Source of the DNA: Oopsacas minuta
Lineage: Eukaryota; Animalia; Porifera
DNA: 64,000 nt
Direction of reading: 5' to 3'
Assembly: GCA_024704765.1 (NCBI GenBank)
Contig: JAKMXF010000110.1
Location: 310,001-374,000, forward strand
The notes beneath the pieces were generated by a model that saw only the letters and a list, made by a program, of their open reading frames with translations, had not been told where the DNA came from and ran no database searches. Positions within the stretch are counted from its first letter, which is position 1, and each line of letters begins with the position of its first letter. Shown one piece after another: positions 1 to 64,000 of this stretch. A program made the translations under genes and the position numbers.

Positions 1-179
1 ATGTAAGTGCTGTAGGTTAGTATTAGTTATCAATTTGGTAATTTGGTAATTCAATGTATCTTCTTCAAAGTTATGGCATCAATATCTGTAACTCCACAAA
101 CCGTTGCAATGGATTGACCGAAAATATTTTAACAAATTGACCTTTTATCAACAATGTATAATACCTCATAAATTCTAAG

Positions 180-1156
180 GTATGCTTGTCAATGCTAGAC
201 GAATGGACTGGAGATATGGATCTGGAAGATATCGTTATGGGACTACTATTCTTAATGCAGAATCCACAAATTGATGATCCCCTGAATCTAAATTTTAGAG
301 GAGATGAAAAGTACCCAGATTTTGTCCGTAAGGTATGTACATAGCTGATGATTTAAAATTTTAATTAATGTATTCTATGAACAGTAAAATGTAAATACTG
401 CTTACGCAGTATTTACTTATACCTCATTTTTCATAGATTCATATTTTATTCTTACAAGCAATTTACTTTTTGCTTGTACAATTTGATCAGATGTTTGATT
501 GTAAAATTTCTAAGACAAGTTGTACTTCGGATCATTCTAGGCTCAATTAATTACAATCGCCCGATCTGTAAATTTTTGTCAAAAATTATCCTATTTGTGT
601 AACAGGAAAATTAGAGATCTAAATTTGAGTTATTAATTGGTTAGTTTGCTTCTGGCTGACTTTCAATCAGATGACTAATAATATGTTTGCTAATCCAAAT
701 TAAATATATTTCGTCTTGTATAGATTACCGTATGCGCTAACAATGATTTGTCAGTTTCATTATAATAATGATGTCATCACATAATTAATTATAATATTAA
801 CATTCCAGGTACGCAAGTCCCTAAAGGGACAACTCAAAGATTCATCTGGTCATGTTTTCGAACGAAATTGGCACAAACCAGAGAATTCTACTCCTTCAGA
901 TTCTGAGAGCGAAGAACTTGTTTCGTTCTCACCTACTTCACTCCCTTCAACTCCAATTATGTTTGACAATTCTGGTGAATATCGTGCTATTGATAGCTCT
1001 AGACACGGACATGATTCAAATAATTTACTGGATTATGATGGAAGAAATGCTGCAACTGTCACGTTAAATACCGCAATAAATATTGCTATCCTTGGAGTGG
1101 TAACTGTGTGTGTCTCAACTTTCATAATTTATAAATGTTTAAAGAAAGGTTTGTAA
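180..1156 (+). CDS. Ubiquitin-like conjugating enzyme E2, Ubc12/UBE2M (NEDD8 E2)-like, 5'-truncated; exons 180-332 and 809-1156; C-terminal transmembrane tail
   Basis: Exon 180-332 (taag|G...AAG|gtatgt) reads VCLSMLDEWTGDMDLEDIVMGLLFLMQNPQIDDPLN, with the catalytic Cys in VCL and DDPLN. It splices in frame to ccag|809, VRKSLKGQLKDSSGHVFERNW, which resembles the Ubc12 C-terminus (VQRSMRGG..YFER), and continues into ORF 959-1156 ending in a hydrophobic helix plus KCLKKGL*. Confidence 0.8.
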
Positions 1157-2310
1157 TTGATTTCCAATATCAGAATTGAAATTGGACAATTCAATTTCTT
1201 AGAATTTATTTGATTAGTGAATTTTACAAAATCTCTTACGTTATGTTTTTATTGTTTAATGGAATAAGCTTGTATATATGAAATGTCCAGCCGACCGGCT
1301 GGGATTGCAGTCGTAGTTGGGCTTGTGGATCATTTTCATACCAAAATGCTAGACTTTAATGAAAACTTCTTTTATCACATGATTTATTTGTTGGTTCATG
1401 TTTTCTCTTTAGTGGAGTTTATATAGGGAGATGCCCTAATAAACATAAAATTCCTGCAGTCTACTCTTAGTCGTAGGTATATAAATCCACCTTGTTTTGT
1501 GAAATCTAACATTGTGCACTAATTTCGATCTTTTTGGCCATAACAGGTAGAAATGGTTCCCTTCTGAGCTAATATTACTCGATACGTAATAGATTATTGT
1601 CCATATAGAAAATGATATCATCAGAATTCCAAATATGCTCCTACATTGACTTAATGAACCTCTTACGATATACATAATTATATATTTCTTTTGTGATATT
1701 TAATTACATGCATTGAGGGTATAGTCTAATGATATTCAACATTATTGACATTCTATTCTAGTCAGGTTTGTTGAACTAACGGGAAATACATTTGTTCCAT
1801 TCCATAATTGGATTAAATAAGTACGTACATCATGTTGGAGGGATTAATTAATGAGTAGCTGAACACAATTCTTGAACTTTACCTTATCGCGAAAGTATAA
1901 AATTTCGTGAAACTTTAAATATTTAACCAGCTGGAACAGACCACATGCTTAAACATTTTTCTGTACTCATAATTCTATGAAAGTATATTTCAACATAACA
2001 ACATTGACATTATCTACAACTAAATATATGTATATTGACTAGCCTCAGCATGTAAATCTCGGGCCCGAATTTTACATTTTAATGAATGAACCACTACATT
2101 CGGCTATCGTTATCCACAATTTTTAACACCATGAGAAATCAAATTTCTTACCTGGATCGTCCAAGTTGTTAGAGTTCAGCACCCCTGAATTAAGGTATCA
2201 CCATTGGTAAGCTTTTTGTTGATTTCTGATTTAATATTATAACTTTAATTGTATATACAAAAGAATAGAGAATGTGCTGTCTTATTATTTATGCGTGTAT
2301 AAATTTTTCT

Positions 2311-4176
2311 TTAAAAAGGCCCTATTTCTCCACGTCCTGGGAATTGCTTCAGATTGACAAGATCATCTTCGTTAATCTTTTCATAATCGTGTATACTCTT
2401 CCTTGTGCGTGCGATTATGTTTGATCTAAATATGTCATCTTCCGCTCTTTTGGATAAGTAATCGTATTGATGTTGTTTCATATCTTCGTCCGGGGGTGTA
2501 TTCATGTCGTTCTTTGAGGGAGATAATGATTCGGGGGAGGATCGGTATTGGTTGTTACATTTTGGGGAAGTACTAGGGAAATGCGTCAGGGTATCGTAGT
2601 CTTCTAAGCCTTTAATTGAGTTTTTCACGAATTTTCCATAGTTTGATTCCTCATTTGCTTTTGTTGATCCGTTAGACTCATCTGAATCTTCTATCCGCAT
2701 TAACGTTATACTGTCATAGTAGGTTGAATGTTGTCGGTTCGGTTGATTATCAGACTCTTTTCGCTCCAATTCTGAATAAAATACGGAATTATTTTGTTCA
2801 CTAAGGGAGCCTTGACCTGACATGACGCTATGTGGGGCATTACGATCCAACTCGCCTTCAATGCTTTCATACAGATTATTCTCATGTATTGAATAGTCAT
2901 CACTACTGCTGTTTGATTCGCTAGTGTCACGCTTTTTGGATTGACTACTGCTTGAAACTTCTGGACTACTCAAGGTTGAGAGTTCATTCAGATTGTAGAT
3001 GGAATTCTCGTGTATTTCAGATGTATCTGATGAATCGTGACGATGAGTTGGAGAAGAATCAAACTCATCGACTGGACTAAGGGAGTCTTCCAATGTTCGT
3101 CTGTTCATGTCATTAATTATTACACTAAGAATTGGTTTGAGTTCGGAAGCATATTGATTAGGTTTTGTCGATTCAATTACACGTTTATCAGTATTATTTT
3201 GTGAGACAGTAGTGCTTATTATAGGAGGATGGAATGGGGAAGATTCAGGTCCATTAGAAACTGCCCTCCTTCTCTTAGTGTTTTTCGGTGAAAAATCGAA
3301 TGATCTTTGTACGCGTGCGGAATTTGGTGGGGTTACGTCACTGAGACTACCATGATAAGAGTTCTTCTTTAATTGAGCGTAATGCTTTGGTCGAGGGTAA
3401 CTCTCCTTCATGACGTCACTACTATTGCGTTTATTTAGTACGTTTCTATCCATCGTTAGAGCCTCGTATCCAAGATCAACATTTCCAGGGACTGTATCTA
3501 ATTCATTATGCGATTTCCCACGTTTTAATACAGGAGGCGGTTGTCTCTGTGTAATGACATCATTTGGAGTTGAGGGTAGAGGGATTAGAGAGCGTTTGCT
3601 TGTGGATATCTCAAGAGGGTGTTCTGGATGTGGACCACTACTATTCGATGCTTTTACTTGTGCGAGGATGCTTTTTTCGGCATCTGAGTAACTTCTCTGC
3701 AGGAACTGATCTGAGTTAGATTCTATATGTTGTAAATGTGGAGGTAATGGTAATGCCATTTCCCTATGGCTATGTTTTGTAGTGCGTGGATTAGCGAATA
3801 CTACAGATTCTTGTGGGTGTGAATTTGACTGTATTGTGGCATTTAGGTTAGGACTGAATAAAGACGAATCGCTGTCTTTGTCGGATTCGGCTCTCTGAGT
3901 AGAACATGAATTTGTGGCATTTGAATTTACTAAACCTTTTTCTATGTCAGATGATTTATCTTTGAAACATGGATCATTGTCATTAAATTTTGGCTGATTT
4001 TTTGGACTATTCTTATTTCTTGGTTGTATTTTCATTCCGTTTTCTGCCCCTTCAATTTGGAAACTATTACTCTTTCTCATCGGGGTCTGGACATCATACT
4101 TATTACGTACACAGAGAAATGTGAGAAAGGTCAATGTAGAAAATGCCGCGATCGTTATCAGGAAAATTTCAATCAT
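2311..4176 (-). CDS. Intronless single-pass membrane protein (N-terminal signal anchor) with long disordered, tyrosine-motif-rich cytoplasmic tail; transmembrane-adaptor-like
   Basis: 621-aa ORF with ATG at 4176. N-terminal hydrophobic stretch IEIFLITIAAFSTLTFLTFLC followed by VRNK. The rest is S/P/D/E/N-rich with many YxxL/I motifs (GYEAL, LYESI, VFYSEL, TYYDSI, DYDTL, QYDYL, DYEKI). Confidence 0.7.
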   Translation of the reverse strand: MIEIFLITIAAFSTLTFLTFLCVRNKYDVQTPMRKSNSFQIEGAENGMKIQPRNKNSPKNQPKFNDNDPCFKDKSSDIEKGLVNSNATNSCSTQRAESDKDSDSSLFSPNLNATIQSNSHPQESVVFANPRTTKHSHREMALPLPPHLQHIESNSDQFLQRSYSDAEKSILAQVKASNSSGPHPEHPLEISTSKRSLIPLPSTPNDVITQRQPPPVLKRGKSHNELDTVPGNVDLGYEALTMDRNVLNKRNSSDVMKESYPRPKHYAQLKKNSYHGSLSDVTPPNSARVQRSFDFSPKNTKRRRAVSNGPESSPFHPPIISTTVSQNNTDKRVIESTKPNQYASELKPILSVIINDMNRRTLEDSLSPVDEFDSSPTHRHDSSDTSEIHENSIYNLNELSTLSSPEVSSSSQSKKRDTSESNSSSDDYSIHENNLYESIEGELDRNAPHSVMSGQGSLSEQNNSVFYSELERKESDNQPNRQHSTYYDSITLMRIEDSDESNGSTKANEESNYGKFVKNSIKGLEDYDTLTHFPSTSPKCNNQYRSSPESLSPSKNDMNTPPDEDMKQHQYDYLSKRAEDDIFRSNIIARTRKSIHDYEKINEDDLVNLKQFPGRGEIGPF

Positions 4177-5220
4177 TTTTTTGGAATAAGTTTTGGATTG
4201 TTATACGAATTTATCGTATTTATACTTTTATTACGATTTAGCTTTGATTCAAATAGTCAGTCATTTGTATTTATATCGGTCAAATGGATTAGGTTACCAG
4301 CTTACACACTATCAAACCAAGTTGTACTGTTAAACTCTAGCATTACATGGATAGACAGACCATCCTGAGGATGTCTACGGGGATTTAATGAGGTGTGTGT
4401 TGGCAAACAGATTGTAAGCCATAAGCTTGGCCTGGACTTTGTGTACAATGTTGGAATTTCGCTTGATAATACTGAATACTTGTTGTTACATCGCCCTTAT
4501 TTGCAGCTGAGCTGCTCTAGTAACCTAATTTCAATTAAGAAATTACAGTTAACTCCACTATATTTGACTAATTCATTGTAGGCCATTATATTCTCGAAGT
4601 AATTTTTCTAACCAGTGGCTCTCGTTTATCAGGGAGGGTGACTTGTAGTCCTGATCAATTAACTCGCTAATATTATATTTTCTCTCATAGATTTACATAT
4701 GGAAATTTCATATGCTACTATATAATACAGTTTGTAAAATAGCCGACTAACGAATAAAAGGAGACGCCAGTTTTATAAATCTCATAAAAGTAAGATCAAA
4801 CCCCAAAATTTTATGGATTAAACTTTTAAGGTTAATAATTATTTAGTAGCACCGGTACATACACTGACACAAATCTTTGCCGAAACATTTATTTAGTTAA
4901 TAAGCATATTAAAACTGTTACTCTATAGATAGCATTCGTTGCGCCAGGTTAATTACGGATACATTTTCCTTTTACAACCTTTGTACTATATTCAGCGAAT
5001 ACATTATCGAATTATCAACCAATTTCGTAATTAAACACTTAAATCAAAACCATTCAGCTTGTTCTCGAAAATGAATACTACAGCTGTCTGTTAAATTACA
5101 CAGAATTATATTACCTATTAACATTCACCTCATTATTAATTAATAAATATACATATAATAGTTACAATTATGGTTAATTTATAAATTCAATTAAAACACT
5201 AGTACCATGGGAAATACATA

Positions 5221-5336
5221 CAATGGACTCAGCAAAATAGGGAGGAGGGGAATCGGAACCTGGCCATATTGACCTGATTAAGCGAAATAAAGGTGTTGGC
5301 CCGATTAATTCTGACCTTATTGAGCAGAGTCTACCG
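5221..5336. mobile_element. MITE family E (degenerate copy)
   Basis: TA-flanked; termini CAATGGACTCAGCAAAATAG...AGAGTCTACCG; internal ggccatattgacct..aaaggtgttggcccgatt is shared with the copy at 30174-30313. Confidence 0.55.
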
Positions 5337-5827
5337 TATTTGAATCCAGAATTTAGAATCATCTGAATGATACTGCATTAAGATTAATGAGGAAATTATT
5401 ATACTAATTACATAGCAAATACACGTACAATCAAGTTATATCGAAACCTAAGGGACCACAAATTAAATTGTATATTACCGGAGTTCGATATAACGAGAGT
5501 TGACTGTAGTAATTATATTGTTATCTCTATGCTGTATCATTATTATCGATAATTAGCATTTAAACGTACACTACAAAGTGGATTAGAATTGACATCTAGT
5601 TTATAATTTGAAGCTATTAGTATTTTGTGTCATGATAGTTGCATTTTATTTATCCTCCAAAGTTTAAAACGTAACAGTGGTAGTGTTTAAAGTATGGTAA
5701 CATGGGCTATTATATATAGATTATTGGATTTCTGATTCTTAATCACCACATTATTTAATAATACTGTTGTTGTATGACTTCCAATCATAGTTTGTCAATT
5801 TACGGTTAAAAATATGTAAAATGTATA

Positions 5828-5923
5828 CAGTGTGATCTTCACAAACGAGGTGCCATATACTCGTACGCCGAAAATGCTACCCCGTCCTTTTCTGCGAAAT
5901 TCCCATTTGTGGAGTTCACACTG
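5828..5923. mobile_element. MITE family D (TIR CAGTG.AA.CTCCACAAAC)
   Basis: ta|CAGTGTGATCTTCACAAAC ... TTTGTGGAGTTCACACTG|ta; related copies at 32187, 39328 and about 48320-48498. Confidence 0.65.
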
Positions 5924-7038
5924 TATATCAATAATTTTAGATAATATAATCCTTTAACTTGTTGCATGTAATATATATCTTTAGGTAAAATATCAGAATA
6001 CCTGTACAATACTTTAATAAAATCTTAACATATTCTCATTCATTCCAAGCTTTATTTCATGCAACAATAAATAGATGATTAATTATACTACGCCTCGTAT
6101 CAAGTCATTACATTAGTTGTCATTTGATTTCAGAGAATATTCTGATTCTTTTAGATAAATATACAGTTACACTTTAACCTCCTTACCCTCCCTGTTAATA
6201 TGTAATACTAGGTTAATCTAGTGTTGATTTAAGTTTATTGTATTTTTACAAAACATGATCAAAGTAAGTTTACTCAAATTAATTTATCACTTCTCCTCCA
6301 AGGCCTGGTTCACCTGGATCACGTAATTAACTCAATTTATGTAGCATGAATAAAGCATTATAATTACGATTATCTAATAATACTATGTGGTTAACCTTGC
6401 TCCTACCCTTGATTAAAATGGGCGAAAACAATTACTACATTATAATTGAGGTCTTAATTAAGTTCAAACTTCAAATAGTTGCAATAATTTTGTGTGTTTC
6501 TTTCCTCCATTCATTTGTAGCCTACTTTGACCTAAGTAATTATCATTTCGCTCCTTATTAGACAAGTAATCTTACCAACTTTTTTATGCGATTACAACTT
6601 GATCCAAACATGAACGTATATGTAACGTTATTCTTTATTATTTAGAATCAATATTAATTATTCAAATTCTAAACCTCAATTCAGAACTTATACCAAATTA
6701 TGTAAAATGGGAACTCAACTAGTTTCTAACGAACTTTGCTTTTCAGAGAAATCAGCTTAATTTCTTTTGTTATACAATCCACCTCAGAAACAGCTGTGAT
6801 ATAAAAATGCTGTTTAATTTGGAATTTGGTTATGACTTGCTAGATCATTTGTAGGTTATTTTCTAGAATATTTCATATGTTCATGTAAGAAATGGGTGGG
6901 TCAAGTGATGCTATTGACTTGATTATCTTATTGCAGGTGTTCTCAATCATTTCACATCGCACCACGATTTAAAAAAATGAAAATATAATTTTTGCAATTT
7001 TCAATTTTTCTGGCTATTTCGGTTGTAATATGGAAATA

Positions 7039-7106
7039 CAGTAAACTCCCGTTATAACGAAATGAAACCGGGTTCCAGAGCACTTCGTTATAACCAGAGT
7101 TTACTG
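7039..7106. mobile_element. Very short hairpin MITE (TIR CAGTAAACTC..GTTATAACGAA)
   Basis: ta|CAGTAAACTCCCGTTATAACGAA ... TTCGTTATAACCAGAGTTTACTG; about 23-bp near-perfect arms; a related degenerate copy lies near 20470-20585. Confidence 0.65.
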
Positions 7107-7212
7107 TGTTCGAAGTATTATTATGAACATGAACACTATGTAAATATGTATTTGTAATTATGAAGAAGGTAAAGGTATAATTTTGTCCTATATGTATGCA
7201 TCAAAGCACATA

Positions 7213-7375
7213 CAGTCGAAAGAGTTTTTTTCTGACTTATTGGTTTTTTCTAACCATAATTTGGTTCAAAATTGTTTTATTAGCAATTCCTAGTAAAAAT
7301 AATCGGTTTTCTCTGACTCGGGTTTTCTGACTATTTTCTATGCACAGAATTGGCCAGTAAAAACTGTTTCGACTG
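7213..7375. mobile_element. TA-flanked MITE (TIR CAGTCGAAA)
   Basis: ta|CAGTCGAAAGAG ... CTGTTTCGACTG|ta. Confidence 0.6.
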
Positions 7376-8311
7376 TACATCGATGTATTTGCTTATTGAA
7401 TAATAATATCACACTTACTCTCCTAGATATTACGCAATACTTCATTGAATTACAAGCAATATTATCCAATAATTATTCTGTTATTTCCTGAATACATTTC
7501 TTTTTTGTATATATGTGATCATCAAATATAACTTTGAAAGATAAAATTTTAAAAATATGCTATTACCAGTTTATACAATCTGTGTGTTTGTGCCAGGAAA
7601 TAGGCTGGCGTATACACAATGTATTGATTTGTTGGAAATTTCTTCAAAAGCTAAATGATTTCTCTAACCATATGCTCTAACATCTATAAAAGTAAGATAT
7701 ATGCAACGTAGTAATTGGGCCAAGCGATAGAAAAGCTATGCTAGCAATTTCTGAACACAAATTTTTATTTGCGTAAACTTCCATAAACACAATCTACCTA
7801 TTTATTATACACAATACATTTTGTTGTAAGATAATTGTTACATGGAGTATATGAACAACATACAATACTAGTGAGACGACTCATTCATGCCAAGTGAAGG
7901 AATGGCTGTACCGAATGTTGTTTTTTAGTGGGACATTTGGGTTTTTGTGTGACGCCGCATGTTAACTTGTTTGACATCCCTGGTCCCCAAAATTTGCACT
8001 TAGCGAGAATGATGATGTAACATTTTGCATAAAACAAATTCAGTGTGTATGGTGAATTTTCTTTGTAGTTCATAGTAACTCCAATGAACTTGTTTATTAA
8101 GTATCCTTAGTCGATTCAATATTTTTCAAGTAAATCATTCCTCAATGATTGCAATAAAATATATATCATAAATATTCTTATCAGATTTCGTATTAGTGAA
8201 TAGCCTTCTCACAACACTTAATATATTAACACTACTTACACCTAATTTCAAAGATGTAGGTTTAGCTTAATTTCAGAATAGCTTGATATTTTAATATATT
8301 TGGTAGCAACA

Positions 8312-11300
8312 ATGGCAGCAAAATACGATAATTTAATTACAACACAAGACCAAAGTTCTGATATAGAAGGAATTAACACACCTAACATTATATCAAATGA
8401 AAATCTTTATAAGGAGAGGCCAGGGATACGTAGCAATACATATGCTCCTGAGTCTGTAAGTGATAAGGATGACACAGGATGTAGAATGAGAAATAGTACT
8501 GTTAGAATACTCACTAAAACAGCATTTGAGTTGATTTCTGAAACTGATTGTAAAGGAGTAGAATGGAAGAGCGTAGATTTGGTTATGGTAGCTATACAGG
8601 AGTACTCAGCTGATGGGAAGGATGTTATTGTTAGGAAAGGTGAGTTTTAGATTTCTGATATCTTTCAATTACACTCATAACACTCATTATTTTCTCGCAT
8701 GCCTAATGGATTCTGGTGTAGTGGGTAAGACTTTAGTTTACAAAGTTTTGCAATTTACGTTTATTTAATTGAATTACAGCTATGTTCGCTTTATGCAATT
8801 CGTCTATTTGCTAAATTTATCTATTAGTTACTTTTTCCATGGACTTGAAGTGCATTTTGTATGGTAAATAATTCGCTTATTAGCAAGGAAAATTAATGCA
8901 AATACAATCTGCTAATAAGCGAACTCCATTGTATTAAAAGCGAGCGTGCAATAGACAAAGCAAAATAATATTGATTCTCCTACAGGTGGTACAATCATAA
9001 ATATATTATTAGTGATATATCTCCCTTTCTCATGTAGTTATGACAATGTTGAGGACGCATTAAAGACGATGTTATCCATAGTATTTAACTGTAGAAAAGT
9101 ATTAAAATAAGTTTAAACATAATTTCTAATTATATTTGCAAACTATCTTGTATAATTCATAGTCAACCTTGGAATGTATGCAAGCGGAAAGAGATTTGTT
9201 AAAACACATGAACGCATTTAGAGAAAGCATTTTCACTAAATAATTGCCGGTTTTGCTTATAATAGTTATACTAAGCTGAAACAATGTCGATATCATAATT
9301 ATGTGTCGCAAAAGTAGGCTAATTAATTTAATAGCAGTGCGTGTAGTCACCAGGTCAGTAAATAATCATTAGGGGACACTATTTCTCCAGAGAATTATGC
9401 ACAGTGATTTTGCTAATACATTTAGATCTACGATGTTATAATCTGAAATTGAATCTTCTTGGCCCATCTAAATTATTTCTAACAATTCAATAATTCCCCA
9501 GTGAAATCACATGCAGTCGTCTCTCGTTTTCAATCAGGGGCCAATTCATACTGCTTTTACGAGGTGTATCCATGGAATCTTGTAATAAGAACACCAACGG
9601 ACGGTCAAAGTTTCTTCGCTTTATTCGGAATTCGTATTAACCATGTTCGTACTAACGATGTTCTACTGTATTAGCTACATATAGTTTCGTATAGCCAACA
9701 AGACTTATATGTTCCCTCTGGAGTTGTATCTTCTATGATATTATATATCTTCATTTTACAATATTCTATTATTATTTAGATGACGTAATATATGTATCAG
9801 CTCAAAGTAAGTGTGGTACATGGTGTAAAGGTTTGAATCAATCTACTGGAGTTATAACTACCATCCCATACAATGTATTACAGAAAAGTAGGTTCAGATA
9901 TTTAATATAAATTATCCAATTTATTCAGACCCGAGTATTTTCGGGAATCACTTAAGTGGTTCTGAATCATTGTAATACTAAATAATTAGTATTATTGTAA
10001 TATCCCAGTTACCATTATTAATAATTAATCATAGTTTGTGCTCATAATTTTATTTCGTAATCTTAATGACAGGATATGTTGTAATCTGAATTTGCTTCTC
10101 CCTTATCATCCTAATAGAAGATATATGCTAAAATCTATAGGTATATAGCATAAGGTATGTTGGATTGAGAAGAGTTACATTAGACAATGTTTCTTACTTG
10201 TTTAACCATCCCTTTTCATTGTATGCTTAATATTTGGGCAGTGCAGTGTATAATCTTAATATTATGATATTTCCTTTTGTAACATTGAGTGAAAGCATTT
10301 TGAGTTCTCATATTGCTCAGGGCCTGTTTCCCCCCTTTTTACAATTTAATAATTGCATGGTAGGTTAAGTAAGATCCTATAGTACCCATAAGGTTTATTA
10401 GAATATGATATCATCATGAGTTAATATTTTGCAGACATGGGGCCTTGTCCAAATGGAGATGCTATTATCTAAACCCAGTTAAAAATATACATTATCCTCG
10501 ACTTCGTTAAATGAGATTGAACTTGGACTCCAGGAATACACATGCAGAGATGTAGTGATACAAAAGATCTCGTACTGTGGTTTATTAGAGAATTGAGATC
10601 ATTACAAAATCCAAGCGTAGTGTATGGAGTTAGATAATCTGAATCAGATCTCAAGACGTATTTAAGTTCAACTTAAAATTTGGTCAAATTGGAGAAACAT
10701 CGAGTTCTGTAGCTATTTCTAATGATAAGATCCTAATGTAGTACTAGCTGTTTCACGTGCACTACGTAGTTCACGTGTGTCCATATTTCCAATATTATAT
10801 TATTTTCTAAACACTATCGTAAGTTTACAAAATTTGACGTAAATCGATGAAAACAAATTCACCAAATAAATAAGGCCATTTTTAAACTGACCTTTTTCAT
10901 TTGGTGAATTTGAATCTGTTATTAATTTTTCATAAGTCAGTCATGCATAACACATTTATGAAAATAAAATATACATACCTGAGTATATCATAAACTATAA
11001 TTACTTACATATTATGAAATTTTGAGGGGTTTATTGAAAGTTTATAGGATCATGCGTATTTCATTTTTACTGTGAAACCTGCTTACTATATCTTGGTACT
11101 TTCAATCTGTGTGCCGTTTTAATAGAATGAAATTTTCCTATTACGTTATGCTATATATTATACCCAAGTAAAAATAATTGGGAATTATCAGTTTCAAATC
11201 TCCTTTGAAACCTTGTCTGTTCATAAGGTCGAAATAGGAACATTATACAATTTCAAGTCCTCTCGTGACGAGTCTAATATTTCATCTCTAAATTTGTAGA

Positions 11301-14300
11301 GTTGCACATAGGGCATGATAAATATACTCAATCATAAGTGTTTATTTATAGAAATGATCAGGGAAATCTAATTATTTATATTCCCTTAGAGATCATATAG
11401 GGAGTTATTATTGCAATCAGGTACACTTTGATATTTTTAGCGTATTGGAGTATATCATTTGATAAAATGAACATTAGGCCACTGCTAGTTTGAAACTTGT
11501 TTCAGCTCCACCGCCCGAATCAAGTTTACCTGTCACATGAATATTGTCATTATTTCACCATTTTATCATTGAAATTAAACTACACAATATATTTACTAAC
11601 TAACGGGTGAATAGTAGTGATGGGCATATAGCCGAACCCAGGTGAACTTTGAACCTCAATTATTACTATAGAGTCAGAAGATGGTCAGAAAGGAGGTTCA
11701 TTTAGAGGAGCAGTTATCCTTGATAAAGGTCCTCAATGGGATAGTATTGCAAGTGCAAGTGATTGTACACCTAGCTTAACATCAGATGATACACAATTCC
11801 TCGCTGATATACAAACAAATGCTAAGTCTGGACCCTCATTACCTGTTTTGCAGAATATGATATCAACTCCTCCAGTAAATGAAGAGTTCTCTAGTATAGC
11901 TAAACTACAGATATTCAATGTAGCAGGTGACTTATTGCGTATTTAAGTGAATTATGCTATATGAAGACATAAATATGGACTTTTTCAAATTTATTTGTTA
12001 TACAATACATATGATCTTGTGCAAGATTGCTATTTTGTAGAAAATTTTCAAACACTTATTTTATTTATTACTAAAATTATTTTTTAAACTTTTTTGAAGG
12101 TACAATTTAGCCTCTGCGTTTTCAAATGTTAGTTATTTCTTCCTTAATTCCACGAGCTGTATGATAATGATTCTGGATCTTAAGTCAGATATTTATTGCA
12201 TAACTAATTGACTTCTTAGCTTAGACTATCGCAATATTCGTAGTTTACGAATTTAATTATGCAATTGATTACAATCAGTAGCTTAGAATTGTTATGATAT
12301 TTTTCTTACTGATAGGTGTGGATAAAGAAAATAGACCAGTTATAACATTTTCTGCTTGCAGGCTACCAGCAGCAACATCAATCGATCACGACCTACTGTT
12401 CGAGTAAGATATTATATAATTACCTTAGTTACAACATTGTCCATTGGAATTACGTAATGATTGTTGCATAATTAGTTTGTTAATATTCTTTTTTGTGATT
12501 TATCAATTCCTTCTGAGATTAAATAATATTCCAATTTCCCTTCTTAGGCATATGATACACATGTTGGAACATTATGTTGAGAATGATTATACTGTTGTGT
12601 ATTTTCATTATGGTTTGAATTCTGCTAACAAGCCGAGTATACGTTGGCTATGGACAGTTTACAGAGCTCTCGAGAGGAAGTTCGTTTTTGTGTTTCCTGC
12701 ATGAGCGTTGTACTTTACATATTATTATATGAAATTTTATCTATTCTTAGGTATAAGAAAAATTTGAAGCGGCTATACATCGTACACCCTACTAGTTTAA
12801 TAAAACTTGTATTCACATTCTTCAAACCATATATAAGGTAACTGATAATATCTCTAAAGGAGCAGTACATTACCATATAGTATTGTTGATATATGATACA
12901 TTAAACAGCTTGTATGAACTACAGTCAATTCTCGTTGTATCGAAGCTTGAAATATATGTTACTTTGACGGTTTTGGACCATATTTGTACAATTTCAACTT
13001 CGATATGACCGGAGTAACTGTAGTACTAGCTTAGAAAAGTGAATGAAACTATTACCTTATTTCCTTGGAATCCTCTAGAAAATATTACTATGCGAGAAAG
13101 GAATTTTTTTGGGCAAAATCATGAATATTTATTTTATTTTGCCCTTAGAAAATCACATTACGCAAGTGTTTTTGTATAGCTACCCGCTAGGTATAATGGT
13201 ATTTCACTGTACTTTGTTGAATTCCTGCCTGCCCAATAGTGTCAAATTTGGTAAGAAAGTACAATACATAAACCGGATGGAAGAATTGGAAGATTCTCTT
13301 TATCTCTATCAGATAGATATCCCACAGGAAGTTAGAAGGTAATGGAAAATGTAATCAATTTATAAATCATTCAAATTTCTCGATGCTTATTTGTAGAAGC
13401 AAATATACTTTTGGATATTTCTTTATTAGATCAAATCTAATTTGTTACGTCAATGCAGTGTAATACACACTTATTAACATCCCTAATGGTTACGATTAGT
13501 TTAATCTGTAAATACAGTGGACTTATTGTTGATACGATACGCCATGTCTTGCGTAATTTATGAGTAGAATTTATTTTCAATGATTATTCATTCATTAATC
13601 CGGCAAAGAAATACAAATCGGTGATGAACATATTTACGAGTATCTTCTGTACAATATTAGGTATAATGATACTTTAAGGACTGGAAAAGTATCTCGTAGC
13701 TTAACGGATGTTACAAGAGCTGGGGTATACCCTAGGAATGGTGTACAGCCTGTCTCTGATCAGAAAGAGAGACAGTTTGGTATACATCTAGATGTGTAAG
13801 TATTTTATAGGTTACTATAATTCATGGAATATTATAGAAATAATGAATGGTTAATTCGCGATACATTTATATACAACATTTTTCCAATATTGACAAGAAA
13901 TGTTAGTTAGAAATATAGAAGAAAGGAACTATTCTTGCTATGGCAAAACGTTTAATAAGTAATAATTAAATCAATTGCCATTCCAACTATAAACTAGCCT
14001 GCACAATCCACCTGGCCTGATCACCACTGGGATATAGCTACACATGGGGACGTTATCTTATAGGATAACATTTTATTTATGATTTTTCTGTTATGAGAAA
14101 ATGCTGAGTGTCCTGTCTATAATATTATATGAAAATTTGTCAAGTAGAATGCTTCCATACTTCCATATGATTTTGGATTGCAACTGCATTTTGCTTAAAC
14201 TTGTTTTCAGTATCTTTAAGTTGGAACTTACTTTGGAATGTTAGGTTATTTTCCAATATAATTATTTGTTTTCTTGTTTATTAGACTAGTAAACAGACAT

Positions 14301-17300
14301 AAACAACCTATTCCTTATATTATAGAAGATTGTGTCAGATACATTGAATCTGAAGGTAAGTGTAAATTAATTACCAAACTTTCAATTCAGATTTATAATT
14401 TATCGAACTGAAAGGCAGATTCATTATTTGCAGGAATTCCGGCTATACCTATACGTTACCATTTACATATACGTATGTCTCGATTCATTTTCTCAATTTT
14501 CTCTTTATCGATCTTTATTTAAAATTCTAATGAATTGATTCTATCCAATGTATTTCCGGTGGACGAAACATCCTTTCAACTTATATTTCCTTTACGAAAT
14601 ACTGAGGTGATTATAATTAGTGCAATATGTCCGCGGAAGCAAAGCCATGTGCGGTCAGTTAAACTTTGTACACAAACGCTAACATAATTAGTTTTTTCTA
14701 ATCTACATAAAATATGTGAGGGGGATTAGGAAAATACATTCTCTTATTCACCGAAATATCTTTAATTTATTTTGACTGTATTTTAAAGGAAGAATACCTT
14801 TGTTTAATGCAATTATAACTATTAATACGTTTCAATAACTCGTGTTATAATTCAGAATTTGTTTATCTGGCTTTGGCTAAGGAGTTTTGCATGATAGCGA
14901 TAGTATAATCTTCTTCTGATTGAAATTAGTATAATTTGGGGTTAGAATTTTGCTTTCAATCAGTGGTCGATTTCTTAAAACTCATTCGAATAATATGAAT
15001 TATTACAAATGAATAAATTTAGTTTGATAATCATTTGATTATTTACTGTGTTGTATCGCATTATTTATACATTCTTTGTTGATTTACTTGAAATAAACAC
15101 CTATTTATGTACGAATTATTTATGTTTAAGCAAAATTACAACTATACAATAGACGATTTACCGTCAATTCTATAGTTTGTATTATAAAATTTCTTTCCGG
15201 CTGAATTTCATGTGATTAATGCAAATATTTGAACTTTTACTTTCTGAATATTTATTTATTAACAAGAAGGTATAATCCATCAGTTTAGCATAACAAATCC
15301 AGATATAGTCACAGAATTTGCCAATTTGTTGTTCACGTGGTTAAGAATTGTAAATCCAAATAGGGATGGCTATATTTTGTTCTGTGTATTTCCTTAGCTG
15401 GCTTAGCATATGATTATATTAAATAACAATACTTATGGACGCAATTCAAATGGTGAACACATTGGAAATCACATTATTAATACTTTTAGATTATGAATTT
15501 TCTAGCGAATTTTAAGCCATAGGCGTACACGGTATAGCGTCGTATCGCTTTACAGAACTGGCAAAGTATGCGATAGTAAATCTGGTATAGTGGAGTTCGC
15601 CTAATAGCAAGTTTTTCAAGGACTTAGAGTCCATTTGGGATTGGAAATAATACCTCTAATAGCAAATTCGAGTAGAGAAATGGAAATTCGTGCAAAAATA
15701 CGACTTGCTAATATGCGAAATCCACAGTATAGGAATTCTTCTCCCGATTAAATATATTCTGCCAAGTAGATTAATTCAAAATCATCTCTCTTAATAAACA
15801 AGTTGTATCTGTAAAATAATTCTAAGAGAATGAGACATCTCTTAGAATATTTTATGTATCATTTTAAAATAGAATTGATAACTATAGAAATCTTGAAAAT
15901 ACAGCAAAAACAACTGACATCACATCCACAGGTCTACTATATCTCTAATTTTTTTCAGAATTCAATTGCTTAATCTAATTGATACTTGAAATAACTTATT
16001 CAAAGGGAAATACAGCCAAATTTAATAAATTCTAAATACACAATCTCAAATTAAACGGTTTCTTCAGGGAAACCTTTACAGAGAAAGTAAGATGTTCCAT
16101 AAATTAATTAATTTTACTCACAAAAATAGTGAGTTAGTTTCTATGTTTTGTTTTATCTATTAATTACTTTTGAGAATTTCTTTGATAATACTTATAGCGA
16201 CGTGTTCCATTGTAATAATATTACGTATAGGTTTCATCGCGACTAGATTCTACTCTACGCTGTAACCGCTCTGGTATTCAATATGCGAATGATAACTTTA
16301 TTAGTAAAATAAAAATTAATGAGTATTCAAGTGTTTTTGGTATTTTTTGCATTTGATAATTGTGAATAAACCTATCAAATACAAATCTTATTGAGCTTCA
16401 AATTTATCTCTTGTTATGAAATCTTTTGAGTGTTTGTTCGTTAAAGATTCTGTTTTATTTCTTTACATTCATAACTCTAATATTGTAGGATTACAAACAG
16501 TAGGAATATTTAGAAGAGGGCCTGGACAAGCTATTATTCAACAAGTAAAAGCAAAAGCAAATCTAGGTATATTGTTAATAAACTATTCCGGTATTTTATT
16601 TGGGTCATAGATTCTCTATTTTCTGTGGATCCCTCCCATGCAAAGGTTTACCATTAATATTTGTTACTATTTTTTGGGGATATTAATAGTTCAAATCTGC
16701 ACTACTGATTTTGTGGGCAGAACTCATAGATATGATTTTATACATTTTTTGAAATTGATAATAACACTAAACATCAATGAAAATAACGCTTAAGAAATAC
16801 ACTTATTTACATTTATTTGTTGTATTGTACAGTTTAGAAAATTGTTGAATTACATTCTTGAACTGTAAAACTGAAAATCACCTCCACAATATGAAGGTTT
16901 ATATTTAATTGTAAAGTGAAAGGGGCTAATATAATCTGTTAAATATGTTATATGAAATGATTATTTTCAGTTTATTACCAAAATGAAATTTTACAGATAA
17001 TATGAAATTTGGGAAACCAAAAAGGTGTTCATAATATAGAGGGACGCCATAATAAACTCATTCAATATACAGTAAAACCTTCAGTCAGTGAACTCCCTGG
17101 GGGCCAGCCAAATTGTTCATATACGTGAAGTGTTCACTTTTCATTACATCGTGCGTAGCAATGGAAAACAGTAAACTAATTTTGTCCATAAAAACGTGTC
17201 TGACTGTATTTTGTTTGCTTAATTAATATAAACTATCCATATTTGGTAACTTAAATCGAGAAAAAAGCTCATTAAAACCACTGTTAGTTGTTTGAGTGGA

Positions 17301-20300
17301 AAACTGGAAATATTGTATATTTTGGGATTAATTCAAGTTTCAACCATACAGCCTAAACAATGAACTATCTTACGATATAATTGTTCTACAAAATATGAAA
17401 GTCCCCTTTAAACTGATCTAGAACTAATTCACTAATTTGTCTGGCCGGTACAATAATACATGAATCGTAACTCTGTATTAGGACTGATAGTATAGCTTTC
17501 ATACCAATGTTATGTTTAAATAACTTAGAAATGTGATACTTCGCGAATTGTATTAACTAGCAAAAATATAATACTTTCATACTTTTATAGTAATCTTTAC
17601 CGAGAACAAACGTTATTATTAGAATTAATTAAGTTTCTAATTTCAGGTGAACGAATCAATTTTAAAGAAATCGGAGATGTCCATCTAGCTGCTGTTCTAA
17701 TTAAAATGTTTCTCCGCGAAATGCCAGAGCCTTTACTAACACAAGAATTGTACGAACCAATGAAAACAATACATGGTAAGTTTTCCACCAGAAAGCTAAC
17801 ATTATCTATTATTATCTAGAATTCTGCATGTACATTATATAATGTTGAATACAAATACACGATAACTCATAGTTTCTGAGTAATACACTAAAATGTGTTC
17901 TTTCTACGGAGAACATAATAAATAATCAGCTGTTGATATTATTGAGTATTGGCTACCTAAAAAGCTACTATAGCCTATAAATTAATAAACTATGAAATCT
18001 GCTATAAGCGGCCAGTGATCTGACGGATAATATGAAGCGTATATCATAGACTTAACGTTTTCAGGGGTTTTAAAAAATCCTGATACTTCTAGCTTGTTCC
18101 CAGTATACCATATATAGTCCAATGTACTTTCATTGAGATCTCCGTCTGGGTTTACCCATTGGCAGGTATACTCTGGCTCTTTGATCTCTCCATATACGCT
18201 TTTGACTGGTATAACAGTCTGATTAGACATGTATTTGTAGCTTGGTTCTTCAGGGATATAATTAAAATCTCCTGCTATAATTATGTCATCACAATTAATA
18301 CTTTTTAATTTGTTAATTAAATCCTTTGACTGTGCTAGTCTTATTTCGTGTTTGTCGAGCATAGCTTTCAAATGTGTAACTGCAACTGTTATCCGTCTAG
18401 ATGTTGTTATATGCTCTAGCTCTGCGCTTAGAAGTACTTGGTTAGATGCCCTATTGAGCTCGTTAAGGAGAACGTATTCATGTTTCTCTAAGAACCTTAA
18501 GAAATACAGGTTAAATAAGGTAATACTCGGATAAGACGTACACTCGATAGTACGTACTACTTTTGTTTCCTGAATTGATACGTCTTATCCGAGTTCTACT
18601 GTAATCCAGAAAAAATATTTCTGGGATGTAAAAAGGAAGAAAAAATATCAATACCTAAGGTTACCTTTACTTACAATACATGACACCTCGAGAATTAAAC
18701 AATAAAATATATCGTCGTATGGTTAAATATTTATTTTCGCAGGTCGTTGGTTATTATTTCAGGTTAATCACTGCTCATAATTATATCATTAAATTTAGTG
18801 CAACTTAATGGAATAAAATGTAATTAATATTAACCCATTTGGCATAATTAATTATTTTTAATGAGTCATAAATTTACTAATCTATTATTGGAAATAATTA
18901 CAGTCATCTCGGTAATTACTTCGAAATAAACATAGTTTGATATCCTATGAATGTATGATACTTTGACGTTTTTGGGCCATATTTATACAATATTACACTT
19001 CGATATATCCGTGTTCTATATAATGGAAGTTATCTGTAATTAATTAATACCTGAATACTGTTTCTCTATAAAACAAAGCACATCCGCACGGTCCGATATT
19101 GTCAACCTGTTCCAGACACGGACTGTTCATTTTTGGTAAGAATTCCCCTACGAATCCCTGACCACTTAGAAATGGCTTAAAAAAGTCATAGAAGAGATCT
19201 GCTTCCTGAAGACATATTATATCAGGTTGATAGGCTAACAACTCACGCTGAAACAGAGGGACTCTTTCCTTTATAGGCTTAACTATGTCTGTACCCATTA
19301 ATGCTTGTGCTAAGACATTCCATTGTAACAGCCTAAAGGCATTATCACCAATCTCTTTATTACGAGATATGTAGACCCTGCAAGGAATTTCTTTTGTTGA
19401 TTTTCCTATCAGTTCTTTCGCATACTCACTTGCTAGCACTTGACAGGCTGTAGTCAATAATTGTTCTCGTGAAATTCCGCAGAATCGCCTGTGAAAATCA
19501 GCAGCAGGTATATGAGGATTTTCCTTCTGAATAACTTCCCCAGCTGTAATCTCATAGCCCGTATCTCTTAAATGATAACTCTTAGAAGTATCAGATTTTG
19601 CTTTTTCCATAAATTCCTTTGGTACAGAAATACATTGTGAGAAAGTATCTAGCTTAATACGATTGTGTGGGTCATCTATAGCAACACAACCTACATCGAA
19701 ATATGCTCCCGGTGATATCTCTGTAATGAAATTCTCAATTGAAACAGCTATACGTGAACTCCGTGGGTGAGAGAAGTATTGATTCCTGAGGTGACGGATA
19801 CGCCCCCATGCTCCTTCCCTCCCTGCCTCGAAGCCTATTGGCTGTGCAGCCACCTGATCTGGTATTGATATTCCCTCACATAGAACATTCTCGAATATTC
19901 TAGAAAACCCTCTTTTAACAGCTGCTATCTTTAAATCTTTTGTAGATGTAACTACTATTTCCATTGATCCAAGCTAATTACAGAAATCACTTAATACAGC
20001 CATCTCCTTCCGTTATAATGAAGCTCAAGGGGATCGAGATAATTACTTCGATCCCGTGAAATTTATGTTACTTTGACTGGGGACCATATTTGTACAATTT
20101 CAGACTTCGATATAACAGGAGTTGGATGTATACAGCCTTTTGTTAATGTGCTAAACTATATTGTCATTCAAATAATAACAGAAGAGCAAACTTTCAATTA
20201 ACACATAGTCATTGCAATATAGCTAGATTTGTTATTTGTAAGTTACGAGACTGTACTGTTGTTTATGAAATCTGATAAATTGTATAATTAAAGCTGTCAT

Positions 20301-22430
20301 CAATGATCTAAAGCCTCATAAAGGAAATTCCAATTCATGAGGATATAATTAAGGCCTCCATTTTAATGATAAAGTGCTCCAAGATTTCCTCCAATGCAAC
20401 GATGCGAGGTGGCATACATTTCATCATAATTATTGTATCATTATTTTATTACACAATTCTTTATGGACAATACAGTAAACATATAATGAAGTGCAAGACC
20501 CAGGTTCCATAAGCTCAGTAAAATCAATTATTCTCAAGCTGTAAGGGGTAAAGAATCACTTTCGTTATAATGGGAGTTTACCGTTTTTAGTAAGCTTTTT
20601 ATTACACCATTCAATATTTAGTAGAACATTCTTGCAATGTACTGTGACTGATCGATAGTCTGTGTATATATGCAGGTTAATACTGAAATTATTTCCATAG
20701 TTGTAAGTATATCCTGTTGGTGGAGTTGACAAAAGTTTTCTAATGAATTATACATGAATTGTGTGATAGTAAACAAACTTTAATCCAGCAAAACATTTAA
20801 TTTCGAAACTTCCCATCTGTTTATAATTTAGTTTGTGCTTTCATTATTCCAAATAGCTTACTATAATGATTAAAATAATATTTACGTATTCAAAAATTCT
20901 CCCTTACTGTCATCAGAATTTCATATCAAAACATGATACTATATATAATTACGTAATACTATAATACTTAATGTTATTTTATGAGGAAACGTTTAAAGTT
21001 TGACTTACCCATTTGATCATTTATTATATTTGTAAGATATTTACAATCCTTACTTTATTTAAAATTATATATTTCTAACTGTGAATTTGTATTTCCAGTT
21101 TGTCAGATTAATTTTGGGTATTTTATATTGTTAGCAAATTACACATTAAAAATGGTCAAATATTTTTTCGTCTGCAATTTTCATGTAAATTGACATTTGT
21201 TGCGTATAATTCACCCCAGTTAATATTTTATCTTAACCTTATTTAGAGCTAGAAGCAGAGGAGAAAATACAGAGAGCAAAAGAATTGATTGGAACATTGC
21301 CGTTTATGAATTTAGAACTATTGAAATATGTCCTCCGCATCCTTACAAAGGCGAGTTGAATCTTGTAGCGTCGACTCTTATGCACAAACAAGTAGATATT
21401 AAATCAGTATTTGTGTGCGTAAAACAAACTCGTTAAAGCCAGTTAATTTCAACTTCCTGGCTATTATTCAATACGATGAAGGGTACATCTACTTAATATA
21501 CGCGACCTTTTCAAATTAATTCCAAAACTAACTGATTCTTTCGACTTAAATATTATTCTTATGTGTATTGATTAAAAGTAATCACACAAATTTTGATTAT
21601 TTAAGGATGAAACGTGTATGTACTTTCGCTACGAAACTATTCGCCGTAGGACATACGTTAGTGTGACAGTTTGGGACAATATTGACACAAAATATTAGTG
21701 ATTTCACCCAGAAAATTAAGCAAAACATATGAATAACTATCATCTATGTTTATATTTAACTATTCAGTGATTTACAAGTAAAAAAACTCAAATTACCGTC
21801 TATGCCGGACTTAAATTTTGCCAAATTACTTTTAGTGGATTATTGGAATTACATTATTCTACTAAATATACATTTTAGCAAAGAAAGATAAAATTGAATT
21901 TTACTAATCTTGTTATACATTTTAAATGTCAAAATCAAATTATACGACCTGTTTACTCCTAATTAACAAGTGGAAGCTAATTTCCAGGATGATTTTGAAG
22001 TGTGAAAATATGATTAATCATATGATTAATCAGCGTATATATATTTAATAGAATATATTGACCAATAAAATTTCAGTTTATAAGTTTAAATAATAAATCA
22101 TATTTTTATAAAAATTCGTAATTTTCTTGTTAACAAATCTGAATATATATATATGTATAATATATATATATGTATAATATATATATATGTATAATATATA
22201 TATAATATCAAACTTTATACCAGATCATAATTTTTGATAAATTTTCGTATTCTTAGGTAATAGCTAACGAAGATACCAACAAAATGTCTGCTTTAAATCT
22301 AAGCATTGTGTTCGGACCTAACATAATTTGGTCATCAACAGATTCTGCAAGTTTAACTACATTAAATTATATCAATGCGTTTGCATTTCTTCTACTGACA
22401 CAGCCTGAAGATATTCTTCCTCAAGATTAG
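8312..22430 (+). CDS. ARHGAP1: SH3 + BCH/CRAL-TRIO + RhoGAP protein, ARHGAP1/ARHGAP8 (p50RhoGAP) family; 13 exons, about 595 aa
   Basis: Exons 8312-8639, 9780-9887, 11672-11926, 12316-12403, 12548-12679, 12751-12837, 13240-13338, 13661-13795, 14285-14355, 16489-16566, 17647-17775, 21247-21350, 22257-22430 join in frame (1788 nt). BCH motifs: VITFSACRLP, YVENDYTVVYFHYGLNSANKPS, YKKNLKRLYIVHPT, KFGKKVQYIN. GAP motifs: GIFRR (Arg finger), MFLREMPEPLLT, NKMSALNLSIVFGPNIIW. N-terminal SH3-like segment AIQEYSAD...DDVIYV...GTWCKG...IPYNV. Confidence 0.9.
12922..13020. mobile_element. MITE family A (TIR CAGTCAACTCC), internally deleted copy in ARHGAP intron
   Basis: ta|CAGTCAATTCTCG ... CCGGAGTAACTG|ta with family core gttactttgacggttttggaccatatttgtacaatttca. 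Confidence 0.75.
17982..19964 (-). CDS. Fusion of a PRRC1/YjjX-type (non-canonical purine NTPase fold) domain and a nocturnin-type EEP phosphatase; exons 19964-19051 and 18495-17982, 475 aa; nested antisense in ARHGAP intron 11
   Basis: N-half MEIVVTSTKDLKIAAVKRGF...QPIGFEAGREGAWGRI...VSIENFITE...YFDVGC aligns by eye with the PRRC1 C-terminal domain. C-half QWNVLAQAL, PDIICLQE, KMNSPCL...GPCGCALFY, AVTHLKA, AGDFN, TLDYIWY, YPSDH is nocturnin-like. The phase-2 intron ag|gtatt...cttaag|g joins the two ORFs in frame. Confidence 0.9.
18519..18601. mobile_element. MITE family C (TIR CAGTAGAACTCGGATAAGAC) in the intron of the fusion gene
   Basis: Inverted ends tactcggataagacg ... cgtcttatccgagttctactg|ta; related copy at 29479-29619. 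Confidence 0.65.
18901..19036. mobile_element. MITE family A, degenerate copy next to the splice donor of the fusion gene
   Basis: ta|CAGTCATCTC ... GGAAGTTATCTG|ta with the family A core (tactttgacgtttttgggccatattt, cttcgatatatccgtgttc). Confidence 0.7.
19997..20128. mobile_element. MITE family A copy 32 bp upstream of the fusion-gene ATG
   Basis: ta|CAGCCATCTCC ... GGAGTTGGATG|ta; core aagctcaaggggatcgagataattacttcgat and gttactttgactggggaccatatttgtacaatttcagacttcgatata. Confidence 0.75.
22142..22208. repeat. AT-rich short tandem repeat (about 17-bp unit aatatatatatatgtat)
   Basis: Directly visible; about three full units plus a partial one, in the last ARHGAP intron. Confidence 0.8.
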
Positions 22431-22589
22431 TTCTCCATTCCTGTTTTAATCTGATTTTATGCGTATTTTGGTGTGATTCATTTCTTGGACATATGGAAAG
22501 TTGTATTGGTCTGCTCCAGTATTTGTGTATGTGTTTAATTTTAAGGCTATTAAAGAGATAATTATATTACCGAAACCTCATTGTTAATA

Positions 22590-22713
22590 CAGTGGATGCC
22601 GGTTATAAGAGTAACAAAACATGTTCTTATAACTGGCAAAATATACAGGAATATGTACAGTTTTCCAGACCATTGTGCTTATATCCAGTGTTCTTATATA
22701 TCAGGCATCCACA
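22590..22713. mobile_element. MITE family B (TIR CAGTGGATGCCG)
   Basis: ta|CAGTGGATGCCGGTTATAA ... GGCATCCACAG; related copies at 27160-27282 and, inverted, 43861-43989. Confidence 0.7.
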
Positions 22714-23743
22714 GTTTAGATTATTGAATTCACTAAAAAGTAATTGAGAATTTTCTCAATACACAGCGCATAAAAATTGTAGAACTTACTGGCTGTTACA
22801 TAACATACTCCAATATTGAACATTTTGAACTATAAACATAGAGAATTGCACTTCTCCATGAAAACGAGGTAGAATTCTTTCCACAGAAACTCAAATCATT
22901 TCCAAAGGCTTTATATGTTTATTTTCTTTACCGGTAGCCAGCTAATTATTCCTATTCTCAATATTTGCAGAAGTAAAATAAATGATACCTTAATATTTTG
23001 TTGAGCAATATTGAACAATTGTTTGTCCGAACGACGTTAATCGAATTAATATTATCTCAATGTATCTAAATTGGAATTACCCTCAGCCAATTCTAACTGC
23101 TAATCTAAAACACTTACGGAAGTTTTGAAACATTTACAATAAGCAAATTGGTAAGTAACCTGCTAACAATATGATTGCTATTCTAATGAGTTGTATTAAT
23201 CCCAAGATTCTTGGATTATCCCCAGTACAATTATTACACATGTATTCGCGGAGGACATATCTATTGAACCTTTTAAACATATCCTTTTTCCTAAACTTCA
23301 ATTCATTATCATAATTAGATTCGATATAAATCAATTGGGAATAAAATTATAATTTGTATAGCAGGGGAATTTCTTTGGATCAAGTTTTACAAGAGCAACT
23401 TGAGAAATATTTATCTGCAAACTGTCCTGAGAAATTCCCATCGTACACCACACGCACGCACGTAGCACTAACATGCTAAAATAATTTTGTTGCTAATAAC
23501 TCGTAAACATTGTGGAATTTGAGGACACGACACATATTACGTCAAACATATACAAAGTAATTACTTTCAATTCTTAGGTAAACATCCATATTTAATTCTA
23601 AGAATATCAATATTGAAAGTGGTAAAATGGTACTAGTAGACTCAATTAATATAGTTCTGATTCTATACAAAAGTATAAATAGATTGATTTCTTTTGAGAT
23701 TAACATTAACTAAGCATACAACAAATTTAATACACAATTCAAA

Positions 23744-25354
23744 ATGACTGAAATTAAAGAATCAATTCGATATCTTCAAGATGTAAATATAATCACAGCT
23801 CCTGCTTATGAGCTTGGAAGGGGAACATTTGGTGTTGTTTACAAGGCCAAATGGTTGGGTGCAAATGTAGCGGTGAAATACCTTCATTCTCATTTGTTCT
23901 CTCAACAACCTGAACGAGTTTGGAAAAAGATTGTCCGAGATTTTGAAAATGAATACAAGTTTCTTGCTAACCTGAGACATCCGAATATTGTACAATATTT
24001 TGGCCTCACGAAACAGAATGAAGCGATTGGAATTGTAACTGAACTTGCTTGGGGTAGTTTGTTCAAAAGAAATTATATGAAACCTCGTCTCACACTAAGA
24101 CACGTTGTAGACTGTGCTATTCAGCTTGGAGCTGGCCTGAGATATCTACACGAACAGAACCCACCAATTATCCACAGAGATTTCGCCTCTAAGAATGTTC
24201 TACTTGGATTCGATGGTCAAGCTAAAATCGCAGACTTGGGAGTTGCAACATTGGTATCACCACACGTTACACACATGACACAGAGTCCAGGTACTGAGCC
24301 TTACATCGCCCCAGAATGCAGAATCCACAAAACATACACAGAAAAAATTGATATATTCTCATACGCAGTTACCATTTTAGAACTTTGCACAAATCAAGTA
24401 CCTAAACCGAAAAATATGTTTCATTGTTCAGAAGACCCTAACACAGGAATTAGATCTATCACACAAGTACCTGAAGTTAACCGCAGAGAAAACGATTTGA
24501 GAATAATCGGTCCCACTCACTGTCTCTATAATATCATTCTAGAGGGAATCAAAGATGAACCAGAGGCTCGACCATCCGCTCACCAAATGCTCACTCTTTT
24601 AAATAAAATAAAATCAATCTCCGACTACACAAATTGCCCCAAAGAAGGCATACTTGATGGAATACAGCATCACCGTGAAAAAAATCTTCAACAACAAATA
24701 TACACAAAAGAAGCAGAAGTAATGCAAATGATGTATCAGCTCGAACAAGCTAAAAAGGATCTACAAAATATGAAAAATAATTTTATAGCAAAAGACAATA
24801 GTATGCCTTACAGACCAATAGCTCGTCCAAATTTATCATCAGTAGATCAAAAAATAAACCAACCAGATTTAACACTACAAATGGGCCCAAATACACCAAC
24901 AGATTCTATGTTACAACAGAGAATACAAAGACCAAAAGATCTACCTATACAGAAAAACAACCTTGTGATTAGAGGGAAGAAACATAACGATATGACGGCT
25001 CTCAAGGACCCTTATCCCAAAGCTTCACCAACACGAATGGACATATCAAAACAACTTAATCAATACGAATTACAGAGACAACAACAAATACAACAAGCTC
25101 AACTACAAGCTAAACCTCAAACACCTGTACTAAACTTGTTCAATCCACAATTTAATCAACTTATCCCAGAACACAGAATTCCCGTCTACTATATCCCAAG
25201 CAGACAATTGACAAACGATACCATGGATGTCAATAAAATGTACATTGTTCCAAACGCATACGACATGATTCCACGGGGGCAACCTCAAAGCATAGAAGTA
25301 TATCCTGTAACAGAAAATACAACTGCAAATTCATCCTTCACTCGGAGTTTTTAA
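23744..25354 (+). CDS. Intronless tyrosine-kinase-like (TKL) protein kinase with C-terminal coiled coil and Q/P-rich tail
   Basis: 536-aa ORF: LGRGTFGVVYKA, VAVK, LRHPNIV, HRDFASKNVLL, KIADLG, GTEPYIAPE, KIDIFSY; then heptad-like QQQIYTKEAEVMQMMYQLEQAKKDLQNMK. Confidence 0.9.
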   Translation: MTEIKESIRYLQDVNIITAPAYELGRGTFGVVYKAKWLGANVAVKYLHSHLFSQQPERVWKKIVRDFENEYKFLANLRHPNIVQYFGLTKQNEAIGIVTELAWGSLFKRNYMKPRLTLRHVVDCAIQLGAGLRYLHEQNPPIIHRDFASKNVLLGFDGQAKIADLGVATLVSPHVTHMTQSPGTEPYIAPECRIHKTYTEKIDIFSYAVTILELCTNQVPKPKNMFHCSEDPNTGIRSITQVPEVNRRENDLRIIGPTHCLYNIILEGIKDEPEARPSAHQMLTLLNKIKSISDYTNCPKEGILDGIQHHREKNLQQQIYTKEAEVMQMMYQLEQAKKDLQNMKNNFIAKDNSMPYRPIARPNLSSVDQKINQPDLTLQMGPNTPTDSMLQQRIQRPKDLPIQKNNLVIRGKKHNDMTALKDPYPKASPTRMDISKQLNQYELQRQQQIQQAQLQAKPQTPVLNLFNPQFNQLIPEHRIPVYYIPSRQLTNDTMDVNKMYIVPNAYDMIPRGQPQSIEVYPVTENTTANSSFTRSF

Positions 25355-27159
25355 TGCATACCTGCTTATATCATATTGTATATAGCGATTTAATTATCCG
25401 ATATGATGTTTTTTTTAAATATACAAAATAACAAAGAATATATTATTTAATCTAAGTTTCTAATTCAGCAACTGGCATTTGAAACCATAGTATTAATTAA
25501 ACTATTCTTCTAAGGAAGCTAGTTGCATTTCTGTTGCATTTCTACGTGGCAAGGAAACAAGGCTAGATTGGTAATAAAATATCTTGTGATAAGCAGAATA
25601 GATATTCAATACCTGGATGATAAAGTAAGATTCCTCGTGCATAAACTGATAATACGAATCTGATTGAAGACATTCTATTTTCGAGAGATAAGGCTTGATT
25701 GAGAATGCAACTATCATTCTAAATAGTGTAAGCTTTTCTTAGAATTGAAAAGCAATTTGGAATTGTTACTGGGAAAAGGTCAAATGATTTTCGATATATG
25801 TCATTTTGAATAGTTAGTTTTGCCAAAGCATAATACATTGAAAGGACATAAGTATGCAATTCTGTATAATATGAATAAAGTGTAATTGGAAAAGGACTGT
25901 TGATACCAATTCAGTTCTATTAATAAACTTGTAAATGGCTAATTTCTCATACAGCACGTAAAGCACGTAGCTCTGTATCAGGTATTGATGATACAGGAAT
26001 TAATCATTTTCAATAACAGAGCCTAATACTTGACCTTTCATAGAAAGTGTTCTTTAAAGTATCCTAGAAAATTCCAATCCATAACTCTTGATTCAAAGTA
26101 ACTAATACTTCAACAATATTACTAGTTGAAATCTATTTCGGGAGTATTGTGAGAAATTTACATAACGTTTTCACTATCGAATTGATATTGTTAACTTAAT
26201 ATGTGAATGTTAGAACTATAATAGTAATTATGGGTTTGCTACATATTTGGAGATGAACTCGTATTGTACACTTTTAAATTATTTCAAATTACTTTTTGAT
26301 AAATTCAGACTGCGAAAAGACCCGAAAACTAAATATATTGTTCGCCAAAGACTTGAGTTCATATATGCAAGCAGAATTGGTTTATAATTTTAGATTGTCC
26401 TAAAACAGAGCTATTAATTGTTAATTGACAAAGAAACACGTAGAACTAATAATATTAACATAGTACGGATAGTTCCAATTAGATCTTAAACCAGCTGGTG
26501 GATGTAGAAACTAACACTATCATGTAAATCTTAATGTTGCCTACGTATATGTTATTTTAATTATTCTTGCTGTTGTTGGTTCTATTTGGGTTCACAGGCG
26601 TATTAATGGCATTATGGAAATAACCACATTGTTTTGTTACTTGCAAAAGCATACAATAATTACACTTCCCTAATTACAGCCTAATAAAATGTGTATTGGA
26701 GTCACAATAATTCTCCAAACATTGAGAGGCTAATTAAAAGTATTCGTCGACATGCCTAGTCAGTCGATCACCAGTGAAAGTTCTTAAGTTCTATAGAAGG
26801 AATAGAACCACCAGTTTGATAACTTTGAGCAGGAAGAGTTAGAGATAAATTACCGGTAACATGATATAGTTTTAAGTGGAATTAATTTGAGACTTAGATT
26901 GGAAATTCTAAATAAGGAAATAATTAAAATTAGATTTATATATTAAAGGCACTGTATTCTTGTCAGGTAGATTAATTTCCATATTAATACTTTTATTACT
27001 TATTAAAGTACTGGAATAATGATGACATGTTAAGAAGAGTAAATCGTCGTATAATGATCTAATCTGTATGATCTATGCCCAACATGTGCTTTGATTAATT
27101 TGTACTTTTAGTGGATACCTAATCTACGAGTTATTTGACCGAAAAAGAAAAAGAATATA

Positions 27160-27282
27160 CAGTGATTGACAGTTATAAAAAACCTTTGGGAGTAGCAATA
27201 CATGTTCTTATATCCGGAAAAATATACTGGAATAAATGAGAACCGTTTTTCAGAGGGCGCTGCTTTTAACCGGCTTCTATTG
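27160..27282. mobile_element. MITE family B copy
   Basis: ta|CAGTGATTGACAGTTATAA ... TTTAACCGGCTTCTATTG|ta; core acatgttcttatatccggaaaaatatactggaata is shared with 22590. Confidence 0.65.
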
Positions 27283-29478
27283 TATAAATATGAAGGATGT
27301 ACCAGATAGCTCAAACAAAATGTGCAATAAATAGTGCAGTTTAAGCTGTCTAGTAATAATAATATTATTATTATTATTACTTTTTAGGTGAAAAATACTA
27401 ATTTCAAAGCGAATCACATTTTCCTCTGACTAGACTTATACAATAATTTCATAATAATTCTGAAGTATGGAATGTTACCAAACAAGCAGCATCCTAAATA
27501 CCTTACCTATATTTAAAGAGTAATAATATAATCTAATATACATATCTTGTGCAAGAATTGCATAATTTTCAGTACGTATATCGTAATAACAAGTTTTGCA
27601 GCTGTATTCTCTAGATTACTTCATAGGAACTAACAATGAAATATTTGTCCATTATGTTAATATTATGACAACTAGTTACACGTATAAGCTCAGCAATGCG
27701 TACAATTACTCATTACAAATTCATCTGTAACTTTAGAATTCTAATATTTCTCGTTTCAATATTATTCAAATTTACTTACAATTTGTAAAACTGTTGAGCT
27801 TAGAATCATGGAATAATCATACATCTGTTATTAACACTTACGTATGACAAACGTTGTATTTATTTCGTGTTGACTATAAAAGTAAAACTTGAGGAGGGGG
27901 GGCTTAAGCGATCCCTCATGACTATTGCATCGCGTACAATTTATTATGATTAAATCATAAATTAATGTTAAGCTAAATTTACACTCATTATTATAATGAA
28001 TTAGCACAATTTCGTCTAATCTATGAACTACACCTGTAATAGCATCCTCCCTGATTAAATATTGTCTCATAGATATTCAACAAATTCATTAACTTGTTAG
28101 ATAAGTTAATTGCATAGTTACCAAATTGTCGTTATATATTTGACACTACAATTGTGGTTGTTTGAAAGCTTGCCAATACATAGGAAGTTAATACATAATA
28201 CATTATATTTCCATGTTCTTAATACCTATCATAGTTACCAAATATTCACATAATTATTTCAAGCATATAAAGTAACCTCATTTATGTCATTATTTCCTCT
28301 ACCACAATTAGATAAATGTCAGACTTATACCATATTATTAAACTGTAATGATGGAGTAATGGAGACCTAAAGATTCCATAAGGATAATTAATAAACTATG
28401 AGAAATATATAGTATTTTCCAGCTATCTAGATATGTATGGATAAATTTCAAATACATTTAAATTATAGACACACAGTTTAGGAGTTTAGAAGTTCTTCCT
28501 CTGACTTATTAATTTAATTAATATCAAATTGCATTCATTGACAAATGTAGATACAATTAAGAGACATAGAAACTGGGCAGATGATAATACTAGTACATCC
28601 AATTATGATATCATTGTGAGCTATGTGGTATAGAGATATGGACAGATGACTATTCTACTAATAAAACCTCAACAGGCAGAATATCTAGCCTATGGAATGT
28701 AGGAAAATTATATTAGGGAAATTTAGCCATATTATAAAGATTGGAATAAAAACTAACAAGGAAAGATGTGCGATCTGATTCTCTGTGAATAGTCATTTTT
28801 GTAGAACATATGCTATCAAATTCTTCGAAAATTTTAGTTGAAAACGCTATTTCACTGCTTTTCCATAGGTAGTGGGTAGATATGTTCTAAATCAATAAAG
28901 ATATAACTGCTGTTATTGATAATATTATAATTAGTTATTACAAAGGTATGTACAAATGTTTCATATACTATAAACTATAAATATAGTCTTTGACGAAAAT
29001 TGAAATTATTGATTATGCACTAATTCCTGTATATATTTGTTACAATAGGATACACAAGTAACTAAGGAATTAATTTGAAAAGTGAAAATATGATTCACAC
29101 CTGATGATGCTCAATAAAAGCTGTTAATTAAGGAATTGTATTTTGCGAATCTATCTAATCAATTTAAATTACTATTTCTATGTTCTGTAAACGGTAAGCA
29201 GATAATTTGACCGTATAATCGCGACCAACTATATCATATTGGAATTTGGAAACTAAGATATCTACAATTTGGATGATATTATTTTTCAAGTACCAAAAAT
29301 TTTGCTGATTTCTAATAAAACGTGAGAATTCGGGGAAATAAAAATTTGGAAACCATTTGTCATGAGATATTATAACGAAGATAACATCAGCAAAATTCTA
29401 GTGAATTTAAATAAAGTAATTTTGTTGATTCTTGCAAGGAATCTTTCAATATTTTGAGAGGTTATAATAATAGAAATA

Positions 29479-29619
29479 CAGTATAACTCTAGTAAGACAT
29501 AGCCCTCAGGAAACAAAAATTAGTACGTATTATCCGTATTAAATGAATGCGAACTTAATTTTTAGTTGAAAGAAGAAGTACGTGTTACCCAAGAGGCTAG
29601 TCTTATCCGAATTCTACTG
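29479..29619. mobile_element. MITE family C copy
   Basis: ta|CAGTATAACTCTAGTAAGAC ... GTCTTATCCGAATTCTACTG|ta. Confidence 0.65.
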
Positions 29620-30173
29620 TAAAAACCCAACAAGATATCTCCGTATAATTAGATAATTTCGAAAAATATGCTTAAATATCTCCAAGAACAATAGAAAAGG
29701 AAAATTATAGTAACTTCGCTCATAAATATGCTGTCAGAATATGTAAGTTATAATCATCAGTGTAGGTTATGTAACAATAAATATATTTTAATATAAACTT
29801 CAAAATAATGAAATTCTCTTTGATTAATGCGGAATGACTGTTCATACTTTAGAATTGTGTAACTTTAGAAATGTGTAAATTCTATGCATAATTGCCCCTT
29901 TCTACCGCAGCAAACGTTAAGAGTAGAAATCAAATAGAGTTATCAGTTTTTAAGAATGAATCATTAATATTATAGGAAATATTATATTCTAACAACTACC
30001 AAATTACAATAAGTAATCATTACACTTGTCAGAAGTTATGTCATCTCCTCCCACTCAACAGGAATTATTACAGAGTAAGAAATTATTAATATTTGAACCC
30101 TATTAGAACTAGTGCATTTGATATTTTATTTATCATGTATTATGGATTCTGGTTAGCAAATTACACTTAACTA

Positions 30174-30313
30174 CAGTAGGTCCATCGGGACCAGCCGGCC
30201 AGGCCATTTGACCCTATAATGCGGAAAAAGGTGTTGGCTCGATTGACCCGAGAGAGTAATTTAACACTTTTTGTATAGTTCTGTGTCTGGGCTCTATTTA
30301 GCGGAGTCAACTG
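30174..30313. mobile_element. MITE family E copy
   Basis: ta|CAGTAGGTCC ... CTATTTAGCGGAGTCAACTG|ta; core shared with 5221-5336. Confidence 0.55.
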
Positions 30314-32186
30314 TAAATGAACTGTAAAGTACTCAGAATATTCAAGTTAAATACCAGGATGGTCAAACAATTAGAATTATAGTCATTATTAATATATTCG
30401 CTTAGAAAAATGCGTTCAACAAGCCATATGGACATATTTCTACCTGTCTCTTATACACATCTCTCCTAATTATGTAATATTTCAAAATGCACACTTGCCT
30501 GTGGTTAGATATTCAGAATTTTAAAGTTAACACTTTTAAATTATACAATAATTTTGATTTCACTTTCGTTATTTCCATAACTTATCATGGAAATAGTTCT
30601 GATCATTAAATTCGGTTAGCATTTAAATTACCTCTAACATCATATCGTATAAATTTTGCTAAAAATCCTGTCATTAAAGTATTAAAACACAGCAAAAAAT
30701 TATGCTGAAAAATGTTAAAATTACGTAATAATTTTCTAATTTAATATTTAGTTTGACATATAGTATTTCGTACATTACAAATTTGTGTGTGATGAGATTT
30801 GTACACGTTAAAACCAAGATCTGGCCCTCATGTTAATATATTAGTAATTTAACCATTGCAGTCAGCAAATTACAAAGACATAACATGTGTGTTCACCACA
30901 ATGCAACGGATTAACAAGATCTCATTAAAGTATCTGATAAGGAATAATGGGTTAGAATAAATGTGTAATCATATGTTAATTGTATCATAATTTATTAGAA
31001 TAATCATGGGGGTAGTTCTAAAGTAATCTTTGTGCATTACACTGCATACATCATGTCTATTCTATAAAATAGGATGGTATTATTCAGCTAATTTAGATAA
31101 TTAGATAGGGTTAATAATGGGAATTTGTTAAGAGTTGTTTCTGACGGATTAAGAGAACTGGACATGTTGAAAAGTAATGAAGGAATTATAGCTAATTCAG
31201 TTGAATTAGTAAGATTCTTATTACTGTATAGAGTATTATAGGAATCGATATCAATGAGATGTCACAGTAGGACATTATGAAGAAATTGCTATAGGTTAAG
31301 CATGAAATAGTTTTTGTATTCTCCTGTATAAGCGTTCCGGCACTTCAGTTAGAACGTGCTTCCTATATCTATAATCGTACGCGACTTATGTAGTTGGAAA
31401 TGTATGCAATCTAGAAGCCACATAACCACAGGGTGATCGGGGCTAATACTTTTCTGTCACTCTGTCAGTGAATTTTCAAAATAGCATTATCAGTTTAACC
31501 TCAATAAACATTAAGTTCATTATATGTTCATGCTAACATATTTCATGGAGTGCCCAAATATGTGAATACTAGCAAGATCATGCTAAGTTAATGCCAAATT
31601 CAGATTTTAATCCCATAACTCAAATGTTTGATTAAATAACATTTTATCTCATATCCAATTATAGGATTTTTCCTATGACCCTGAATCCCTGAAAAAACTT
31701 GCTATTAGGCGAATGTTGCTATAGGCGAACACAGTGCACTGTGCGTACAAATTTTGTTTTCCCGAAGGTCCGTAAATTTCTACAAATAATTCTTTACTAC
31801 GAAAACTAATTATAAATTGATAATAATCAAAATCAGGCTAGTCATACCAGAATTTTCACAAATGGTAGCATTCAATTAGAGGACATAAATTAGTATTGAT
31901 TGGAATTCCAAACTAATGCTTTCGATACTACGGTTACGACCTGTATGTACTATCTGTAATATGTATATGTATATTTAAAACTGGCGAGAGATATATTTGT
32001 GGTCGGAATTCTAAGCTATTGGATATATGGTTAATGTAATTCATTCATAAGAAACAGTCGCATCTGTCAATTATAATATGTTGGTTCATGGCTGGTTATC
32101 CCGATTAAGCAGTAATTAACTCGAGTATTCCTCTTTAATAATCGCTTCCCACGCTAAGGAGTGTGCTAAATACTATATACATTATA

Positions 32187-32317
32187 CAGTGTAAGCTTCA
32201 CAAACGGGCCTGTGGAATCGGGAACTGGAAATGGAGTGAAAAAACAAAATGGCGAATTCCTATTCCTATACAAATGAACCTCCACAAACTGAGCACCCTG
32301 TTTGTGGAGGTAACGCT
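32187..32317. mobile_element. MITE family D copy just 3' of the FYB-like gene
   Basis: ta|CAGTGTAAGCTTCACAAACG ... GTTTGTGGAGGTAACGCT; internal tacaaatgaacctcca is shared with the 48320-48498 copy. Confidence 0.6.
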
Positions 32318-32478
32318 ATATATAACAATACTATAAATAGAATATAGCAATATTTGGAATTTGAATTTGTGCAATGATAATAATGCATTCAAAATATACA
32401 TTGAATCCTCAGAATAGTTTTACAATACTCAACAATTAACGCAATTATTATATACGAATGTAACGTAAATTTACAGAG

Positions 32479-33894
32479 CTAGTCAGTGGTGCTATACAGT
32501 TGTTCATCATCATCAAATGTTGGTAGAATATTCTGATTTAGGATGGAGGGAGCAATGAACCCAATAGCGGATTTATCTGGTTTCTCAGCGAGCCATGCAC
32601 CTTTTGGCATCTTTTTATGCTCCTTACATATAACATGCACGATTTCCCCAACATCTACGGTTAGATTTTGTTTCCCCTTTAAGTTATTCAAGCTAGCTAT
32701 TTGTGCCACCATTAATGGTTTGTCAGATTCTTTAATATTGTAATATTCAAAGAAAACTTTGCGTTTTTTCTCCAGCTCTTTGGTGTTTTTCTCCAATTCT
32801 TTCTGTCGTTTTTTCTCCATTTCCATTTGTTTTTTACGAAATTTCATTTCTTCCGCTTTCCTCTTCTTCTCCTGAGCAGGTGTGAGCCCCTTCTTTGGGC
32901 AAGCGGCTTCCATCTGGTTAGCAGAGTCAGGTACCTCATCGTAGAGTTCCTCCCCTTGTACCCCTTTAGGAGAACTAGCCCTGGGTGTTATACCAACATT
33001 TTCTACGTCATCATATAGCTCAGGCGAACTCGTGCCTCTACGCTTTATACCCACGTTTTCTACGTCATCATAATATTCACCCGTTAAATCTGGATTCTGG
33101 TTCTCAACGTCATCATAAATATCCTGTTCGTTAGGTTGTCTTATACCGGTATCAGCTACATTTTCCACATCGTCGTAGATATCAAGGTCAACCTCTTGGC
33201 CATTACTCTGTGCAGTCAGATTCTCTACGTCATCGTATGTATCTTGATCAACGACATTAGTGACGTCATCATATACATCATCATCGTCATCAGCATAGTC
33301 TTGTGTATCCATTGCTATTCTAGGTTTCTTGTCTCTGTCAATAGCTGGTGGTTCATTTGTATCGACAGAAGATAGAGACACACGTTTATAGCAGATCTTA
33401 CCGATCTCAGTATTACTGTATGAATTTTTAAACGGTTTCGGTTTTACAATTGGAGGTGGTTGTTTGGCAACTTTCACTTTCCTGAGGTTTGAACGGAAAT
33501 CAGTTTGTTGCTCTTCAGTTTCGCCTTTATCCGGTCCCATGCGTTCTACCTTTTTTAAGAGCCGCCTCTGATTAAGCATATCAGATGGTATTAGCGGTCC
33601 TGTCGTGGTGCGTCCAATAGGGTTCGATTTGGTGACTGGAGGTGGGCCCTTGGCACCTTTCTTTTTTTGTTGAGCGGCGGCGACTTGCTTTTTAGATCCT
33701 TTAACGTCTTTGGGAGATTGTGATGGTGGGGGAAGTTTAGCAGCGATTGTATTATTACGGTCTGGTAGAGCTGGAGCTTGGTAACGGCTCATCTGTTCAG
33801 GAATGTATCCTGCTTTGTTAAGCTCATCCTCTAAATCCGCATAGATGTCATCTTCAGGACAATCTGCATAGATAGCTTCTTCGGCCTCGGTCAT
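32479..33894 (-). CDS. Intronless FYB/ADAP-like adaptor: Pro-rich N-terminus, YDDV repeat array, coiled coil, C-terminal helically extended SH3-like domain
   Basis: 471-aa ORF with six YDDV plus one YDEV motif, a K/E-rich helix (KKRKAEEMKFRKKQMEMEKK), then an SH3-like fold (KQNLTVDVGEIVHVI...GAWLAE...IGFIAPS) and a terminal acidic Tyr motif (DDDEQLYST). This matches the FYB/ADAP layout by memory. Confidence 0.7.
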   Translation of the reverse strand: MTEAEEAIYADCPEDDIYADLEDELNKAGYIPEQMSRYQAPALPDRNNTIAAKLPPPSQSPKDVKGSKKQVAAAQQKKKGAKGPPPVTKSNPIGRTTTGPLIPSDMLNQRRLLKKVERMGPDKGETEEQQTDFRSNLRKVKVAKQPPPIVKPKPFKNSYSNTEIGKICYKRVSLSSVDTNEPPAIDRDKKPRIAMDTQDYADDDDDVYDDVTNVVDQDTYDDVENLTAQSNGQEVDLDIYDDVENVADTGIRQPNEQDIYDDVENQNPDLTGEYYDDVENVGIKRRGTSSPELYDDVENVGITPRASSPKGVQGEELYDEVPDSANQMEAACPKKGLTPAQEKKRKAEEMKFRKKQMEMEKKRQKELEKNTKELEKKRKVFFEYYNIKESDKPLMVAQIASLNNLKGKQNLTVDVGEIVHVICKEHKKMPKGAWLAEKPDKSAIGFIAPSILNQNILPTFDDDEQLYSTTD

Positions 33895-36800
33895 CTAATC
33901 TTCTAAATCAAATCACGTTAAATATATAAATTTAAACGAAACTGTCAATTTGATAGGATAGTCATTGTGCTAGAGCGAACTATAATATGTATTTCATCCT
34001 TACCAATCCTTATAATTATTCCACAGATTTTAGAAAAATTTTCCAAGTTTCACATCCATAAATATGCAAATACTTTCCTGAATTTCTTGTAAAACCCCGG
34101 GAGGGTTGGAAAGTATGGTATTTAGAGTGACCGTTTTCACGGAGCTACCACTGTTAAGAAATTATTATTATACATACTCAATATAGTTTGGAACTGCATG
34201 GAGACAATCGTGTACAAGGATTATATTAGCAATGCATTTAGTTGTGGAAATATTTTGTACAGCATGCATACGTTGTAGCCATAATTTCAAATTACGAGCA
34301 ATACTATACAAGAATTCAGGATATAATAAATGAAAAATGGATAATATAGATCAACATGTACTTGACACGTTGCAAGTGGTAGCAATGTATTATGCAGTGA
34401 TTAAGTAAATGAATCATTGTAAACCTTAGAACAGGCAGAGAGAGCTACGCTTGCCATCTGGAATTACGAAATACAAACTATAGAATAGATTTCCTGGATG
34501 AAATTGAAAGTTAACATAATAGTTACTACAACATAATATCTCGATTTTTGGGAAATTTGATGAACAATTAAGTTACAAGAATGGAGAATAGCTATATGAA
34601 TGATATTACAACAGGTGTAAATTTGCCGTTCCTAATATCGAAACGCAAAATTTGACAACAAGGCAAAAATGAATATCCTTCTAAGGGATTTGTAACGGAT
34701 GATACTTACATCATAGAAAATGTAGAAGTAATTCTTGCAAGCTACGTGCATAAGGAATAAAAGAACTAATCATTTTTGGGAATAGAAAGTACTCCCGGTG
34801 TATATTTGAGGATTTAACCTTAACAATTTTGGTCTACTTCAGCAAAATCACAATAAATTAGCAGATTGCACGTACGCATAACTTGTTACCTAATGTGTTG
34901 GGGATAATACGATTGGAAGATCTTAGTGGCGATGATGGTAATAGGTCAGATATTGAATACAATTGTGCAATTGTAAGAATATTAGAGTTAAGGGAATTCT
35001 AAGGAAAGAGCTTTTTCACTAGAAATCTTACACCCAGATTTGTGGATCCACAGTAACAAACATATTATGTGAGAACCGAATTCAATATTCTTAGTGAAAT
35101 TGGTTACTCTATCTGTGTGGCTATGGCAGTTATTCAAAAACATTTTGATATCAAGGTCACAAAATCAATCCTTCCGTCTGTAGAAGTGAACTGTAAAATA
35201 TCTAGAAAGATTATATGCGAAAGAAGCACTCCGTCAGGTCAATAACCAAACTAATAATATAATTATACCAGAAGCCTTTGATACTATGTCGTGTCATGAA
35301 ATATTTCTTCTACATTTTAGCAAACAATTCTGCGTATTTACGTGAAAATTTGCCAATTATGATCAAATCAAATATGCTGAAAGTGAAACACGAAACATAC
35401 ACGAAGAGAACATTATAATGCAGATGGATCTAGCAACAACTGGTATCGCCAATATCTCTGAATAAGTACTCTGAACCGGGACATATGAAAGTATACAAAT
35501 TATCGAAGAAATATTGAAAGTAGTGAATTCCTAGCAAATTGTGTAAAACAGTATTTTGAATGTATTATTCACCAGATTACTTTTCTACGTCATGAAGCAA
35601 GTGCAAATTAATGACATATAAATATTAGGGGAGATTACATGAGAATTCCCCGGGAATATGAAATGATATTCTACTCGGTTTCATTAAACATATAAGGAGA
35701 TGGGATAATATTATTAGATAATGGGCAGATACCAGAATGAAACAATCTAAGCATCAGGAATTATTTGCCATAAATTCAATAATTTCATTGAAAAGCTTTA
35801 ATTTTGTCACTGAAAGGAAAGCTCGAAAGTTTATATAACATATTTGCAAACAGCTGTAACAATCTGAATTATAATTATACATTAACAATAGCTATTCTGC
35901 TGATTTAGACGAAAACTAGAAATGTGTAGTATGCGAAATTTAGAATAAATATGGCGAAACTATGATAATGGACACCTCCACTAAGTTAAAATTTCAAAAA
36001 TATCATTTAATCAGATTGAACAAGGTTATAACCCCGCTAGTGGCTACATCCTACGTTAGGAATTCAGTTGCCTCCGCTCAATTTAGCCCACGATGAGAAT
36101 GAGTAATATAATCTATCATAGATTATGTCTGTGAATTATTTGAATCATTCTTCATGATAAATTCATCCTAATAATCACTCTGATTAAATAGAACGATCTT
36201 TATTACAAATTTTCAATAATTAACTTGAATTAGTCAAGAATTAGTGCAATACGAACCAGGAATATATGATAGTTAGAAAATACACAAATATGCTGACAAT
36301 ACACTAAAAACAATCAGAATGAGGTTACAAAAAGTCCCTTTAGATAAATTTACCAAATAATAAATCCAATGCAAATGTAATAGCAGCCATATGCAAAGGT
36401 ATCAGGGAAAATTCTCCATTCATTTCCTATGATTTTTTATAGAAGTAAACTTGTTTAACCTCTAGGAATATCTAATGCATATTATAAATGGGATATTTCT
36501 CAGGGTGATTGTGAGAACTTAGCAACATAAAAGGGACATAGAAATGTCTATACGGATCATAATTATTATATCCTCCGAAATGGTATGTAATATTTAGTAA
36601 TGAATTATAATATAGGATATGTTGGTATTCATGGGTATATACTCTAGGTATAGTAAGTCAGGATATATCAAATAGATTAATATATAGACACTTAAGTGAA
36701 TTTTATTAAAAATACAACTACGTAATTTAGAAAAACCCGAATTTCAATTTTGTATATTAACAATAGACTAAGAGTATTACCTAAATATTAGATTATATTA

Positions 36801-37208
36801 ACACTAAGGATAATTTTGTAAGAAATTAGCCCATTAATAAAACAATACCTTATGATTTGTAATATTTTCTATTTGAGTGAAGAACGCTATGCCCTTGGGT
36901 TACTCAATTAAAATGGGAATCGATTTTTACAATATAATACAATAAAATTGAATTAAATCGAATAGTAATCTGGATAAGACGAACAAATATTCACACAAAA
37001 GCAGGTCCCATAATGGTAACTCAATTGTAATTACTCCGGTTAATACGAACTCCAGATGGATATTGATGGCCGATATGTACAAAATAAATCGTGAGGAAAT
37101 CGGCATTAAATTGTTTGCATGGTTTAGTAAGAAGGCGAGTTATAATAATAATAGCATATATGTACGCAGGTTATAAAAGGTTACCCTAATTGCTGTCATA
37201 TATAAATA

Positions 37209-40200
37209 TTACATAGAGTTTGTGTGGTTATTCTGTAGAGATAGTAGAATATTGTCTAACTTCTGTTCAGCTGTATTTTTAGCTCCTTTCAAATCAATTA
37301 TTTCTCTTTGTAGCTCTCCTAATAGAGATTTTAGATGTAGAACTTCGTCGGCATTAGATTGATCTATTGTATCATCTTCTATTCCAAATCTTATACCTGT
37401 ACCCAAATGGTTATGTGTTGTGTCTCTAAATAATAATAATTGTTGAAGATACTCGATTCAACGTTTTGTTGTATAGTCAACTCCTGTTATACCGAAGTCT
37501 TAAATTGTACAATTATGGTCCCAAACCGTCAAAGTAGCATATATTTAATCGATTATATCAAATTCTACTTTTATCAAAGTTTTATCGTCGCGGTTCCTTG
37601 AGCTTCGATATAACAGGAGTTTACTGTGGGTATATTACCTAAGTTTTTCCAATCTCTTCTTCATACAATCATCCCTATCCAGTTGATGTAAGGCTATACC
37701 TTGAGAAGTGTTATCGTGCTTACTAGCTAGTTTAGCGTATGTATCCCTCTCCTTAGCAGTTCTCTCTACAAGAACTACTACCTCTTCGAGGTATTGCTTT
37801 GCTGTGAATTCATTGCTTCTAGAAACTTCTATTTCACGTTCAAGTAAACACACCTTAAGATGGATAAAAATTTTCGTATCTTTATTAGACCAGACAATAC
37901 GTAAATAGACTTTAGCCTACGGTTAATGAGAAACTTATTTCAGCTCCACATGATGTCCCTCTAAGCATGCAGGCAGGGGACATTTCATTATCATTATCTC
38001 ATTATTTTATAATGTTATCATAATACAAAGTGGTAATTCATGGAAATTTCAACTACTGTACTCTACTTAGATATGTTGTTAAGCTTGTTAAAGGAGATCT
38101 GTGAAGATAAAATCATCAAAATAAGTTGTGTGGTTGAATTTCACAGAGAAAATGGTGAATTAAAGACAAAATTCTTGCGGGCAGGCAAACTTGGTGCTGA
38201 AACAAATTACCAACTACCAATAATTATTACTAAGAGGTACTATGTTTCCCTTGTATACGTATATACTACCCATAACAAACAATACCTTTTGTTTAAGTAC
38301 TCTAACACTGTTAATAGCAGCAGAACATTTCCCTTCTAACACTGATATAGTAGCCTTATTCTCAGCTATCATAGTATCCTTCTTACTAATAGTAGTTGAT
38401 ACTTCTCTTAGTTTGTTCTGTAGCTTAGAAGATTGAGATTCGGAGTGAGATTGAGCTTGATATAACTGTTCCTTTAGAGAGCTAATCTTACCGCTATGAC
38501 ATTTACGCTCCATTTCTAACTTTGATTTATATGAAGATTTATAGTTCTTAAATCTTTCTGTTTCTCTCTCAAAAGTTTGTATTTTTTCATCTGTTTGATT
38601 TAATTCATGTTTTACTCTTGTTTTCAGCTAAGAAAACATACATTATGAAAATCAATTCACAAATACAATTCAAGTAGTAATAAGCAATATGATTAATAAT
38701 TTTTCTGCTGTATATCAATCTCAAAACTCTGGAAAAGTTAAAATTTGAGTGCTTCGGTGTGTTCTTAAGAAACCTTATCTGTCTAAATTGGTGAAACTAG
38801 TTTATAGGAAAGATATTTACAAGTGAACATACACAAACGGGGTGTCAGGGATGTCGAATAATGCTTCTACAGGCCTTGTTTGTGCAGGTACACTGTCTAT
38901 AATCTACTGTTTTACCATGGGTATAAGCACTAACGAACTTACCTGAAACAACTCTTGTTTAGTAGCATGCAGGTCTCCACTAATAACAACATTCTCCTCC
39001 TTAAGCAGCTGCAACTGCTTCTTATTTCTATCTAACTCATCAGATAGAGGTCGTGACGTCAGTTCTCTAGCTTGTAGTTCTCTCAATAAAGTATTATTCT
39101 CACTTAACTGCTCATCATAAGCTGTTAGCAGTGGAGATAGATAGCTTGTATTACTTAACCAGGGAGTGTTATCTGCTCCAAGCTGCTGTAGAGGTAGTGC
39201 TCTGTCAATGAGAGGATTTTCTCCGTATAAACTCTGATATCGACTCAGCTCCACGTTAAGTCTAAACAAATAACAGAGAATACGTATAGTAAGATAGCGA
39301 TCATTATTATCATACGCATTAGTATTACAGTGAAATCTCCACAAACGGAGCAAACAGGGTAGAATTTTTCAGCGTCCCTGACATCCCGTTTGTGGAGATT
39401 ACAATGTATTAGATTCAAAGGAACAGCTGATCGCTAATTATAGGTATATAATCACATATTACATCCTATTAAAGTTAATATAGCAGGAACAAATGCTACC
39501 TACCTGTACACAATCCTCTTGAGTTCTTTCAACTCTTTCTCTCCATGTACACACTCATGACATTTCCTATTTTCATACTTTCTTGGTATTTCTATATCGT
39601 CCTTAATTAGTGTAGATTCATGTGCTATGTCTCTTAATCTGTCACATTCTTGTCTCAGATAAGCTATTTCACCCATGACGTCATTATTAGCCTCACTATC
39701 AACAGAGACAGGGTTCTGACAGAGAGCTTTTATCTGACCTACTAGCTGAGCGTTCTGTTCTCTCAAATCTACGAGTTTACCTTCTAACTCTACCTGTCTT
39801 TCTTGTAAGTATTGAACTAGTTGCTCGCTAGACAGAGTCCTGCTGACTCTATAACATAAGTTGAGTAAAAGAAATTGCCAATTTGTTTAGAGTTATACGA
39901 AAATACATGTAAGAATCTGTAAGTTGTAAGGCCGAATGCTAAATTTAGTATTAACCATTTGCAAGTCTGATAACAGACAGTATACAGGAGATGAATTTTG
40001 CTTATTGTTATATGACAATCATATCTCCATGGTTAATATCTCTCATACAACAGTACTTTGTCAGGGGTAATTAGGTCGTAAAATCCAGGATACGATTAAT
40101 CATATTTTCACACATTTTCCTATATCAATAACAATTAAATGCTAGAGATTCGTTTCAACGAAGCCATACTAGCTATATTATAATTAATAACCGCAATTAT

Positions 40201-42560
40201 AACTCACTGCAAAATAAGTTTACAGTCAGTTATTCGTTATGAAATTCAGGATTATACCTATTTTCATCTTTTCTATACTCTACGGAAGAGAATATAGGAG
40301 TATGCTTAGAAGGAGATCTACCATTAGGCCCTACAGGTAGCAAATAACCGCTCCCTTCTACACCCGGTACGAAGTAATACTGTATACCATCTATCTTGTT
40401 ACCATGCAGAATATTGTTAGGAATATCGCCTGAATGGTTTAGCGAATAAGTGGTCGGGTCTGTATCTGTATGCTCTGTGTTACGTGACTGTCTTTTTGCC
40501 TGTTTGTCTTCCTGAATAGTAAAGTTATTTGGGTTAATTAATATTATTAGACAGTCAACTCCATTATATCGCAGTTCAAGGGACCGCGATAATTACTTCG
40601 ACCGTTTGAGACCATATTAGCACAATTTCAGAGATAGATATAAGTGGGTATTTCAATATAACGGGTATTGACAGTAAATTCAGTAATTAATTCAGCCATT
40701 ATAATGCAGTATCAGGATTATTACTTACAATTATCTTTTCTTCATGGTTGTGTTGATGTAACTCATTCCCTCCATTAGTCCTATGCAGCTGTTCCTGTTG
40801 TAACTGTAGATTAATCTCTAGCATCTGTTGTTGTCTAGTTAGAAGTTCTAGGTTCTTCTCTCTCTCAGAGGACTGTTCTGTCTAAAACCAGATAAATAAA
40901 TATGATACATAACATAAATTTTTATAATTACATTACATTCACTACTCTAAAATGGTCGTACAGTTTTTGGACTAAAGAAGTAAGTCTTATCCGAGTTCTA
41001 ATGTATATGATTAACCTTATTAACAGCAATATGACTAGTTTGTCTACTATGAGCATGTTCCCCTTCTTTCTTTCCTCTGATAGAGACCTCATTCTCATAA
41101 ACTCTACTCTCTTTCTCAGCTGTTGTATCTCTATCAGTTATCGGTGTACTTTCTCTAACTAGTTCTTTATCTATCTCACGGGAAGAAGATGGAATACTAA
41201 TAGCACTAATATTAGACATATGTGATGTGTTCACCTGTGTAGAGAGAGAGAGAGAATTAATATTCAAAATATTGTAATTATCAATACTAAGTGCATACTA
41301 ACCGACACATTTCTAATCGTCACTTTGTTACCAGATACAGGATCAGTACGTACAGTACTGTATAGTGGATAAGGTTCCTCTATACTGTGTATAGGTGTAA
41401 TATCTCTATCAGTCATGTAATGCTCATTCTGGTAGTGAGGATCTGAGGGTGGAATTGGATGCGATGGTTCAACTGGATTGGGCTATACACAAGAAATAGA
41501 TTTAATAAAAGTTTGCTCTATAATTAGCATACTAACAACGTTCGTTATAACCAATTTGCCTGCTATATCAAAGGTAAAGTGACCGCGATAATTACTTCGA
41601 AATAAGCAGAGTTTGATATAATCGACGAAGTTTATTTTACTTTGAGGGTTTGGGATCATATTTGTACAATTTCAGACTACGACATAAGCGGGTACCTATT
41701 TCGAAATATCCGTGTTCAATATAACAGGATTTGTCTGTAATTAGCAAGGCTGACTGCATGCATGTTTCTAATATAAAGGGTATTACATACCTGTTGATAA
41801 TACCTGATCCTATCGGAGTGTGGTGCAGCATCAGGGAGAGGAGGGAGACCCTGGGGTGTTGGTAGATGTGGTAGAGAACTACTCTTCTTCCGTGAGAATA
41901 TGGAAGCTATCCCTCTCCTCTTTTTATAATCTCTAAAATAACTCAAACCTAAAAACAAATAATTCATATCGGTTATAATATTGTATTTAGACTAACTTTG
42001 GTTTCCTTGGAGTGCTAGCTCTCTGCGGGATAGGATGGGCACGTAGTACTGTTTCTGCAAATGAATTGATCGGTTCAAACTCATGATAGATGTCTGGAGA
42101 AGATGCAGAAACATGAGATAGCCTGTGAACTACTGAAGGGTCCTAGAAAAGCAAAAGAAAGTTATTTGAAAATTTACCTTTTCAAATTTCCTAAAAATGT
42201 GAAATTATGAATTCATTTGAATAAAATTCATACTTACCAACTCCTTTCATAAATTTCTCGACATTTCACGTTATTCCCCATATTCCACCCGAAAATATCC
42301 AGAAATACCCAAAAATGGAAATTTTTCCTTAGATAAGACGTGAATCCTCGGAATAATCCTGGAGGGTTGGCAATTATGAAAATTATGTAATCGCGATATT
42401 TTTCTGTAGATAATCATATCCTCACCGTAAGCGATGCTGTATTCTGCTCAGGTAGTGGAATAAACCCTGGGGTGTCTTGCTCAGGTATAGGAGCTACTAC
42501 ATCTCCCATACCAGCCCTGTGTGATTTGTCTTTCTTACGCCCGAGCTTAAGGAATGACAT
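37209..42560 (-). CDS. CEP89: Centrosomal protein CEP89 (CCDC123), multi-exon coiled-coil protein
   Basis: Spliced minus-strand exons from ATG 42560 (MSFLKLGRKK) to the stop at 37209. Hallmark segment YRLNVELSRYQ...PWLSNTSYLSPLLTAYDEQL matches the CEP89 RLNVELSRYQ...PWLL...YLSPLLLAY motif. EFTAKQYLEEVVVLVERTAKERD matches the CEP89 C-terminal coil. Confidence 0.85.
37474..37626. mobile_element. MITE family A copy in last CEP89 intron
   Basis: TAGTCAACTCCTGTTATA ... TATAACAGGAGTTTACTG with the family core in reverse orientation. Confidence 0.75.
39328..39406. mobile_element. MITE family D, short near-perfect hairpin copy in CEP89 intron
   Basis: ta|CAGTGAAATCTCCACAAACGG ... CCGTTTGTGGAGATTACAATG|ta. 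Confidence 0.75.
40552..40673. mobile_element. MITE family A copy in CEP89 intron
   Basis: CAGTCAACTCCATTATATCG ... ATAACGGGTATTGACAG|ta; core caagggaccgcgataattacttcg. Confidence 0.75.
41531..41737. mobile_element. MITE family A (rearranged) copy in CEP89 intron
   Basis: Contains gaccgcgataattacttcg, gggatcatatttgtacaatttcagact and right TIR ATAACAGGATTTGTCTG|ta; left end uncertain. Confidence 0.6.
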
Positions 42561-42842
42561 TTCTAATAATGTTACAACCAAAATGAAAATAAAACATAAA
42601 TCCTTTAAGATAATTTAGTTATCATGCAGATAGATCGCATATACTTGTTGACCACTGGGGAAGACCTTGACTACAGAATTATGAACGTAAAATTACTGTG
42701 AGAGATAAGTATTCCAATTGAATTCATGGTGCAAATTGTATAGGAAATATGCATTCATATAAACCCTTACTGCTAATATAAGCTAGTTTGTACTAAATGC
42801 AGAATTGAAGTGATTTATCATAGAATATTATTCAGTTTAGAA
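42561..42842. promoter_or_regulatory. Probable bidirectional promoter region between CEP89 (-) and the first RRM gene (+)
   Basis: Start codons are only 282 bp apart, head to head. No specific motif identified; upstream non-coding exons cannot be excluded. Confidence 0.45.
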
Positions 42843-43619
42843 ATGTCTTCTGCTACCAGAGATTCCACTTCTCAGCTCTGTAAGGTGTTCGTTGGAGGAA
42901 TTGCTATCACTACAGACGATGAAACTTTCAGGAATTACTTTTCAGAGTTTGGAAATGTCGTAGATTCTGTCATAATTCGAGATCAACTATCGAACCGATC
43001 TAAAGGATTTGGATTTATTACATTCGATAAACCTGAGCGTGTTGATGAGTTACTCGAGAAACGACCCTTCAGTATTGATGGTAAAGAAGTAGAAGTGAAG
43101 CGCGCTATCCCACGGGAGGAGATCTCACCCATTGCTCATACCAAAACAAAGAAAATATTTGTAGGCGGTCTGAGCAAAGAAGTGACGTCAGATGAGGTAC
43201 GTGACCACTTTGAGGAGAAGTTCGGAGGTGTCGATGAGGTCCAGTTTATCTATGATAAGGATACTCAGGAATTTCGCGGCTTTTGTTTCGTTACAATGAA
43301 CAATGAGGATGTAGTTGACAAAATAGTTATTGACCAATCTCACTCATTTCGCAACAAACCTTGCACTGTCAAGAAAGCAGAGCCAAAAGGTACTAAAAGT
43401 TCTGCAGCCCTGCCCCACAATAATCGTATTTCGAATTATGCTAGTCTAGGGGCGTACTACTACTCAGAGCCTAGTCCTTTAGACCTGTATTATATGGGTT
43501 ATGGATACGGTGCTACTGGTTACGATAGGTTTAACCCCCTTGGACAAGTGTCCCATACGAGAGGAGCAACCTCGAGTTCACTATATTCTGCCACACGTGG
43601 TCGTTACAGACCCTACTAG
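42843..43619 (+). CDS. Intronless 2xRRM RNA-binding protein (hnRNP A/B - Musashi/DAZAP1 type) with Y/G/S tail and C-terminal PY-NLS
   Basis: RNP2/RNP1 pairs KVFVGG / KGFGFITF and KIFVGG / RGFCFVTM; linker EVKRAIPRE...KTKKIFVGG; ends RGRYRPY*. First ATG at 42843; the GTG start of the ORF track is unlikely. Confidence 0.9.
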   Translation: MSSATRDSTSQLCKVFVGGIAITTDDETFRNYFSEFGNVVDSVIIRDQLSNRSKGFGFITFDKPERVDELLEKRPFSIDGKEVEVKRAIPREEISPIAHTKTKKIFVGGLSKEVTSDEVRDHFEEKFGGVDEVQFIYDKDTQEFRGFCFVTMNNEDVVDKIVIDQSHSFRNKPCTVKKAEPKGTKSSAALPHNNRISNYASLGAYYYSEPSPLDLYYMGYGYGATGYDRFNPLGQVSHTRGATSSSLYSATRGRYRPY

Positions 43620-43860
43620 CTAGGTAAGAGGACCAATACTACCATATAACCCATACTATATTTAGCTCGATGTGTTTGGCAGAACTTTTGGATTTATTTA
43701 GATAAGATAGATAGTTAATTGTTTGCACAGATTCAGTTCAGTTTTTGCTATAGTTAGTTATTCGTTAGGGCTAGCAGGGTCAGTTGTATTAGCTTTAGAA
43801 GCAGGGCTGGAAAATATACGTAATTCACTTTACTCTGTTTTTGATACCGATTTTGTATTA

Positions 43861-43989
43861 CAGTGGATGCCGATTTATAAGCACCAGATGCACCATCCTC
43901 TGGAAAACTGTTCTCATATATTCCTGTATATTTATCCGTTTATAAGAACACCCTACTCACAAGGATGTTCTTATAATCGGTATCCCCTG
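43861..43989. mobile_element. MITE family B copy between the two RRM paralogues
   Basis: ta|CAGTGGATGCCGATTTATAAG ... CTTATAATCGGTATCCCCTG|ta. Confidence 0.75.
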
Positions 43990-44055
43990 TATAAATATTT
44001 GTGTAAGTTTAGGTATATATATATACTTAGCATTTGAAATACATTTATATGTTCA

Positions 44056-45189
44056 ATGAGTGACCGTGAATCTGACAACAAACACGCCAAAGTGTTCGTT
44101 GGTGGAATTAGCATCCACACAACTGACCTCGGATTCAAAGAAGCCTTCAAACCATATGGAGAGATAACTGATTCTATAATTCTACGTGATCCTGAAACGA
44201 ATCGATCTCGTGGATTTGGATTCATTACATTCAAATTGTCCGATTCAGTGGATACAGTGTTATCAGGACGACCTATTGTCATTGATGAGAGAGAAGTAGA
44301 TGTGAAACGAGCTATCCCTAAAGAGGCGAATAACCCCCAGGCCCACGCTAGGACCAAAAAGGTTTTCATAGGCGGACTACCTAATGACATCACCAAAGAA
44401 GAGTTGACGGATTTCTTCCGCTTGAAAGGACCTATAGATGAAATAGAGTTGGTTTATAAAGAAGGACTTTTCAAAGGATTTGGGTTTATTACATTCGAGG
44501 ATTGTGATACAGCTGATAAAGTTATTGTAGACGGAGAATATGATCTTAGAAGTAACAAGAGGCTATGTCGTGTGAGTAAAGCAAGTACTCGTGGTAGACA
44601 GCAGCAGCAATATAACAACTATCAACAGATGGGAGGCTATGGCCCCCCTAACTTTGGGGGACATCAGTCCCATCCTGCTGGTAGTTATTATGGAGGAGAT
44701 GGAGGTGAAGGCGACGCGTATTATGGCTCAGATTTCAATGGCGGATTCCATGGACACAAAAGTGGATATATGCCAATGTCTCGTGGTGCTTACCAAGGAC
44801 CAAGCAGTGGATATTCTGGCTCTGGAGGTGGTGGATATTCTGGTTCTGGAGGTGGTGGATATTCTGGTTCTGGAGGTGGTGGATATTCTGGTTCTGGAGG
44901 TGGTGGATATTCTAGTTCTGGAGGTGGTGGGCACTCTGGGATGCTTCAATCGCCTGGCTACGAGGCAAGAGGATTTGCTCAGCACCAACAACAAGGAGGT
45001 TATAGTCAAGGCCCGTCACAATATTCTGAGTACATGTACGGAGGTGGTGGGCATAGTGGAGGCGGGGGCGGTGCTGGCTCAGGATTCCCCGGTGGAAGTA
45101 GTTCTCAGTACATGTCTTATAAGGGAGACAGCATGCGAGGATCTGGTAGCGGAGGACGAGGAGGCCGTTCCAGATACAAACCTTATTAG
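44056..45189 (+). CDS. Intronless 2xRRM RNA-binding protein with long Gly/Tyr/Ser/Gln low-complexity tail (hnRNP A/B-like), tandem paralogue of 42843-43619
   Basis: KVFVGG / RGFGFITF and KVFIGG / KGFGFITF; G-rich tail with GYSGSGGG repeats; RGG; ends RSRYKPY*. Confidence 0.9.
   Translation: MSDRESDNKHAKVFVGGISIHTTDLGFKEAFKPYGEITDSIILRDPETNRSRGFGFITFKLSDSVDTVLSGRPIVIDEREVDVKRAIPKEANNPQAHARTKKVFIGGLPNDITKEELTDFFRLKGPIDEIELVYKEGLFKGFGFITFEDCDTADKVIVDGEYDLRSNKRLCRVSKASTRGRQQQQYNNYQQMGGYGPPNFGGHQSHPAGSYYGGDGGEGDAYYGSDFNGGFHGHKSGYMPMSRGAYQGPSSGYSGSGGGGYSGSGGGGYSGSGGGGYSGSGGGGYSSSGGGGHSGMLQSPGYEARGFAQHQQQGGYSQGPSQYSEYMYGGGGHSGGGGGAGSGFPGGSSSQYMSYKGDSMRGSGSGGRGGRSRYKPY
44809..44928 (+). repeat. Coding tandem repeat, 5 x 24 bp (ggatattctggttctggaggtggt = GYSGSGGG)
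   Basis: Directly visible; three identical central units plus two single-base variants. Confidence 0.95.
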
Positions 45190-45427
45190 CTGTATACAGA
45201 TACACGTTAGTTTCTTACCCCTCATAAGACGTAATTTATAATACGTTACTACATACACTCAAATTCTTCTATCTCAGAGAACTTAGTACTCACAACTAAG
45301 GTTAAGTAGCACACGTTAAGAGTAAGATCTGAATGGTGAAACAAGTTCATAAGATTAAGGACAACTTCGTAGTTGAAGAATAATATAGTATTGATAAAAT
45401 TTATTGTTTATACATTATTAGTTAAGG

Positions 45428-45569
45428 CAGCGGTTTCAAACATTTGAGTCTATGGGAGGGAAGTCACAGGATGAACACATTCTGTGGACTACCTCCCATA
45501 TAATATTTTTGAGATCCTGTCGTCCGTGGACCACCAAGGGCTACATGGACCCCAGGTTGGGAACCGCTG
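45428..45569. mobile_element. hAT (Charlie/MER5-like) non-autonomous element, 142 bp
   Basis: TIRs CAGCGGTTTCAAAC ... GTTGGGAACCGCTG flanked by an exact 8-bp direct repeat AGTTAAGG (45420-45427 and 45570-45577). An 8-bp TSD is characteristic of hAT. Confidence 0.85.
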
Positions 45570-46193
45570 AGTTAAGGTTAACGGAGTTATACTTGGAGAA
45601 ATTCCAAACTTGATGGAGTCGTATTATTAGTATGTCTTCGTAATTTATAATAGTAAACAACGAAAATTTTACTTTGTACTTGTTGCTAATCACTCTTAAC
45701 TTTTGAATTATTTAGTTTATATATTTAAATATTTTTAGTAATTTTACAAAAATTACTAATATTTAAGTGAAATGCAAAATATTTGTGATCGAGAACTCTA
45801 CTTTGCTAAGAATACTATAGGAAGTGTAGAACAACTTGTAGAACATCCCTAATAAGTAAGTTAGAATAATTGGATCTCCATACTTGAGAAGGTAAATATA
45901 TGATGCAGCATCGACTTAGTTATATGAAATTTCCTTTCCTTTCAAGACTCTGATGTATTCCAGCTATCTCCTGCCTAAACGATCTATCCTAAGTTACAGA
46001 GAAACATATTCGGCAGATAATTAAAAAATTTTCATGATGGAATCCGAACTGATGTCTGACATCAAGGTTTTGGGATCAGAATATTTTCAAAGAGATTATT
46101 TAAGTGACAATTCTATAGGATGTTTATTTTGTTAACTTATTATATTCTTTTCCTGTAATATTTGCTTCTAGCTCAGGATACCCAATGATACAC

Positions 46194-46439
46194 TTTTGCC
46201 TTATCTCACTCTGAAATGTAAGATTATTAGTTCGATACTACTAGTGAAGTGATTCTCACTCAAAATCACGTTTTCTCAATAGATTCCTAAGTTCTGACAA
46301 ATAGCACCCTGCTGCTAGTAGCTATTTACAGTTACAATCTTGATTTTATTCAATGTGGAGAAAACGTGATTTTTGTGTGAGAATAAGCTAAAAGTGTCGA
46401 ACTAAATACTTCATTTCATCAGAATGAGAGAAGGCCAAA
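46194..46439. repeat. Long imperfect inverted repeat (fold-back element)
   Basis: Left arm 46194-46277 (ttttgccttatctcactctgaaatg...attctcactcaaaatcacgttttctc) pairs with right arm 46358-46439 (gagaaaacgtgatttttgtgtgagaat...agaatgagagaaggccaaa). Confidence 0.6.
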
Positions 46440-47009
46440 CACAAAAACTGCCCGTTACAGGTTGAAGTCAATTGAATTTTATCTTAACGTTTTCTGGTGG
46501 TTTGTTTTGACTGATTTGGGCATGTTTCATAGTTTCAGGACTGATCTTGCTAGTTGGTGTATTTGAAATTTTGAAAGTTATGCTCTGGCACGTCCGTGTA
46601 CCTAATACAGTCAGGGTCGCTTATTGTGGAAATCTTGTTAATAATGAGACTTCACATGAAGGGTTTTAAATTAATACGAATCATTTGGGAATAATTTTAT
46701 TGGAGCTACTGACTTGGTTCATAATAAGCAACCTTGAACTTACTGAGATTTATGTGTAGTTACTTTTAAGGAAGCCTCAATATCAACAAAAATTTGGCAG
46801 TGGTTATTCTAAATTGAAAATTTACACTATTTTGCAGGTAACATTTTCACACCCTACCATATGTCGAACCGAGGATATTGTGGGGTAAATAGAACTCGAC
46901 CTGAACTCCGGCCTATCGTTCCCGACATTCACGTGCTTATTTCCTCGGTATTTGCTGTTTTGATGATATATTATGTACATTAATTATTCACCTCTCAATC
47001 AGTTAGATT

Positions 47010-47477
47010 ATGGTAACCCGTTTGAGGATGCGTTTCCAGGTGAAAGGGTGTAGCAATCGTCACTGGTTCAATCTAGTCATCGCTAATAACCGTAAATTTA
47101 GACGTGACGGTAAGCACATTGAGCAGATAGGCGCATACGATCCTTACCCGAATGAAAGAGGTGAAAAACTAGTTTTATTTGACTATGATCGTATACGATA
47201 CTGGCTTGGTATAGGAGCTAAGCCAACACCTATGGTAGCACATCTATTAGGACTATCAGGGATATTACCTGTATATCCTCCTACACTCAAGTTAGCGGAA
47301 AAGAGACGGAAAATTATAGCTGAAAATAAGAGGAAGGAAGAAGAAGAAGAAGAGAAAAGGATATTAGAGGAACAGAAAAAGTTAGAAGAAGCTAGTAAAC
47401 ATGAAGGAGGAAATGATACAATTAAATCTAGGGAATTGGAAGAGGATGTCAGAACTAATAATTCTGTAATTTCCTAA
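47010..47477 (+). CDS. MRPS16: Mitochondrial ribosomal protein S16 (bS16m), intronless, with charged C-terminal extension
   Basis: LRMRFQVKGCSNRHWFNLVIAN...RDGKHIEQIGAYDP...RIRYWLGIGAKPT; the GCxNR and LLGLSGILP segments are typical of the mitochondrial form. Confidence 0.92.
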   Translation: MVTRLRMRFQVKGCSNRHWFNLVIANNRKFRRDGKHIEQIGAYDPYPNERGEKLVLFDYDRIRYWLGIGAKPTPMVAHLLGLSGILPVYPPTLKLAEKRRKIIAENKRKEEEEEEKRILEEQKKLEEASKHEGGNDTIKSRELEEDVRTNNSVIS

Positions 47478-47897
47478 ATCACTTTGTTAAATTAATCAAA
47501 ATGTATGCTTTTATTTGTAGTTTCCTCTATGAACGTGACGTTACACTACCGAGGGCGAACGGGGGTAAATAAAGTGTGACACAGAAGAACCGGAAGGAGC
47601 CAAAATCTGCGATTGTTTCACCAATTATACAACAGCGTTCTTCAAACTCTCAAGGACCGCACTTTGTATAAAATTTTGTATCATAATGACAACCAAAGTC
47701 GACTTGTTTGTCCAGGATTGGCTAAAATTGTCATATAAATAGAACTTGACCAAAAAATGACGTAATAAATTTATGTGGCCAGTTTTTGAATGCAATATAG
47801 TAGGATACGATTTATGATTCTCTACTGTACTTATCCGATATCAGGGATTGCCATCATGTATCTGTTGTAGTATATAGTTTGAATACTAACTATAGGA

Positions 47898-50800
47898 ATG
47901 ATGGCAAGTAGAGAGAGGAAGCAGAGTAATCGCTTGAGTCTCTCTCTCAGCCTACTCAGTCCTAAGAAGAAGTCTACCACACACAAGAAGTCCCTCTATA
48001 TCTCTAAACCATTAAACTCTTTTGGACCTTCTGGTGAGAGTCTAGGTATCCATTCAGATGATGTCATTCTACCATTACGTGTGTATTGTGAGATATTTGG
48101 CCCCTCTGTACATTACAAGTCAGTAGGAGTTAGTCATAGCACTACAGCACTGTTTGTTATACAGAATCTTATTGATAAGATGAATAGAGTTGATAGTAGG
48201 GAAGAGAGGGATTGTTCTTATACTGAATTCTGTCTGGTTGAAGTGAGTTGGAATTATTTCAATTTAATGTGTCTATTTGTTTTGCTTCTGTTTTATATCT
48301 ATGTCTTCTATTGGGTGTTATTTAACGTAATCACAAACGAGGCTTGTGGAAACGGGAAACATCTGTAAACTGAGTGAAAATAATACATTGAGCCAATTCT
48401 AGTCCCATATACAAATGAACCTCCATACACGGGGAATTTGGCAGGAGTGGGGTAACATTTTCAGCGTTCCTTACACCTCGTTTGTGGAAGTTACACTGTA
48501 TTTCATTTAGACAAGTGTCTTACCCGAATACTCCTACTTCCGTCTCCTTGATGATGCTACTACTCCTCTACATCTATACCAACAACACTCTAAACGGTAT
48601 GGAAATTCTGATACATGGAGACTCAAACTTATATTCAAATCACAACTCAAATCTACTGCTAATCTTATGCTACACATAAACAGAAGTTAGACTTAATTAT
48701 TTTTTCTTATTTCTACAATATTTATATTATTATGTTTAGTAGACCTCAGTATGATTGGTGTAGCTGTAGACTGTAACTGTTTAGAAGATACATTTCTATC
48801 TGTCTGCTTCCATTATCCTGCAACTACTACCTGTGATAAGATTATCAACAAGGTAAGTGATAATTATAATAATTTCCCTGAAACTTTATAGTTAATAACT
48901 ATGTGTATTATGTGTAGATTATTACAGAATTCGCTTACGACAGACAACCCGGTGACTTTTGCTTATATTCCCCTGATATATCCTCCACAACTAGTGGTGA
49001 GCTTCTACCTAGCTGAGAATGGTTGTATTACTCACTGTATTATCAACCTGCTTTTAGATCCTTTAGATAATGATATTTCTTTGGAAGTTATACAGAAACA
49101 GAGTAGGGCAGAGGTTATTGAGCTATCTTTAAGGTTATATACTACTATATTATGATAATAATTATGAAAAATATTGTATTCTGAATTAATATTCTGCTAT
49201 TAACAGAAACAGATATGATGACATTGTAGGTGAAAATGACCTGAATACTGAGGGAGCTGTTTATACCTCTGAATCATATAATAATCAACCTGAGCCTCAG
49301 TACAGGTATATATGCTACTTCTATTTATGGATTGATATATGTATATTGTTGTATTTGTAGTGAACAGTCCGATGAAACAGCTGATCCTTGGATTGAGCAT
49401 TATGACTCAGTAAAAGGGAAAATATATTATCTAAAGTTAGTTATGTTATTTCATAAGAAACCAAACCGTCTATGTGATATCTCTTATAATTGATTGAGGT
49501 TATTTCTCTTAACAATATCTCTCTTGTTCCTTTAGCTCCAAATCAGAGGAAATAATATGGGTACACCCTACTACACAGCAAGAGATGTATCTTGACTCAG
49601 GTAATTACCATTAATACTTCTTAGCGGGCATCAACCGTGTTCGTATTAACAAGGTACAACTGTATATTTGTTCATTATATCGAATTGTGTACATGCTACA
49701 TTTAAGTATAATATGTTTAGACATGCCTCCTGGTTGGGTAAGAGGAGTCCAGACGGACACAGGCCGAATCTACTATAAAAAGTGAGTTATATTATATATT
49801 TTCAAGTGTTTGTATATAATTATAATGTATGTATTGTGTTAGCACATTTGATAAGAAGATTGAGTGGTCACATCCATTAAGGCATCTACAGAGAATATAC
49901 AAGCACTCTCTTCAACCAATTGGTACTTCTCTCCCTAGACCAACTGCTCCACCTCTTCTACACAAGCCCCCTACCCGGTGTCCTCCTCCTGTTCCTAACT
50001 CAGCTCGTCCTACTTTAGCTCTCCCTCCTCTCTCTGGATTGGAGCACTTAATAAGAGAGGATCAGACTCAATCACTTAATTCTAGTCAACAGAACTTCTC
50101 TGATATGGAGAGAGCTAGTAGTGATGCTTTGTTAACAGAGTTCTTAGCTGTTCCTAGTAAACACAAGAATCATACTAAAAAGGTATTTACATTCCTTAAT
50201 TTGTTTTAAACTGACGTCTCGAATTCTTATCAAATATATCTTATAATACAGACAACTCCCGTAATATCTAAGCTCAAAGGACCGCAATAATTACTTTGTT
50301 ATAAGCGGAGTTCTATAATCTAAATAGCCGATGAAGTTTATGTTACTTTGACGGTTTGGACCATATTTGTACAATTTCAGAATTCGATATAACGGGGGTA
50401 GACTGTATCATATTTCTTTATAGAACAAGAGACTGAATAATTTAAGAAAGCTCCTGGTTAACGAAAAATACTCAGACGATTCTGATAACATATCCCTCGG
50501 ATCAGGACACAAAATAAAGTCATTCTTTACAACAAACAACAGTCGTAAGAAGAATACAGGCTCTACTCCTCCCCCTGATGTTGTAGTTAAGGTAACACCT
50601 AATCCTAGTCCTGCTGGAAGGAAGAAGTCTATCGTGTCTGCTACAGGCAGTGAGAAATCTTTTCTACTAAATGAACTCTCTTCTCTACCTCGTAACTTCT
50701 CAGCTAGTAAATCTAGACAAGGTAAGAACCTAATAGTTTGTTACATGTGTGAAATAGGTTGGAAACAGTTTCCATCAATGATTAGTTCTCCCTTTTTATC

Positions 50801-53800
50801 TAGAAAGAGATCAATTCTCTTCTAACCCAGAGAATACAGATACTATAATAGCTACACAAGATAACGTTACAGAGAAATACTTTGCTAGATCTATATCTGA
50901 TGTAGATCATTCTCAATCAGCTGGTTTAGCACTAGATGAAGCATTCTCATTATTAGATAATGATAAGAGTATAGGAGGTTATAATGGTAGAGGAAAAGTT
51001 GTAGAAGAAATATATGAGAATAAGGTAATTACTATTAGATGGATCATAATTTTGAATTTGTGTTTATCTAACACTGGGGCTTAACAAGGTGCTTTTCTCG
51101 CTGCGAGCACCTAAAAGTACCAAGTTCAACAGCCATGAAGGTCATATAGTACCGATCGTGAGGCTTAAATTAGTATAGAATCAATAGTCCGCCATCAGGT
51201 TCCCCAGGAGACCCCCTGGAAGAAAATGTGCTGGCCCAGGAATTCCTTGAAAAATCCTTAATCTAACAGTCATTAAAAGGTATTCGCTTAGCTGATTTAG
51301 ATTAATTGTTAATGAATATGCCATGAGTATGATTTTCTTATGCTACAAGCATTATGCCGCTATCCATTGCACCATTGAGGTATGAATGCATATAGAATGT
51401 ATTTTAACTGGGATAATTCCATTCAATTGGATTAGGCCGCATTTTATTCTTAGACATTTTTGTGTTTACTAATAAACACATGAGTTATGCATATAATAGC
51501 TCTAAATTAAAATAGAATATTTCCTCTTTTATTGAGGTCTTCCAATTCAACAATTTGGAATAGTTACAGGTTACAAACACAGGTTTGTGTGGTATAATTC
51601 TATTTTTTTCTAAAGTTTCCTTGTATGAACTACTACAATATGCCAATCAATACGTTATTAATATATTAAGATGGCATTCAAATTCTTCATTTTCATTTAG
51701 AACGCACTGTTGGATCAGAGTGAGAGAGATTCTATTAACGACTGTTTTGAGATTATAGATTCTAGTTTTGACGAGGGAAGTGGACAAGAAATGAATATTA
51801 CTACACAAGACTATAATATTATAGTTGGTGAGAATCAAGAGGTTTTTAATCCTGTTCGGGAAGATGATTCATCATTAAGAGTTTCTGAAACAAATGTAGC
51901 AACTAAGGTATTCATTAATTTATATGTGACTACTTTTTGTGAGATTAAGGTTGAGATAAGTCAAAAGGTTGTATTGGAAACTTTTAGTGAAAATGTATCT
52001 TCACACAGGCTAGAATTTCAAAGACATGAAGCGGAACAAATTCGCGTTTCGTCGCATGTAATTTATGATTGCTAATATATTTTATCTAAGTATTCATATT
52101 CTATTTCTTATCCTACCTTTGCGAACTCAATATCTAAATATGTAAACAAACAAACAAACATTCCATTTTTACTAATCTCCAATATTAGCATTCCCTATAA
52201 TGCCATGAAACCAGTTTCAGAATAGAAATGAATCTGAATTGAATTACATTTGTGTTGTATCCTATTCTTCCTTTCCATTCACACATGTTGATATATACAT
52301 ACACAGACATTTCTCTGCAAGACTAGTGTGAAACTTCGCTATGGGTACGGCATTCATAGGCATAGGATATAAGTATTACTTAACTATCCTGAGTACACAA
52401 ATATCATATTAGCCTTGTAGATAACTGCCTTCATTCCCAGTGTGTATAGCTATTGTGTATGTAATTATTTATATTTAGGTGTCATTATTTGAACAGAAAC
52501 TGAATGGAAATAAGTTAGAAGAAATGAACGCATTAGTTGGAGATAATACTAACCTTTCAAAACGCTCAGATACAAGAGATAGACCTGAGTCAATTTGTTC
52601 ATCTTCTGGGAGTTGCAAATCTGAGGATACTGAAGGTAGAAATAAGAATGCACTACGTACCAGGAAAGGAAGGATGTCTAGAAATACTAGTGCTCTAAAT
52701 CACCAAGAATTAGAGGAGTTGAATAAAGGCATTGAACCTCAAAAATCTTGCTTGAAACACAGTAATAGTCAAGTTGAGGATAATGTCACTAAGAAGGGGG
52801 TCACGTTCTTATCATCAGCTGTCCAGATGATTGAAATTGAGAGGAGAAGAGCCTCCGAATCTAATTTAGTAACGGATCTAGACACACAGACTATTATACA
52901 CAAGAGGAGCGTTGGTGATTGGAGGAATATGCTAAAAACATTCTATGATGAAGTAGATAAACAGGGTGAGAAGGGAGACTCTAGTAGTCTCGTGTGGTCA
53001 CCTGATGAAGGAATTGGACTGGTTGAGGAAGAGAGATTCATAAATGAGGCAAATAAGCTAACAGTAGATGAGCAGGAATTATTTAGTAAGTATACTAATT
53101 AGGTGAAAAATCTATAGAATAATTTCGAAGGATTTAATTTGCTTAATCAATGAATTTCCAAGTTTTACAACCATAAATAATAATTTCAAGCTATTATTTG
53201 TGAAAAAGACAGAAATTTTCAAATTTTGTATGATTTCTAACGTACGTAGCCTTGCATAGGTTTTTAGATGAAGAAATTTGTTTGGTATATTTTTATTATT
53301 TAATATCCATATATTTGAAATCTAATAATATCACAGATATTGAGTCAGATAAGACAGAAGAAGAAGTAATTAATTCTCTCAAAGAAAGTCTTATACCTAC
53401 AACACAATACTCTAGTTCTCCTCAAAGATTTATAGACTCAGTATCTCATGCCCCTGTGTTACCCCCTCGTCCTACTCCTGATGACCTCGCGACCTTTGTC
53501 ACATCTTCTCCTTCTATTCCCGACTCTACATCTGACAACAGCCTCCCTGTTACCCCAAAGCAAACACAGAGTGACGTCACACTTAATACTAGCCCTGTAT
53601 TAGATGATGATAAAGTTGATTTATTCAGTTTTTCGAAAGAAACAGCTACGACAGGTGATAATTCTAGAGTAACTGATTCTGGAATGTTCTCACTAGAAGT
53701 ATCAACTAATATAGAGGATTTATCTCCGAGACAACAAGATAATTCTCAGTCCCTTACTCAGCTAGTTTTTGACACATTATCTAGCACTTTAGCCGATACA

Positions 53801-54307
53801 GCTGTTCAGAGAGAACCATTTACTGATATCAAAACACAGCAAGATTTACCTATAATAAACGCAGGTGATGAACCTGTAATAGTCAGTAGTCTAGTTGAGC
53901 CTATTACTCCAAATGCTATGATACCCATGGATGTGTTTATGCCAAAAGAAAGACCCTCTCTTCAACGTGAACAACTCATACCCAGACCTCTACTGCAGCA
54001 ACAATATAATATTGATACATCTCTTCAAGATGACGTCACGTCTCCGATAGAGCACCCTCCCTCTCCTGTATCAACATCTCCTATTGGTCCCTCCAGACAA
54101 TTACAGGCCTTGCCAAATATCCGCTCAATCTCCCCAGTACTTGTAGACCAACTCAACAAGCCTCTAAGCGGGACCCCATTCATACACGGGTATCAATATC
54201 AACGTAAACCTGCAGACAAAACCGCTACCCTTCACTCTGGCTACTTAGCTCTTGTGAACCAACAAGGTGAACAAGAATCTAAACTGAAAATGAAACTAAT
54301 TAATTAA
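47898..54307 (+). CDS. Multi-exon scaffold: RA domain, second ubiquitin-like/RA-like domain, two WW domains, Pro-rich and long disordered tail with PP1-docking motifs
   Basis: Exon 47898-48242 plus 48511-48596 give LRVYC...YKSVGVSHSTTALFVIQNLIDK...FCLVE...FRLLDDATTPL (RA). Spliced WW1: ADPWIEHYDSVKGKIYYLNSKSEEIIWVHP. WW2: MPPGWVRGVQTDTGRIYYKNTFDKKIEWSHP. Downstream exons join in frame to the stop at 54307. Internal boundaries were read by eye. Confidence 0.7.
50249..50405. mobile_element. MITE family A, near full-length copy
   Basis: ta|CAGACAACTCCCGTAATATC ... GATATAACGGGGGTAGACTG|ta with the complete family core. Confidence 0.8.
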
Positions 54308-54570
54308 TTTCTATATTTCTCACATACTATTCATGTTCATGATAACATTACTTATAACTGTTTTTTCAGTTTGTTGTTCCTTAATTATAACATAACCCTT
54401 GTAAATTCCCCTTCTTGCAACGTTTCTACCGAGTATTTATAGATTAAATTATACTGAATTGTTCTCCTATATTGATCATACGGCTACATACGAGTATGGG
54501 TCTATAGACCTGTGCTGTGTGCCATGAGTATTTCATTCATTCTACTGATATCTTTATTAGCTGAGTAAGA

Positions 54571-57500
54571 ATGGCTACTACTACTACCTCAGCTGCTACT
54601 CAGGTACGAATAGGCTCCCGAGTGATAGTAAAAGACCGTAATGTCCGAGGAACTATCCGTTTCTCCGGCAACACCAATTTCTCAACCGGTAAATGGATAG
54701 GTGTAGAGCTAGATGAAGCTGTTGGTAAGAATAATGGCTCAGTGGCTGGTCGTATATATTTTCTATGTGATGACGATCACGGTATATTTGTAAGACAAAA
54801 TCAAATAGATGTGCTATCGGGCACAGATTCATGGAGTCCTTCTACTCCTACACTAGTACCAGAATCTCCTCCTAAAGAGGTAGATACACCCAGCAAGGTA
54901 CCTCCCGTTATTTCCTCTCTTACACCCAGGGAAAGGGCTAAGAGCTTGCTAGTTGCTCCTAAGGTATCATTAGGCAGTAAACCTTCTGTTAGTCCTGTGT
55001 CTAGTCCTAGACCTAAGAGGAGAGTTATTCCACCTAAAGTATCAGGTGTAGGACAGAGACAGTTAGATGCTGGTAAGAATACAAATTAGTGTATTTAATA
55101 AGATTCTTGTTTATTTATATACAGTCAACTCCTGTTTATATCTAACACGGATATATTGAAATACCCGCTTATGTCATAGTCATAAATTGTACAAATATGG
55201 TCCCAAAACGTCAAAATAATTTCACCCGGTTATATCGAAGTAATTATCGCAGTCCCTTGAGCTTATTTGATGTATTGATTTATACTGAAATTGAATCCGA
55301 AGAAATTTCCTGTAATACACGTATTTTAATTAAGTTATTACTCGCTGTGATCGCTACTTTTGAGAGGTTTAGAAGCTGTGTTATGGTCATGTCAACAGCC
55401 GTCTGTAAACTATTTATTCGGTAGCATTTCAGGAATATACTATGTACAATTATAACGTTATTATGCTAGGCAGCAAGCTAAAATCTGGGTTAGAAGAATC
55501 AACAGCTTATGAGAGTAGTATATCTCCTGTTATACAAATGGATGAAGATGTACCTGAACCATGGAGATCTGTTATTAGAGATCTTAATAGTAAGGTACAG
55601 ACTCTTAAATCTAAGAGACAGGATGATAGAATGAAGGTAAAGGAAGGAGAGAGGAATAAACTACAGGTATATGTTATGGAAAATTGAATATCTTAGATAG
55701 ATAAATGATAATAAGGTATGACTAGCGTTTTGTATATTTCACACTTTATATTGCATTCCTGTGTTGTCAGAGAAGAATCCTTCCTCCGTTTTCTCCAATG
55801 CAAATCTCTGCTCGTAACCAAGTACTGCCATTCATAGATTAGCATTGTTGGATTTGATACGTATTATACACAATCAAGTCCTTATAATAGTTATTTGATA
55901 CCTATTAAACACAATCAAATCCTTATAATGGTTATTTGATACGTATTATACACAATCAAGTTCTTATAATGGTTATTTCGTATTTACGAGGTTCCACTGT
56001 AATCTTGTATTAATATTAACAGGTACAACAGCTGATGGAGCAGAAGACACACTTATTAGAGCTTCAAGGTAGAATACAAGTAGAACTTAAGAACTCCCAG
56101 AAAGATACACGTACATTCCAGGAGCAGAGAGCTGCTCTACAGAAGAGATTACAGGAAGTTGGAGAGATGGTAGAACTAGCTACTGTAGATAAAGAGCTTG
56201 CTGAGGAGAGAGCTGAGTCACTGCAAGTTGAGCTCAGTGCTACCAGAGATAAAGTAGAAGAGTTGAGTCTTGATTTAGAGATACTTCAGGTTAGATACAT
56301 ATCTTATTTGTGTAACTCTTAAACCGAATCTCTCTTCCCTTTTATAGGAGGAGATAAGACAATCAGGTCCTGGTGTCCCAGTAGCGAGTGTAGCCATGAA
56401 ACAGATGGACCAACAGAACAACAGACTCAAAGAAGCACTGGTTAAGGTACGAGACCTATTAACTACGGAACAACATGGACACAAAGAGGCTCTGAAGGAA
56501 CTAGAAAAGGAGAGAGTTAATGCTGAGAATTTAATGAAAGAGAAAGACAATTATAAACATCAGTTAGAGGAGTGTGAAGAGACAATTGATTTGTTAAAAG
56601 AGCAGGTGGATTTGAATACTAGCTCAGAGAGGATGATAGAGATCTTATCTGATAGGAATCTGGAGTTCGAAGAGAGGATATTTACAATACAAGAGTCATT
56701 AGATGATATGGAAGCACTGAAAGAGGTGTGTCAGTGCCTTCATATCACTCATATAAACATCAAAGTCTTAAGTGTACAAATGTGTCTAAAACCAAAGTAT
56801 AACCATAATGGGAGTAACATAAATTTCATCGGTCTTATCGAACTCCGATTTTATCGAAGTAATTATTGCGGTCCTTTGAACTTCGATATAACAGGAGTTG
56901 ACTATCTCTTCGTGTTACGTATAGATTCATGACGAGTTAGAAGAGAATCAGTTAGCAATGGAGAGAGAGCTAAGAGAAGATCTAGATATAGAAATTAACA
57001 AAAAACATCAGACAGAAACAAGATTAGAACAAGCACAACTAACCATTGCCGATTATCAAGACACAGTAGAGAAGTTCAGGAATCTCGTTACGTCACTACA
57101 GAAGGATCTGGATGCTAGTCGTAAGGAGCAGGAGAGTGAGAGAAGTACTCGTGAACATTTGGTGTCTCAGTCTCAAGCTATGTTATCTCTCAATCTGTCT
57201 CTAAAGGCTTCTGTAACTAAAGGGCACTCTAAAGCTGTTGATCTGGAGTTACAAAAGCTAGATGCATTACAAGCTAGGAAACAAGTAATTTAGCCTATAC
57301 TTATAATATTACTATTTCTTATACTTACATTTTGATGTACTCTGAATCGTCCACAAAAGAGCATGGGAACTCGTTTGTGCAGGTTACACTGGTTCTTAGT
57401 TTTGTGATAGAATTGAGAATATATTATTATTTATTCCTTCCATTAGGTAGAACTACTACTCCAGTTCTTACCTAGTTCATTCTATATTGAAGGTGGAGAG

Positions 57501-60444
57501 CATGATTGTGTATCTCTATCTGTATTGTTATTGAGATTACAGTTTAAAGTACAGCTGCTGTTGGATCAATTGAGACAGCAAAATCAACTGGAAAAACATC
57601 TTGATAAGAGACTAGCTATTCTCCCTCAACAAGCTGAACAGGTAATAGAATAATACGCTATATTTCCTCCAATAAAATTATATCAAATTTATGATCAGTT
57701 ATTTTGAAATGTGTATGTATGTTCTTATTGATTATAACATATGGTTTGATCTTTAAGGTTGTGTACATATCCAAGCTGAGTCTACAAATCCACAAATTTG
57801 GTTTTCTGGTGAATAAACTAGTTAGACTCTTACAGAGCTGTGGAGCTGATAAGCTAACAGAGCTAGGAGCTAAAGTCCAGGATATATCAGTACATGAGAG
57901 GTGTATTGATGGGTTATTAGATTTGTATAAACAGGATCAGTTGGATAGTGCAGTCCAGCTTGATACTCTCAGTTAGTTAAACAGATAATCCTTATGTCAT
58001 TCATGTGCCGAAAGCATAGTAGAATTGCATACAATAAATTTCTGTTATAGCTAACACGGGTATATCGAACTCCCGCTCATATCGAGATGTTAAATTGTAC
58101 AAATATGGTCCCAAACCGTCAAAGTAACATATATTCCATCGGTTATATCAAAGGAATTATCGCGGTCTCTTAAGCTTCGATATAACCGGTCTAGTTATAT
58201 TATTTTGACGGTTTGTCGCCATATTTGTGCAATTTCAGACTTCGATTATAAATGGTTATTCCGAATTTTCGATATATCCGTGTTCGTATTAATTATATAA
58301 TCTATTCATTTAGATCGTGCCATCTCGCATTTACAAGTATTAACTACTGATATTAAGGAACTCCCAGTTGATTGTCACTGTGAGTTATCAGATATTTTAT
58401 CTCACATAAAACAGATAGAAGAGGCCAACATTATATTTCTATGTTGTCTAAAATCCTATGTACAACCTGACGGAGATTTCATATCTATGATGAAAGGCAT
58501 GGAGACTCTCTCTGTAGATTTTATGATATATTGTGGGAAACTTAGTAGAAAGATTCCTTTTGAGTCGAAGACAGTAGTAAAGTTCTTTGTATCTGAGGAA
58601 CTGATAACTAAATTGATGCAGTATATAGATGTGTTTTTGAAGTCGTATCAGGCTTTAGAGGTTTGTCATGTCTTTAGATTTACATTGATTAGTAATTGGG
58701 TTAATTTGTGACAATTTATCTATGTAGTCTGGCCTGAGTGATATACAGGAAGAAGCTCTATCAGTTGGAGAGACAGAGAGACTACGTGACTCACTAGCTC
58801 ATACTATATTCAATAAAGCTATGGAATAAAGTGTTAGGACCTAAAGACTCTGATAAATATATCTCTACCACTTATCAGGATGGAATTAATCTGTTTAAAG
58901 AAATGATAGAAGCACTTCAAGCAGGTGCGTATGATAAACTACCCCCTGGAGATAGACCACATAACCCGTTGATACAGCAAGCTACTGAAGTGAAAAGTTA
59001 TTTGTCAGATGCTGAGGGGCTAGGGGAGAGACTGGAAGAGAAAGAGAGGGAAATATTAGAAGTTAAGAAGAGCAATGCTATCAAGACACAGGAAATAAGA
59101 GATACGAATGTCAAGGTAATGTAAATTCAATGTTGCCAAATGATGTGCCCACAAAGTTCATGCCCTGTCCCTCTTGCCATAAGTCAAAGTTTCATCCAAT
59201 AAGTTCATAGTTGACAAAGTTCCTGCCAAATCCCACATATATTAAGATTGAATGTAATCCTTTGAACCTTGCATAATAGTTTATCTGTGCAATAAGATAG
59301 ATCAGAGTTGTGCAAGGTAAAACTATGCACACACCACATCCTCATGTTAAGAAATGAGTTACAGGTAATAATCATCACATCAATCATCAATATTATTAAG
59401 ATTTCATTATCCTTTTATACGATCATGTTTTTGCCTTTCAATATATATGGGTTACTAATAATTAGATGATGAAGGCCAGTTTATTCGTTTCTTAAATTTC
59501 TTCATGGTGTTTTAGTCTGTGCTCATTTTCTTGCCACAAATCGGCCGAAAATTTATCACAAATAACGAAATTATTTTGACTTTCGTTTTGATTCCTAGAT
59601 TGGAATGGTGGAAAGCAAGCTAGATAATTTGAAGAAGGAGTATACAGAAACTTTAAGTACAAAATCAGAAAAGATTTTAGTGATAGAACACGAATTGTTA
59701 GAATCAAAAGAGAACTTTGAACAAACTATAAAAGCTATGGAATCCGATTTGAACAATTATGAAATAGAAAATAAACAACTGAAACGCAGTTTAGAAGCAA
59801 ATAAGAGATCCAAGATATCAGATTCATACGGCACTCCCTTACATGATGTAGTTAGGAGGACTAGCTCACAGGTAGTAGATGATGAGTCTAATATGCTTGC
59901 GTTACATCAGAATAAAGTGTTAAAAACTGCACTTAATCATGTAACAGCTGAGAGTGCAGTGTTGAAACGTAGACTAATGAATGAACAATTGAGAGACCTA
60001 AAACCATTAGTCACTTGTTCAGCTGTTCCACAAGATGAAGAGAATCGGAGTGATTCTGAAAAGAGTCTTTATAAACAGTTCTCCAGGGTGAAACGCGAAA
60101 TTTGTCACCTCGAGGCTAGTCCGCAAGTTGTAGACTTAACCTCGGGGCTTAAAGGAATACAAGAATACTGCAAAAGTCAACTTGATAAGTCAATTAAGAA
60201 ATCACAGTTAAATAGACAATGCAATGATTTGAAACAGAAAATTTCTCTATTAGCAGCTAGTCAACATAGAGGAGCATTGATCGAGACTGGTACTTCTAGT
60301 TTTGTTGATGCTAGCTACGCCAAATCTATGGAATGTAGGAAAATAGGAGCTATCCATGTATCAAGTAGTGAGGGAATATCGCGAAATATAACAACTAAAG
60401 TAGATGCTGATATACTCCGGAAATTGTTATTCCTTACCTTTTGA
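54571..60444 (+). CDS. DCTN1: Dynactin subunit 1 (p150Glued), multi-exon
   Basis: N-terminal CAP-Gly (RIGSRV...GTIRFSGNTNFSTGKWIGVELDEAVGKNNGSV...GIFVRQNQI); CC1 segments VELATVDKELAEERAESLQVEL...VEELSLDLEIL, QNNRLKEALVKVRDL, LKEQVD...MIEILSDRNLEFEE, MERELREDLD; final exon 59599-60444. Confidence 0.95.
55122..55270. mobile_element. MITE family A copy in DCTN1 intron 1
   Basis: Left TIR ta|CAGTCAACTCCTG and reverse-oriented core aaattgtacaaatatggtcccaaaacgtcaaa; right end decayed. Confidence 0.65.
55852..55978. repeat. Intronic minisatellite, 3 x 41 bp
   Basis: Unit atttgatacgtattatacacaatcaagtccttataat(a/g)gtt repeated head to tail with few substitutions, in a DCTN1 intron. Confidence 0.85.
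58040..58290. mobile_element. Family A MITE fragments in opposite orientations in a DCTN1 intron
   Basis: aaattgtacaaatatggtcccaaaccgtcaaagtaac (reverse core) followed by tattttgacggtttgtcgccatatttgtgcaatttcagacttcg (forward core). Confidence 0.6.
59130..59240. repeat. Dispersed degenerate repeat (gttcatgcca-like subunits); second copy about 60645-60840
   Basis: tgccaaatgatgtgcccacaaagttcatgcc matches tgccagatgatgtgcctacacagttcatgcc downstream of DCTN1. Confidence 0.55.
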
Positions 60445-60889
60445 TATTATTTATAAGGTAAGATTATTATTATAACATTATTGTATGTGATTATGACGTC
60501 AGTCATTAGTAATATATTACAATAGTTATTTATTATTTATGTGAGAAACTGGAGTTTAGCTTTATTCAATCATGGCTAATTCAAGTTTCATAATACATAT
60601 TTGTAATATTTCTCCTACTGGAGTATCCTAAACGAATATCTATACAATGCCAGATGATGTGCCTACACAGTTCATGCCACAAACTTGAAAAGTAAATGCC
60701 ATCTTCTTGCCAAAACTAAAAGTTTATGCTCTCTCCATGCCATTTTCATGCTAAGTTCATGGTACATACCAAATTTATACCATAAGTCCCAAGTTAATCC
60801 CAAAAGATATAAGTTTGTTCTTGCCAAACTTTGTCATGAAGCACTGAATATACTCCTGGTCATTTTGAAATTATTTGTTGAATAGTTTT

Positions 60890-63475
60890 ATGTCCAGAAA
60901 GGAGAAAAAGCGTAGAAAGCAATCGTTTTCAGATGATGACCATCAACCTACATGTGAGCCTACTGAGATAGAGTCAATACAGCTTCCTGAGTTTGCAGTA
61001 GATGAGGGAACTCTAAAATCCCTTACCATACAACGTGATTATCTTGATGAGCTAGCCAACACGCTGCCAAAACCTCCCGACATAAAGCTCACAAATAAAC
61101 GGGTGTTTGTGAGGAAACTTAGACCTGTATCAGAGCCAAGTGAGCGTCCTCCCTCTAAGAGCGTGAAAGTAGCACACCTCCTTCCCCCTGGCTGTCTACC
61201 TTCACATACTGTCACATGTCTAGGTCATCTTCCTGCCCCATTGGAATGGAAACCTGGACCGCGGTACACTGAAGAGGGACAGTTGATCCCTCATAGCATA
61301 TTAGGTACAGAAGAAGAGTTCAACTATGAAGCGGTGGTTAAATCTAGTCACATTAAGATACATCTACCTGATAGGAAGAATGATATAAATACACGATCTA
61401 GGAAAACATGGTTTGATCATTTACCCAGACAGGAGAATGCTTTGAAACATTGGGAGCAAAGAATGAAAGACAGACGTATACAGCAGCAATATATATCCAG
61501 ACGAGTAGATCGACCAGCTGGGCATCTCGTTATGAATCAGAGTGATAGTTACATGGACAGACAGACAATCAGAACACTAATAGATCGTGCTGCCCCCTAC
61601 CTAGAGCATGGGAGAGGGTATCGAGCAGGTAGTGAGTTCTGGAATCAGCAAGAGAGGCTAGGAAGCTATGAAACAGGAATTAGAATGAGTCTGACTAGTA
61701 CTGAGAGAGGTTTACCCCCTCAAGTACAGCTAGTGGGGAGACCTGACGTCACAAAGTTTGAGACAGGAACAAAATTCTCAGATTTCCCTGCTACTTACCC
61801 CTGGAAACAATCCCGGTACCTGTCAACACGTCTACAGCACTTTGAACCTATCTTAAACGAGATGAACCCATTGGACCCTGAGTTATCCTCTCTCTACGTC
61901 ATTGGGAGAGGACCGCCTAGTTGTGAGGTTATGAAGCCGAGCAGTACGGGGAACACCCCTGAATCCTCTGAAGGTGAGGAGGCAGAGGAACGTGTGGAGA
62001 GGTACATGTCACCTGATCCCCATGGTCCAACTTTATTCATACAGGGAGCGTACTCCCTCACTCTAGGTGTTACAGAACCAATACAACTGAGACTACTGAT
62101 GGAGGGTAGTACAGGACAGTTGGTCCGGTCTAGTGTGTCAATAGAAAACAATGGTACATCAGTAGTTTATGCTGATTGGAAGAAATTACCTAAACTCAAT
62201 AAACTTAATAGAGTACTAGAAGGAAATATACAGAGGTTCTATTTCGATTTGAGAGAAAAGGTTCTCTTGCCGGGGCACTCTATATCTGTACCAGTTATAT
62301 TCAAATCTACACAGGCTGGGGTGTATTGGGAGTCGTGGGAACTAGCTACTAGACCTGCGCTACAACCGCTTATTGTGACATTCCGCGGGATAGCATTAAT
62401 GAAGGATAAGTTCTATCAAGCTAGACAACAAGTTGAAAGAGATCTGGTGGCAAACGAAGCTCAGGAATCCGCTAAACTTATAGTAGATGATATATTATAC
62501 AGTATAGCTACACCCCCAAGAACACCGACCCGTTATAAACTAGACCGTACCCACGAGGAGAAGTTCACGCGTGTTAATCCAGGTATTGAATTCCGCGAGG
62601 ATTTATTCCGTGCATTACAAACACTATACATTAATTCGTTCAATCCTCCTGCTCTAAGTGATAGAGCTGAATCTGCTGAGCTTAGGAAAGAAGGGAAGAG
62701 TAGCGTTAAGAAGGAAGAGAAAGGGAAATCTGCTGGAAAACCTCCGAAAAAAGGAGAAAAAAATGAGAAAAAGGATGAAGTGTCTTTGAGCAAATTAACT
62801 ATACTTCCTATACAACAAGATTTTCCTATACTTAGTAATGGTAAAATATGTGAAAGTTTGAAAGATATTCCTGAATGGGATTTGACTTTAGGATCGTTAG
62901 AATACGCGATTCTTAACACTAAAGGTAGTGACCAGCAAACAGATCTCTTATTAGCACAGTTGAGTGAGATATTATCTAGATTCCATTCACCTATATATGT
63001 AACGAAACATAATACGAACTATCAACAAATGTATATATCACTTGTACAAGTATTAGAACTAATTCCGTCTAATTCCGCGAAACTTCGCGCTTTCTACAAC
63101 CTCCCAGAGAAGCTTTTTGTCGATGAAACACAGCCTGAGGCAGGAGAAAGTGTGATTAGCCCAACTGACCTTGGAAAAAAGAAAAAAGCTACAAGTAAAC
63201 AGGATGTATCCAAAAAGCCTCCTCAGAAAAAGGGTGTACCCAAGGAAGAGACCCCAGCAAAGCCTAAGGGGTCTACTCCTAGCAGGAAGGGGAAAGCATC
63301 TGTAACCCCTAAAACACAGTTGGACACTGGTGTAACTGAATTAACACCTGAGCTGCCGAAAACCGCAGAAATTGATCCAGCTGTTGAGAAATCATACTCC
63401 CTGAAATTGAAACAAATTGTGTGTGATTTACTTGACACAGCTATAGGCAACTTCCTTACTTCAGTACATTTGTGA
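60890..63475 (+). CDS. MYCBPAP: MYCBP-associated protein (MYCBPAP/AMAP-1), intronless
   Basis: Long ORF with first ATG at 60890. ALKHWEQRMKDRRIQQQYIS...HLVMNQSDSY...SEFWNQQERLG...GIRMSLTSTERG and the later SIENNGTSVVYADWKK...RFYFD...LLPG...FKSTQAGVYWESWELATRP block match MYCBPAP by memory; K-rich insert KKGEK/PPQKKG. Confidence 0.8.
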   Translation: MSRKEKKRRKQSFSDDDHQPTCEPTEIESIQLPEFAVDEGTLKSLTIQRDYLDELANTLPKPPDIKLTNKRVFVRKLRPVSEPSERPPSKSVKVAHLLPPGCLPSHTVTCLGHLPAPLEWKPGPRYTEEGQLIPHSILGTEEEFNYEAVVKSSHIKIHLPDRKNDINTRSRKTWFDHLPRQENALKHWEQRMKDRRIQQQYISRRVDRPAGHLVMNQSDSYMDRQTIRTLIDRAAPYLEHGRGYRAGSEFWNQQERLGSYETGIRMSLTSTERGLPPQVQLVGRPDVTKFETGTKFSDFPATYPWKQSRYLSTRLQHFEPILNEMNPLDPELSSLYVIGRGPPSCEVMKPSSTGNTPESSEGEEAEERVERYMSPDPHGPTLFIQGAYSLTLGVTEPIQLRLLMEGSTGQLVRSSVSIENNGTSVVYADWKKLPKLNKLNRVLEGNIQRFYFDLREKVLLPGHSISVPVIFKSTQAGVYWESWELATRPALQPLIVTFRGIALMKDKFYQARQQVERDLVANEAQESAKLIVDDILYSIATPPRTPTRYKLDRTHEEKFTRVNPGIEFREDLFRALQTLYINSFNPPALSDRAESAELRKEGKSSVKKEEKGKSAGKPPKKGEKNEKKDEVSLSKLTILPIQQDFPILSNGKICESLKDIPEWDLTLGSLEYAILNTKGSDQQTDLLLAQLSEILSRFHSPIYVTKHNTNYQQMYISLVQVLELIPSNSAKLRAFYNLPEKLFVDETQPEAGESVISPTDLGKKKKATSKQDVSKKPPQKKGVPKEETPAKPKGSTPSRKGKASVTPKTQLDTGVTELTPELPKTAEIDPAVEKSYSLKLKQIVCDLLDTAIGNFLTSVHL

Positions 63476-64000
63476 TTATACTATATCGATCTGTATTTAA
63501 TCCAATTCTTAACAGGTAATTATCTCTATTGTATTGTTGGACTTAAAACTACGTATAACGCGTTTACTTAGAAATTTGATGTTTCTCCTATATTCTTGTA
63601 TGCCAAATTGGTGTTAATCAATTCTCTCTTTGTTACACCTCGATGGACCAACATGTACTCCGTTTTGAACAACGATTTGCATTTCAGATTTCGTGTAGCT
63701 TAACAAATTGTAATGAGTGTACCAAACTTTGCAATGTCGAGGTTTACAGCTGGCGGATAGTTCCCTACCTTTGGCACTCGCGGAATATTATCAGAGGGCG
63801 CAATTGCGATCCCTGCGATCCCTCTGGTGTCGGCACAGGTTTGACCCTAGAGTACCAAATTAATGTGACATCATATTATCACATCTCAACTTACATCCCA
63901 AATTCTATATTTTCTATTCTTAGTACCGTTATTAATTACAATGATTATCACAAATACTGTGTCTAAAACTTTCTAATTACTACCTTAAACTATTTCTGTC

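What the first reader, a model, noticed from the sequence alone, without database searches (positions are those of the whole stretch)
17982..19964. PRRC1/YjjX (ITPase-fold) domain fused to a nocturnin phosphatase in one polypeptide
Seen: one in-frame two-exon ORF. The fusion junction (about 19350-19410) lies inside exon 1, so it is not a splicing-model artefact. Known: the PRRC1 C-terminal domain belongs to the YjjX inosine/xanthosine triphosphatase fold, and nocturnin is an NADP(H) 2'-phosphatase of the EEP family; I know both only as separate proteins. The Pro-rich N-terminus of PRRC1 is absent. Inference: this may be a bifunctional nucleotide/cofactor house-cleaning enzyme coupling non-canonical purine NTP handling to NADP(H) dephosphorylation. 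It also gives Rosetta-stone support that the poorly understood PRRC1 domain acts in nucleotide metabolism.
Basis: partly seen in the sequence, partly recalled or inferred. Interest (0 to 1): 0.85.

Follow-up and report, generated by a model that had tools for sequence, protein, structure and literature searches.

The report
Glass-sponge PRRC1–nocturnin fusion enzyme
Glass sponges make one protein joining a little-understood nucleotide-binding domain (PRRC1 type) to the NADP(H) phosphatase nocturnin; the join is real, conserved and seemingly unique to them, so it hints that the two act in one pathway, though no activity was tested.

Summary
Window 17982-19964 (minus strand) is a two-exon gene for a 475-aa protein. 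It is identical to the NCBI entry 'Nocturnin [Oopsacas minuta]', a glass sponge.

- **Domains:** residues 1-189 are a PRRC1-type NTPase_I-T domain with the YjjX fold. Residues 191-475 are a nocturnin-type EEP phosphatase. The junction lies inside exon 1.
- **Conservation:** seven further sponge-holobiont assemblies carry intact orthologues. They share the junction, a phase-2 intron in the same codon, and a diverging kinase neighbour. dN/dS is 0.05-0.16 in both domains. It is therefore not an assembly or gene-model artefact.
- **Uniqueness:** a search of 1.84 billion protein representatives found no other protein covering both domains, and no paper mentions the fusion.
- **PRRC1's proline-rich region:** it is absent, and nothing upstream of the start codon is conserved.
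- **New detail:** all catalytic and metal-binding residues of nocturnin are kept. Both arginines that sandwich the adenine of NADPH in human nocturnin are replaced in all eight sponge proteins.
- **Caution on the N domain:** PRRC1-type domains, this one included, lack two Asn of the YjjX motifs.

'Bifunctional house-cleaning enzyme' remains a hypothesis, and the Rosetta-stone link rests on one lineage. I rate it a new variant of known kinds, of moderate interest.

The parts
19051..19964 (-). Coding exon 1: codons 1-304 plus two bases of codon 305. It holds the whole PRRC1-type domain, the junction and the first third of the nocturnin domain.
   Evidence: ORF, sequence, splice model equal to P0001. 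Conserved in 8 genomes.
19962..19964 (-). Start codon ATG. An in-frame TAG lies 4 codons upstream, at 19974-19976.
   Evidence: Upstream sequence is not conserved among the 8 loci, and several loci have in-frame stops there.
19398..19964 (-). PRRC1-type NTPase_I-T domain with the YjjX fold, residues 1-189.
   Evidence: Pfam PF01931 at 5.7e-15. Animal PRRC1 C-terminal domains at 35-42% identity. YjjX 1u5w at Z 20.2, rmsd 2.0 over 157 aa. dN/dS 0.05-0.16.
19338..19400 (-). Junction, residues 189-209, with the conserved motif GKSTKEIPCRVY. It is structurally already the N-terminal strand of the nocturnin catalytic domain.
   Evidence: Alignment. VIA aligns model residues 191-475 to NOCT 122-424. 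pLDDT is 67-77 here.
19051..19337 (-). Nocturnin-type EEP domain, first part (residues 210-305), with N216 and E254, which equals human E195.
18496..19050 (-). Intron of 555 nt, GT..AG, phase 2, within codon R305.
   Evidence: All 8 orthologous loci have the same position and phase, with intron lengths of 52-854 nt.
17982..18495 (-). Coding exon 2: nocturnin-type domain, second part (residues 305-475), plus the TAA stop. H346, D381, N383, D431, D464 and H465 are kept. M350 stands for human R290 and N420/P421 for human R367.
23744..25354 (+). Neighbouring single-exon protein kinase gene that diverges from the fusion gene. It is a synteny marker and not part of the enzyme.
   Evidence: ORF, Pkinase at 1.2e-40. 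It is 80% identical to the equivalent neighbour in L001. Pkinase neighbours also occur in L005, L006 and L008.

Best explanation
**What is shown.** This is a genuine gene of the glass sponge Oopsacas minuta, conserved in its relatives. It encodes one polypeptide with no targeting peptide in front of the domain. A PRRC1-type domain with the YjjX/ITPase-like fold (residues 1-189) runs almost without a linker into a nocturnin-type EEP phosphatase domain (residues 191-475). Both domains are under strong purifying selection. The nocturnin domain keeps its full metal-binding and catalytic residue set.

**What is inferred.** The C domain is an active Mg2+-dependent phosphomonoesterase. It probably removes a ribose 2'-phosphate from NADP(H) or a closely related 2'-phosphorylated nucleotide. 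The N domain is a nucleotide-binding module, possibly hydrolytic, that acts on or senses the same nucleotide or cofactor pool.

The fusion replaced two things: the N-terminal targeting and regulatory region of ordinary nocturnin, and the proline-rich region of ordinary PRRC1, which has been proposed but not shown to mediate its Sec23 binding. The loss of both adenine-clamping arginines in the nocturnin pocket suggests that base recognition was remodelled once the PRRC1 domain was attached.
For: **Gene and product**
- The gene model equals the NCBI protein.
- Both Pfam domains are present.
- The C domain matches human NOCT at E 1e-46, against 2.6e-10 for CCR4. Structurally it matches at Z 39.6, rmsd 1.7 over 277 aa and Foldseek 4.5e-32.
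- The N domain matches animal PRRC1 with E values down to 1.5e-37. The profile matches YjjX/VC0702 at 4e-11, and the fold matches YjjX at Z 20.2.
- The AF2 model has mean pLDDT 92 and pTM 0.78.

**Conservation**
- Eight genomes have the same junction, the same phase-2 intron and intact ORFs.
- Both domains show dN/dS of 0.05-0.16.
- The kinase neighbour is syntenic.

**Residues**
- The catalytic residues N216, E254, H346, D381, N383, D431, D464 and H465 are conserved in all 8 proteins.
- The invariant polar residues of the PRRC1 family (Q41, R55, E77, E82, D98, T126) and nearly invariant S7 are kept.
- The position of R290 is M in seven sponge proteins and K in one. The position of R367 is D, G, E or N. 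In the 32 other nocturnins aligned, position 290 is R or K in 31, and position 367 is R in 27 and K in two.

**Start of the protein**
- There is no conserved coding sequence upstream of M1.
Against: - No RNA evidence or enzymology could be obtained here.
- PRRC1-type domains differ from active YjjX at two conserved Asn: SxNxxK becomes SxKxxK, and GAxNR becomes GAeeR, or GAWGR in sponges. No catalytic activity of any PRRC1 domain is reported in the papers read.
- In human NOCT the adenine is held by R290 and R367, and mutations of pocket residues were detrimental. Their loss could mean weaker or different substrate use.
- The relative orientation of the domains could not be inspected because no coordinates or PAE were available.
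- The fusion occurs in one lineage only. Other in-frame fusions are noted in this compact genome, so physical fusion need not mean functional coupling.
Confidence: 0.6

Rival explanations
1. The N domain is a non-catalytic accessory module. It serves dimerisation, allosteric nucleotide sensing or localisation, and simply took the place of nocturnin's own N-terminal targeting and regulatory region. The enzyme is then a plain nocturnin with one activity.
For: PRRC1-type domains lack two Asn of the YjjX motifs, and the sponge version alters one motif further, to GAWGR. The only PRRC1 function reported in the papers read is regulation of COPII at ER exit sites, not catalysis. Nocturnin N-termini are known to vary and to act in targeting, by an MTS or by myristoylation.
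Against: The N domain is as constrained as the catalytic domain (dN/dS 0.05-0.16). It also keeps the invariant polar and charged residues of the family, which is more typical of a ligand or active site than of a mere scaffold. The proline-rich part, proposed but not shown to bind Sec23, is absent.
Confidence: 0.28
2. The fusion is an evolutionary accident of genome compaction, in which two adjacent genes merged. The two domains keep unrelated functions, so no Rosetta-stone inference about PRRC1 is valid.
For: The architecture is seen in one lineage only. Earlier notes of this scan record other in-frame fusions of unrelated domains in the same genome (unchecked).
Against: The junction is tight and conserved (GKSTKEIPCRVY). 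The fusion has been kept across lineages whose synonymous sites are saturated. The nocturnin pocket changed at two otherwise conserved base-binding positions in exactly this lineage. pTM of 0.78 hints at a fixed arrangement of the domains.
Confidence: 0.1
3. The feature is a gene-model or assembly artefact, or a pseudogene.
For: No transcript data were examined.
Against: The junction lies in a single 306-codon ORF. Eight independent assemblies made with different assemblers share the ORF, the intron position and intact 475-476-aa products under purifying selection.
Confidence: 0.02

Closest known systems
Nocturnin (human NOCT, Drosophila Curled), an NADP(H) 2'-phosphatase of the EEP superfamily
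   Same: The C domain is 35-43% identical to it and has the same fold (Z 39.6, rmsd 1.7). All catalytic and metal-binding residues are conserved. It is much closer to NOCT than to CNOT6L, PDE12 or ANGEL2.
   Different: It has no MTS or myristoylation N-terminus; a folded PRRC1-type domain sits there instead. The adenine-clamping R290 and R367 are replaced, by M or K and by D, G, E or N, in all 8 sponge proteins. Activity was not tested.
PRRC1 (proline-rich coiled-coil 1), an animal protein at ER exit sites that interacts with Sec23
   Same: The N domain aligns end to end with the C-terminal NTPase_I-T domain of PRRC1. All family-invariant residues are kept.
   Different: In PRRC1 the domain is at the extreme C-terminus, behind a proline-rich region of 150-380 aa. 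Here it is at the extreme N-terminus, the proline-rich region is absent, and a phosphatase follows. Identity is only 35-42%, whereas hemichordate and vertebrate PRRC1 domains are 64-71% identical to each other.
Bacterial YjjX / VC0702 (UPF0244, inosine/xanthosine triphosphatase; PDB 1u5w, 1u14, 1zno)
   Same: It has the same fold (Z 20.2, rmsd 2.0 over 157 of 162 residues). It shares the Ser/Lys N-terminal motif, the QP motif, the Arg and two Glu.
   Different: Two conserved Asn of the YjjX motifs are replaced in PRRC1-type domains. YjjX is a stand-alone protein of about 170 aa. Sequence similarity is weak (E 2e-5 for the single sequence).
Archaeal bifunctional pantetheine-phosphate adenylyltransferase / NTP phosphatase (NCBIfam NF002250)
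   Same: It is another natural fusion of an NTPase_I-T (DUF84) domain to an enzyme that handles an adenine-nucleotide cofactor. It matches the N domain weakly (E 0.029).
   Different: The partner enzyme is different (CoA pathway), the domain order is different, and it is prokaryotic. The match is far below the family cut-off, so it is an analogy only.
Plant CCR4C, a chloroplast NADP(H) phosphatase
   Same: It is a nocturnin-like EEP enzyme reported to convert NADP(H) to NAD(H) (abstract listed).
   Different: No NTPase_I-T domain is mentioned in the abstract. It was not compared here.

Membership tests
Nocturnin family (EEP superfamily) | EEP fold with the full catalytic and metal-binding residue set (human E195, H286, D324, N326 and the terminal SDH motif) | tested here: met
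   N216, E254, H346, D381, N383, D431, D464 and H465 are conserved in all 8 sponge proteins. The fold matches 6bt1 at Z 39.6, rmsd 1.7 over 277 aa.
Nocturnin family (EEP superfamily) | Closer to NOCT than to the other EEP subfamilies (CCR4/CNOT6L, PDE12, ANGEL) | tested here: met
   phmmer gives NOCT 1.1e-46, CCR4 2.6e-10, PDE12 5e-8 and ANGEL2 1.7e-4. Foldseek gives NOCT 4.5e-32 against CNOT6L 3.5e-24.
Nocturnin family (EEP superfamily) | Adenine of NADPH sandwiched by two arginines, R290 and R367 (Estrella et al. 2019, PMC6542800) | tested here: not met
   The R290 position is M in seven sponge proteins and K in one. The R367 position is D, G, E or N, with no basic residue nearby. Of 32 other nocturnins aligned, position 290 is R or K in 31, and position 367 is R in 27 and K in two.
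Nocturnin family (EEP superfamily) | NOCT-specific alpha5-beta5 motif, and Ala in place of the deadenylase Trp | tested here: inconclusive
   277 of 296 NOCT residues superpose at 1.7 A, and the sequence alignment has only small gaps. This argues against a deletion. The motif and the Ala were not located residue by residue.
Nocturnin family (EEP superfamily) | NADP(H) 2'-phosphatase activity | not testable with these tools
   This needs recombinant protein and an NADP(H) to NAD(H) assay.
NTPase_I-T / DUF84 (PF01931), PRRC1 subfamily | Pfam PF01931 match above the gathering score | tested here: met
   56 bits against a cut-off of 25, E 5.7e-15, residues 7-125.
NTPase_I-T / DUF84 (PF01931), PRRC1 subfamily | YjjX-type fold | tested here: met
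   1u5w_A at Z 20.2, rmsd 2.0, 157 aa aligned. HAM1 and Maf folds follow at Z 8-11. pLDDT is about 87-98 over residues 1-180.
NTPase_I-T / DUF84 (PF01931), PRRC1 subfamily | PRRC1-type signature residues across the whole domain of about 185 aa | tested here: met
   A39, Q41, P42, G44, A52, R55, E77, E82, D98, T126, G136 and G142 are invariant over 26 sequences that include the sponge proteins. The best hits are named PRRC1.
NTPase_I-T / DUF84 (PF01931), PRRC1 subfamily | PRRC1 architecture: proline-rich N-terminal region followed by a C-terminal domain | tested here: not met
   The domain starts at M1. The upstream sequence is unconserved and carries in-frame stops. An EEP domain follows instead of a C-terminus.
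YjjX-type inosine/xanthosine triphosphatase (TIGR00258 equivalog) | Score above the equivalog cut-off, and conserved Asn in the SxNxxK and GAxNR motifs | tested here: not met
   40 bits against a cut-off of 117. Both Asn positions are replaced in the PRRC1 family and in the sponge proteins.
YjjX-type inosine/xanthosine triphosphatase (TIGR00258 equivalog) | ITP/XTP hydrolysis | not testable with these tools
   This needs an enzyme assay.

The most novel reading that the evidence does not exclude
The two domains form one composite catalytic unit. The PRRC1-type domain supplies the purine-base binding that the nocturnin pocket lost (R290 and R367 are replaced). This would give a 2'-phosphatase with a new specificity, for instance for non-canonical or deaminated purine dinucleotides, NAADP or 2'-phospho-ADP-ribose. 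By extension, free PRRC1 and nocturnin would cooperate on the NADP(H) pool at the ER in other animals, which would give the PRRC1 domain its first biochemical role.
Probability: 0.12. Interest if true: 0.8.

Novelty: new variant of a known kind. Interest (0 to 1): 0.45.

Why it matters
The C-terminal domain of PRRC1 is conserved across animals, yet the papers read here report no biochemical function for it. Nocturnin's role as an NADP(H) 2'-phosphatase is recent, and its regulation is still being worked out.

A natural fusion of the two, kept under selection, gives a concrete and testable hypothesis: that the PRRC1 domain acts in purine-nucleotide or NADP(H) metabolism. It also provides a compact single-chain construct for biochemistry and structural work.

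The lineage-specific loss of the adenine clamp is a natural experiment on nocturnin's substrate recognition. The weight of the inference is limited because the fusion is confined to one animal lineage and nothing has been assayed.

Tried and rejected
1. **Composite alignments.** MAFFT alignments holding both PRRC1 and NOCT rows (A3, A4, A6, A8) placed 30-55 residues of the NOCT rows into the N domain. I rejected them. Only A5 (no PRRC1 rows) and A7 (8 PRRC1 rows) were clean.
2. **First AF2 run.** The run on A5 left the N domain below pLDDT 50 and was discarded in favour of the A7 model.
3. **Stand-alone PRRC1 in O. minuta.** Word-index searches were not informative. The search with the sponge N domain found only the fusion orthologues. 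The search with the Ptychodera PRRC1 domain listed only its 120 best hits, which include no sponge. The scan's notes have no entry for PRRC1, nocturnin, CCR4 or EEP. The question stays open.
4. **Identity of the ENA samples.** The BUSC20-1/SAMN144229xx contigs may come from the Vazella pourtalesii metagenomes (BioProject PRJNA613976). I could not confirm this from the paper or its supplements. The relatives are therefore called 'glass-sponge-like' on the basis of similarity and synteny only.
5. **Hits with two matched stretches.** I checked hits of the big search that had two matched stretches or long N-terminal extensions for a hidden second domain, and found none.
6. **A false literature lead.** One paper that seemed to mention PRRC1 was about PrrC170 and is unrelated.
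7. **Inter-domain interface.** It could not be examined because the model coordinates are not exposed.
Full report
**1. What is in the sequence**

On the minus strand, an ATG-initiated ORF runs from 19964 to 19044, and a second ORF piece ends at 17982. Reading the DNA gives exon 1 as 19964-19051, followed by GTATTAAT, and exon 2 as 18495-17982, preceded by TTCTTAAG.

Joining them gives 1428 nt, which is 475 codons plus TAA. The 555-nt GT..AG intron lies in phase 2 inside codon R305. The product is identical over its whole length to P0001, the NCBI/UniRef entry 'Nocturnin [Oopsacas minuta]'.

**2. Domain identities**

- Pfam finds NTPase_I-T (PF01931) at residues 7-125 (E 5.7e-15). It finds Exo_endo_phos split over the two exon products. 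NCBIfam gives only sub-threshold matches to YjjX-type inosine/xanthosine triphosphatases.
- Against PDB sequences, residues 210-472 match human nocturnin at E 1.1e-46. That compares with 2.6e-10 for yeast CCR4, about 5e-8 for PDE12 and 1.7e-4 for ANGEL2. Residues 2-84 match the YjjX homologue VC0702 at 2e-5.
- An AlphaFold2 model built on a checked alignment (A7) has mean pLDDT 92 and pTM 0.78.
- In a structure search not dependent on Foldseek, residues 191-475 superpose on human nocturnin (6bt1, Z 39.6, rmsd 1.7 over 277 aa). Residues 1-189 superpose on E. coli YjjX (1u5w, Z 20.2, rmsd 2.0 over 157 of 162 aa). HAM1/ITPase and Maf folds follow at Z 8-11. Foldseek agrees for the C domain.

**3. 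The N domain is PRRC1-type, not simply bacterial YjjX-type**

In the exhaustive phmmer search of 1.84 billion representatives, every strong hit to residues 1-190 is a protein of 270-574 aa whose match lies at its extreme C-terminus. The named ones are PRRC1 or PRRC1-like proteins of a hemichordate, a sea urchin, snakes, a frog, a nemertean and an oyster.

The sponge domain aligns end to end with them at 30-42% identity. It keeps all twelve family-invariant residues: A39, Q41, P42, G44, A52, R55, E77, E82, D98, T126, G136 and G142.

A profile of this family matches the YjjX structures at 4e-11 to 1e-9. The alignment shows that the two conserved Asn of YjjX (SxNxxK and GAxNR) are replaced in PRRC1-type domains. 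They become SxKxxK and GAeeR, and the second is GAWGR in the sponges. The PRRC1 domain is thus a diverged branch of the fold whose catalytic competence is unknown.

The only PRRC1 function I found in the literature is recruitment to ER exit sites, interaction with Sec23 and modulation of COPII. The authors suggest that the proline-rich region may make the Sec23 contact (PMC8536394).

**4. The proline-rich part is really absent**

The sponge protein begins with the first strand of the domain. In O. minuta an in-frame TAG lies four codons upstream. In the eight orthologous loci the upstream sequence is not conserved at the protein level, and several carry stops within a few codons.

**5. The fusion is conserved and under selection**

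Seven further assemblies of sponge holobionts in ENA carry orthologues, giving loci L001, L002 and L004-L009. These are long AT-rich, intron-bearing contigs produced by several different assemblers. L004 and L005 hold the same sequence, and one sample contributes two distinct orthologues, so there are seven distinct orthologous sequences besides O. minuta.

- Each locus has an exon-1 ORF with the NTPase_I-T domain plus the first part of the EEP domain. An exon-2 ORF with the rest of the EEP domain follows on the same strand.
- The donor lies after the same two bases of the same Arg codon, and the acceptor lies before its third base, in all loci. All introns are GT..AG, with lengths of 52-854 nt.
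- All spliced products are intact at 475-476 aa.
- The junction motif GKSTKEIPCRVY is conserved.
- For pairs with unsaturated synonymous sites, pairwise dN/dS is 0.05-0.16 in the PRRC1-type domain and 0.12-0.15 in the nocturnin domain. Between the deeper clades dS is saturated.
- A diverging protein-kinase gene lies upstream in the window (23744-25354) and in L001, L005, L006 and L008. The O. minuta and L001 kinases are 80% identical.

These facts exclude an assembly join, a gene-model artefact and a pseudogene. I could not establish which species the ENA samples are. One set may be Vazella pourtalesii, but that is unconfirmed.

**6. The architecture is otherwise unknown**

- In one search, apart from the sponge cluster itself, no protein matched both halves of the query.
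- Hits with two matched stretches or long extensions carry only one of the two Pfam domains.
- All 120 listed PRRC1 relatives of a hemichordate PRRC1 domain carry PF01931 alone.
- No paper in the library links PRRC1 or NTPase_I-T with nocturnin or mentions the sponge protein.
- Distant fusions scoring below about 87 bits in total would not have been seen, so a remote analogue cannot be excluded.
- NCBIfam does list an archaeal fusion of this NTPase domain with pantetheine-phosphate adenylyltransferase. That is another enzyme of an adenine-nucleotide cofactor, but it is only an analogy.

**7. A new detail: the nocturnin pocket is altered**

In human nocturnin, E195 coordinates the metal. The adenine of NADPH is sandwiched between R290 and R367, and mutations of pocket residues were detrimental (PMC6542800).

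I aligned the eight sponge proteins with 32 other nocturnins from the search. All catalytic positions are conserved: N216, E254, H346, D381, N383, D431, D464 and H465 in O. minuta numbering.

The R290 position is Met in seven sponge proteins and Lys in one. The R367 position is Asp, Gly, Glu or Asn, with no basic residue nearby under either plausible local alignment. In the other 32 nocturnins, position 290 is R or K in 31. Position 367 is R in 27 and K in two; two of the other three rows are misaligned here, and one carries Val.

So the chemistry is probably retained, but base recognition changed in exactly the lineage that acquired the PRRC1-type domain.

**8. How it most likely works**

Shown:
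- It is one polypeptide with two folded domains joined almost without a linker.
- Both domains are under constraint.
- The EEP catalytic machinery is complete.

Inferred:
- The C domain is a Mg2+-dependent phosphomonoesterase acting on a ribose 2'-phosphate of NADP(H) or a close relative.
- The N domain binds, and perhaps hydrolyses, a purine nucleotide, and works on or senses the same pool.
- The protein is cytosolic, because nothing precedes the first strand of the domain.

The pTM of 0.78 for a 190 + 285-residue protein suggests a defined mutual orientation. I could not inspect the interface.

Rivals:
- The N domain may be a non-catalytic regulatory, dimerising or localising module.
- The fusion may be a functionally neutral product of genome compaction. 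Earlier notes of this scan record other in-frame fusions in this genome (unchecked).

**9. Verdict**

The domain assignments and the uniqueness claim are supported. The functional reading, a bifunctional house-cleaning enzyme that gives Rosetta-stone evidence for PRRC1, is a reasonable but untested hypothesis. Two things temper it: the divergence of PRRC1 domains from YjjX at motif residues, and the altered nocturnin pocket.

It is a new variant built from two known kinds. It is already present in databases under an automatic name but is not described. Interest is moderate: it offers a concrete handle on the unknown PRRC1 domain, but it rests on one lineage and no assay.

Noticed in passing
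window 23744-25354 (+): A single-exon 536-aa protein kinase gene diverges from the fusion gene. It has a Pkinase domain at residues 23-283 and a long Q-rich, low-complexity C-terminal half. It is 80% identical to its counterpart in L001, and the neighbour is conserved in at least four related assemblies.
   Followed up: partly
L006 and L009 (both from ENA sample ERZ25072730): One sponge-holobiont assembly holds two different orthologues of the fusion gene. One is on a 1.6-Mb contig at 434x coverage and the other on a 16.6-kb contig at 3x. The second is closest to L002 from another sample. Two sponge genomes, or a contaminant, seem to be present in that sample.
   Followed up: no
L001-L009, intron after codon 304/305 of the fusion gene: The single intron keeps its exact position and phase in all relatives, but its length ranges from 52 nt (L001) to 854 nt (L008). 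It is 555 nt in O. minuta, whose genome is otherwise compact.
   Followed up: partly
L007 orthologue (ENA ERZ25766962): This orthologue alone has GDLN instead of GDFN at the D324/N326 motif. It also alone has Lys rather than Met at the position of human R290.
   Followed up: no
N domain, window 19398-19964 (-), NCBIfam result: The domain gives a weak match (E 0.029) to the archaeal 'bifunctional pantetheine-phosphate adenylyltransferase/NTP phosphatase' family, NF002250. That is a second natural fusion of a DUF84/NTPase_I-T domain to an enzyme of an adenine-nucleotide cofactor (CoA), and may be worth a comparative look.
   Followed up: no
PRRC1 relatives (P0021, P0208-P0324): The PRRC1 C-terminal domain is strongly conserved among deuterostomes: hemichordate against vertebrates is 64-71% identical. 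The glass-sponge domain is only 35-42% identical to any of them. Either it diverged very early or it evolved faster after the fusion.
   Followed up: no
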